A stretch of DNA of 63,925 nucleotides, the filler included, from Atractiella rhizophila (taxonomy: Eukaryota): NCBI GenBank assembly GCA_021432655.1. It is 4 parts of 3 records of this genome, joined end to end, with 100 filler letters (N's around TTAATTAATTAA, not from the genome) between each part and the next. Parts side by side here need not be neighbours in the genome. Positions count along the whole stretch, not along the records: positions 24,798 to 50,894 come from MU271215.1; 3 more parts are not named here. One strand, 5' to 3'. The position numbers were made by a program, and so were the translations under genes. The notes under the pieces were generated by a model, which ran no database searches, had not been told where the DNA came from, and saw nothing but the letters and a program-made list of their open reading frames with translations. Below are positions 1 to 63,925 of the stretch, one piece after another. How positions within the stretch are numbered: the first letter of the stretch is position 1; each line of letters opens with the position of its first letter.

Positions 1-675
1 GCGCTGGCCAGATTAATCACCTCTTTCACCTCGCAAGTTGCGAGCTCGTCCTTGTCTCCGTTCGCCTTATCGATGGGTCGGAAGATGGACTTGGTGGGAA
101 ACATGACCTTCATTCGGGTAGAAAGAGAGTCCATGATGATTGGAGGCTCGCTGATGGAGTCGTCGGGCATCATGAGCGGTTCTGGCTTCCATTCTTCCAC
201 TAGCTCGTCAATGTCCTACGTTCGAAATATTAAGAAACATAACGTGATGTCGAAGTAAGGAGAAAGGCATACGGCGTCGGTCAGCGGCACTAGGTCCTTT
301 CCACTCCGGTCCTTGTGCCTTTTCCGGCTTTGACGCCAGGTGCGAATGATGAAGTAGACGAGAGCGGCTTCGAGGATAGTTCTAAAGGGCTATTCCCGAC
401 CACGGTCAGCGCCGAAACTCAAACATAATCACAGTCATCCATGCAAGCCTTTCCCTTTTCTCTCTGATAACACAAAGAATACATACATCATTTTGATGAG
501 AAGCCACAATATACCTCCACAATATTCCACTCCCGGGCACTTTGTTTTGAAAGTCTACCAAAAGAGAGAGGGTCGAGTTGTAGTAGGACAAAAAGGCTGC
601 GAGAGGTGCGACGAGAGGAATGACGCGAGGATCGTATGTTTCTTCAGGGGAGGGAGAGGTGAAATTAAGAGACAT
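1..675 (-). CDS. LCB1: Serine palmitoyltransferase subunit 1 (5' part, runs off window)
   Basis: Spliced minus-strand translation: ...VPGSGILWRYIVASHQND|PFRTILEAALVYFIIRTWRQ...LTDA|DIDELVEEWKPEPLM...VINLAS. This matches the LCB1 N-terminal pattern (YxxxSxQNDPxR; IDELVxEWxPEPL; NLAS). GT-AG introns at about 391-486 and 216-272. Confidence 0.88.
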
Positions 676-885
676 TTTGAGTATTGTATGCTGATTACTG
701 GTTACTTATCTCAAGGAAGGTCGTTGTTCGGCTTACATGGTTTATTATACTTCGGTGCCGTTCACAACGACGATTTCGAGATTCAAGAACCAGCAGCTAT
801 TTTGCAGAATTTTTAGGAGTGGTCATAGATATTTTATTCTTTGCATACGCATACGCATAGACATAATATCAGTCAAGGCAGTAAA

Positions 886-3104
886 ATGTCTTCCCTTGGC
901 ATTCCAACACACGACTATCCACTCACGACCACCTCCAAGAAACGACTTCCCTACGCCCCACCTCGCACGCCCACCTACGACCCAACCTCTCCCAGCACCT
1001 CGTCGCATCCGCACTCTCTGCCCTACAACTCCTCATCGAACGAGCCAACCGAGTCTTCCTACTTCCTCTCTTCCCCTTCTGACCCTGCACCCAACCCCAA
1101 CATCCCCTCCCTACGCGCATCTCCAACATCCACCCCGCTCTCCCTTCTCTCCCGTCTCTTCCGCAAACGCTTGCATCCTCTCTCGTTAATNNNNNNNNNN
1201 NNNNNNNNNNNNNNNNNNNNNNNNNNNNNNNNNNNNNNNNNNNNNNNNNNNNNNNNNNNNNNNNNNNNNNNNNNGTTGGAGGGGTTGGGTTCTCACTGGC
1301 GGCGGTGGTGGAGGAGCAGGAGGAGGTCAAGGTGGGGAGGAATACGTGCATCATGCCAGTGGACACGTGTTTTGGAACGGAAAGGGAAGGCATCCCATCT
1401 TCGGATTGGTCGCCAATGCGAGTCAAGCTTGGGATTTGAAGGTCAGGAGGCAGAGTAAGACGTTGGACCAAGCGGTGAGAGAATACATCAAGAGGAATGG
1501 GAGACGTCCGCCCAAAGGGTTTGCTGAGTGGTGAGCCTCTCCATATTCATACAGTCAAGGTGGCAAGTGCTGAGGAGACGGTGTTGAGAGGTTCAACTTT
1601 GCGAAACAAAATAATATCGTGCTCATAGATGAATACACCCAAATCGCACGAGACGTCCATCCTTTCCTCTCTTCCACCCGCTTTACTCCAAAAGCGCTCA
1701 GAGCAGGTGCAAAACGAGCAGTACACCTTCACCCCTCAACGTTCCGGAAGACAAAAAGGCGGAAGTTACTATCACTGGGAACAGGAGGGAACTAGCAAGA
1801 GCCAAGGACCTGAAAGATCTCATGAAGAGATGGGTCAAGTACGTCCCGGGGAGTCAAGCTGACGATGACGGAACACGATGGACCGTCGGTATTGTTGGAC
1901 TCTGCGCAGAAGGAGCGAATGTCCCAAGCAGCGCGAGAAGGACGTTGTGCGTCTACTCCTCTTCCCTTCTACGAAACAAGCAATCTGATTTGAAAATAAA
2001 TACTAGTGCTGGCTGAGTCTGATTGGGAGAGAAAAGATGACGATGTATCTCAATGGGGGTTCAACCTCGCCTGTCCTCCCTCCTCCCGCCTGCGACGCGC
2101 TTACGATGGCCTGGAGAGCGGAGACGTTCTTCCTCGCGGACAATCATTCGTTTCGGACCAAGTTAAAGCGATGGACCTATGCCAAAACCCGGAATGGCAA
2201 ATGTTGCACGGCTTCACCTCTTGGAAAGGACCTCGTCCCGCTCTCTCTCGACCTCTATTCACAATGTCCAAGATGAGCCTGCACTCCGACATCCTCGTTC
2301 CGCCTCTGGAACAGTATCGAGACTTGGCAAGAACGGATACTGCGTGGGAGGAGAAGACCAGGAATACCACTTTCGTTTGGAGAGGTAGCACCACCGGCGT
2401 CTGGTTCAACAGAGATACTCGTTGGCGTTCTTCTCAACGCATGCGTCTTTATTGGATGAAGACCGACCCGAATCCTCGACCTGTCACCTTCCTCTCATCC
2501 GATGGGTCGACGCGGAGAGAGAATGTGCCGACGAAGGAGTTGATGGAAAGATACGCCGATTTCGCTTTTTCGGGACTCATGGCTCAATGCGATGAAGATG
2601 GGACTTGTAAAGCCGTGAAGGAGTTGATTAAGTGGGAAGAGAAGGGAATGATTTGGGACGAACAGAATTGGTACAAGTTTCAATTGGACGTGGATGGTAA
2701 TGCTTGGTCTGGACGCTTTCATCGTCTTTTGAGTTCCAATTCTGCCATCATCAAAAGCACCATTTTCCCAGAATGGTTCGTCTGCCTCTGCTTTCATACG
2801 AAATAAAGGTACATGAGGCTGAATACATGCGAACAGGTATACGGATCGCATTCAACCTTGGTTACACTTCATTCCCCTCAAAGTAGATTATTCCGACCTC
2901 TTCGACATCATGGCCTTCTTCAACGGCGACATGGATGGAAAAGGAGGGAGGGATGACATGGCGAAGAAGATAGGGGAAGAAGGGAAGAAGTGGGCGAGGG
3001 AACATTGGAGGTGGGAGGATATGGAGGCTTATTTCTTCTTGTTGACTTTGGAATGGGCGAGAGTGATGGCGGATGATAGAAGCGCTTTCGACTTCAAAGG
3101 CTAG
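886..3104 (+). CDS. Glycosyltransferase family 90 (CAP10/Cxt1-like beta-1,2-xylosyltransferase)
   Basis: Motifs HPI...RQSKTLDQAVREY...RRPPKGFAEW, WRGSTTG, YKFQLDVDGNAWSGRFHRLLSSNSAIIKSTIFPEW, WEDMEAYFFLLTLEWAR. Multi-exon, with an N gap (1191-1274) and homopolymer frameshifts around 1660-1860. Confidence 0.88.
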
Positions 3105-3643
3105 CAGGTTCGTTAGGACTTTCTGTTTCCTGGTAGAGCAGGGTTTGTTTTCAACGGACTTTTCTGGGCGACGGGTTTATGCTTCGTTTTTTTGCATTCT
3201 TTACTTCGCAACCGTTAATATTCATCCAAAAATCGAACTGCAATTCCCTGCAATGGTCGTATTCATTGTCACTCCAGGATGTTAATTTTTCCTCTGCTAG
3301 CGACCTGTTTTCTGAGCTGACACATCTGGACATCTCGCCAGCAATCTCAACCCAGCTTTAGGCGCCTATCTGGATGGTCTAGTAGACTCGCGATTCAGTA
3401 CTCGGTACTCAGCGTTCATTATCAACCCATTGTGATGTCTTGATGAAGGAACAAAGAGTGGACAAAAGGTCGATGCAGAGACATGGACGAAAATATAGTG
3501 ATTCAACAGTTATTGATAGCATTTTGGCAGAATAACACACGCGAGGCGAAGTAATGTGAAACACCAATCATGGAGAGAGAGCTAGAAGCCCCTATTGTGC
3601 TACCTACGACACAACGTCCAATGAGTTTTCAATGGAAGGAGGA

Positions 3644-5743
3644 TCACATTGAGGAGAACGCGAGGCCAAGTGCCATCGCCAATCCAGTCCAACTTGTTCG
3701 TAACATACTGGCGGGCGATCCACCATCGCCATCGGCAGAGCCACTTGATCCGTCACGGTTGCAAGAGAAATTATTGGTCGAAACGGACCCATTGGCAGAG
3801 GTGACGTTTGATCCGCCCAAACACGTCCCCTAAATCCACGTCATCTTTGACTTCTTGCCTTCTTAATGAGGAGGCTTACATTAGCTGCTACTGCTCGCAT
3901 CGCCCAGTTCTGAGGGAGCTGTCCGTATGGGAAGGAAGTTTCGAAGCCTCCAGAGGGAGACGAGGCAAAGGTTGCGAAATCGCTGCCATCTGTGGAGTTG
4001 CCACCCCAAGCCTCCCATTCTGAAATATCGGTAGCACCCAGCCAACTGACATAAAACGTAAATGCAGATGTGTTGTATGTTGCGTTCGGAAAGGTGGTAG
4101 GTGTTGCGGTCCAGTTCGTCAGGCTCTTGAAGGTTCGATAAGAAGCTGGGTTGTTCGTCGGTGCTTCGAGCGAGGCGAAATGGACGTGGTAAAGTACTGT
4201 GCCATTCCTTTGCATTGAAATAGTTAGAAACTTGGTCACAAAGTGAGACAATGACGGCGCACGAGGCAAATTCGGTGAAGTATGGGCCTACAACTCGGAC
4301 ATTAACTGGAGTGGTTCGAAACGGACTGCCAATACGCACGGGCACCCCATCCAATAAACACATTTCCATTCGGAAGTACCTATCATCTGTCTCAATGCCA
4401 ATTCGCCTTTATTCGAGAGACAAACCTGCATGCTTCCCTGACTTTCACTGACGTTGTTATACGGGGGAATATACTCTTGGACAAGAGTTGCGGTCATAGC
4501 CGTCTCGTCTACATCCAAAATGATGCCCCTTGCAGTTGGTTCATCTGGATCACCTCCTCCAATCGCATTATCGAAAAGACTCATCTGCCCGTTGTCCATC
4601 CACCTTGCATCATGTTGGAAGTAGAAAGTGCTGCCGTTTCCCATTTGAAAGTCTGACTGCTTTCCATTCAATCGCCAAAGTACGGAACCATCTGTGTGCG
4701 AGACTTTATAGATAGCTGAAGGCCCGCGCATTGAAATAAGGTAATCGCCATTGGAGTCTTTGTCCACCCTACGACTGGATTAAACGTGGACTGGTGAGGT
4801 AGGAAAAGAGGGACGAACGAATTAATGTGACAGCTTCGTCAGTGCAGAAATTAGCTCTTCCTTGATTCAGAAAGATATTGAACCCACTAATCATAAGCTG
4901 GGTCCCATGTTCAATTTTCATCCAGAATAGAAATGAAAACGGACGATTATCCTGCGACGTTCCTCCTCCATTCAAGCTAAAATATGATTCACTGATGTTG
5001 ATGTGCTCCAGGCTTCTCCACTCGAAAATGGACTGGTTCCTAGTTAGGTCCACCTCCTGGAAAACACAATCCCAAGTCCATCCGTCTGTTGGGCCGCCGA
5101 CTGAGCTCAGGTCTAGTTGTGTTACTCTCCATGAGATGGGAATAACGGTGTTGTCGGACGTTATTCGAAATTCCTGATGGTCCTTCAGATAAATGCAAAT
5201 GGAAAGAAACAAGGGACGAACATGGAAGTCAGCGCTGGCATATGAGGTTCCGTTGAGCATCCCCACTTCATGTAGAATATTATAATTTTGGTCGAGAATG
5301 CTTTTTAGGTGTCGTCAGCTTACCCGTTCTGTGCAAGGAGGAAAGAGGACATACTAGTTCAGGCCATTTCCATACCCCACGGTCGATACAGTTCCATTCC
5401 AAAAGGTGAGAACTTGCTGTCCATTGAACATCTGTGTCTGAACATTGAACGGGGCTAAGATGCTCTCTTCTGAAGCCCAAATCATGCTTCCGTTCTCCCT
5501 CATTACCAACGCCAGAGGATGCGGCGTATTCCCTCCCATATAACTCATCAGAATCGGGGCTTTGTAGGTGGCATCCGCGGCCTCCGTAAGGATATTGAAC
5601 TGAGGAGGCCCCTTTGAAGAAGTGTAGAAGGTCTGAGTAGGATTCAGACCCATGCCCCCTGATTCGTAGGATTCTGAACCGATGGAAACCGAGTCGGCTC
5701 GCGCATGATAGAAGAATAGGAGGAGCTCCAGAGCAAAAATCAT
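3644..5743 (-). CDS. Secreted arylsulfotransferase (ASST-domain), probably GPI-anchored
   Basis: N-terminal signal-like MIFALELLLFFYHARA; FEWRSLEH; spliced PYDYCHINSVDKDSNGDYLISMR; FQHDAR; SQGSMQVLPNGNVFIGWG; SYRTFK. C-terminus is Ser/Gly-rich followed by a hydrophobic tail (WTGLAMALGLAFSSM*). Confidence 0.85.
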
Positions 5744-6347
5744 GTCGTGTTCCACTGAATTCGAAGCCGTTAACTTGGAGCTCAAGTAGCAGAGGAGAAC
5801 TGCCTGGGATATTTATGACCTCTCCCTTCTTTTATTTGAATTCACTTGCGACGCATATGGTCGCTTCTGGTCATGAAACTGACGAAAGAAAACGAAAGAA
5901 GCCGCAAACGTCACTCCTGAACGCAGTACGGAATCTGTGTGCTCCACCGGCGGGGACGTTCTTTTCTGCGGATGTCACTGCCACTGGCATGCTCGCTGCT
6001 CAACGTAAACGTGTTCGATTGCCAGTATTGCTGGGTGCTGGGTGAGACAGCACCAGAGCAGTCATGGTCAACAAGTGCAACAGTCCCGCCAGCCCAAACA
6101 TCGCGAAAGGAAAGGATGCGGCAAGGTCCTTATTAATTCTAACCACAACCACAGAGTGGGAGATGACTACAGGTGCAAGGGCTCAATGTGATTTCGAAAC
6201 TATTTGGTGTAGGTGTAATAACAAGAAACTAAGCATATATGTGATTGCTCGAGGCGACAGCAACCAATTTATTTGAGGAGAGAAGAATTTAGGACGGGGT
6301 TGGAAAGCACGAATTTTACAGGACATGACTCCGGAATGTAGAGAATT

Positions 6348-8748
<2,401 letters not shown>

Positions 8749-8915
8749 CTTGTCGCGAGAAAAATAGAAAGTGGCAAAAAAATGTGACACGAAACGGTTG
8801 GTGGTGGTCGCGAAAAGTGAGAAAGAACAATGTTCGTTGCCCTAACCCTAAATCCAGTCACACCCGCGACCTTCACAAAGGCTGAACCTCACTGAACTTG
8901 ATTCCATTCCAACCA

Positions 8916-10615
8916 ATGCCTAAACGCCCTCGAGCTGCTTCAGTGGCATCTTCGACCTCTCCTCCCCTCTTTCTGCACTGCCGAAACTTCGAAAAAAATC
9001 TCGAAAACGACGCAAAACCACAGTCGAGCCAACGCCTGCCACTTCCGACAAGACCACCACTGAAACTACACCACCTACATCGGAAGAGAACGCGGTGGCG
9101 GTGGTTGCGTTGGAAAAGAGTATAGATAAGAAGGGAAAAAGGAAATCTAAAAATCAGGAGAGCTTACCATCGCTGGATGAGGCAGCCATGCCAGTCAAGG
9201 ATGAAGCTGAGCCCAACGAGCTTCAAAAGGAGGTTTCAGACCTCAAAGCGGAAGTGGAAAGGTTGAAGAAAGAGATGGGTACGAAGAATGAGGTGCGTAT
9301 TCTCTTATCCGTTTATGGAGTGAGTTGAAAGGGTGATGGCTCGACGAAGGTTCTCCATAAGCAAACCACGCTTCTTGCAAATCTGCAAACCACCCTCAAC
9401 TGCCCAATTTGTCTTGAGGTCTTGGTTCGCCCTCACGCTTTAACGTGTGGCCACATCTTTTGCGCGTCCTGCCTGTCACAATGGTTTCATCGTTCCTCTT
9501 CTCGTCCCGGAACCCCGGATGAAAATGGGCGACAACGCGTTAACCGGAAACGTAATCTCATCTGTCCATCCTGCCGTGCACAATGTCACAAATACCCACC
9601 TCTCAAACTGCCCCTCCTCATTGATCTTGCCCACACCTTACGTCCCCATCGGGGCAACCCTCTTCTAGGTGGTGACCTGGCGGATGTTGGAGAAGGACAG
9701 GATGGAGAGGAGAAGGTTCAGGGGGAACAAGACGCGACTTGGGGTGGACTGTGGGTAGGTGCTCGGGATGAGGAAGTAGTCAGCAAGATTCGTGACGAGG
9801 AGGATGGCGTGTTTAGGTGTACAGGATGTAGTTGGGAGGTTTCAGAGCGTGCTGGGAGATGTCCACAATGTGGTAGGACCTTCGCAGGCGGAGGGGACAA
9901 TGATTCGGACGCATCGACGTACGAGGACGAGGACTACTTGTCTGACGAAGGCGGCGTTTGGCCTGGCATTGACCCTCTCGACGCGGACGCATACTATGAC
10001 GAGGATTTTCTGTCTGATGGCGAGGTCGAGAATGAGAGCTGGGAATCTGACAGTCGGGACGAACATAGTCCGACGATATGCCTCTGTCAAAATTGTTATC
10101 CATACATGTCTGAAGGCGATCTGGACGACATGAGTGACATGAGCGATGACGACAGCCATTTCCAGTCGAGCAGTCAAAGCGAATCTGAAAGCTCAATCCG
10201 CGCCATATCTCCACCTGCTACAGCTCACTCAGGGAACGAAGGAGATGATGGCGCCTCTGTCAGACGCTCCGACAATCGAATCCAAGCTACGGAGCATGAA
10301 TCTCGGCGGGAGGAAAACTCGGATGATTCTGAGCCTCCCATTGCTCCTCGTGGATGGAGGAGAAGAATACCTGAAGACGAAGAGGGAGAGGAAGAGGAAG
10401 AGGAGGGAGATTATGACGCAAAAGTTGCTCGATGGAGGGAATCAGAAGAGGGGATTGAGTCCGATGAAGATGACAGGAGGGGTGGTGAACAAGAAGAAGA
10501 GGAGGAGGAGCGGTATGATCTCGAAGAAAGTGCCGATGAAGAGGACTCCGCTGTTGAAGAAAGCGGAGACGATTCTTATTTTCTTCAACAATACGACAAC
10601 GAGGATTCAGATTGA
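8916..10615 (+). CDS. C3HC4 RING E3 ubiquitin ligase, Psh1-like architecture
   Basis: Basic N-terminus, coiled coil, RING (CPICLEVLVRPHALTCGHIFCASC...CPSCR), a second CxxC...CxxC finger (FRCTGCSWE...RCPQCG) and a very acidic C-terminus. One intron at about 9293-9349 and an apparent 1-nt frameshift near 8970. Confidence 0.75.
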
Positions 10616-11049
10616 GGAAGAAATTAGCAGCATACATTTACTTTTTCGTTAGCACTGTTTTGTTAATGTGTGTAATTCTATCTGAAAATTAACCTTTTTA
10701 ACCAATACCAAGCAATCAAGACAACAGGCGACCAAGGTGAAACATCGAACAATATGAATGAGCTACAATCTCAACGTCGGATGGAATGCAGGATTAAAAT
10801 GTAGAAACTAATAAACCCGATCCGTAGATGGAGAAGGGCAGTTTCTAGGAGCTAAAATAATGGTAATATGCAACAAGCCCACGAAAGAAAGTGAATGATG
10901 ATGCAGTTGATCAACATAAACCCAAAATGGAAGGCTAAAAGGTTACAGAATGAGAAGGAAATTGGAAAGAGATCTCAGCCTTCCGTTCGGACGACGCTAA
11001 GTACAACCCAAGGATGCTCGTATCTTCTGTACCCTTTGAATCAGCAGAA

Positions 11050-12780
11050 TTTAAGGGAGAAATAAGTCACGGCCTGCCTGTCTCCAAACGAAACAGCAAC
11101 AACATCCCACTTGCCCGCAAGTTCGACAGGATATTGGGTAAAAGCAGGGCCTTCATGTTCAAGCACTTGTCAACACTTCAATCGCACTCGAAGACAGTAA
11201 AAGCTTACTACAATCGCGCAAAATCAAAAGCTCTGGACGGAAGCCATTTTTGTGCGTAAATAGGTGCAAGACGACAATGAGGGAAGAGATGACGAACTTG
11301 ACATGAGACCTATCGCAAGTGGAGCAGTAGAAACGTTCAACAGAAGGTTGATAGAAGGAGACATTCTCCGCTCCAGTCGAAAGGATGCACCATTGAGGAT
11401 CCCTCGGCTGGGTCGGTTGAAAGTTTGTCGCTCGTAAATCTCGAAGGGAGAGGTTGACGTTCACCAAAATGTTCCTGAGATCACTATAACCTCTGTCAGC
11501 ACCTGTACGAGACAGGCAGAGACGAGAGAACGAGAACGCACCTATCACCGTTGCCGTAGAGGAACTTGATGATTTCGGAGCGAATGAGAGAATCAGTATC
11601 CAGTGTCCACTCTGCACCGTGACGTTTCCTCAACATGGCAATGAATACGGGATCCAAAAGGAAACTGACCTTCTTTTCCTTGAGCACCATCGACGGTGTT
11701 GAAGTAGATGCTTCGCACATACGTCTGCGAGCTCATCTCGAGATGCTGAGGATCCTGCGCCAGCCCATCGAGAAGTGCTCGCCACTCTCTTGAACCCTCC
11801 TGAAGATCGTAAAAGACACTCTAAGCAGGCTCAGCAAAACATTGAGGATGGGATAAATGTCTACCCAATCAAAACCAGGATTCGCTTGGGCAGCGTTTTG
11901 AAGAACGAGCTCGCTCGTATAAATGGGGCCGGTGAAGTCTTCAAAATGAACCATCTCTTCCCTGGTCCACCTCATGCTGGGAGCGAAATTGAGGATTCCC
12001 ATCCCTGATGCTCGTCGTTTTATAGGTAAGCGTCTACCTCCTCTTGGGCAGAGGAGTTCCTTGAACCAACTAGGTCTTGAGCGTTCCTCAAATGTTCCTC
12101 ACGAAAGAGCTTTGACGAAGCTCTTACCTCTTCAAAACAGCTATATCAGCCCAGTTTCGCGCAACAACATGCCGGCAATAGGATAGTGTATTTGAACTCT
12201 ACGCGACCTTCCTTAAACGCCAACATCCTGTCAGATCTCGCCTATGACGCCAGTCCTTCATGGTCGTGCGGCTTGAGTGTTCGTTCGGGAATAGGCTTCG
12301 AGAACGACGCGAACGACGTCAAACAACTCCTCGAAGGGATAGCGCGCCATTGCCAAATAGGTTGCAGGCAGGTTGCCTTCTGCCCTTGAGGCTTATGACA
12401 AGGAGCACCTTCAACATCGATCAACAGATTCCCACCAGTTAGCATTCGTGGCGCATGGCTGACCATGTTCCTCTACCGTTTCTTCAAGCTCATACCGCAA
12501 CTCCTTGAATGTGGCTTAGAATAACAGGAGCAGATAAAATATGCATACCGGACATAGTTAGGTCCTGCATGGCTTCGGCTGGCTGGACATTCTTCTTGCG
12601 ACGCCCAACCAAGTTGAAGTTGGATTTTGAGAGCTCGAGTGCGATCGCAAGATCTGCATGGAAGGCGTGGCTACCATGCCCAGCTGAGCTTAGTGTTTTA
12701 TAGTGATGACTAACTGGTAAATTCAAAACCTTCCAGAAACGACCGTGGCCTCCTTCATCGCCATCGAATCAGTTTCTACT
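11050..12780 (-). pseudogene. Degenerate multi-exon gene of unknown function
   Basis: Protein-like minus-strand frames (11733-12002 and 11496-11720 are in the same frame, separated by one TGA). Recognisable introns, with further stops and frameshifts upstream. The 5' part is repeated in duplication copy 2. Confidence 0.4.
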
Positions 12781-12796
12781 GTAAGTGTGACGATTC

Positions 12797-12829
12797 ATCC
12801 AGAGCACTTAAAGATCCAGAGCACTTAAA
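12797..12829 (+). repeat. 16-bp direct repeat ATCCAGAGCACTTAAA x2 upstream of RPC10
   Basis: Copies at 12797-12812 and 12814-12829; also present in duplication copy 2. Confidence 0.9.
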
Positions 12830-12854
12830 ATTGAGGAAAGGCAGGGATTACATT

Positions 12855-13164
12855 ATGGATAGCTACCAGTCTGGCTCTGGCGTTCCTTCACATCATGTTA
12901 CCGATCCAAACAAGGATAAGGGTGAGGAAATCGAATATACGTGTGCTGGTTCGTCCTCTTTCCTTCCTTCGAGACCTTCGCTGAAAGATGGTACGAAGAT
13001 TGTTCAGTTGAGAATTCGATAAAGCCTAGAGAACCCATTCGGTGTAGGGAATGCGGGAGTAGGGTGATGTATAAAAAGAGAATCGCGAGAAGTACGTTTC
13101 AGTTTACCATCTCGTCAAATCTTTACTCATGATAAGCGCAGTGGTCCAGTTTGAAGCACGATAA
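12855..13164 (+). CDS. RPC10: RNA polymerases I/II/III shared subunit RPABC4 (Rpb12), copy 1
   Basis: Three exons: ...[45 protein letters not shown]. Zinc ribbon and the invariant QFEAR terminus. Confidence 0.96.
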
Positions 13165-13504
13165 GTGTTATTTGAGTACTCGATAGCTTGCTTTTACGGG
13201 AATCTTCAAAATCTCCTTTCGCCACCTTGACCTTGCGGTGAAGCTGACTCATTGCCCCTCCTGGTTCTGATACTAACAGCCTCCGAATGTATTCCGCTAT
13301 TTTCTTTGAGCACTTCAACTTTTGCCGTAGTACGGTGCATATTCATGTTGACGAAGTTTACAGTCGGGAAGTTTGGACTATTGTTGACATCTTTTATCCA
13401 TTGCATTCATTGCAATTGATTACTGGGAGACCGACAAGTGAAGGAAACTGGATACCTGGAACGAGACCCTTCAACTCGTTTGCTTTTGAGCCAGACCTGG
13501 TCAT

Positions 13505-14660
13505 TCAAAAATGTTCTGCAGACGGACGGAGATCCAATTCGAGAGTCCAGGCGGATTTCCTTTGGTTGTGGATGAATATGTATGCCTTCACAAGATGAGT
13601 GAGAGTAAGCGATCGGATTCAAAAAAAGGACAGGCGCGAGAAGGCGTACGTCTGCCACCTGTTCTGGACTCAAGGTCCTCCTTTCGTCCTTCATGAAATC
13701 CTCCCCTCTTTCCTTTCCGAACACTGCTCTCGTCCTATCGGTTACAATCATTCCTGTACAGGATATCAATTAAGATATCATGACAGAAAAGGATAAAGAA
13801 AAGGGACTAACCATCGATTATAAAGAAGCAACAATGGATATCCTCTTTTCCATATTCTCGTGCTATTGACTGAGACATCGCTCGCAACGCATGCTTTCCA
13901 GCTGCAAATGCAGCGAAGTTTGCCGATCCACGAATGGCTGAGGTTGCTCCGGTAATAAGGAGAGATCCACCAGGGGGATTTGCAGGGCTGGGTTGGAACT
14001 GTAAGGCTTGGTTGGTCGAGCCAGGGAAAAACTCACTCTGAGGAAGGAAGAAGCATATACTTAATAGCGTTTTGTGAGAAAGCGAAAGCAGAGATCATGT
14101 TCATGTTGGCGCTTCGTTTCAAGTCCTTCACTGCCACTGAGTAACATACTAATAAAGCTGAAAAGTCCCACCGCTTCCGTAATATCCATAAAAGGGATTC
14201 GGGACCACTGCGCTGCATTCCATACCGCACATTTGAGCCTTCCATTTGGCCAATTGGCCATAATATCCTCAAAAGCCTTGGAGAGCTGTTCATGATTGTA
14301 TTCAGGGATAGGAAACGCCTTGACCTGTAACCAAACGGGAACAGTCAATCTTCACGCTCCTGCTTCACACAAGAGGGCTTACTTCACCTCCAGCACTTCG
14401 AATCTTCTTAGCAGTGTTCTCCAAGAAGTCAGCTTTTCGAGCGATCAACGCGACCTTGTATCCCAACTTCGTCGCAAACGCTTCTCTGTCAGCGAGGTCA
14501 GGGCTTTCATTCGCGGGCAACGCTGCAAGCTCACGCAACGGCAGCACCAGTTCCTGCACCAATTCAGTACCGCGAACCTTCCTCCAAGCGAAGTAAGCTT
14601 ACCTGTTCCGTTACCCACACCAGCAACGATGCAAATATCCACTGATTGGTTCGCTGACAT
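13505..14660 (-). CDS. Short-chain dehydrogenase/reductase, copy 1
   Basis: ICIVAGVGNGTGTGAAVA Rossmann motif; VWNAA; LLITGATSAIRGSANFAAFAAGKHALRAMSQSIAREYGKEDIH; ends WTLELDLRPSAEHF*. Confidence 0.9.
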
Positions 14661-15749
14661 TACTGCTGCTTCCCGTGCGATTATTCGAGTGGGTGTCAAC
14701 TCCGCTGAACTCTGATAGCTTATATACTCCAGCTTTCAGACCTTGCGAGCCTGGTTGCGAGCCTAGGAAACGATGTTAACCCACCGCCAACCGTGTTAAC
14801 CGGTGGAGCGGAAGGCGAAGACTGTTACTTGGGTATAGCCGGTCGGCGATGATGGATTATTGTGCGATGATGGATTATGTGGAGATGCACCGGCACTCAC
14901 GAGTGCAGGTGGAGTTGGAGGTGGAAGTGAGAAGATAAGTCAAACAGAGGCTCTTCTCGCTCCATCTCTTGATTAGTCCACTAATCCAGTGCAAATGCGA
15001 CTCCCGTTGTATCTTTGGCAAGAAGCACAGTAGCCAACACTGTCTTCCTTTGGCTTGAGTTATCCGGATCCTAATAGTTGAACAGTTGACCTCCGGTTAG
15101 CCTGAGGCAGCCCTCAGGCGCGCTACGATTGGGTCGGTCTTCCACATATGATAGGTTTACCTCCGGCTAGCCTGCGTCAAAGAAACATGGTCAGGCTTTT
15201 ATGAGCCATTGTGCTTTTTGCATCTTTCTTGTCTCGAATGCTCACCCCACACTAGTATTGTTCCGCTGCGTTATTAATGTTGTCTGCTAAGTTGTTCGTT
15301 TAGATCAGGTCAACGAATCGCTTCAAAATTGTTCTTGTTTACTTTCGTGAAAGGTGCGTGTGCTATTTATGTTTCTCAAATAAGTCGTTCGTTGATGCAA
15401 TAACGTTGATCCAACAATAATCAGGTTTCTTGAGTCACATCGTTTGATGGACATCATCAGGCTCGAGTGTCACAAGCAATACTCGCCCTAAAGAATGGAA
15501 GTTCAACTGCCCAGCTCGAATGGAATGAGTTGTATCTCCCAAACCACAAAGAAACTGTACATGTTAAATTGATATCGCTTGAAGCAAGCGACGGGAGGGA
15601 GCTCCATAAGACGCGTCATCGCTTTCTCAATGTCCAACAGGCAGAGTTCTTCCTTCCTTGCAGACGATGCAAGTGTCGAAAGTGTAGAGATTGCGACCCA
15701 CTTCGGGAGAAAGGAGCGACATACCCAGGTAGAGAGACAGAATGAAATT

Positions 15750-16528
15750 TCACAGCTCCACTACACGAACTCCGTCCTTATCTGCCACTCTGACTTTAAA
15801 CTTTCCCAAATTCACGATAAACCTCGTCTCCAACTCGTTAATGCACTTTCTCAACAGATCCAGTCCCTCTTCCAGCGTTCCTTCGGGATTGTGGTACCGA
15901 TCCATGGTGCTGAGGGAGAAGTAAGCTCCGTATCCGTGAGCTGCGAAAGGAACAGTGGCCATGGTTCCGAGGTAGTCGAGCCAGTAGAGATGGGGAGTAT
16001 TCGACGTAGGATCCCAACCGCCAAGGAGGAGGTTGACGGAGTAGGGGTTGCGGGAACGAATGGACTTTGCGAGCTCTGCGCGAGTCCAAGAGGCAGCGGA
16101 AGACGGTCGAAGTGCGATGTGATTTCTATACAGAACCGTCGAATCACTCGTGGGTTCATCGATACATGAAAAGAGACGAACCTGATGGCATAGAGCCTCA
16201 TGTTCCGTTCCACATATTCTGCAAATTGAACTGTGTCGCCTGCCAAACCATCACACACCCAAAGCAAATGAGCAAACAGAACATGTTGTCTTCCCTTTCC
16301 CAGTCCCAAACTGAAAGAAAAGTTCGACATACCGGGTTCGCCAGAGTAGGCCATGACCAAGTGCTTCCCAATCTCCTTCTGCTTGTCCTCGTCCGACTTC
16401 ATCCTGACGATCGAACGAACTGAAGAAGTGTCAGAGGCAAAGATGACATAGTCTTTGCCTGTGATGCCTGCACCGCAAGTCAGATAATACTAGGAGTGAG
16501 CAAAAGACTTACCGAATGAAACTTCCAT
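15750..16528 (-). CDS. PRE1: 20S proteasome beta-4 subunit, copy 1
   Basis: MEVSF|GITGKDYVIFASD; AYSGEPGDTVQFAEYVERNMRLY; RSRNPYSVNLLLGGWD; LYWLDYLGTMATVPFAAHGYGAYFSLSTMDRY; VADKDGVRVVEL*. Confidence 0.96.
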
Positions 16529-17553
16529 GGTGGTCAACTTGTTCTGCTATCGTTGGAAGGTCAAGGACGCGTCAGAGAGACGCGAGGAATTACAGAGGCA
16601 AACAGTCACTGTCCGTTCACCGAGCCGACGCACGCTGGCCGGATTTCGGACGCCTTAACCTTAAGGTCCGGCCTTTCCGGATGTGGATGTTTCAGGTTTT
16701 TGGGCTAACTGTCGATCGCTGTCGATCCATTGAGTCTGTTGCCGTCTCATGACGTCGGGGTGAAGGTTTCACTGCGTTCCCGACGTCACCTTCCAGTTCA
16801 TCCATCTTCAAAAAGGCTGCCTTGTCTTTGGGAGATTTTCAGCGATCGTCAGCAACATCTTTCCCAGTTTGACCTCACCAGCCAGCTTAAAGCTGCACAC
16901 GCTGCCCCAAGCGTCCCATCCCCCAAGAGGCAAGGAAGAAAGACGGTCTTGAGGTTCGTGCTTGTCACTTCGTAGGTTGTGACTCAATGCTTGCTTCACC
17001 CAGATACATCCATTCCCGTCACCAACTCTCTTAAAAAAAAAAGCGCCATTGCCAAATAGGTTGCAGGCAGGTTGCCTTCTGCCCTTGAGGCTTATGACAA
17101 GGAGCACCTTCAACATCGATCAACAGATTCCCACCAGTTAGCATTCGTGGCGCATGGCTGACCATGTTCCTCTACCGTTTCTTCAAGCTCATACCGCAAC
17201 TCCTTGAATGTGGCTTAGAATAACAGGAGCAGATAAAATATGCATACCGGACATAGTTAGGTCCTGCATGGCTTCGGCTGGCTGGACATTCTTCTTGCGA
17301 CGCCCAACCAAGTTGAAGTTGGATTTTGAGAGCTCGAGTGCGATCGCAAGATCTGCATGGAAGGCGTGGCTACCATGCCCAGCTGAGCTTAGTGTTTTAT
17401 AGTGATGACTAACTGGTAAATTCAAAACCTTCCAGAAACGACCGTAGCCTCCTTCATCGCCATCGAATCAGTTTCTACTGTAAGTGCGACGATTCATCCA
17501 GAGCACTTAAAGATCCAGAGCACTTAAAATTGAGGAAAGGCAGGGATTACATT

Positions 17554-17863
17554 ATGGATAGCTACCAGTCTGGCTCTGGCGTTCCTTCACATCATGTTAC
17601 CGATCCAAACAAGGATAAGGGTGAGGAAATCGAATATACGTGTGCTGGTTCGTCCTCTTTCCTTCCTTCGAGACCTTCGCTGAAAGATGGTACGAAGATT
17701 GTTCAGTTGAGAATTCGATAAAGCCTAGAGAACCCATTCGGTGTAGGGAATGCGGGAGTAGGGTGATGTATAAAAAGAGAATCGCGAGAAGTACGTTTCA
17801 GTTTACCATCTCGTCAAATCTTTACTCATGATAAGCGCAGTGGTCCAGTTTGAAGCACGATAA
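17554..17863 (+). CDS. RPC10: RNA polymerase subunit Rpb12, copy 2
   Basis: Same exon sequence as copy 1. Confidence 0.95.
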
Positions 17864-18205
17864 GTGTTATTTCAGTACTCGATAGCTTGCTTTTACGGGA
17901 ATCTTCAAAATCTCCTTTCGCCACCTTGACCTTGCGGTGAAACTGACTCATTGCCCCTCCTGGTTCTGATACTAACAGCCTCCGAATGTATTCCGCTATT
18001 TTCTTTGAGCACCTCAACTTTTTGTCGTAGTACGGTGCATATTCATGTTGACGAGGTTTACAGTCGGGAAGTTTGGACTGTTGTATGACATCTTTTATCC
18101 ATCGCATCCATTGCAATTGATTACTGGGAGACCGACAAGTGAAGGAAACTGGATACCTGGAACGAGACCCTTCAACTCGTTTGCTTTTGAGCCAGACCTG
18201 GTCAT

Positions 18206-19361
18206 TCAAAAATGTTCTGCAGACGGACGGAGATCCAATTCGAGAGTCCAGGCGGATTTCCTTTGGTTGTGGATGAATATGTATGCCTTCACAAGATGAG
18301 TGAGAGTAAGAGATCGGATTCAAAAAAAGGACAGGCGCGAGAAGGCGTACGTCTGCCACCTGTTCTGGACTCAAGGTCCTCCTTTCGTCCTTCATGAAAT
18401 CCTCCCCTCTTTCCTTTCCGAACACTGCTCTCGTCCTATCGGTCACAATCATTCCTGCACAGGATATCAATTAAGATATCATGACAGAAAAGGATAAAGA
18501 AAAGGGACTAACCATCGATTATAAAGAAGCAACAATGGATATCCTCTTTTCCATATTCTCGTGCTATTGACTGAGACATCGCTCGCAACGCATGCTTTCC
18601 AGCTGCAAATGCAGCGAAGTTTGCTGATCCACGAATGGCTGAGGTTGCTCCAGTAATAAGGAGAGATCCACCAGGGGGATTTGCAGGACTGGTTTGGAAC
18701 GGTAAGGCATGGTTGGTCGAGCTAGGGAAAACTCACTCTGAGGAAGGAAGAAGCATATACTTAATAGCGTTTTGTGAGAAAGCAAAAGCAGAGATCATGT
18801 TCATGTTGGCGCTTCGTTTCAAGTCCTTCATTGCTACTGAGTAACGTACTAATAAAGCTGAAAAGTCCCACCGCTTCCGTAATATCCATAAAAGGGATTC
18901 GGGACCACTGCGCTGCATTCCATACCGCACATTTGAGCCTTCCATTTGGCCAATTGGCCATAATATCTTCAAAAGCCTTGGAGAGCTGTTCATGATTGTA
19001 TTCAGGAATAGGAAACGCCTTGACCTGGAACCAAACAAGAACAGTCAATCTTCACGCTCATGCTTCACACAAGAGGGCTTACTTCACCTCCAGCGCTTCG
19101 AATCTTTTTAGCAGTGTTCTCCAAGAAGTCAGCTTTTCGAGCGATCAACGCGACCTTGTATCCCAATTTCGTCGCAAAGGCTTCTCTGTCAGCGGGGTCA
19201 GTGCTTTCCTGGGAGCAACGTCGCAAGCTCACGCGACGGCAGCACCAGTTCCTGCACTATTTCAGTACCGCATAAATTCATCTAAGCAAAGTAAGCTGCT
19301 TACCTGTTCCGTTACCCACACCAGCAATGATGCAAATATCCACTGAATGGTTCACTGACAT
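18206..19361 (-). CDS. Short-chain dehydrogenase/reductase, copy 2
   Basis: Paralog of 13505-14660 (MSVNHSVDICIIAGVGNG...). Frame appears intact; differences concentrate in introns. Confidence 0.88.
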
Positions 19362-20433
19362 TATTACTACTGCTTCTCCGTACGATTATTCGAGTGGATG
19401 TCGACTCCGCTGAACTCTGATAGCTTATATACTCCAGCTTTCAGAAATTTCAGACCTTGCGAGCCTGGTTGCGAGCCTAGGAAACGATGTTAACCAACCG
19501 CCAACCGTGTTAACCGGTGGAGCGGAAGGCGAAGACTGTTACTTGGGTATAGCCGGTCGGCGATGATGGATTATTGTGCGACGATGGATTATGTGGAGGT
19601 GGAGGTGGAAGTAAGAAGATAAGTCAAACAGAGGCTCTTCTCGCTCCATCTCTTGATTAGTCCACTAATTCAGTGCAAATGCGACTCGCGTAGTTATCTT
19701 TGCCAAAGAAGCAAAATAGCCAACAATGTCTTCCTTTGGCTTGAGTTATCCGGATCGTATGATAGTTGAACGGTTGACCTCCGGTTAGCCTGAGGCAGCC
19801 CTCAGGCGCGCTACGATTGGGTTGGTCTTCCACATATGATAGGTTACCTCCGGCTAGCCTGCGTCAAAGAAACATGTTCAGGCTTTTATGAGCATTGTGC
19901 TTTTTGCATCTTTCTTGTCTCGAATGCTCACCCCACAATAGTATTGTTCCGCTGCGTTATTAATATTGTCTGCTAAGTTGTTCGTTTAGATCAGGTCAAC
20001 GAATCGCTTCAAAATTGTTCTTGTTTACTTTCATGAAAGGTGCGAGTGCTGTTTATGTTTCTCAAATAAGTCGTTCGTTGATGCAATAACGTTATCCAAC
20101 AATAATCAGGTTTCTTGAGTCACATCGTTTGATGGACATCATCAGGCTCGAGTGTCACAAGCAATACTCGCCCCGAAGAATGGAAGTTCAACTGCCCAGC
20201 TCGAATTAAATGAGTTGTATCTCCCAAACCACAAAGAAACTGTACATGTTAAGTTGATACCGCTTGAAACAAGTGATGGGAGGGAGCTCCATAAGACGCG
20301 TCATCGCTTTCTCAATGCCCAACAGGCAGAGTTCTTCCTTCCTTGCAGGCGATGCAAGTGTCGAAGGCGTAGAGATTGCGACCCACTTCGGGAGAAAGGA
20401 GCGACATACCAGGTCAAGAGACAGAATGAAATT

Positions 20434-21212
20434 TCACAACTCCACTACACGAACTCCGTCCTTATCTGCCACTCTGACTTTAAACTTTCCCAAATTCACG
20501 ATAAACCTCGTCTCCAACTCGTTGATGCACTTTCTCAACAGATCCAATCCCTCTTCCAGCGTTCCTTCGGGATTGTGGTACCGATCCATCGTGCTGAGGG
20601 AGAAGTAGGCTCCGTATCCGTGAGCTGCGAAAGGAACCGTGGCCATGGTTCCGAGGTAGTCGAGCCAGTAGAGATGGGGAGTATTCGACGTAGGATCCCA
20701 ACCGCCAAGCAGGAGGTTGACGGAGTAGGGGTTGCGGGAACGAATGGACTTTGCGAGCTCTGCGCGAGTCCAAGAGGCAGCGGAAGACGGTCGAAGTGCG
20801 ATGTGATTTCTATACAGAACCGTCGAATCACTCGTGGGTTCATCGATACATGAAAAGAGACGAACCTGATGGCATAGAGCCTCATGTTCCGTTCCACATA
20901 TTCTGCAAATTGAACTGTGTCGCCTGCCATCCATCACACAGTCGAAGCAAATGAGCAAGCAGAACATGTCGGCCTCCTTTTCCCAGTCCCAAAGTGAGAG
21001 AAAGGATTCGACATACCGGGTTCGCCAGAGTAGGCCATGACCAAGTGCTTCCCAATCTCCTTCTGCTTGTCCTCGTCCGACTTCATCCTGACGATCGAAC
21101 GAACTGAAGAAGTGTCAGAGGCAAAGATGACATAGTCTTTGCCTGTGATGCCTGCACCGCAAGTCAGATAATACTAGGAGTGAGCAAAAGACTTACCGAA
21201 TGAAACTTCCAT
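20434..21212 (-). CDS. PRE1: 20S proteasome beta-4 subunit, copy 2
   Basis: Same exon structure and protein as copy 1; differences are largely synonymous or intronic. Confidence 0.95.
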
Positions 21213-21339
21213 GATGGTCAACTTGTTCTGCTATCGTTGGAAGGTCAAGGACGCGTCAGAGAAACGCGAGGAATTACAGAGGCAAACAGCCACTGTCCGT
21301 TCACCGAGCCGACGCACGCTGGCCGGATTTCGGACGCCT

Positions 21340-23380
21340 TAACCTTAAGGTCCGGCCTTTCCGGATGTGGATGTTTCAGGTTTTGGGCTAACTGTCGATC
21401 GCTGTCGATCCATTGAGTCTGTTGCCGTCTCATGACGTCGGGGTGAAGGTTTCACTGCGTTCCCGACGTCACCTTCCAGTTCATCCATCTTCAAAAAGGC
21501 TGCCTTGTCTTTGGGAGATTTTCAGCGATCGTCACAACATCTTTCCCAGTTTGACCTCACCAGCCAGCTTAAAGCTGCACACGCTGCCCCAAGCGTCCCA
21601 TCCCCCAAGAGGCAAGGAAGAAAGACGGTCTTGAGGTTCGTGCTTGTCACTTCGTAGGTTGTGACTCAATGCTTGCTTCACCCAGATACATCCATTCCCG
21701 TCACCAACTCTCTTAATATCCCAATTGCTGTCAATTCATTGATTCCCATCACCGCAATCGATCTCGTCGTGCCCAAATCAAGCACCTCAGCACCTTCTTA
21801 GGCTCGCTTCATAAATACTCTGCAGCGCTTTTTTACGAACCCAAGACCTCTTCCACTCGCGCTCCGAGACCCCGAGGCTTTCGCACATCCTAAACGGCCG
21901 GTCTCTTTGAAACATAAAAGACCATCTTCCTTCTTCTCCCGCGATTCTCTCCTCGCTCCCATCCATTTCCGGCGCAACATCGAGGCGGAATCACGCCGAG
22001 TCTGCTTCATAACGACTTGCCTTCGGCACCAGATCCGGCTGGTGAGTGCCAATTCCGATCTCCATCTCCTTCACGACGGCCTCGAGTGTCATCAATAATA
22101 AATTGATCTCACCTTTTCATTTCCGCAGGCATCTGCGATTTTTTCGAACGCCGACGAATCCAGCCTCTTCGCGAAACAAACAGAGAGTTTTCATATAACT
22201 GCGAGGCGCTTCAAATCTCTCCCACTCTGCCTCCTTCCGCAACTTGGAAACACTTCATAGTCTACGCGGCTCTGCCTTAACTATCAAACGTGTGTCTCCT
22301 CCCAACCATCCTTTCAGGTGGCCTGATAAAAGCTTGAATACAGCCGTTCCAGCAACCAACCCCGATTCTTCTCCACTGCCAACAGTAACATAGAAATCTC
22401 TCAATATGTCCAAATCTTTGTGAGTATCCTGTCTTCTTTTCCATTGTTGACATCGGAGCTGACTTCCATCTTCGACATTGTGTTAGGACTTGGTGCTCCA
22501 AACTTCCCCAAATACTCGTTATTCGATACACATACACGTGCTCGAAATGCTCTCGCTGTTTTGATAGCGCGGAGGAGGAGAGACGCCATTGTATGACAAT
22601 TCCTTCGTTCCCTCCCGACATTTGCTAATGTGACATGGGTATCATTAGGGTATCAGTGCGCCGGCTGAACTGGTCAAATAGATGCACTTTCTCTGAAGCA
22701 GTTTTGGGATTTTCTCTGTTGTTCGCCTCAATTCAGCATGTACGTCTCCTCTCTCACTTCCTCGACTTCCTTCTAACACCATTCTGGGTAGTCAATTCGC
22801 ATTTCTCGATCATACGACCGTTACATCCACTCTGTACCAAAAGAAACATCCATCAGCATTCCAGCGACCTCATATACATGCCTGCGATTTCCCGTTGTCC
22901 GTCCATCAGTCTCAAAATCGAGCGGAACCTGGCCGCCATGCGTCCGCCTCTCCTCCAACAGCGAGCGATGATTTGATCTTTCTCCCGCTGGCGACTATTT
23001 CAATCGGTGCTTGATTCGTTTCTATCCCCACCTTCCATTCGTCTTCCATCGCGCCTTCGTCTCCGTCTCCGTCCACAATAATATCCATCTGCAACTTCTG
23101 TGGTACGAGGTCGCTTTAATTCGAAAAAGTTTTCGGTCAACATAGATTTTTGTCTCGCTCTCCTTTTGCTTTCGCCCCTCTTGTTTCCAGTGGATGTCGT
23201 CCGGAGTCCATTCTATTTTGTTTTCGAACTGCGAGTTTGTTGAACTGGCGGATATACCCGTTTTGGGTTTCATGTGTGTTTATTATCACATAAACGACGA
23301 ACAGACTTCGAGACTGGTCTTCGCGATTGTCGCTTGGCTTGATTTGGAATCATTTACCCTTTCGTCCTTCATTTGAATAT
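21340..23380 (-). pseudogene. Degenerate or uncharacterised multi-exon gene
   Basis: Purine-rich protein-like minus-strand fragments (e.g. FENKIEWTPDDIHWKQEGRK; EGAEVLDLGTTRSIAVMGINEL) broken by stops and frameshifts. Its 3' end lies inside the duplicated block. Confidence 0.35.
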
Positions 23381-23657
23381 CAGGATATCGTTGCGTATCT
23401 CTGACTTCACGCATTCTCATCCTCTGTGTGTGAATTATCTTGCTAATATTTAGATGAAGAACCAATTATTTTCAATGTATCAAACTCATCCAAATCAAAG
23501 GACCATGTGAACCTGCTTGTTCTGATTGATTTCTCTAAATACTATTACAATACCATAAAAAAATCTAACCGGGCGCAAAACATTGAAAGAGAGAAGTATC
23601 AACAAGAAAGGCGAATTAGATTTGTTAAGCAACCGGTCCATGTCCATGAGCAAATGA

Positions 23658-24697
23658 TCATGGCTTCTTGCACGCAATACTGACCAACTTGGCCTGCTTC
23701 CCACCCCACTCAATCTCCCTCACCTCCATCCCTTTCTTCCTCCAAGTCGCCAACACATTCTCCTCCTCATCTCCTCCAACAACGAGAGCGGANNNNNNNN
23801 NNNNNNNNNNNNNNNNNNNNNNNNNNNNNNNNNNNNNNNNNNNNNNNNNNNNNNNNNNNNNNNNNNNNNNNNNNNNNNNNNNNNNNNNNNNNNNNNNNNN
23901 NNNNNNNNNNNNNNNNNNNNNNNNNNNNNNNNNNNNNNNNNNNNNNNNNNNNNNNNNNNNNNNNNNNNNNNNNNNNNNNNNNNNNNNNNNNNNNNNNNNN
24001 NNNNNNNNNNNNNNNNNNNNNNNNNNNNNNNNNNNNNNNNNNNNNNNNNNNNNNNNNNNNNNNNNNNNNNNNNNNNNNNNNNNNNNNNNNNNNNNNNNNN
24101 NNNNNNNNNNNNNNNNNNNNNNNNNNNNNNNNNNNNNNNNNNNNNNNNNNNNNNNNNNNNNNNNNNNNNNNNNNNNNNNNNNNNNNNNNNNNNNNNNNNN
24201 NNNNNNNNNNNNNNNNNNNNNNNNNNNNNNNNNNNNNNNNNNNNNNNNNNNNNNNNNNNNNNNNNNNNNNNNNNNNNNNNNNNNNNNNNNNNNNNNNNNN
24301 NNNNNNNNNNNNNNNNNNNNNNNNNNNNNNNNNNNNNNNNNNNNNNNNNNNNNNNNNNNNNNNNNNNNNNNNNNNNNNNNNNNNNNNNNNNNNNNNNNNN
24401 NNNNNNNNNNNNNNNNNNNNNNGCGTAAGATAGTGTCTGAAGAGAGGCGGATGGGTTAGGGTGTTTGGCTATGAGGTCGCCCGCGAGAAGGAGGGTGTCG
24501 GTAGAGAAGGGGTCGTAGGAAAGCAAAGAAACTAATTCCCTATGTGAGGGCAGAATCAATATCACCTTCATGCCCGCCATTTATTGAAAGAAAAGAGCAT
24601 ACTGCAATGAGGATACCATCCCGTGCACGTCTCCGACTACTATTAACCGCTTCTCAGGCTCTAAGCGTTCATGCCAAACTATGCGAGACCAATCTTC
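23658..24697 (-). CDS. Calcineurin-like metallophosphoesterase (Ppn2/ApaH-like), partial with internal gap
   Basis: RLIVVGDVHG and LLLAGDLIAK motifs before the gap; SALVVGG...KLVSIACKKP* after it. 5' end is cut by the contig spacer. Confidence 0.8.
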
Positions 24698-24797
24698 NNN
24701 NNNNNNNNNNNNNNNNNNNNNNNNNNNNNNNNNNNNNNNNNTTAATTAATTAANNNNNNNNNNNNNNNNNNNNNNNNNNNNNNNNNNNNNNNNNNNN
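24698..24797. other. Artificial contig spacer (N44-TTAATTAATTAA-N44)
   Basis: 100 nt with a six-frame stop linker. Identical spacers at 50895-50994 and 62545-62644. Confidence 0.97.
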
Positions 24798-25708
24798 GAA
24801 GTTAACCGTTTACCGATCGACAACTTGGGCGTCTTCCCTACTCCCTCCCTAAGCATTGACGAATACTCTTCTCACTCGACCGTCCGTTCCAACTAACGCT
24901 TACACACCTACCTCTCAAGCCTTTCTAGGGACACTTACTATTCACCCGCCTGAACCACCAGTAACGTGTCCGTAAGGTAACCTAACCTTTCCTACCTAGC
25001 TCGCGATACCAGTCAGAAAAAACCGACAACGAAATAACCCAACCACCACTCTAGCACGCCTAAACCTGGACTTCCGTCTCTAACGAGCGCACAACTTTGG
25101 ACCACGAGTTGAACGAGACTAAACCTTAGAGCTCCTGGCACTACCTGGACTCTTCACCCATCCCTTTTACGCACTACGAATGCTCCGCGTGCTTCAGCCC
25201 TGAGGAGTCATAGCCGAACCTACCACCTTCGTACAGAAACTAAACGGTCTTATATTTCTCTTGAAGTTTGGGGAGTTCTCGTTACGCCGCCCTCTTCGTG
25301 ACGGTCTACACGTCGTGGCTTTCGATCTCTGCTTGTTTCTACCCCCAACAACTGTCCCATAACTCATTCTCAATGTAATGACTGGACTGCCTTCTCTTCT
25401 CCCTCCTCCACTCTTTTGCCCACGACCTTTAACACCTTCTCCCTCTACCAAACCAAACCAACCGTGAGAGGAGAGGAAAGCACGCGTGAAGATTCCAGTG
25501 CCTGAGCCCAATTCGACGACGCGTGCAGATGCAGGCAATCGTGTGGCAATCAGAGCCAAAGATTGAGAAGGATACGAGGGACGAGCGCGATCGTAGAGCC
25601 CGCTTGATCCTGGCACGCGATCAACACATTCGCCAAAGCGTAACAGCAATGGGACCAGCCTGATTTCGAGAACGCAGACCTAGCGAGGGGATGAACTCGA
25701 GTAGCCAT
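24798..25708 (-). CDS. Class I SAM-dependent methyltransferase (Methyltransf_11-like); 3' part present as reversed, non-complemented sequence
   Basis: Normal part: MATRVHPLARSAFSKS|GSSGLYDRARPSYP...VVELGSGTGIFTRAFLSSH. The complement of 24798-25462 read left to right continues ASIGKWLAVEPAEGMR...ADLVVIAQAFHW...EIARVLKPG...IWNLEDRD...TPQYRLGWW...RVLSKSYI. Confidence 0.93.
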
Positions 25709-26153
25709 AATTTTTTACGAATTGGCGCGGCACAGCTAGCAGGTAAAGATAGCTCAAATGTGAATCGATGAAGTCGCGAGTTCGCAAGCTTGCTTCTTAT
25801 ATTGGTTCTCCTGTCGTGCTGCGCGCGTGCCGAGAATGGCAGAGAAGCAAGGTCGATCAGGCTCTGCGATAGTCAAGAGATACGTGATAAGCTAAGCAAG
25901 GCTAAGAGTATTAAGTAAAGTTGGGTATTGAGCATGGGAAACTGGGGTATCGAGGGGATATCCATATCATCCATATCACGGTCCAAAAATGCTGAGCGAT
26001 TACGATACATGTTGGACTATTGACTGAAAACAAACTGATCCTTTATCAACAACATGAGCGACTTGAAAAGTCTCCCTTAGGAACGAGCGGGGGACAGGCA
26101 GCATTGCTGACAGGGAATCTGCAAACTCAGAAGAAAGGAGGAAAGGGAATCAT

Positions 26154-29100
26154 CTAGGGTATCAAAGATGTCTGCCATGGATGCTTGAGTAGTTCGGCAG
26201 CAGTAGGACGTTCGAGGTGATTACTGTGTGCACGTTCAGCTTGACAGTTAGTCACGTAATGGAACACATACATGAGGAACGTCTGCTCCAAGAAGTGCTG
26301 AGCATGCTCAGTGATATCGTCAGGAATCGTAGGTCGGGCAGAAGAGCCTATCTGGAAGGAAGTCAGCAAATAGCTCGAATTTACAGGAGATAATGATTAC
26401 CTTGAAAATCGCCTGCATTTGGGTCAAGTTTGCCCAAGGATGAGAGCCAGTCAACATCTCAATTATGAGACAGCCCAAGCTCCAGATGTCCGCTTTCTTG
26501 GTGTACGATGTCTGCTTCACGACTTCCGGTGCCATCCAAAATACTGAACCCTGCAGAGACGGTCGATGAACTCGGGCAGTCGCCAACAGATCTATGACAA
26601 AGTGAGAACTATGGACGGCAGTAAAGGAGAAGCGCGCACTCAGTGTGCCATCTTCAACCTTCTTCGAAATACCGAAATCGGAGATCTTGATGCCACCTTT
26701 GTTGTCGACTAGAAGCAGGGATATCAATGATCCGCAGGAGCGAGATGCAGTTAAAATGTACCAAGCACATTAGCCCCTTTGATATCACGATGGATGATAT
26801 CCTTCTCGTGAAGATATTGCAAACCTTCGAGAATTTGGCTGCTCCAAGTGCGGGTTAGCGCTTCTTCAAAAGCGCCGTAAGTTTTCAACAAAAGTTGAAC
26901 CGATCCACCAGGGACGTATTCGAGAAAAATGTTAAGGTGGACCCCATCTGAGGAAGAGTCAAGGTATTGTACGATCCCTGTTTAGCAGTCAAGTGAGGAT
27001 CGAGCGACGAGTGACTGAGAAAAACGAACGTTCGTGCTGCAACTCCTTCAGCAACTCGATCTCCCTCTCCAAGGCCTCCAGCATGCTCTTTTTTCGCTCC
27101 TCGTTGTGGGAATTTCCGGTTGGGAGTTCCACTTGCTTGACGGCCATCAGGGTTCCGTTTGTCGAGTTCATCCCGAGGCTATGAATAGATTCAACGAAAA
27201 AATTGAGTAAAGGTAGAAGGAGAGCGTACTATACGCTTCCAAAAGAACCAGCACCAATTAAGGTACCTTTAATCCACTTGACTTGAGCCTTTGCTCCTTG
27301 CGAGGTATACGCTTGAGGCTTATCCTCCTCGTCTTCCGTCTCCTCATCGTCCTCTTCCTCCTCTTCGTCGATGATCGGAGTAATGTTGGATGAAAGCGGT
27401 CTGTCAAAGTCATCATCGTCGTCTCCAACCATCCAACTTGCGACACTCAATCGCCGATTCTCGACTTCCGCCGCCACCTCATCCATTGTCAGCAGGCTGG
27501 CGTTGTCAGAGTCCGGTCTCCTCATACTGTTGCGAATTTGGCTCACGACACTAAGCCGATCTTGCGCATTCTGCCTTTGTGGGGGATTCCTCATCCCAAC
27601 TGAGGCGGGATGTTCCGTCAAATGGCTGTCGACAGAAGAAAGCGTTGAGCCGTCAGGGGTTGTGTCCATTGTGCTCATACGGTGAGAACCGATTGTACTG
27701 TTGCTGAACCTGGAATTGAGATTTAGCTTCTGAAAGCTGTCCCAATCGCCACGAGGGTCTGGAACAATGTATTGACTGTCGCGGCGTCGCATCGAGAGTC
27801 GGATGCTCTTTCGAACATTCTTCGTCAACTTCTTCTGGTCCGCTTGAGGGAAGAAATCCGTGAAGTTTCCATTGATGATTTCGGAAGGTGGACGTTGGCC
27901 TTGGAACCGAACACCAGCTGGGTTACCATTGACAGGCACGCCGGAAGATGGAGAGCGCAATTGTTGGGCTGCCTGACTAGCTTCCACAACGCCTAACCCA
28001 GACATGACGGAGATCGTGCTCGCGCGGTTCATTTTTCGAGGAATAAATGTCGCGTCTGTTTCGGGTTCATATTCTTCGGTGTAAGCGCCTCCCATTGCTT
28101 CTGCATGAGGCGTTGGAGGAGAAGCTGGTTCAATTTGGGTAGCAGGGATCTGGAGGTCAAGGTAAGGGGAGGAAGGTGTCGCAATTGTTGGTCCATGGAT
28201 ACCGAAGAACTCTTGAAGCTTTCGATTTTTCCTCTTAGGCCCGTCAGAATGGTGCATCTTCCTCAACATCAAACCTCGCTGTCTATCAGCCCGTGTTCCA
28301 TTGCGGCAAATGTCCATCAACTCCCCTTTTGTAAGCCCCTTAGTTTGACCATCCGCCGTAGACCCAAACACTCCCCATCCTTCCATCTCCGCCATATCCT
28401 CGTCATCATCGCTATCTTCAAAATCTTGAGGAAATTGGTCCTTTCCAAACTTCCCAAACTTTCGCAAAACAGTGAGCATAACCTGAGACGCGGTATCGGA
28501 ATCCGAAAAATGCATCATCTTCGACACTCCGTCATCACCTTTGAATTTAACCGTCTTGTTCATTAGATCGTCCAACGACGGAGTTGTCCCATGTCCACCA
28601 ACAGAAACTGTCCCAGCTGGAGTTGACGGACGGCCAAAACCTCCTTTTCCAACAGAGAAACCTAGGCCACCAGCTTCCTTCCTCTGAGGTACAGCAATTT
28701 CGAGGTTCTGGTGTGCTTCATAGTTGGAAGGTTTCCGATAAGAAGGTTCCGTGGGAGAACCAGCGTAGAAGCCGCCTTGATTAGGTGTCTGAGCTGTAGA
28801 AGGACGCTGATTTGCCGAAGAGACGGAAACAGTCGGAGGCATGACTTGAGAGAGCGAAGGGGACTTTCGATGATAGCCTGGTGTCTCTGGGAGACCCTGG
28901 GCAATGGTATTAGGTGATTTGCTCGCGCCGCGAGATTTGGTGCTGGCGGACAGGAGATTTCCGGGAGCAGGAGCCTTGGGAAGACCGTAGTCACCAGCCC
29001 AAGGCTGAGAAGAAGCAGATCCTTGGGGGGCCGTAATAGCCCGCTGGTGCGAAGAGGGTGGGGGATTGGTGGAGGACAGAAGGTTGGGAGTCTTGCTCGG

Positions 29101-29904
29101 CAGCGGTGGAGGAAGGGTTTGAGGTGGCTGTCGAGGAGAAGGACGGATTTCGTTTGCAGGAGTGGCCACCAGATGATTGCCGGTCTGAGGGTAGTGCGGC
29201 GTTTGATATGCTTGACCTAAATCACGAGAGGAAGACTGAGTAAGATGGAGAGGCGGAGGGACCTTCCCAGTTCCTCCTTTTGAACCTGGACGGCGATGCT
29301 GCCCTGTTGGAGGCCGTGAAGAAGAGACTGAAGGATTAGAGCTGGCTGTTGTTGAAGGACGGGAAGCACCATACTGGTGATTGGAAGCAGAAGAAGCCGA
29401 CGACTCGCTGCGTTCGCGCCCACCAATCTGGGCCGGGTTATATTGCTGAATGGCTGGAATCGAAACCTGCTTTTTCAGCGAATGATTACTTATGGTCGAC
29501 CCCGAGCTAGAGGCACACTGTGCTCTCAACTTCTTGATGGCGATCATAATCTTGGTCCGGTCTCCAACCAGGCGAAGTCCCAACTCTTTCAATGACTCTT
29601 GATCCATATCCAACAAGACTGACCCTCGAATATCGTTTTTGGCAAAGAGGTCCGCATAGTTGCCGACTCTGTTCTCTATCATCCATTGCTTCACCTGAGC
29701 ATCATTCCAACTCTTGACCTGGTCCATGAGCGACATGGAACTTCCAGAATCTATAGACGTGCTGGATCCATTTGCTTGCAGGTACTGAGAGTCGTACGGG
29801 CTATTTCGGTATGAGTTCATGCTTAGTGGTTGGGAGTTGTCCACAGTGGGCGAAGTCGAGACAGACGCGTGATGAAAGATGGATGGATGATAGAGAGTAG
29901 TCAT
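26154..29904 (-). CDS. STE11: MAP kinase kinase kinase Ste11 (SAM + Ras-association + kinase)
   Basis: SAM domain ([10 protein letters not shown]...[15 protein letters not shown]); [63 protein letters not shown]. Start could instead be the Met at 29820. Confidence 0.95.
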
Positions 29905-30261
29905 AACGTTGTCCACCCCCGAGACGTGGCTGATCCAACAGAGACAAAATATGAACCTTTGTTTAATCCCACCAGCAAGCCCCAATGTCGCAGAACCCAA
30001 TGTGGAACTTACTAACAATTTTTGCCCTAAAACCTTAGAGCAACCGCGGAAGTTCCTCTTCCCTTCCTTAACTCGCTCACGGTCTACGCTCACTTCTCCA
30101 AAAATCAGAATCCTGTTCCGTTGCTTGCTTTGTTACTGGAAGTAAGATAAGGTTGCGAAATCCGGCCTGCCTTTCAAACATGATTATAGTTTTCAACTTT
30201 CCACCATCGAGGTTGCAAATCGCAAATCTGTTGTCCCGCTATAATTACAAGAAACTTCAAA

Positions 30262-31105
30262 ATGGCCAGAAAGACATTCATCATAGGTGTGTTACATCAA
30301 ATTTGAGCAGCGTAGCGCAAACCATTATGCGGCAGAGCACATGGAACCAGAGGAACAAAAGGCAGAGGTAGCAGAATGGGTGCTGCTGGAGTACTCGTGC
30401 GTTCCGCTCTTCTGTCTAATACTCTCGTCCTCAAATTTACAATAGAAAAATCATTCGTACCGTTGCTCCAGATATGGATGTCGTGTTCTCGAACCTTTCC
30501 TCATCAAATCTTTCCTCTCTGCAACAAAAGCTGGCTTCTGTCCAGCCTACCCTTCCAGCCAACTTCACCCTTACCACAGAATCAGTTTCAGCCATTGTAC
30601 CGGACCCGAAATCAGCACCTGCTATTTTGCTGGATCCTCAGGGGTCAAAAGAGCTCTCGCCAGAAGATTACAGCTCAAATACACATTTCGTGTTTGGAGG
30701 GATTTTAGGTGACGACCCACCAAGAGATGTACGTTGTCGTGCCCTTTCACTAGCTCTGAGATAACATATTTGTTATCAGAGGACGTCTGCATTGAGAAAT
30801 ATGGGCTTTGTGGGGCGACATCTTGGGCCAGTAAGACACATCCATGATGTATATGTGAGCTGAGATTGAGGCAGGACCAAATGACGACAGACACCGCGGT
30901 TGCCGTCGCAAAAATAGTACTTGGAGGCAAGAAACTTGACGAAATTGAGTATTCGAAGAATCCAGAAATCGTGTTTGCACCAGGTGAAAGTGTGATGATG
31001 CCGTTCAAGTATATCAAAGGAGAAGATGGTCAACCAATCTTGCCTGCTGGCATGAAGGACCTCTTGAAAGCTGATATGGACAAAGGATTGATGGATGAGT
31101 TGTGA
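30262..31105 (+). CDS. SFM1: SPOUT-family methyltransferase Sfm1-like (DUF431)
   Basis: FII|EHME...EWVLLEY; LLDPQGSKELSPED; FVFGGILGDDPPRDRT; RHLGPDQMTTDTAV; MPFKYI...PILPAGM. Confidence 0.88.
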
Positions 31106-31238
31106 AGTAACTGTGGAGGGAATTGGCGAGCGGTGAGATGGCCATTCGTTTTGCAAGAGGTATACATAATTACAAGGTGAAATTAAAGCCTCTCTAAGGC
31201 AATTTAGCTATCGAGGTCATGCAGGTTCATATATATGC

Positions 31239-32082
31239 CTAATGATGCGTAGGCTTCGATCCTGCACAGAAAATCATTCAGCATGAACGACTGGATCAGG
31301 TAAAAAGGAATACCATCAACCCGCATATTTCTTGTTGCACTCGGAAGCGTAACAGTCATGCCATCCATTTCCTTAGTTATTTTGACCTGACAACCAAGCC
31401 GAGAGGTGTCGGTCAGACCGAAAGCAAGGTCGAGCATATCGTTCTCTTCATCTGATGGTTCTTCGAGATTGTCGTAAATCTTTGGCTCAAGAATGACATG
31501 GCATGTCGAGCAGGCAATCGATTTTTCACAGGCAGCTTCATAGCTGTGATTAGAAATGTACACACGACCATTAAACGAATACCTTCAATGTCCAAATCCC
31601 ATTCCCACGATACATCTACTACGTCGTCCCCTACATTTGCTTGAACGGTTTTGATGTGTTCTCCATTGTGTTTCTTGAAATGTATCGTTACTCTGAATTA
31701 GAGTTCAGTCTTAGAGCCTAGACAGAGCTGTCGGAGAGCAGGAAAAGGCTGACCCTTCACCTTCAGCTGGCTTCCCGTGGCCTCCGTGCCGGTCAGCTGG
31801 ATCAGCATCACCGTCAGCAGGACGAAAGCACACAGGAGGAGACATCAAAGATAGAAAGAGTTATTGCAGTCGCCACTGACAACCACCACAAAACAGAAAA
31901 GAGTACGCACTTGTAGTGTTAGAAAAGTATCTCGTCCCATTCGCCAGTCGCCATGGCCTATCTCCAAAGAACTGCTCTTCCCTCTGCAATTGTCTTCTAA
32001 CAACACCCAACTTTCCCCCCTGCTTATAAATAGCGCGAGATGCTGCTATGGCAGGTGTAATGGCACGAAAAACGCAGTTCAT
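31239..32082 (-). CDS. YAH1: Mitochondrial adrenodoxin-type [2Fe-2S] ferredoxin
   Basis: Basic presequence; [55 protein letters not shown]. Confidence 0.93.
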
Positions 32083-32198
32083 CCTTGAAAGCAAGTAGGA
32101 GCAAAAGCACTCTGGTGGGCGGATTACGGAACCGATTCCCCCAAACAAGCTTGTTACTCAAGCAACTAATTATTGTTTGAAGTAATTAGGCTGCCAAT

Positions 32199-33341
32199 AT
32201 GACAACTCCAGCTCCATATCCTATACCGGGGCGGTGCATCGAAGAGCATGACCATAGGACTGCTGTGTTATCGACCCTGGTCTGCATTGGGCTTGTCATC
32301 TCCTATCTCCCCCAACAATGGCGAATTTTCAGCTCCAAGTCCTCTCAAGGTCTTTCCCATTACTTCTTATTCCTCGGGAGCACGAGTAGCATTAGTAGTT
32401 TTGCAAATGTCTTGGTATTGCAGTGGGAGGTGGTGAAATGTTGCAGTAAAACGGTCTGCTTGTTGTTCTTGTAGGACGTGAGGCAGAGCTGACGTCAGGG
32501 AATAGAGCAAGATGGGATGTTTTGAGAATGTTTTGGGGGTTATACAAGTTGGGTTGCAGATGTTTATGTTCAATGTTGTGTGTGTGATCCTCTTCGTTCG
32601 TCCTAGTCACGTGACTTAACTCCTGTACCTCAGCTTTGTTCTTTTCATGATCTACTACCCACCAACGCTTAAGTATGACATACACATAGCGTCCTTGTCC
32701 TCAACTCATCCCACGCCTACGCCGGCTACGACAATCACGAAGACATACCGCACTTCACTTTCTCTGTTTTACTTCACCTTCACCTACACAGTGGTAGTGC
32801 TCTCGCTCACCATCGGCATACCTCTTTTCTCCTCACCGGGATCGAGCCATCCGTCTAACTTTGCAGCGGTCATGGGAATAATCTCAGCCATTCTCGCGAT
32901 GACACAATATCTCCCCCAACTCCTGCACACCTTCATGGCCAAAGTCGTTGGCAGTTTGAGCATACCCATGATGTGTATTCAGACTCCGGGAACGGTCGTA
33001 TTCATCTTGGCTTTGGTTGGGAGGGAAGGTGTCAATTGGACGACCTGGTTGACCTACGTAAGCAACTTTCCTGTTGGCGTGCATACTTTTAGGGCTGCCT
33101 TGTTGATGGATGCATATAGAGCGTCACAGGCGTCTGTCAGGGTTGTCTTCTCATCATGTGCATACTTTGGAAGATCAGACAGAGGGCGAAGGGGATCGAT
33201 GATTATGGAAAACCTGTGAATGGGCATGTGAGAGAATGGGTGGAGGAACAACAAAGATTGCTGGATGACGCAGTGGTCGAGTCCGAAGACGGTGAGCGCG
33301 AGAGCTACGGAGCTACTCAGAACAGCGCTGCCGCTCATTGA
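32199..33341 (+). CDS. PQ-loop repeat membrane transporter
   Basis: Two PQ loops (ISYLPQQWRIFSSKSSQGLS; QYLPQLLHTFMAKVVGSLSIPMMCIQTPG), about 7 TM segments and a C-terminal EQQRLL dileucine signal. Confidence 0.88.
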
Positions 33342-33467
33342 GGCGACGTTTGAGGCAAAGATGTGGTTTGATTCTGGGTTTTCTAATGGGCAGACGGACA
33401 ATTCTGTGATTGTGCGTATCCTAATAGATTTTCTTTCTTAATCATTCAATATAAGCTGCCCACTTGG

Positions 33468-34120
33468 CTATCGAAGTACTACACCTCGCCCGCGTAACTC
33501 TAAGTAGCTTTGGATCGTATGAGGATGCTGATGCCTGGTGTGAATCTCCCTACGTAAGTTCAAAGAGAAACGCACGAATCCTTTGATCACCTCATAAATC
33601 TCAACGGAGTGATAACGAAGTTGCGTTTTTGGATCGACGTATTTGGCTTCTAAGCCAGTTACGTCGCAATATTTCTTGGGAGGAAGAAGTGAAGGCGGAG
33701 CTTGGTAGTTATGATCTGAAGACAATGAGAAAAAATATGAGGACCGCGTGAGATTCTCACAGCACATCCAATCCCCACCGTCTTCTTGATCTTCCATCAC
33801 CACGTCCTCGCCGGCTGTACTGTTCTTCTTCGCTTCTCTTTCAGCTCTGATGGCTGCCGCCCTTTCTCTCTCCTGAGTCAAAATCTGTTTGAGGTTCTTG
33901 TTCTTTCTAGAATTACGTGAGTCTTGGTACTTGGTGAAATTGGGATTTTTCCATGGCCGCGGTGCACCAGAGTAGGAAAGCGTTTCTGCTGGGGACTGAA
34001 CTGCTGGCCCAGGAGTTCCACTTTGAGGCGTGTCTTGAGCAGAACGAGATTTCGTTGACCCTCGCGGTGGTGCCCTTCAAATACTGATGAGCATATTCTG
34101 AAAAGGGAGAGAACTCACAT
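33468..34120 (-). CDS. IES6: INO80 complex subunit Ies6 (YL1-C domain)
   Basis: PRPWKNPNF...KNKNLKQILTQER; APPSLLPPKKYCDVTGLEAKYVDPKTQLRYH...IQSYLELRG. Start codon inferred as AT|G split by an intron at 34075-34118. Confidence 0.9.
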
Positions 34121-34480
34121 TTTGCAACTTGAACAACACAATTGCAATGGTGTTCGTTAGGTTTGTTTGGCGCGAAGCAGTTACAAGACTCGGAAGAGTG
34201 TTTTGCCGACAACGGGAATTGCAGTTTGCTCATCTCTGCCTCATATTTGCGAGCACGATAACATTAGGGACTCACACATCGACACGTCTCTGTGAGTGAC
34301 CGAAATAAGCAAATTGGGAGTACTGAAGTTCAAGCCGAACTCGTGATAGCACGAGAGCAAACTAGCATTTGACGTTTCCTTCCACTTGAACTTTGGGCAG
34401 TTATAAAGGTTTGTACTTCTCTTATCCCTGAGATTCTTTGCGCCAAGTGATTTATCTCATTGCCCGCGCTGCTAGATCCA

Positions 34481-35602
34481 ATGGCTTCCCCAGCAATCTC
34501 CCAGTCACTCAAGACTATCATTAATGCACGAGCGTTTCCCACCCTCCCCTCTGCTGCTTCCACCGTCTCTCTACTTTCCTCCTTGCGAAACGAAACACAT
34601 AAACACCGCCTTAATGACCAAGTTTGGATCACCTTGACCGTTCGTACTCTCCTTGTGCGGTTGATGAGACAGTTACTGAATCGTCGATGCAAGTAGACGG
34701 CTTCCTTGTTCTCTCTCAACCTCCCGAGCTCGGTGAAGACGTTTGTCAGCTATCTTCAGTCTCCCAGCGTCTCTTCTAGCTTGCAGGAGAAGACTCACAA
34801 GGTTGAATTCGCGAGAGAAGCGGGTCTAAAATGCGTCAGCTTCATTGGCATCGCCAAAGCAAGCTTTGCTCATTTCTCTATATAGCTGTGCTGAAAATAA
34901 TCCAAACAGGTGATCAACAATATGCATGCATTGGCTGAGGCCGTGGAACCTGAAACTAATGCGACTCTGCGAAAGCAAGGCCGCAGGGATATCCTGCCCG
35001 ATAATGTGAACGATACGAAGCAGCGCGGTGTGAGTCCCTACACACAACTGTTAATGGATAAATACTGACATGCGATGGACTCGTAGTACAATACGTGGTC
35101 TTCTATATACACACCATTCCATGACAAGCTCATCTCGCGGTTGGCCGACTCGCACCCTGATTTACCAATCCACATTCTCCAGTCCCACTACTCTTATCTC
35201 CTCTCGGATCCTCCCAATTCTTCTCCCTCCTCCGACCACGCGTTGGCGCCAGTCAATGTCGGTCGCATGCTGGTCAGTTGCACTGGCATCGGATGTTTGC
35301 GAGTGATGAATCCACCCTGCACACCACAGGTTCGTCTTTCCCTCCTATTTTAAGCTCAGTTGAAGAGCTACTAATTTTGCTGGGATGATTGCACATAGTT
35401 GTTGTCTCACATATTCGGATTGAGGAAGTGCGAGAACATTCCAGAGAAGGATCTGGATACGAAGGACGTCGGAGAAAATTGGAGGTGGCTGATTTCCGAT
35501 GAAGGGAGTGAATGGATCCTCAGGTTCTGCGATCAGTTGGAGAACCACCTTCTCCCTTCTAGCTCGCAGAGCGGTCCTGTTGCGACGGGTAGCAAGTTGT
35601 AA
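34481..35602 (+). CDS. AhpD/carboxymuconolactone decarboxylase-like protein (Pxp2-like)
   Basis: REAGLKCVSFIGIAK|VINNM; WSSIYTPFHDKLISRLADSHPDLPIHILQSHYSYLLSD; GCLR...PQLLSHIFGLRK; WLISDEGSEWIL. Confidence 0.65.
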
Positions 35603-36799
35603 TGATCTCGATATCGGTGGATGAAGGTGGCTGGAACTCGAACCTCAGAATTCAGTCTCATGCAAATAATTCTGCATCGTTCTTCTTCTCCTTCAAATCC
35701 TTAGCCTAACTCGGACCACCGACTTCTTCAATTCTTTCTTCTACCTGCGGTCTGTCAGGCAACAGATTGAGCCAAGAGTCCCTGTCCCTTCGTCGTCCTT
35801 CAGCCATCCATCCATACCATAGAACATCTTAGCTGGAACGTCTAGTTCCCGTTGGCTCCTTGACACACCGCTCATGATCAATTCTTTGGGTGTTCTGTTC
35901 TGCGTAGTGTTCCTCGAAGCGTCCTGTTCTGTCACAGCTAACGAAAAGGCGTGAAACAGTGCGCATCTGCTCTTGGTCTCTTACAATAGCGCTGACAATG
36001 GCGGACCGCACCGAGCGCAGCAAAGCTGAACAACTCGGTCCATTGTTTCGGTCTGTTGACTATTTTCGGCTTTAAGCCCAGAATAGTGGATCGGTTTGGA
36101 GGATGTCTTTTCTGACCAACGCCACAATGGAAGTCGCGCACCTTTTCGATTTTTCCTCAAGATTACTCCTGGATTATCAGAGGATATGTGGGAGTACATA
36201 GAGTGATCGGGCGGCCGAATGGACGATGCAAAATGGAAGAGGGGACTGGCAGTTGAAAGATAAGACCGATATTTTGGGACTATTTGTTTTCAAAAGCCCG
36301 GAGCTGGAGACCCCAAATCGGAGGTGATGTACAGCCTGTTGGTGTTGTCGAGGTTGGGGTCAAAGTGGGTCGACACCTCCATTTTTGGAGAAACGTTGAG
36401 GGCTGCATGTAATAACGATGCAGAGCTGCTTGAAAGAGCGCAAAAAGGAGATACGTAGCCACCTAAGCACGAACTGTACAAAAGGGAGTCGGCGCGTGAG
36501 CTCGGATGGGTGTCTTTAAGATAAGGTTGATTAAAGATTGCACGATTAACGTTTAAGGCGCCAAAAGTGACGCAACCCACTAAATGTTAACTTGCCTGCG
36601 CAGCACAAGGACCCAACACCTTTTCAACGTCAAGTTGGGAGGTCCGAGGTCTGCTTCCACCAGCTTCCACCATCTCGTTAGGGCTTAGACCTTGCACTGC
36701 TAACCTCACGGTTCTCCAGCCAAACCCTCCAAAAACAACCATCAACTTCGACCATATCACTCGTACTCCGAGTCGACGAGACATCCTAACCATATCCCC

Positions 36800-39213
36800 A
36801 TGAGCGTGTCCATATCCTCCATAACGAACTTCCCTTCTCTCCCTGTGCTCTCAGGACCGTATCAGCTCTCCCATATCAGAACCATCACCCCAATCGAATT
36901 TCCGTCCCCAACTTCTCCTCACAATTCTTCTAATTCTTCGCCTTGTTCAATGCTGGCGCGATCTAGCCCAGATTCTTCAAACACAGAGGCCCACAGGCTA
37001 GAAGGAGCAGCAGCACAGGAGAAAAGCTCAAGCGGTTCTCCAGCTAGTTCATTGACGAGCCAAGGAGCGACTGGTGGCAGGCTACCTTCGCTGAGACAGC
37101 TCTTTCCAGGAAATCTCGGTCCGTTACTTCCACTCTTGTTTGCAAGCTCGATTCTAACGCGAAAGCCTGACGCGTGCCCATTGATCCGTTCATTCTGTTC
37201 CTGTCTCGTGGCCACCTCGCCTTGCTCGCTCTTTCGATAATTTCATATCGCCACCTTGTTCGATCTCGTGCCGGACAAAACTCTATCCCAAACAAAACTA
37301 TTCTGTGACGCGAGCCTTCCCCTTATGACGTTTTGGACTCGCCCGTTCACTCTTGCCGCTCATAACCCGCCTGCGCTTCATCGCTTCCCCTTCCTCATAA
37401 ATACCGACGTCGGAATCTTTTTCACGACTCCAACTCCCCCTTTACCTCCGCGATCGACAGATCAACAATTACAGCTGGATCCTCAAATTCACTTCAACGT
37501 TCACCCTGGCGATGGGACCGCCACTGTGGCGAATCCAAAGAACGCAATGCCAGCAGATCAGCGTCCTTCGACCTCTGCTGGACTCTCCTCCGTCGTACAT
37601 GCGTCTTGGGATCACTCGATCGGCATGGATCAACGACCGTCCACCTCGTCTGGGATCTCTTATGCCCAGAATCCAAGCATGAGGATAGATCTCCCTCCAG
37701 TAGACTTGTCCATCACTCCTTCTGGCGCTCCCTTGCATCCTTTGCCCTCTGGGATTGTAGGTTTCTCTTCATCTATTCTGAATGAAAGGATTTAATAATG
37801 ACGTGGAACAGAGGTCGAATTCGTTCACCAATGTGAACCCAAATGGACACGGGAATGGAGAGAAATCGAATGTTCGATTCTATCAGTTCGAACCGCACAG
37901 AACACCAACGGCTGATCGACCTGACTTCATGACGGGTTACGAATCTTCGACCGTTAACGCCTCGAATCCGGCCCGAATTCCTTCAACGAGCCATCATCGA
38001 TTTTCGGACAGTTCTGCTTCTGCTTCTGCCGCCTTGGCTCAACACTTTCAGGCTGAATACCAACAACAGCTCCGCCCCGCTTCTTCCTCCGGTGCAGAAT
38101 TGCAGTCCTCTTATCATTACCAGCAACAACACCCCCATCATCACCCTTACAGCCTTCAGCCTCAAACCATCCTCCCAGCTCCACAGCAGACGCGCACACA
38201 TCCTCACCTGGCCCCCTCTCAAACTTCTCCCTCCCCTCAGTTCCAATACAACCTCCTCCCGCCCTCCAACACCTCCACTTTCTTCTCTGACATTCCCTCT
38301 CCGCCTTCCTCAATGTCATCTGTCGCTTCTTCTGGACGTTTTCCCTCTCCACCCTCTCAAGCACCAACGACTGGTCTCCCGAACCCTTTCGAGACTTTTG
38401 ATCGACTAAATGTCGATTCCGCACCTTCATCGGAAGCAGGTTCGAGGCCGACCTCTGCCGTCGTGGATCTGGATTGGGAGAGAGCGTATGCGCTCGATCG
38501 AGGAGTTTACATCCCACATTCGCAACATCATCCTCACCATGGAGGTCTCGGGGACGAAGCTGTGTTGCGCCGAAATTCGGATGGTCAAAAGGATCATCCC
38601 GCCGTCGTCCTCGCCAGAACTCCATCTCTACCCCAAATGCGCTCGGTCGCTTTTCCCTCTCAGTTCATGTATGGTCCTATAGCCCCAGGGACGACTTTCC
38701 AGGCTGCTAACGGATTGGAATTTGAGGTCGTGCCGAAGAGACAGATCGTTACCCCGAATGGGATCGTCTCCCTCCCTATCGATCCGTACGCGGCGGCCGC
38801 TAGTCAGGCAAACGCTGCTGCTGCCACCGCGGCTGGAGGGAGGTATCAGTGTCGATATTGTGATAAGAGGTTTGCGAGACCTTCGAGCTTGAAGATTCAC
38901 GTGTTCTCGCATACGGGAGAGAAACCTTTCAAGTGCAACATCTGCGGTAGGGGGTTCTCGGTCCAGGTCGGTTCATTCTCATTGGATGCAGGAGTAAACT
39001 AATGTTATGGAACAGAGCAATCTCAGACGTCATGGAAAAGTTCACGAGAGAGATCAAGCCGCTGCTGCTCTTAGTGACGCGTCGTCGAACCCTTCTCTGT
39101 CCAGAGCTGACTCTGGGTCGACCGACAACTCACATGCCAGTACAAGTGCGACTTCAGAGGAACCTTTCGACGATTACGAGGAGGAAGTCATCGATGAAGA
39201 AGGATCTTCCTGA
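36800..39213 (+). CDS. C2H2 zinc-finger transcription factor (two fingers, MtfA/Nrg1-like)
   Basis: [51 protein letters not shown]; long Ser/Pro/Gln-rich region with repeated RPSTS/RPASS motifs. Introns 37119-37460, about 37757-37788 and about 38968-39014. Start position uncertain (36800 or 36950). Confidence 0.85.
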
Positions 39214-39977
39214 TCCCATCACTATCGAATCTACCCTTTTCGCTTCGATTCTGCTAAGTAATTTTCAAAACTTCGTCCCGCGACATCTGTAGCTCAACCT
39301 CTAGCAATGCTTCGACGCTTTCGCTTCTATTTCATATCATTCCGTAAAGATAGGACCGGCTTCATCATCTTTAGTGCTTCTTCATCAGCTGTAAATACTT
39401 CCTTTCCTTTGTCCATATTGCGTATTTATAGTTTCCGAAAGGAACGTTTCCACATATGTCCATCTCCTTTTTCCATGCTCTTTCTAAGTTCGCTCAACAC
39501 AGGCAGTTTTCGAGCTTTTGATTGTGAATATTCTTCCCCAGCCATACTTTCCCGCGCAGAGCTACTAGTATCATGATTCTTGTCCTGTACAAACCGCTTC
39601 TTATAGCCAGCTCAATCCTTTTAGCGAGTTATGATGCCCAGTTTCATGTATTCTGTTGGCTATCTGGTTGTATTTACGTCGACACTATCTTCCATTACCT
39701 TCATACCCTCATAACTACGTAGCTTCTCCATAGCAAATGACCATCAGGTATATATTCACTTCCATAAAACTGAACAAAGCATAGCATAAGAGAAAAGGAT
39801 TTTAGCAGGACCTTTGCCATTGACACTTTAACTCACACGACCTATTTCAAGGTTCGGATCGTTTTCAACAATTTCAACCGACCGGCAAACTTTCCTATCA
39901 GCTTCTGCAAAGTCTTGCGTTTTTTCTTCCTCGAGTCGACTTTTTGAGGTGCAAGCCCTTCGCAAAGCGACGAGACG

Positions 39978-42900
39978 ATGTTGACACGACTTAAGGGGCA
40001 AAATCTGCTCCGCTCGTCTTCGAGACTCGTTATCAACAGGTCGCGTTCAACAGTCCACCGTCAAATTTTACGGACAGCTTACACCACCTCAAAGGGAACA
40101 ACGAGCCTTTTCGATCCGCTCGACCCCTTCCTTCCTCGCCATTTGGGCGCCGTTCCGCCTTCTTCCGCTTCAGAAACCGACGCTTTTCCTCGAGCTCATG
40201 AATCCGTCTCTTCCTCCCCTGTCGAGCACATGCTCAAGACCTTAAATTATCAGAGTCTAGACAGCTTCCTAGAGGATGTTATTCCAAAGGATATTAAATT
40301 TTCAGAGCAGGAAAGGAAGGAATGGGAGGACTTGATCGGGAAGCCGATGAGTGAGAGGAGGTTCTTGCAGTTAGCAAAAGAGAGAGCGGATGAAAATAAG
40401 GTATTCAAAAGCTGGATTGGGGGAGGCTATCAGAACACGAAAGTGCCTGGTGTGATTCTGAGAAACGTGAGTTTCCCATTTCATGACTAAACCTGGGCCG
40501 TATTGGAGGACAATAGTCTTGCTGCTCGCGCGTGGGGCTGTAACTACTTTGTGGAGAGATTTCTTGTCCATCTGTAGATGGTGGGCGTTAGCGCGCTTAA
40601 TGCACTCGTGTGCCATTATTTGCTCCTCCGAAGCAGATGGAGCAGGTGTGACTTTCGCAACTGCTCCTCGGCACGAAATGGGATGGAGTAAAAGCAGATA
40701 TTGCACGTCAGAAGAGTTTAGTAGATCATTAACTGAAGAAAACCGTAAACTACTTTCTTCAACTTATTGGCTCCCGTCCATCGTATCACTAGGGAGATAC
40801 TGACGAGATTTATGCCAGTTGCTGGAAAATCACGCATGGTACGATGGCGTTACTTGCTTTCTGACGCGTACCTGAGGAGTGGAACACTTACAGGTTCAGT
40901 TCTTACACGCCGTATCAACCTGAGATATCCCAAGGTTGGCACTCTGTTTGCTCGTCGATTGCATTACGAAGATGTCGTTTGCAGGTCGATTGGAATCTTT
41001 GATCAACTTTCAAACAGTTGCGACCTCGTTGACTGGTCTCGCCATTTCAAACGCGTCTTTGCTTGACGAATCTACAGCGGCTGGAGAAGCCATGCTCATG
41101 TGCTTCAACAATGCCCGAACAAAGAAGAAGACCTTCCTAGTAGACCATAACATCTGGCCACAAACGCTTGACCTTCTCAAAACTCGTGCTGGGCCATTCG
41201 GGATCAAGCTCGAAGTTATCGACGTCTCCAATGCGATATCCACCCTTCCTGAAGAAGTGAAGAAGGATGTCATGGGCGTTCTTGTTCAATACCCAGATTC
41301 TTTAGGTGAAGTCAAGGATTGGTCTTCTGTAGCTGCAGCAGTTCATGAACTGGGTGGTTTGGTGTGCTGCTCGACGGACCTTCTCGCTCTCACCGTTTTG
41401 AAGCCGCCAGCTGAATGGGGTTGCGATATCGCATTTGGGAACTCGTCTACTTTCGGGGTTCCTCTTGGATATGGCGGCCCACACGCCGCGTTCTTTTCCT
41501 GTGCGGAGTCGCTCAAGCGAAAAATTCCAGGCCGTCTCATTGGGCTCTCGAAGGACGCGTTGGGTAAGCCAGCTTACCGTCTGGCCCTTCAGACTCGCGA
41601 GCAACATATCCGACGAGAAAAGGCGACGAGTAATATTTGTACCGCTCAGGCACTCCTCGCCAATATGACAGCCATGTACGCAGTGTGGTACGGGCCGGAA
41701 GGATTGAGGAGGATGGCCGAGAAGGTTCATGGCTTAGCGAGGGTGCTCAAATCTGGCCTAGAGTCCTTAGGCGACAATTTCAAAGTTTGCAACTCCAATT
41801 TCTTCAACACCATAGTCGTCGACGTTTCCAGCGTCGGGGCGTCAGCCGTGCACAAGAGAAGCGAAGAGTCTGGGATAAATCTAGGCCGGCCGTGGGGGAA
41901 AGAAGAGACAATCTCGATATCTGTAGACGAGACAGCGGATTTGAGCAACATTACCGCGCTCCTCAACGTTTTCGCCAGCTTCAAGGATAAGAAGTTCGAG
42001 CGGCGAGAAGTTGTTGACCTCGCAATCGAACAAGGTATCACTGGTTTCAATCCCATCGATAAACCGGTGGAGACGCCTTCGATACCATCTAACCTAATCC
42101 GAACCTCTCCGTTTTTGCAGCAGCAAGTCTTCAACTCCCATCACTCCGAGACCGAATTCCTTCGATACATGCATATGCTTCAGAACAAAGATCTTAGCTT
42201 GGTGGATGCCATGATTCCATTGGGGAGTTGCACAATGAAGCTTAACAGCACCACATCAATGTTACCACTTAGCTGGCCAGGTTTCTCAGACATGCATCCT
42301 TTTGCCCCGTTGGACCAAACCATAGGCTACCAGAAAATGATACAAGTGGGCCCTTAACACTTCCAAGCATTCAAATTGTTTGACACACAAGCAGGAAGTA
42401 GAGAAAGATCTTTGCACGCTCACCGGTCTCCCCGCTGTTTCCTTGCAACCGAATTCGGGAGCAGCAGGAGAGTATGCTGGGCTTTCGGTTATCAGAGCGT
42501 ATCATCACTCTCGCGGAGATGTACACAGGGATGTATGCCTCGTTCCTGTCAGCGCACACGGGACGAATCCAGCTGCAAGTATTCCTCTTCTTGCATTGGC
42601 GCCATTTTTACTTGTGGTTTAGAGCGCTATCATGGCAGGAATGAAAGTAGTTGCTGTTAAGGCTCTACCAAATGGCTACCTTGATCTCGCAGATCTGAGG
42701 GAAAAGGCTGAGAAATACAAGGATACCTTGGCAGCCTTCATGGTATGCGTTCTACAGGAACCTTGATTGTTTATCTAAATCCTTTAGGTAACTTACCCAA
42801 ACACGTTCGGAGTCTTCGAGACTGGTGTGAAGGATGCTTGTGATATCGTGCATCAGTATGGCGGGCAGGTCTACTTGGACGGTTAGCATCTACGCCGTTC

Positions 42901-44169
42901 AACTTCATGTATTGATGGTCTTACTCAGGAGCAAACATGAACGCGCAAATGGGCTTGACGAACCCCGGCAAGATCGGTGCTGATGTGTGTCATTTGAACT
43001 TGCACAAGACTCTGTCAATGTGAGCTTTCCTTTTCGCGATTAGATCTTCTCTCATAGTGGCGCCTAGCCCGCACGGTGAGTATTACTTCGAAAGTCAGCA
43101 AGGGCTCTCTGACCCGCACTCTTTCTCAAGGTGGAGGCGGACCTGGTCAAGGGTACGGACTGCTGTCACCTCTTCTCAATTCTGATAAAAGTGTAGACCG
43201 ATTTGCTGTGCCTCTCATCTTGCACCTTTTCTTCCAGGGCACCCGATTGTGAAGACAGGAGGTTCAGAAGCGATTACTTGTGTATCAGCTGCTCCTTGGG
43301 GGAGCGCGTCTATCCTTACGATTTCATGGGCGTTCATGAAGATGCTTGGTGGTTCAGGCCTTCGAAGCTCCTCTGAGATTGCTCTCTTGAATGCTAACTA
43401 CATGGCTGAGCGATTGAAGAACCATTACACCATTAAGTTCAAGAATGAGAAGGGGCGCTGCGCTCACGAATTCATCATTGACTTTGCAGACTTGGAAAAG
43501 TCAACTGGTTTGAAGGTGATGGACTTCGCCAAACGTCTCCAGGTAAGTTTAGCTCTCATTGTATGAAAGAAAGGCTAGAAGAAACACGTTTAGGACTATG
43601 GCTTCCATCCCCCAACTTGCTCTTGGCCGATCTCAACATGCATGCTGGTATGTGCTTCTTCACTTGATGTGAAGTGATTTTGATTTGATTGCAGATCGAA
43701 CCAACAGAATCCGAATCGCTTGAGGAGATTGATCGGTATGTCCCACCTGTATCAATAACAGAAGTTGACGGCGCAGTGCAGCTTCTGTAATGCCATGATC
43801 CGGATCCGGGAGGAGGCAGACGAAGTCGTTCGCGGGGAGCAACCGAAAGACAATAATATCATTAAGAATGCACCTCATCCGATTGCTGTCATTGCTTTGT
43901 CTGACCAGGAATGGAACCGGTACGTGGCCATCTTAATCCGGTCTCTTTCCAACAATGTTTCATAGACCTTATTCACGAGAACGTGCTGTCCATCCGGATC
44001 CTTCTCTTCGAAGGCGAAAGTATTGGCCAACCGTTGGCCGACTGGATGACGCTTATGGTGATACCAAACTGATTTGCGGTGAGTGCTTTTTCCTGTTGCC
44101 ACACGGATGTTAGATGACGAGGGTTGAAATGCAGAATGTCCAAGTGTGGAAGAAGTAGCAGAGCTATAA
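39978..44169 (+). CDS. GCV2: Glycine dehydrogenase (decarboxylating), glycine cleavage P protein, mitochondrial
   Basis: [103 protein letters not shown]; many short introns. Confidence 0.97.
40467..40818 (+). other. Long (352 nt) structured first intron of GCV2
   Basis: GTGAGT donor at 40467, TACTGAC branch point at 40798 and CCAG acceptor at 40818. Restores RN|LLENHAW. Several hairpins are visible by eye. Confidence 0.85.
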
Positions 44170-44517
44170 ACTCGTTCTAAAGTAGCCTCCTATCGTCGCT
44201 TTGATTCATCGTTTCCGCAAGCAGTTCCAACCACCAATCATAGAAAATTTGCATCTTGGGGGATTAGGATGTGATTTCAGTGAAGCAGTACTCAGTAACT
44301 TGTTATAAAACTTTTGGTTCAACCCACAGCATGAGTAAAATGTAATTTCAACATCATTTCCATCACCGAAAGAAATGAGTAGAACAACTAAAGACACCGC
44401 ATGCACAAATAATCTCTTTGTAACGGATTCTATCATCTTGAGCGAATGAAATGAATTAACCTAAACGAAGAACGAAGTTTGCTCGCTGATACTAGTTGAC
44501 AAATAATAATAACACTT

Positions 44518-46838
44518 TCAAGAGAGTGGAGGTTGTGGACGCCACTGTAAGCACGCATCAATTATGCTCCAACGATCAAGAGACGAGAAAATGTTGGCGT
44601 ACCGCTTCCTTCAAAAATTTTGCAATGGGGAAGCCCGTTCTCCGTTGTTGTTTAGGAGCGATTCGGCCTGCACGTATGATAAGAACAAACCCTCGATCAT
44701 ATCGACCGGGGAGGAAACTGACCTCCTGTAGTTCTCATTTCCTGGCACACAAAGGTCTCTGGCGCATGCCTCCATTCATCCAAAACATATCTTCCTCCCT
44801 CCTCTTTACTCGGTTCAACGTCTTCTCCACTTCCAAACAAGTCTCTCGCAAGTTCAGTATGTGAAACCCCGGCGTAAGTGGTGACGCAGCGGGGGTTGAT
44901 GAGAATTTTGGCAACTTGAAACTCGTCGTTGGATGCCTCTCGCGCTCTCTTCTTCAGCTCCTTCGCTTCCTCGTTCCCCACCACCTGAATCGATCGCTTT
45001 TCTTTCTCCTTCGCACCAGGTTGATTCGGTCGCTGCAAGGGGACTTTCTTCCCAGGAGCAGCACCTCCTACCTTCTCCTCAGCTTTTACAGCTGCCTTCT
45101 CTGCAGCTAAAGCATCTGCAGCTTCCCCTTTCACTTCGTTCTCGCCTGCAGGACCGCCAGGTCGCTCCTGCTGACCTTCATCGGTTTGACTCAAATCATC
45201 CTCAACAACTTCGTCGACTTTAACCATATGCTCCTGTGTTGCCTCTTCCAGCACAGGTTCCTCCACTGCAGGCGCTGCATTCTTGTCCTCCAGATCCTCC
45301 TCAGGTGCCGTATCAACAGGCTCCGTCTCAGTATCGAAGCCGTCCTCGACATTCACATAGTCCCCGGAATTGGTGAACTCTTTAGGAGTATTGGCGGTTG
45401 GCGGTTTATACGAGTTGAGAACGCCAGGTATAAGATCTTCGATTTCTTGCCCCAATCCACGTGGTTTCCCAGAGCGCTCTAGCTGGCTCGCCTTCCTTTC
45501 CAACTCCTTCACTCCTTCCCTAGCCTGATTCAACCAAATATCACGACAGAAATGCATTTGCGACGAATCCATACAAGGGCCTTCGGTCCATTTTGGCGTC
45601 TTTCCATCTGAAGCGGCGGAGACGTTAAAAACGGAGGAAACCGAGGAATGGTAGAAAATGTTTTGGTAGTACGTCTGGGACGGGTCAACAATATGTGTAC
45701 CCGATTCACAGCAGAAGACTTGGAAAGGAAGATGTTGAGAGTATCGAGAGGATGACACGGAGTCTCTGGGCGGTGCCTCTTCGTCTGGAGAGGTCGATTT
45801 GGAGCCTCGGAAAAGATTGCCCTCCATGTCTCGTGTTCGCCAGCGATCGTTGAAGATGAAGAAAGAGTTATGCTCCTTCCAGTCCATTCCGCACACCATG
45901 GCTGCTTTGTTCACTGTCCCTATTCGGAGAGTCTCGAGGATATCGTTGGGGCATGTGAAACCTTTGAGCCAGACGACTTGCTTGAAGGTCACCTTCCTCC
46001 GCTCCTGAAGCTCCATCAGTGGCTCAAGCGCAAGGTTGCGCGTGTAAGCTTCTTCGAGGGCGTAGTAGCTGGCCGTTGGGTCGTGCGTCATCGGAGGGAC
46101 TCTGCGTATGCGAAACGGGACACCTAGGAGAGTCAAAACGGCCTCTGTTAGGTCACAGAGGAAGGGAACTGAGTCCGTTGAAGCATAATCCACAATAGAG
46201 ACGAAGATGTGGGCTGGACCGAGGCGCTTCGCCATTTGAACAACCGTGGCAAGTTGGTCGATGAGGAAGTGGTCGGCAGAATGAACGACCATAGCGAAAT
46301 AATAGAGACTCATCCCCTTTGTGAGGTCCCCGTAATCGTCCTCCCTCTTGCTCATCCCAAAAGGCCTCGTCAAACTGCTGCACGCTGCACTCGCCCACCC
46401 GTTGAAGGAAAGAAGCTCTTCGAGCGAAGCCTTGACGACCTGCTCATCCAGGTGCAAGCTTTCGGAATTGGTTGCGAATGGGTGCTGGAAACGATTCCAG
46501 AAGTCTACCATGCCCGCTTTCATGTCGAGAGAGAAGAGCTCAGGATGGTCTGGCCAATCATCCCGACCCAGCCGCGACTGCAGGAAGGGATAGCGTCGTG
46601 TGTCGAGAATCTCGCCAACGAGAGGAGTCCCGAGCGTAATTCGTTCGAGCACTCCAGCGTGAGCAATCTCACCGGGAGGTGTCGACGTCTACATGGACCA
46701 TATCCTCAACCCTTCGCCTGAGAAGAAGAAAAGAAGACATACAGAACTGTCCATAAAGATCCATTTGATACCCATGAGCCCAATTAAGCCTAGGATTACC
46801 TTAGCTGCCAGTTTCTGGCGCTGTACGGAGAATGCCAT
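44518..46838 (-). CDS. CAP59: Cap59-type capsule protein (GT69, alpha-1,3-mannosyltransferase family)
   Basis: N-terminal TM; YTRNLALEPL; VVWLKGFTCPNDILETLR; MVCGMDWKEHNSFFIFNDRWRTRD; HLPFQVFCCESGTHIVDP; ILINPRCVTTYAG. Last exon uncertain (stop at 44576 or 44518). Confidence 0.85.
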
Positions 46839-47440
46839 GTTGTAATCCTTCCCTAAGAGCCAATATTCCACGTAATAGCTCTCTACAGCGCTGCTGAGTT
46901 TTCCTGTAGAGAGAAGACGTGCTGGTTGCTCAAGATGCGTGGAATTGATCGAACCATTCTAAGATTCCACAAAAACGTCCACCACGAACGACGACAGCAC
47001 AGGCACCTATTTTCCTCAGCCACTCAGATATCTGGTCGAAGGAGCCATCCTAGAGAGTATAGGACAATTTGGCTTTGAGGCAGCGAGGTAATTAGGACAG
47101 AGGTGAGCACCGTTGCTTTGAGACTGGGGTAGCCACGGAGTGTTATCCTCTACAAGGAAGCAAGCTTCAAGGGAAGCTGGTCTTATAACTTCTTCGTCCC
47201 TATAGAAGTCGAAGTGAAACAGTGGAGCAGGCACAGGGATGGTTAAGTAGCCGCTCGTGCTAAGTGAGCACCATTCTTGACGACCCTCGTCTCTGGCAAT
47301 ATTATTTAATTTAGCCCATTTTCCTGATAAAACCAAATTTGTTTGGATTGGCACGAATTCCGGAGTCGTTGTATTTCGTTGACGATTGTTCGTTGTCTTA
47401 CTGATTCTTTCTTTAGAGGGATTGGACAACCACATTCGAA

Positions 47441-49626
47441 ATGTCACAACGTGCGTACAGTCTTCCTCTCCTTGTCTCCACCTTCTCATCCGCGATATGA
47501 ACAGCCGAAATTCATCGTCGCCGCCTAGAGTCGATAGACCATGGCAATTCAGCCAGTGGCACATCGGGGCTACTTTCTCTTGCCTCTACCACGTCTCACC
47601 AATCACTTCCCCCCTCTCAGTCGCTGTCGAATACCCACCTCGCCGCCAACTTTCCCTCCTCTGTACCTTCCACCCCTAGCAAGCCCTTTCCGGGTCCATT
47701 TCCGTCTTCGTCTAATCCTGTTGGCCGCCTCCTGGGCTCTGGAGAGGGGCTAAGCAGCATTGGAGCTGGTGGTACGAAGAATGGGAAGAGCTTGAGAAAG
47801 CGACTTCTTGTCATCTTCGTCCCCATTCTTCTCGTTTTTTTCGTCTTCCAATTCATTATTTCTTCATCCGCTTCGTTGTCAAGTCGACGCACGGACTCTC
47901 ATCTTCGCACAAGCCGTCGACAACGTTCAGCTGCTTCTCCTGGTATGGGAGGAGGAGGATACGCGCCCGTAAACTTCTCTGATCCAGCGGTCACCACGCC
48001 TCCCTTCACGTTCTGCCCTTCGTATTCATCCACAGATGAGATTGGAAACATATATGGACCAGAAGCGATCTTTCGAACGAGAGCACATGTGGGAAGCACT
48101 GAGAGAGTGAAGAGGTTGATCAAGCGAGCGATGGGTGGTCTTCCAATTACGATTGGGATTCTCGGCGGTAGCGTCAGCGCTTGTCATGGACTCGATGCCA
48201 CGGTGGCGCATCCTTTGGGCAATCCGATTGGCCCCAACTGCTACCCCCATCGGCTGTTCACTTGGCTGAACGACGTGTTCCCCCATCCAGCAAACGAGCT
48301 GACGAACGGAGCATGTATGTTTCCCTTATATTCCACAGAATCTTCTGACGGCTGTTGCGACAGTGAGGAGGACCGGAACGTCTTATTTCGGTTTTTGCTC
48401 CGAAATGCACCTCCCTGATCGCGTCGACCTCATCATTGTCGAGTTCGACACAGAGGATCCTCATGATCCCACCACTCTCGCAACTACGGACTTGCTCATC
48501 CGCTCGCTCCTCCTTCGTCCCGATTCCCCAGCCGTCATCATGCTCGGTCATTTTAGCCCCCAAATCCAAGGAGAGCATGGTTTCGCTGGCCCTGAAACCT
48601 GGCATACTGCTGTTGCTCAGTTCTATGACATCCCACACTTGACGTACGTCTTTTCCCATCAATTGCTCGTGAGCGGAATGCTGACGTATGTGACAGCGTG
48701 AAAGGCTTTGTCTACGAAGAATATCTGCTCAATCCTCAAAAAGTCAGACACTCTTACTTTCTCGACCCAATGCTCGCAAACGCGAAAGGCCATGAGCTCC
48801 TAGCAGACACAATCATTGCCTTCCTCGAATCCGAAATCTGCTCTGTCTGGGAGAGCGCCGTCCTGGAAGCAGAATATGTTGTAGGAGGTCTTCAACTCGG
48901 CAATACGGACGATGGCGACTCCCCCTCACTACTAGGCGGGAAAGGGCTTCGAACGGGGCAGGACGCGGGACTGGACGCGGAAGATTCGGAGACGTCGCAG
49001 ACCGGCAAACTCTTCCAGTCCGCTTCCAAGCAAGGTATCCCTCCCTTCAGGATCACCGATCGTCCACATACCATCTCCAACTTCCGAGAAATTAAGCCCA
49101 ACTGTGCTTCCGCCAATGATCTCATTAATCCTCTCCCTCAGTCTGTCTTTGCTGGAAGCGGATGGAATCCTATTGTCCCTAAACCAGATGATGAGGATGA
49201 GAGGCACTACTGGTTCACTGAGGAGCCAGGAAGTCTTCTTAAAATTCCTATTAAGGCTGGTAGCGGCGATATTGCCGTTTATTATCTCAAAGGACCTGCA
49301 AGTCAAGGTTGGGGAACTGTGCTCTGTTGGGTAGATGACAATACTGGCGGTGCGGTTGAGTTGAGAGGCTCTTGGGATCGAGACTATAATCAACCAACGT
49401 AAACCTTTATATTCTTCCAAAGTAGAATAAGCTGACGAGGGTTCATTACTGGGGCAGTGTCACCCAAATTGATAGAGGCGTCAGCAAAGGGCCACACTAT
49501 GTCGTTTGCGAGTTACAAGGAGAGCCAGGGATCGATAAAGCCAAGTTCAAAATCTATGGTGTCTTGTGAGTCTCGCTATATCCCACTGCATTCCGCCAGT
49601 ATTAACAATCGAGCAGTGCCACCTAG
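47441..49626 (+). CDS. CAP64: Cap64/Cas3-family capsule-associated SGNH-like protein
   Basis: MSQ|PEIHRRR start; TM; RVKRLIKRAMGGLPITIGILGGSVSACHG; CYPHRLFTWLNDVFPHPANELTNGA; HLPDRVDLIIVEFD; CASANDLINPLP; CWVDDNTGG. Family assignment is firmer than orthology to CAP64 itself. Confidence 0.8.
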
Positions 49627-50327
49627 ACTCCGCAACGCCTTCGTATTTCAATTCCAACTAGAAAATTCGCATCCGCCATCCCTTTCGTTCACACATGGCA
49701 CTTTCATCCCCAATTCTTTCTGCCTGACAAGCTGGTGCTCTTTGTTTCTTTATTCGATCTGTTGGGATTTAATGTGCAGAGTTGCATTTCTATTAGCTTT
49801 CTGGTGTGCATGTTGTTACATCGGCGATAAAGCAATATCTAATCGTCTTCAAACCTTTCCCGTCGTCCTCTTAGATCATGTCTTGAGGAAACAAGGAATA
49901 CAGGAAAGAACCACGTTCCTTCTCACGGAAGGGAAAAGAGGCTAAGGTCTTGATCAGGCCATGTGCTGGTCACATGATCAATGAGCCAACAAAAAATCGG
50001 CAACCCTATTTCTATTTCTGACGTCTCTGCATATATTTCATATTTCTGCATATATTGGGAACTCTGGAACATTGAAACCTCAGTGGAACCTCAGGTTGCT
50101 GGACGATTCTTCAATCTGCTAGTAGGCATCCAGTAAGTAAGTCTCGCGGTCGCAATTCTCGTGCAACGTTGAGAACTTCTCTGCAAATATTGCACTAGCA
50201 ACTGTGAACTGCACTGACGGAACTTTAGCCCCTAGATCAGGTAAGACTTTCCAGTGAGAATAGTACTCTGAACATGTCTTTGGAATAGCTAAGAAGGACT
50301 ACTGGAGTCCAGACACTTGACGAAGCT

Positions 50328-50894
50328 ATGAAATTTGGGAAAGAATTGAAGGACCATGCCATCGACGAATGGAGACGCAAATATGTCAATGTGAGGTTCC
50401 CCTTCGTGATTCCATAGTGCTGACCTTGCCTGGTTATAGTACCGTCTGTTAAAGAAGTTGATCGGTGTTGCCCGTCGAGACCTGGAATTGCAAGAGGGGA
50501 CGGAAACTGCTACTGGTTCGAAGATTCGGGTGACGGACGCACGGCGTTTGGAAGCTGGCCAACAAGTTGGCGCTGATGAAGAAGAGAACCGACCCCGCCC
50601 CCTTCGCCGTCGCTCTACCAACGCTTCCCAACGAAAGCCGGATTCGAGTTCACAAATATCCATCCCAGATAGCCCCGACCAGGCCAAAGATGTTGATTTC
50701 GGACGGCCATCTGAAGAGACTTCGAGGAGCGGCATTGAGAATGCACGAGCTAGCTGGGGAAGCCAGTTTCCTTTGCAGCGTAAATCTTCGCTCCTACGTG
50801 GCTTTTCAACCTTTTCAAAGCTATCCTTTGGATCAAATCGAGGAGTAGAGGATGACGGGAGTGGGAGTGGGAGTAATTTTGCCATTGGGAAAGG
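50328..50894 (+). CDS. SPX-domain protein, 5' part (Syg1/XPR1-like; cut by spacer)
   Basis: MKFGKELKDHAIDEWRRKYVN|YRLLKKLIG is the SPX N-terminal signature (MKFG...EW...Y.NY..LKK). Confidence 0.85.
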
Positions 50895-50994
50895 NNNNNN
50901 NNNNNNNNNNNNNNNNNNNNNNNNNNNNNNNNNNNNNNTTAATTAATTAANNNNNNNNNNNNNNNNNNNNNNNNNNNNNNNNNNNNNNNNNNNN
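50895..50994. other. Artificial contig spacer
   Basis: N-TTAATTAATTAA-N, 100 nt. Confidence 0.97.
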
Positions 50995-51611
50995 TCTGCT
51001 TACGAGAGAAACAGATGGAATACATCCTCACTGAACTCCTCAAAAAGTGCGTCTCACTCATCTCCAGTCTCTCAACCGCAAGCATGCTAAAAGGAGTTTG
51101 GGTTGGGATCCAGTTCCTTTCGCGCCACGACAGAAACGCATCGCGTCCTCGGCTCCTTCTCCTCCGACCTCCCCCCGATACTCATAACCCTTTCTCGGTC
51201 GCCCTCCCTTCTCTCGATCCGCATCCGGGATCGAGGAGGGGGAATCAACCCTAAGAACCTAAAGGACGTGTTCGACTACGCATTCACCACCGTCCGACAC
51301 GGCCCGGATGAGCCTGAGGAAAGCGATATATACGCTGCAGTCTCCATGCCAGGAGGTGGAGCGGATATGTTTGGTGGGTTGACAAGCAGTGGGTTGAAGA
51401 CTGGATTGGGGACGATTGCTGGGTTGGGATATGGGTAGGCATTCTCATTATGGCCATTTTTTGGTCAATTGGAAAGTAACTAATGCATCGAATGGACAGT
51501 CTGCCGCTCGCTAGATTGTATGCGAGATATTTTGGAGGGAGTCTGGACATTGCGAGCGTTTGGGGACTCGGGACGGACGTTTTCGTCACATTGAGGACGG
51601 CGGATGAGTGA
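50995..51611 (+). CDS. Mitochondrial alpha-ketoacid dehydrogenase kinase (PDK/BCKDK family), 3' part
   Basis: EYILTELLKN|SFRAT; IRIRDRGGGI...VFDYAFTT; IAGLGYG|LPLARLYARYFGGSLD...GTDVFVTL. Confidence 0.9.
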
Positions 51612-51749
51612 TGAGGAATTACGCATTGTATTATATATCAATCTACTTTTCCAAGCACCTGTAGAGAGCAGCATTAGATCAACATACGAGTGAGAACAGG
51701 ATGGGATGAAGGAAGACTGACGAACTCATCACTGACTGCTGGAGGATAT

Positions 51750-52130
51750 CTAGAGGCCACCGGGTGGTTGCGCTTCTTGCATTTTTCGCCCTATGAGGTC
51801 GGAGGCGGCGAACCATTTGGCGACACACCTTCACCCGCACAAGAACACCATGTTGTCAACACTTGAATTTCATTCCACACATCCTCTCTCTGACGTCCCA
51901 ATGAATGGAACGGGAGAAAAAGCGTACCGGTCATTACAAACTCCCTCCGCCTTCTCCAGATCCCCTCCGGTGAACCGTGAAGAGGCCCCGATACACTTTG
52001 TCCAACAGGTCTCCGTCAGCCTTTTGAAGAGGTCGCTGACCATTTCGACCTCCATCTGGGCTGCGTGGAGGGCGTCGGATGTTTGGCCCGCTGGGGGAGC
52101 GGCAGAGGGTCCGCGGCCGAAAAGAGACAT
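51750..52130 (-). CDS. TIM10: Mitochondrial intermembrane-space chaperone Tim10
   Basis: AAQMEVEMVSDLFKRLTETCWTKCI...DLEKAEGVCNDR|CVAKWF twin CX3C motif. Confidence 0.93.
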
Positions 52131-52286
52131 GCTGCTAGAGTCGATGGAGAAGTCGAATGAGTCAAAAGAAGTCGTCTGGTCGTTTGAACAGTGTCAAGTT
52201 TCAAAATGTTGAAAAGGCGGAGCTGAGCGGAGGAGGAGCGAGCGACCAAAAACGACCAACAACGACCAACGACCACATCGCTCAGA

Positions 52287-53627
52287 ATGTCGCACGCGCA
52301 CGAGGAGCCCAGCGCTGATGACCTCCCCGTCTATCCATCCTTCGAGGGCTCCCCGCGCCACTCGCCTCCTCCGTCGGGAGGCAGGAAGAGGACCCCACCC
52401 GTGCTCCCTACGCCACACGGATTCCCTATCAATTCCGCGAGGACGTACTCGAGGGAAGAAGTCGCTAATGCCCTGCAGGAGTGGTGTAAGAGTCTGGGAC
52501 TCAACATTCAGATCATAGGGGGAATCAATAGAGGCGGCTATTGTTGGTATGGCGATGAGTGTCATCCGTACAATCGATGTCAAAAGGCACCAAAGATTAA
52601 TGAGTGCGTATTTCTCTATTCCTCCCAAATGTTCGTTTTGCGACGTTGCTAACGTGTTTTTTTGATTTTGTTTGGTTTGTTTTGTTGGGCGGACAGCAAA
52701 AGAGTGTTATGCGATTTTGGGGTCAAAATGAAGCGCTCGTCGTCGGACGGTCAGTGGCAAGTGTCGAACATCACCTCCACCCACACCGCCGACTGCCTTC
52801 AATTCCATTCAAGGACCACAATCCCTCAGGACGCTTCGTCAGTAGGGCCATCCGTTCGTCACTTCATCTTTCCTCTCCTCGGTCTTTGTTCTGACGGAGA
52901 AACAGCAGTTCTTGGCCGTCACTGATTTTGCTGCTCCTCCCATTCCTCTGCCACCCGGTCCTAGCTCGCATGATCCGCATCAGCATCCACATCCACACCA
53001 TCCTCATCCTCATCCTCACAGCACAGAGATCCCCACCGGCCTCGCCGAATACGTCGAGTCCTCTCATTCTCACTCGCACTCCCATCCGCATTCTCCAAGA
53101 ACTGTCTTGGGAGCCGCGTTGGCCGAAGTGGAGGTGGACGGTCCCGTAGAACGCGTCTCCCCTCCTCCTCATCCGTTTGCTCCTTTCGTCGACTCTCCTC
53201 AAAAACAAGGTCGCGAGCAACGGTACGGGGGTTCCCCACCAGCGAAGAGACAGAGGCTGAGTCCGTTTCCCCTTTGCTGGATTGAATAGAATCTAACTGG
53301 ATACGTGGATGACGAGCAGTGGAACTGCAAGAAGAGCATTTCACGAACCGCTCCGACCTCGCCCGCTTCTTCGCGACCCTGAACCTGATCGAAAAGGAAG
53401 ACGTGGACCTGGACGCGCTCGTGGAGAGGTGTCGATGCAAGTTGGACGACCTCTTGGACGTCTGTGAGGACAGGGAATGCTTCGAACTCGCGGTCGGGTA
53501 CAACGATCCCACCAACAATGGGGCGTACAAGTGCGCGTTGAGTCCTAGGGCGAAGGCTTTGGCGTTGAAGAAGTTGAGGGATATTAGGAGGATGAATGGT
53601 GTCAATGTTGCTGTCGCTGAGGAGTGA
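52287..53627 (+). CDS. Hypothetical protein with a FAR1/WRKY-GCM1-like domain, His-Pro repeats and a helical C-terminal domain
   Basis: Spliced: ...EVANALQEWCKSLGLNI...CHPYNRC...KRVLCDFGVKMKRSSSDGQWQVSNITSTHTADC, resembling the C..C-x-F...W-x-V...H-x3-C pattern. HPHPHH repeats; PPAKRQRL NLS-like motif. Confidence 0.5.
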
Positions 53628-54249
53628 TGAGTTCAAAGGGGGATGTTCGTGTTTCGTGATTGTATTGATGTACTTCAATTGATAACGTGCAATATTCTCA
53701 AGTGATTTAACGTTCTGAGGCTTAGCTAATTTTATTTGGAGATGAACATTAGATATTGGATTTCTGAGAAATTGTTGTAAACACTCGATGTGAGTTGATT
53801 GGTAAGGACACAACAACATGATTGAATTTAATGGAGATAATAAGAATAGTTGGCAGCGATCAACAAATCAACAAGGCACAACAGAAGAGAGCAGAGAAAA
53901 CATGTTCAGAACAACGCAGCAGACTAAATCCCAGAATTCAGGCTCGGGACAGGGAATTATTCAGACCAACGCATCAGATAAGAGGAGAGATCAAGGATGA
54001 ACAGGAAAAGATTAAAAGAGTGTTGAGAGTTGGTTATGAATGAGTCGAGAAAAGAAGGAAGGAGATAAACAAGAAATATTAAAGAAAGTGGGTTCGAGTG
54101 AGTAAACGAAGTGATGCTGGTGAGTCCATTGGCTGAGTCCATTGGGCTGAACATTCTTTGAGATGGGAGAGAAACAACAGAGAAGATACCTGAAAACATT
54201 GGCAGGAGCCAAAGGCCGTACAAATCAAAGAGACAAAACAGGAAGATGG

Positions 54250-55020
54250 AAAAAGTTGGCATGGATGATAATTGAAACATTTGGTTCTTCAAAGCTCCTC
54301 CTCTTCGTCCCCAGCCAGCGCATGCAAGTTCTTTCGACTCGCACGGCGTGCAAAGTCGATGAAGAACGAGCCTATTTGAGCCATGGGAGATGGAGGATGA
54401 GTAAGAGGCAGAGGCAGCACAGGCGAAGGTGGAGGAGCAAGCAGGCCTATTCCAGCTCAACTTAAGCAGAGGTTCAAAGGAGGAGAGGAGAGAGAACGCA
54501 CTCGAAGAGGAAGCTGCGCTTGTTGGTGAGTTTGAGCGGAGGGAGTGAGATGATTTCCAGAACTTCAAGCTTCTCTTTCCCTTGAGAACCTTCTCGTATT
54601 CGGAGTCGTCGCTGCGCTCTATCAGGTGAACAAACCGTATGATTAGTTCATAGAGCTCATGAGGGAAACAGGAGCGGCTTACCAATGGCTTCGAAAGTTT
54701 CGTCTGTGTCACTCTCGTCCGATTCCAGCTCCAAGAAACTCATCTTTCCTGTAACACCTACCGCAACCAATGAGTGAATCCAAGGTCATAACGAAGAAGA
54801 AAAGCGTACCGAGCTTAGCAGAGACAGATCCTAGCTTGTACCCATGGTCCTTGACAAACGAAGGGCTGCGTTGTGGCTCGCTCGCCGTCAGAGCTGCTGG
54901 CTCTTCTGCTTCCATTGCTTGTGGTTCAGAATGGAGGATGAAGAGACCGAGACCAATACCTGCAAGTAGAAAGGGTAAGGTCCTTGCAACAGAAGAAAGA
55001 GAGGACATGCTAGGACACTC
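54250..55020 (-). CDS. Hypothetical membrane-anchored protein
   Basis: MSSLSSVARTLPFLLAGIGLGLFILHSEP TM segment, with plausible introns near 54760-54805 and 54625-54685. No recognisable family; 3' end uncertain. Confidence 0.3.
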
Positions 55021-55981
55021 AGAGGGTTGCGTTGAGACCTCTGCGTACATCGGTGCAGTCAAGACTCTCGTTGAACTCGGAACTGATGCAAGTAAACGTT
55101 AGTCAGATCAGAACGAAGGGAGGAGAAGGCTTACTTGGACTTGAGTCAGGATCGGGAGAGACGATTGTGGGAGTGCGCACTTTGACGCTGGAAAGGAAGA
55201 TAAGCTCCAATTCGCCACTCGAGTCGGAGACGTTATCCTTCCTCTGCCTTCTCGGTTTCGTCTTTGGTACGGGAGACACTATCAAGAAACAAACCTCAAA
55301 CCCCATTCCGTGAAGATTGGTCAAACGCACCACTACCCATGGGGCAGTTTACTACTTTCTCCGTCTTGACCTCAAGGTGAGTTTCGCGCCGAGCTAAGTC
55401 ACTTTGACTACGCCTCACTGCTCTCCTCCTCTCCCGCTGAAATTCACGCTCTCCTTCTTTGGGGAAATAGCGAAACTCAAACGACTCTGGGGTCCTCTCA
55501 TAAGCAGGTGGGAGCACGGGCGTCCAATTCTACGCCGAAAGGCAACTGAGTCTCACCTTTGACTGCAAAGAGATTCACGTACCTCTTTCTCTCCTCGTAA
55601 TTGTTCCACGGTAAGCGAAGGAGGGCCAGTCTTGTTACGACGTTTAGCGAGAGAAAGGGAGGAGGTGGAGTGGGTGGTATGGAGAGTTCCGAGTGGAGAA
55701 CGAGAAGAAGAAGCTGAGAGGCGAGTGGACATCTTGAGCAGACAACGGCAGTCAAGGTGTGGACAGACAAATGATTGAGGCGAGAGTAAGAATACCAGGG
55801 ATTCGGTACCTCAAGGTGACAATTATTGTAAAGTTGGATAGCAATGACCTTGAGCTTGGTTGTTTTCAGCTGACAGCTTCCGATAACCTAAATATACTCA
55901 CGTGACTTAGACTGATAAGTACGCATTGCAAAAGCACAATGGAGGTATGGATAGATGTTACTAGACACTTTAGGGTCCAAA

Positions 55982-58900
55982 TAAATCAGGCCCTGCTGAA
56001 GAGAACAATTTCCTTTGGTGGAATTTTCTTGACCACGTCCCCAAATTGTGGAAGCCTTGTGCCATATTTTTGCGCAGCTAACCCAATCTCATGTCACTTC
56101 TATGCCACTTTTCCGGTTCATTCAAGTTCCTGCCCTCCTGGTCCAGGGCAGACTCAACGGGCCGGCTCATCAACGCTGCAAGTAAACAGACTGATACTTT
56201 TATTTTAGCATTATTGTTTTACGGAGTTTTCGTCCGACGTTCGTTGAGCGGATCCACCTTTTTATGGAGATCTTGTCTTTGGTCGCTGAATTGAGATCCA
56301 ACTAGTCACGGTTACAGTGAAGCAATGATAATTGTGCATTTCAACAGGGAGCAATGCGGCATAGAAGTTGTCGGATTGGGGGCATGATTCTGGGTTTGGA
56401 GAAATGGAAAGACGAAAAAGTCATGTGATGAAATAGTAAGATTTCGTGAGCGAAAGATATCCTTGCGAGTGATTCTGTTTCGGCTCTCAGACCGTTTCTT
56501 GCACTGCTTTCTTTGCACTGTAAGGAGTCTCGTCAGCTTTATTGCAATGCGAAAGATACAACTCACTCAACAAAATCCACAGTATGCCATTGGCTTTCGG
56601 TGTATGCGGGACGCTCAGCGTCCTGGGCACTATGGGACTGGTGTCAGCACTATCCTTTTGGTGGTGAGGAGCCTTACTGAGGAGAAGATGGTCTGCCAGC
56701 TGTGACCACTTGGTAAGAGGGAAGCGATCTTTTCCTGGGTAGGATCGTCCGTTTCTCTTCCATCGTTTCCTCAGAGACTCTTCGTCTCAACCAAAGCCGC
56801 TTCCCGAAGAAGAAGAGAGCGCCCTATGGCATGAACGCTCATGAGATTGTCTGTGTTTGAAGCTCTAGTTATAAACATACCAGAACAAAGAGATAGAGAA
56901 CGGTAAATGCGCCTGATAATGCAGCTATTGATGTAGGATCTTGCTGATACATATAGCTGTAAAAGCTGCCGACGGAGTTAGAGCATGCCATCAAATAGAT
57001 AAGGAGAATACCATGTTTCAGGATAATCTGTTCAGAATCGATTCAACAGATGTATCTGAAAGGAAAAGAATCACATGCAAGATGTTGACACTGAAGCGCT
57101 CGTAGTCGGATCGGGATATTCTCCAAGGGAAGTCGTAGGGTTCGTCAAAACAGCAGACATGGCGCTTAATGCAATCGTTTAAGGAAGAGAGGTGGCAGGT
57201 TCTCTGGGGAGTGACCAAAGAACACAGTCTTTTATATTCGCGGGGTAGAGGACAACAACTTCAAGGTTTCATCCGCCTTTCCGAGACGACGCGCTCGAGA
57301 CGTGCTGAAATAAAAAAACGATTTAAGCAGAGGTTCAAAGGAGGAGAGGAGAGAGAACGCACTCGAAGAGGAAGCTGCGCTTGTTGCTGAGTTTGAGCTG
57401 AGAGAGTGAGATGATTTCCAGAACTTCAAGCTTCTCTTTCCCTAGCGAATTTTCTCGTATTCGGCGTCGTCGCTGCGCTAAATCAGGCGCTGCTGAAGAG
57501 AACCATTTCTTTTTGGTGGAATTTTCTTGACCACGTCCCCAAATTGTGGAAGCCTTGTGCCATATTTTTGCGCAGCTAATCCAATCTCTTGTCACTTCTA
57601 TGCCACTTTTCCGGTTCATTCAAGTTCCTGCACTCCTGGTCCAGGGCAGACTCAACGGGCCGGCTCATCAACGCTGCAAGTAAACAGACTGATACTTTTA
57701 TTTCAGCATTATTGTTTTACGGGGTTTTCGTCCAACGTTCGTTGAGGGGATCCAACTTTTTATGAGATCTTGTCTTTGGTAGCTGAATTGAGATCCAACT
57801 AGTCACGGTTACAGTGAAGCAATGATAATTGTGCATTTCAACTGGGAGCAATGCGGCATAGAAGTGGGGGCATGATTCTGGGTTTGGAGAAATGGAAAGA
57901 CGAAAAAAGACATGTGATGAAATCGTAAGACTTCGTGAACGAAGGATATCCTTGCGAGTCATTCTGTTTCGGCTCTCAGACCGTTTCTTGCACTGCTTTC
58001 TTTGCACTGTAAGGAGTCTCGTCAGCTTATTGCAATGCGAAAGGTACAACTCACTCAACAAAATCCACAGTATGCCATTGGCTTTCGGTGTATGCGGGAC
58101 GCTCAGCGTCCTGGGCACTATGGGACTGGTGTCAGCACTATCCTTTTGGTGGTGAGGAGCCTTACTGAGGAGAAGATGTTCTGCCAGCTGTGACCACTTG
58201 GTAAGAGGGAAGCGATCTTTTCCTGGGTAGGATCGTCCGTTTCTCTTCCATCATTTCCTCAGAGACTCTTCGTCTCAACCAAAGCCGCTTCCCGAAGAAG
58301 AAGAGAGCGCCCTATGGCATGAACGCTCATGAGATTGTCTGTGTTTGAAGCTCTAGTTATAAACATACCAGAACAAAGAGATAGAGAACGGTAAATGCGC
58401 CTGATAATGCAGCTATAGATGTAGGATCTTGCTGATACATATAGCTGTAAAAGCTGCTGACGGAGTTAGAGCATGCCATCAAATAGATAAGGAGCATACC
58501 ATGTTTCAGGATAATCTGTTCAGAATCGATTCAACAGATGTATCTGAAAGGAAAAGAATCACATACAAGATGTTGACACTGAAGCGCTCGTAGTCGGAAC
58601 GGCATATTCTCCAAGGGAAGTCGTAGGGTTCGTCAAAACAGCAGACATGGCGCTTAATGCAATCGTTTAAGGAAGAGAGGTGGCAGGTTCTCTGGGGAGT
58701 GACCAAAGAACAGAGTCTTTTATATTCGCGGGGTAGAGGACAACAACTTCAAGGTTTCATCCGCCTTTCCGAGACGACGCGCTCGAGACGTGCTGAAATC
58801 TCGTGACTTCCGTTTCTTGTGACTCTTGTACCATTCCTTCCGAAGCAATCATGTCTTGGTGCCAGTTGAGAAGTTGATTGAGCAGTAAATCTCTAAAAAT

Positions 58901-61900
58901 CAAGGTACGTTCTGTTAATCTTTGTGAACAATGATTTACACGGTCAAGCGTTTTTCCAACGAGCCCATCCCAGATGCAGAGGAATAAATGTAAAAGTAAT
59001 GACATTGCACAATGGGGATTAGAGGATTACAATCAGCAACAAAGCGCCTCGACGGACAGTGCGAAACGTGTTTATTCCTTATGTGCAATGAAATTCGTTA
59101 GCTTCAGCCGCGTAGACCGAATTTTGCAAGTAGCGTCCATGCCGCTTTGGGAAACATCGAAAACGAACTGACTGAGGAACTTTGTGGTTCCTCAGTTCAA
59201 ATCATGCCCAGCCTAGCCGCTTCTGGGTTGAGTGCTCTCTTCTCACTAGAACGCGGCGTCAGTAGAAGCTCGCTGCAACAGCGAAGATCAGCTCACTCGA
59301 TATCGACTGTTGGACCGCCGACGACAGAAACAGCCACGAATTCAGCAGGTTTTGTATGATAAGAAGGAAGCGAATCTCGATGCGAGTGAGAGGGAACGAC
59401 AACCGAAGGCAGGATGGTCTGCTCTCTTAGCTGTGGTTTCTGGGTCGCTTTCCTCTTCAACCAGAAATATCTTATGGTAGCAGCCACAATCCCCTACAAC
59501 AGCCCTGCAAGCATGAGAACAGTCAAAGACAGATGGATACGGGCGTACGAGAACGGCAAGATAGACCAAAGTGAAAGCGCTGGAAACTGCAGCCGTCTCC
59601 CAGATATTGTACTTGTAGCCGAACGTCTCATACCTGGCTCCGTCTGTCAGAAAGCAAAGAATGTGAGTTGGGCACACGTACACATTTGTCAAGACATAGC
59701 CGGTCGCGACTGGTGCAGGTGCTTGAACTTCATCAGCACAAAATTATTCAACTATGAAAAGGCTCACTAGCTGTCGCAATTGCTCCACTTGGTGAAGTGG
59801 TCGTCAAATCAAAGAGAGAGGTGAAGACGTGAGCCATGATGATACTTTAGGGAGTGCAACTGATACTGGCACACCTCAATACGGGCAGACTCAACGGGCC
59901 GGCTCATCAACGCTGCAAGTAAACAGACTGATACTTTTATTTCAGCATTATTGCTTTACGGAGTTTTCGTCCGACGTTCGTTGATGGGATCCACCTTTTT
60001 ATGAGATCTTGTCTTTGGTCGCTGAATTGAGATTTAACTAGTCACGGTTACAGTGAAGCAATGATAATTGTGCATTTCAACAGGGAGCAATGCGGCATAG
60101 AAGTTGTCGGATTGGGGGCATGATTCTGGGTTTGGAGAAATGGACGAAAAAAGACATGTGATGAAATCGTAAGACTTCGTGAACGAAGGATATCCTTGCG
60201 AGTGATTCTGTTTCGGCTCTCAGACCGTTTCTTGCACGGCTTTCTTTGCACTGTAAGGAGTCCCGTCAGCTTTATTGCAATGCGAAAGGTACAACTCACT
60301 CAACAAAATCCACAGTATGCCATTGGCTTTCGGTATATGCGGGACGCTCAGCGTCCTGGGCACTATGGGACTGGTGTCAGCACTATCCTTTTGGTGGTGA
60401 GGAGCCTTACTGAGGAGAAGATGGTCTGCCAGCTGTGACCACTTGGTAAGAGGGAAGCGATCTTTTCCTGGGTAGGATCGTCCGTTTCTCTTCCATCGTT
60501 TCCTCAGAGACTCTTCGTCTCAACCAAAGCCGCTTCCCGAAGAAGAAGAGAGCGCCCTATGGCATGAACGCTCATGAGATTGTTTGTGTTTGAAGCTCTA
60601 GTTATAAACATACCAGAACAAAGAGATAGAGAACGGTAAATGCGCCCGATAATGCAGCTATAGATGTAGGATCTTGCTGATACATATAGCTGTAAAAGCT
60701 GCTGACGGAGTTAGAGCATGCCATCAAATAGATAAGGAGCATACCATGTTTCAGGATAATCTGTTCAGAATCGATTCAACAGATGTATCTGAAAGGAAAA
60801 GAATCACATACAAGATGTTGACACTGAAGCGCTCGTAGTCGGAACGGCATATTCTCCAAGGGAAGTCGTAGGGTTCGTCAAAACAGCGGACATGGTGCTT
60901 AATGCAATCGTTTAAGGAAGAGAGGTGGCAGGTTCTCTGGGGAGTGACCAAAGAACACAGTCTTTATATTCGCGGGGTAGAGGACAACAACTTCAAGGTT
61001 TCATCCGCCTTTCCGAGACGACGCGCTCGAGACGTGCTGGAATCTCGTGACTTCCGTTTCTTGTGACTCTTGTACCATTCCTTCCGAAGCAATCATTGTC
61101 TTGGTGCAAGTTGAGAAGTTGATTCAGCAGTAAATCTCTAAAAATCAAAGTACGTTCTGTTAATCTTTGTGAACAATGATTTACACGGTCAAGCGTTTTC
61201 CAACGAGCCCATCCCAGAAGCAGAGGAATAAATGTAAAAGTAATGACATTGCACAATGGGGATTAGAGGATTACAATCAGCAACAAAGCGCCTCGACGGA
61301 CAGTGCGAAACGTGTTTATTCCTTATGTGCAATGAAATTCGTTAGCTTCAGCCGCGTAGACCGAATTTTGCAAGTAGCGTCCATGCCGCTTTGGGAAACA
61401 TCGAAAACGAACTGACTGTGGAACTTTGTGGTTCCTCAGTTCAAATCATGCCCAACCTAGCCGCTTCTGGGTTGAGTGCTCTCTTCTCACTAGAGCTCGG
61501 CGTCAGTAGAAGCTCGCTGCAACAGCGAAGATCAGCTCACTCGATATCGACTGTTGGACCGCCGACGACAGAAACAGCCACGAATTCAGCAGGTTTTGTA
61601 TGATAAGAAGGAAGCGAATCTCGATGCGAGTGAGAGGGAGCGACAACCGAAGGCAGGATGGTTTGCTCTCTTAGCCGTGGTTTCTGGGCCGCTTTCCTCT
61701 TCAACCAGAAATATCTTATGGTAGCAGCCACAATCCCCTACAACAGTCCTGCAAGCATGAGAACCGTCAAAGACAGATGGACACAGACGTACGAGAACGA
61801 CAAGATAGACCAAAGTGAAAGCGCTGGAAACTGCAGCCGTCTCCCAGATATTGTGTTCGTAGCCAAACGTCTCATACCTGGCTCCCGTCTGTCAGAAAGC

Positions 61901-62125
61901 AAAGAATGTGAGTTGGGCACACCTACACATTTGTCAAGGCATAGCCGGTCGCGACTGGTGCAGGTGCTTGAACTTCATCAGCACAAAATTATTCAACTAT
62001 TAAAAAGCTCACTAGCTGTCGCAATTGCTCCAGTTGGTGAAGTGGTCGTCAAATCAAAGAGAGAGGTGAAGACGTGAGCCATGATGATACTTTAGGGAGT
62101 GCAACTGATACTGGCACCTCAATAC
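55982..62125 (+). repeat. Nested tandem array: three copies of a ~1.2-2.2 kb unit plus a copy of 54462-54618
   Basis: 55982-57311 aligns to 57479-58799; 57644-59882 aligns to 59883-62125; 57323-57479 aligns to 54462-54618. Confidence 0.95.
58750..59838 (-). pseudogene. Degenerate membrane-protein-like gene within the repeat unit (second copy at about 60990-62082)
   Basis: Minus-strand MAHVFTSLFDLTTTSPSGAIATAS start, intron-like GTGAGC/CTGACGG signals, hydrophobic exon YETFGYKYNIWETAAVSSAFTLVYLAVLVR, with in-frame stops and frameshifts. Confidence 0.35.
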
Positions 62126-62399
62126 AACGTTACGACCTGAGAGGAAGGGAAAGAGGTCTCCAAGCTTTTAAGGTCCATGGATTCAGCTCCGCGATCCCGA
62201 GAGATTGAACCGCGCGCTTACAGGTGATATTGTCCCATTGGCAATAAATTCCTTTGCACAGAGATCTGGGAGGAACCGCAACATATAAGTAGTTATGCTT
62301 TGTGTCATATACATAGATCAAAGAGAACCTCACATCCGAGTGCTTGTACATCACAGTCCAGAACGTTCGTGTGAATGTTAATACTTGCGGTACCTGAAG

Positions 62400-62544
62400 A
62401 AATGAACGAGGCGCTAATTCGGATCGCTTTCGAGTACAAGCAGACAAAGTATGACAACTTTACGGTGCTTTATCACCCATTAGAATTCGACTGGGTGTCA
62501 TTTCCGAGTGCGATATCTCTCTTCCTTTCACTGAAAAACAACGT
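62400..62544 (+). CDS. Possible fragment of an SGNH/GDSL (phospholipase B1-like) hydrolase
   Basis: EMNEALIRIAFEYKQTKYDNFTVLYHPLEFDWVSFP resembles the segment preceding the DCFHP motif of such enzymes. Cut by the spacer, so the catalytic motif is not seen. Confidence 0.3.
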
Positions 62545-62644
62545 NNNNNNNNNNNNNNNNNNNNNNNNNNNNNNNNNNNNNNNNNNNNTTAATTAATTAA
62601 NNNNNNNNNNNNNNNNNNNNNNNNNNNNNNNNNNNNNNNNNNNN
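62545..62644. other. Artificial contig spacer
   Basis: N-TTAATTAATTAA-N, 100 nt. Confidence 0.97.
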
Positions 62645-63925
62645 ATTATCGCGCCCGTATCCGTAATGCAGTTTGGTGATGCTTGCAAATCGATGTTGTC
62701 CACGGTCAGAGTATCTTAACACCGACCATCTAAAGGCTATCCCAGTCCGAAAATAAGCAGGAGGGTGGGGCATTGCACAATCAACTCCGTTCAGATTCAC
62801 TCTCAGTCTCAACAGGAGCCATCCGCGGATCCACTCTGTCGCCCCCTTCCCTGCACGATGAGTCCGTAGATGTGTCAGCGCCAGTAATATATTGTTTGGA
62901 CAGTTTGGCAGATTGGCACAATCAGGAAAGCTTCAACCAGGTTTTGAAAGGGAGCGACGGAGACACAATTGATACAATCTGAAGCTCTGGTTCTGAGTGA
63001 AATAAACCTGGTCTCGTTAACCCTTGTTTTGCTTCAAGTTGAAGGTATCTTGAAAAGCTATTAGAAAAGCTATTAAAAGCAATAGCAAGAGAGTTTATTC
63101 TTCTCAGCTTGGGTCAGCAATTTTCAAGCACTTCCATCCTACATGTTACTACATAGGTACTAAAAGAAGTGGATGGCAAAGTGGAAAGTGTGTTCTCTTC
63201 CGAGAAATGGGAGAGCCCATGTACTATTATCATAATTCGCGAGACTTCGTCTTATGCGAACAGAGTATTCTTCAGCTATTCCACTGTGACGCGCCGCGAT
63301 ACTTCTGGATAGTGCACTTTCCTGCATACTGTTTGCCTAATGGAAAGTTCGATGGAACAGAGACTGGATCACAGAAATGATTGACACCCACTGGTATTAG
63401 TCGAGAGCAAACTGAAGCACCCATATCATTGTGTTCATCTCAGCACGCTCTGATTCGATCCAGCGGAAGAGAGTTGAGCTGGAATCCCCTTGGGCAAGAG
63501 GATGAGGGTCTGTCCGTCCTAAGGTGTTACATCCACCCCAAGGCTCAAGGGTACTGTCACGAAGAAACAACTGTCATACCCCCTTCCAGGCGACTCATGA
63601 ATCTGCGGCTGTAGTAGCCACATTGCTAAGTTGTCTTAGAGTTTGGTCAAGATAACGTCACGACAGTCATTGATTTCATATATAAAGGGACTTTCATGCA
63701 AGCTTATGTTGCCTCAGGTTCATATCATATTGGTGCATGATACGGCATAGAAATACGCTTTCCTTGACAATGTAATGAAGCAGAGTTCATGGGGCATTTA
63801 CTGGACAGTTAGTATTGTTGACACAGTGCGATGCTTTCATTTCATTCTAATATCCGTTCAGCTCATAGCCAATCCTTAGAGCCGTGATGAGAAAGAAAAT
63901 CGCCACTTTGTTCTCGGGTTAAGTG

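Follow-up and report, generated by a model that had tools for sequence, protein, structure and literature searches.

We found that positions 24798-25459 of the window, the whole 63,925-nucleotide stretch of Atractiella rhizophila DNA that was analysed (assembly GCA_021432655.1), hold 662 nucleotides whose letter order is reversed without complementation, and which in restored order belong to the left of position 25460. The letters of this block are unchanged; their order alone is reversed. Homology, the orientation of the k-mers and read-derived contigs confirm this reading, and we conclude that the block is almost certainly an in silico artefact and no property of the organism's DNA.

Four scaffold pieces make up the window (1-24697, 24798-50894, 50995-62544 and 62645-63925), and the first of the spacers that separate them has the following layout.

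24698-24797: spacer of 100 nt, made of 44 N, the 12-mer TTAATTAATTAA (24742-24753) and another 44 N.

An identical 100-nt spacer stands at 50895-50994 and at 62545-62644. From its letters, the 12-mer TTAATTAATTAA is its own reverse complement and places stops in all six frames; we therefore regard the spacers as man-made. Inner gaps of N lie at 1191-1274 and 23793-24422, and contigs start at five positions within the window (1275, 24423, 24798, 50995 and 62645). The mirrored block opens at 24798, which is base 1 of the second piece and directly follows the spacer (44N-TTAATTAATTAA-44N), just as an earlier note on this DNA had said in placing the segment at a contig end beside an artificial spacer.

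To the right of the block, a minus-strand gene beginning with an ATG at 25708-25706 reads ...VVELGSGTGIFTRAFLSSH, and the normally written part of its second exon holds the glycine-rich SAM-binding stretch VVELGSGTG. Left of about 25460, no continuation of this gene was found in any of the six ordinary frames. The complement of the plus strand, read from left to right starting at 24798, extends the gene in frame and in protein-like fashion, and the earlier note's proposal that the gene continues in a complement-only reading is borne out: all of the codons that lie entirely inside the block (198/198) are identical to P0001, a public protein named for the same species, once one GT-AG intron and one extra G are allowed for. 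The features of the gene and of the block are as follows.

25660-25708, minus strand: exon 1, with the ATG at 25708-25706 and aa 1-17; aa 1-17 of P0001 match at 100% on 25708-25658.
25610-25659, minus strand: intron 1, 50 nt, apparently GC..AG, placed with contigs from public runs X5 and X3.
25460-25609, minus strand: normally written part of exon 2, aa 17-67, fitted by contigs from runs X1, X2 and X3.
24798-25459, no strand assigned: the mirrored block, 662 nt.
24798-25009, complement read left to right: remainder of exon 2, inside the block, 212 nt, comprising the last two bases of codon 67 and aa 68-137.
25010-25074, complement read left to right: intron inside the block, 65 nt, GT..AG, the gap between model nucleotides 460 and 526.
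25075-25459, complement read left to right: exon 3, inside the block, 385 nt, that is, 128 codons (aa 138-265) and one surplus G.

The GT..AG splice signals are present only in the mirrored reading of the block. The surplus G, one of a run of five that is written as C5 at 25343-25347, causes a frameshift at codon 227. With the boundary set at 25460, exact matches to P0001 cover aa 2-17, 17-38, 40-137, 138-227 and 227-265; the last two of these lie in successive frames, and the match of aa 40-137 crosses the junction at 25459/25460. The restored gene is thus equal to P0001 over aa 1-265, save for residue 39, where the window has Thr and P0001 has Ser. Because the block ends at codon 265 of 287, the final 22 codons of the gene are absent from the window. 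Relative to P0001, then, the window copy lacks its last 22 codons, at the contig end, and carries a surplus G at codon 227.

For the homology comparison we used as the query the normally written exon's 49 residues (window:25464-25610:-); of 117 candidates, 41 proteins passed at E <= 0.001. P0001 was the best match (98% identical, 287 aa), and its source name is 'S-adenosyl-L-methionine-dependent methyltransferase [Atractiella rhizophila]'; within the collection, no protein of 87-2000 aa reached 100% identity to the N-terminal exon as it stands in the window, and P0001, at 98%, came closest. In a local tblastn, the sequence as written matched P0001 over aa 1-82 only, and aa 68-281 matched the letter-reversed sequence in its minus frames, which correspond to the complement-only reading (E 1.5e-68). 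Proteins from other genera matched the mirrored sequence likewise (P0003, P0004 and P0006, with E values of 8e-23, 5e-21 and 6e-23). Among the fetched homologues, 41/41 matched the mirrored block, with E values from 6.8e-70 to 7.8e-7, and 0/41 matched the block as written on either strand (tblastn, E <= 1e-3). None of the six ordinary frames shows the homology that appears once the reversal is undone, and when the whole 63.9-kb window was mirrored, P0001 matched at this block alone. The methyltransferase homology that had been expected of the complement-only string was therefore found, at 100% identity, and the homology of the mirrored reading is far beyond what chance could account for.

The position of the junction could be fixed to the base. 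We scored 13 candidates for the first normal base (25455-25467) by the junction peptide of P0001, and found that 25460 alone yields that peptide, HGSSIGKW. The earlier note had described a reversed segment of 665 nt with its boundary at 25462/25463; the reversal stands, and the length is corrected to 662 nt and the boundary to 25459/25460. A first normal base at 25463 gives HASIGKW, not the HGSSIGKW of P0001, and the H-A junction proposed there does not hold. Since three bases had been misassigned, both the junction residue 'A' and the final residue 'L' of that reading are wrong.

The protein itself shows nothing unusual. P0001 matches the Pfam family Methyltransf_11 (PF08241) with 56.6 bits, against a cut-off of 21.2, and also matches Methyltransf_25, Methyltransf_12, Methyltransf_23 and Ubie_methyltran; the window's normally written 49 aa alone reach 22.2 bits for Methyltransf_23, which is under the 27-bit cut-off. 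The solved chain closest to P0001 is 3dh0_A (E 9.7e-9), and the closest chains are generic SAM-dependent methyltransferases. Judged by its sequence, the hidden gene is an ordinary predicted class I SAM-dependent methyltransferase with three exons.

We then turned to sequencing reads. Twenty-four public runs were listed, of which X1 and X2 held the largest shares of sampled words (0.52 and 0.51), with 0.29 held by X3 and 0.24 by X5. X1 and X2 represent one sample, X3 another sample, and X5 a root metatranscriptome; the contigs of these four runs, which may stem from isolates other than the window's own, were aligned to 24798-26121. We found that contigs of X1, X2 and X3 fit the window from exactly 25460 rightwards, at an identity of at least 99%, and that their loose ends before 25460 share the same 30-letter consensus, which is the reverse of 24798-24827, letter for letter. 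Among the aligned contigs of X1, X2, X3 and X5, none crosses the junction in the written order. The X2 contig, 3386 letters long and fitted over its letters 878-1538 on the minus strand, runs about 1.8 kb past the junction, further than the 662-nt block extends. Set against the window over 662 nt, X1 and X2 show three letter differences and one indel. Depth over 24798-25459 was 0 in 4/4 runs, although by the method's own caveat an uncovered part proves nothing; similarly, the word shares of 0.52 and 0.51 are compatible with the block being absent from X1 and X2 and are no evidence on their own. Together, the junction contigs show that the sequenced DNA and RNA in these runs carry the un-reversed order at the junction. 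That contigs of X1, X2 and X3 leave the written order at exactly 25460 supports the interpretation as an artefact that the earlier note had put forward.

The same contigs bear on the expression of the gene. In the RNA contig of X5, 50 nt (25609-25658) are left out, and four letters fit on either side. The X3 contig leaves the window at 25612 and resumes with ten letters equal to 25663-25672, and because of this match it is spliced and probably derived from RNA. Placing the intron at 25610-25659 gives the reading SKSGSSG, as in P0001, and intron 1 appears to be of the GC..AG type, the sole placement within the 4-nt ambiguity that has a known splice type. The X3 and X5 contigs indicate that the gene is transcribed and spliced in relatives.

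Several small discrepancies were seen along the way. At 25544 the window differs from 4/4 aligned runs, and residue 39 is Thr, not Ser. At 26089-26093 the window has one G more than X1, X2 and X3, and the X5 contig agrees with the window. The discrepancies at 25544, 26089-26093 and 25343-25347 are either strain differences or homopolymer-length errors. In addition, the contigs of X1 (of the genomic type) and X3 (of the spliced type) both stop exactly 49 letters beyond the junction at 25460, counted in the true order, and that of X2, from the same sample as X1, continues; near the original start of the window's contig there may thus be a site that is polymorphic, or a branch in the graph.

The orientation of the block can also be read from the DNA without recourse to proteins. 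DNA is strand-symmetric and not reversal-symmetric, and a strand-symmetric k-mer model can therefore separate a sequence from its letter-reversed form. We scanned the window with a leave-out 5-mer Markov model (300-nt windows, step 100, n=616), scoring the sequence as written minus the sequence reversed. Over the 616 scan windows the score had a mean of +15.7 and an sd of 10.0. The five scan windows that overlap the block scored -27.9, -30.7, -20.5, -15.6 and -9.4, and elsewhere the minimum was -11.5; the orientation score of the block is thus opposite in sign to the mean of the scan. Along the block's contig, a cumulative 6-mer log-odds fell to -123.9, with its change point at +663, the boundary that the proteins mark as well. 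At the remaining contig starts, the 6-mer dip was -1.3 for 1275, -15.1 at +118 for 24423 and -3.2 for 50995, and 62645 had none; the 6-mer model was trained on those other pieces and so favours them, the 5-mer leave-out scan being the fair version. No mirrored prefix was detected at the other four contig starts by the 6-mer scan, which has little power below roughly 200-300 nt, and the k-mer scan made no further mirrored block of about 300 nt or more visible in the window.

A simpler measure proved uninformative. The longest stop-free run in normal versus mirrored frames was 87 versus 149 aa for the block, and 95 versus 148 aa for the internal region 36301-36800; because this internal region resembles the block, the longest stop-free run does not discriminate. 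Region 36301-36800 scores -9.0 in the 5-mer scan and holds no convincing ORF in normal frames, and 54601-54900 scores -11.5, the lowest value outside the block. With 616 overlapping windows scanned, a score at about -2.7 sd is to be expected from noise, and we treated these two regions and other mildly negative windows accordingly.

The 275-nt piece at 24423-24697, which follows the 630-N gap, holds two open minus-strand frames, ...VVGDVHGMVSSLQ and ...DTLLLAGDLIAKHP; we take VVGDVHGMVSSLQ and DTLLLAGDLIAKHP to resemble the motifs by which calcineurin-like phosphoesterases bind metal, here interrupted by an intron. We judged this piece to be normally written despite its dip of -15.1 at +118, as its minus-strand frame is open and protein-like up to the start of the piece. 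The next gene to the right of the methyltransferase, on the minus strand at 26320-27228, has ORFs that include ...WMAPEVV..., motifs that presumably belong to a protein kinase, STE-group-like.

How could such a block have arisen? No process of replication, repair or recombination is known to reverse letter order without complementing. Since no natural process is available, and since the un-reversed string agrees with a relative in 198 of 198 codons, the reversal was made by software. Within the artefact interpretation we lean, by somewhat better than an even chance, towards a fault at the assembly or extension stage. The original contig would have begun at 25460, and a leftward extension would have gathered bases one by one, moving outward; if these bases were kept in the order of their discovery and joined to the contig unturned, the outcome would be reverse(T)+contig, in which the true neighbour of 25460 lands far to the left, at 24798. 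Such an extension would account for the start at contig base 1, for the base-exact joint and for the absence of duplication. A second copy of the block was found in the window in neither letter order, the written block matching itself alone, and nothing has therefore been duplicated. In the real genome, the bases stand in the opposite order, and the minus-strand gene then runs off the contig at codon 265 of 287. A mirrored prefix occurs at one of the five contig starts in the window (24798), and because only this one is affected, a systematic extension fault is not demonstrated; that a systematic fault of the tool mirrored the 5' ends of many contigs here, and perhaps in other assemblies made by the same tool, strikes us as unlikely. 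Among titles and abstract openings, we found no literature on an assembler fault of this kind, reversed sequence being mentioned there for deliberate decoys or in unrelated matters, which is weak evidence that a reversed-order assembly fault is absent from print.

The reversal may also have been introduced after assembly, which is likewise a sub-case of the artefact: a script for formatting or orientation may have applied 'reverse' in place of 'reverse complement', or a decoy or test segment may have been inserted deliberately. We consider this origin possible, if on balance doubtful. Reversed, uncomplemented DNA is a standard in silico decoy, made intentionally both for Dfam (PMC3531169) and in a preprint of 2026 (10.64898/2026.04.14.718546), and such deliberate use is as compatible with a later edit as with an assembler fault. 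The window, moreover, is a concatenate with artificial spacers and has therefore already been processed, and one contig start of five is affected. However, a segment placed at random would be unlikely to begin exactly at contig base 1, and a slip in the orientation of a whole contig would have turned the full 26,097 nt and not just 662. Neither argument settles the matter.

Origins that lie outside a plain reversal by software fare worse. The colours of two-base encoding are invariant under reversal and under complementation, and an inverted terminal misjoin combined with a wrong joint colour would decode as 'reversed only', a known route to letter transformations beyond any enzyme. This would, however, take two separate errors, the inverted misjoin and the joint colour error, and the 662 nt hold no internal letter-swap switches; the discrepancies seen are limited to one letter in the length of a G run and to single substitutions, unlike the pattern of colour-space errors, and we regard this origin as very improbable. 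A colour-space error alone would permute letters in place; here it is the order that has changed, by reversal, and not the letters. More improbable by far is that the isolate's DNA truly has the written order, as a natural or engineered mirror of the gene. Any string of letters is chemically possible as DNA, and even the best run holds 0.52 of the words, but replication, repair and recombination are not known to reverse without complementing, descent could not have preserved a full set of 198 identical codons together with GT..AG signals in an orientation without meaning, and at the junction the normal order is found in contigs of three runs, drawn from two samples. Least credible of all, to the point that we give it practically no weight, is a biological inversion or a mirror repeat (H-DNA type), for which the superficial idea of a 'flipped segment' speaks and nothing more. 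A biological inversion yields the reverse complement, and the six ordinary frames, reverse complement included, were matched by none of the 41 homologues. A mirror repeat would require the forward sequence close by; elsewhere in the window, the reversed block has no match.

As an artefact of software, the block is without biological meaning and has modest value as a flag for data quality. It renders two-thirds of the methyltransferase gene invisible to six-frame searches, gene callers and read mappers, and analyses of the record would call the gene truncated or lost. Should a tool be at fault, and not one isolated slip, further contig starts may be affected, with genes silently hidden. A strand-symmetric k-mer test of the written versus the reversed sequence detects mirrored blocks of about 300 nt or more, with no need of a protein database.

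Among known systems, the block resembles mis-oriented contig ends and inversion misassemblies in its site at a contig end, in its sharp breakpoint and in its interruption of a gene. Unlike mis-oriented ends, which can be read on the other strand, it is unreadable in six frames (0/41 homologues), and the read contigs fit it on neither strand, as their loose ends show. The same operation on letters is carried out in the dfamseq-rev sequence of Dfam (PMC3531169), a decoy type of reversal that keeps base composition and low-complexity features and destroys every biological signal. Because reversal destroys the biological signal, gene finders and six-frame searches see nothing. In contrast to the Dfam decoy, which is a labelled control set, the reversed sequence here is a 662-nt piece within a genome record, joined in the middle of a codon to correct sequence and unlabelled.
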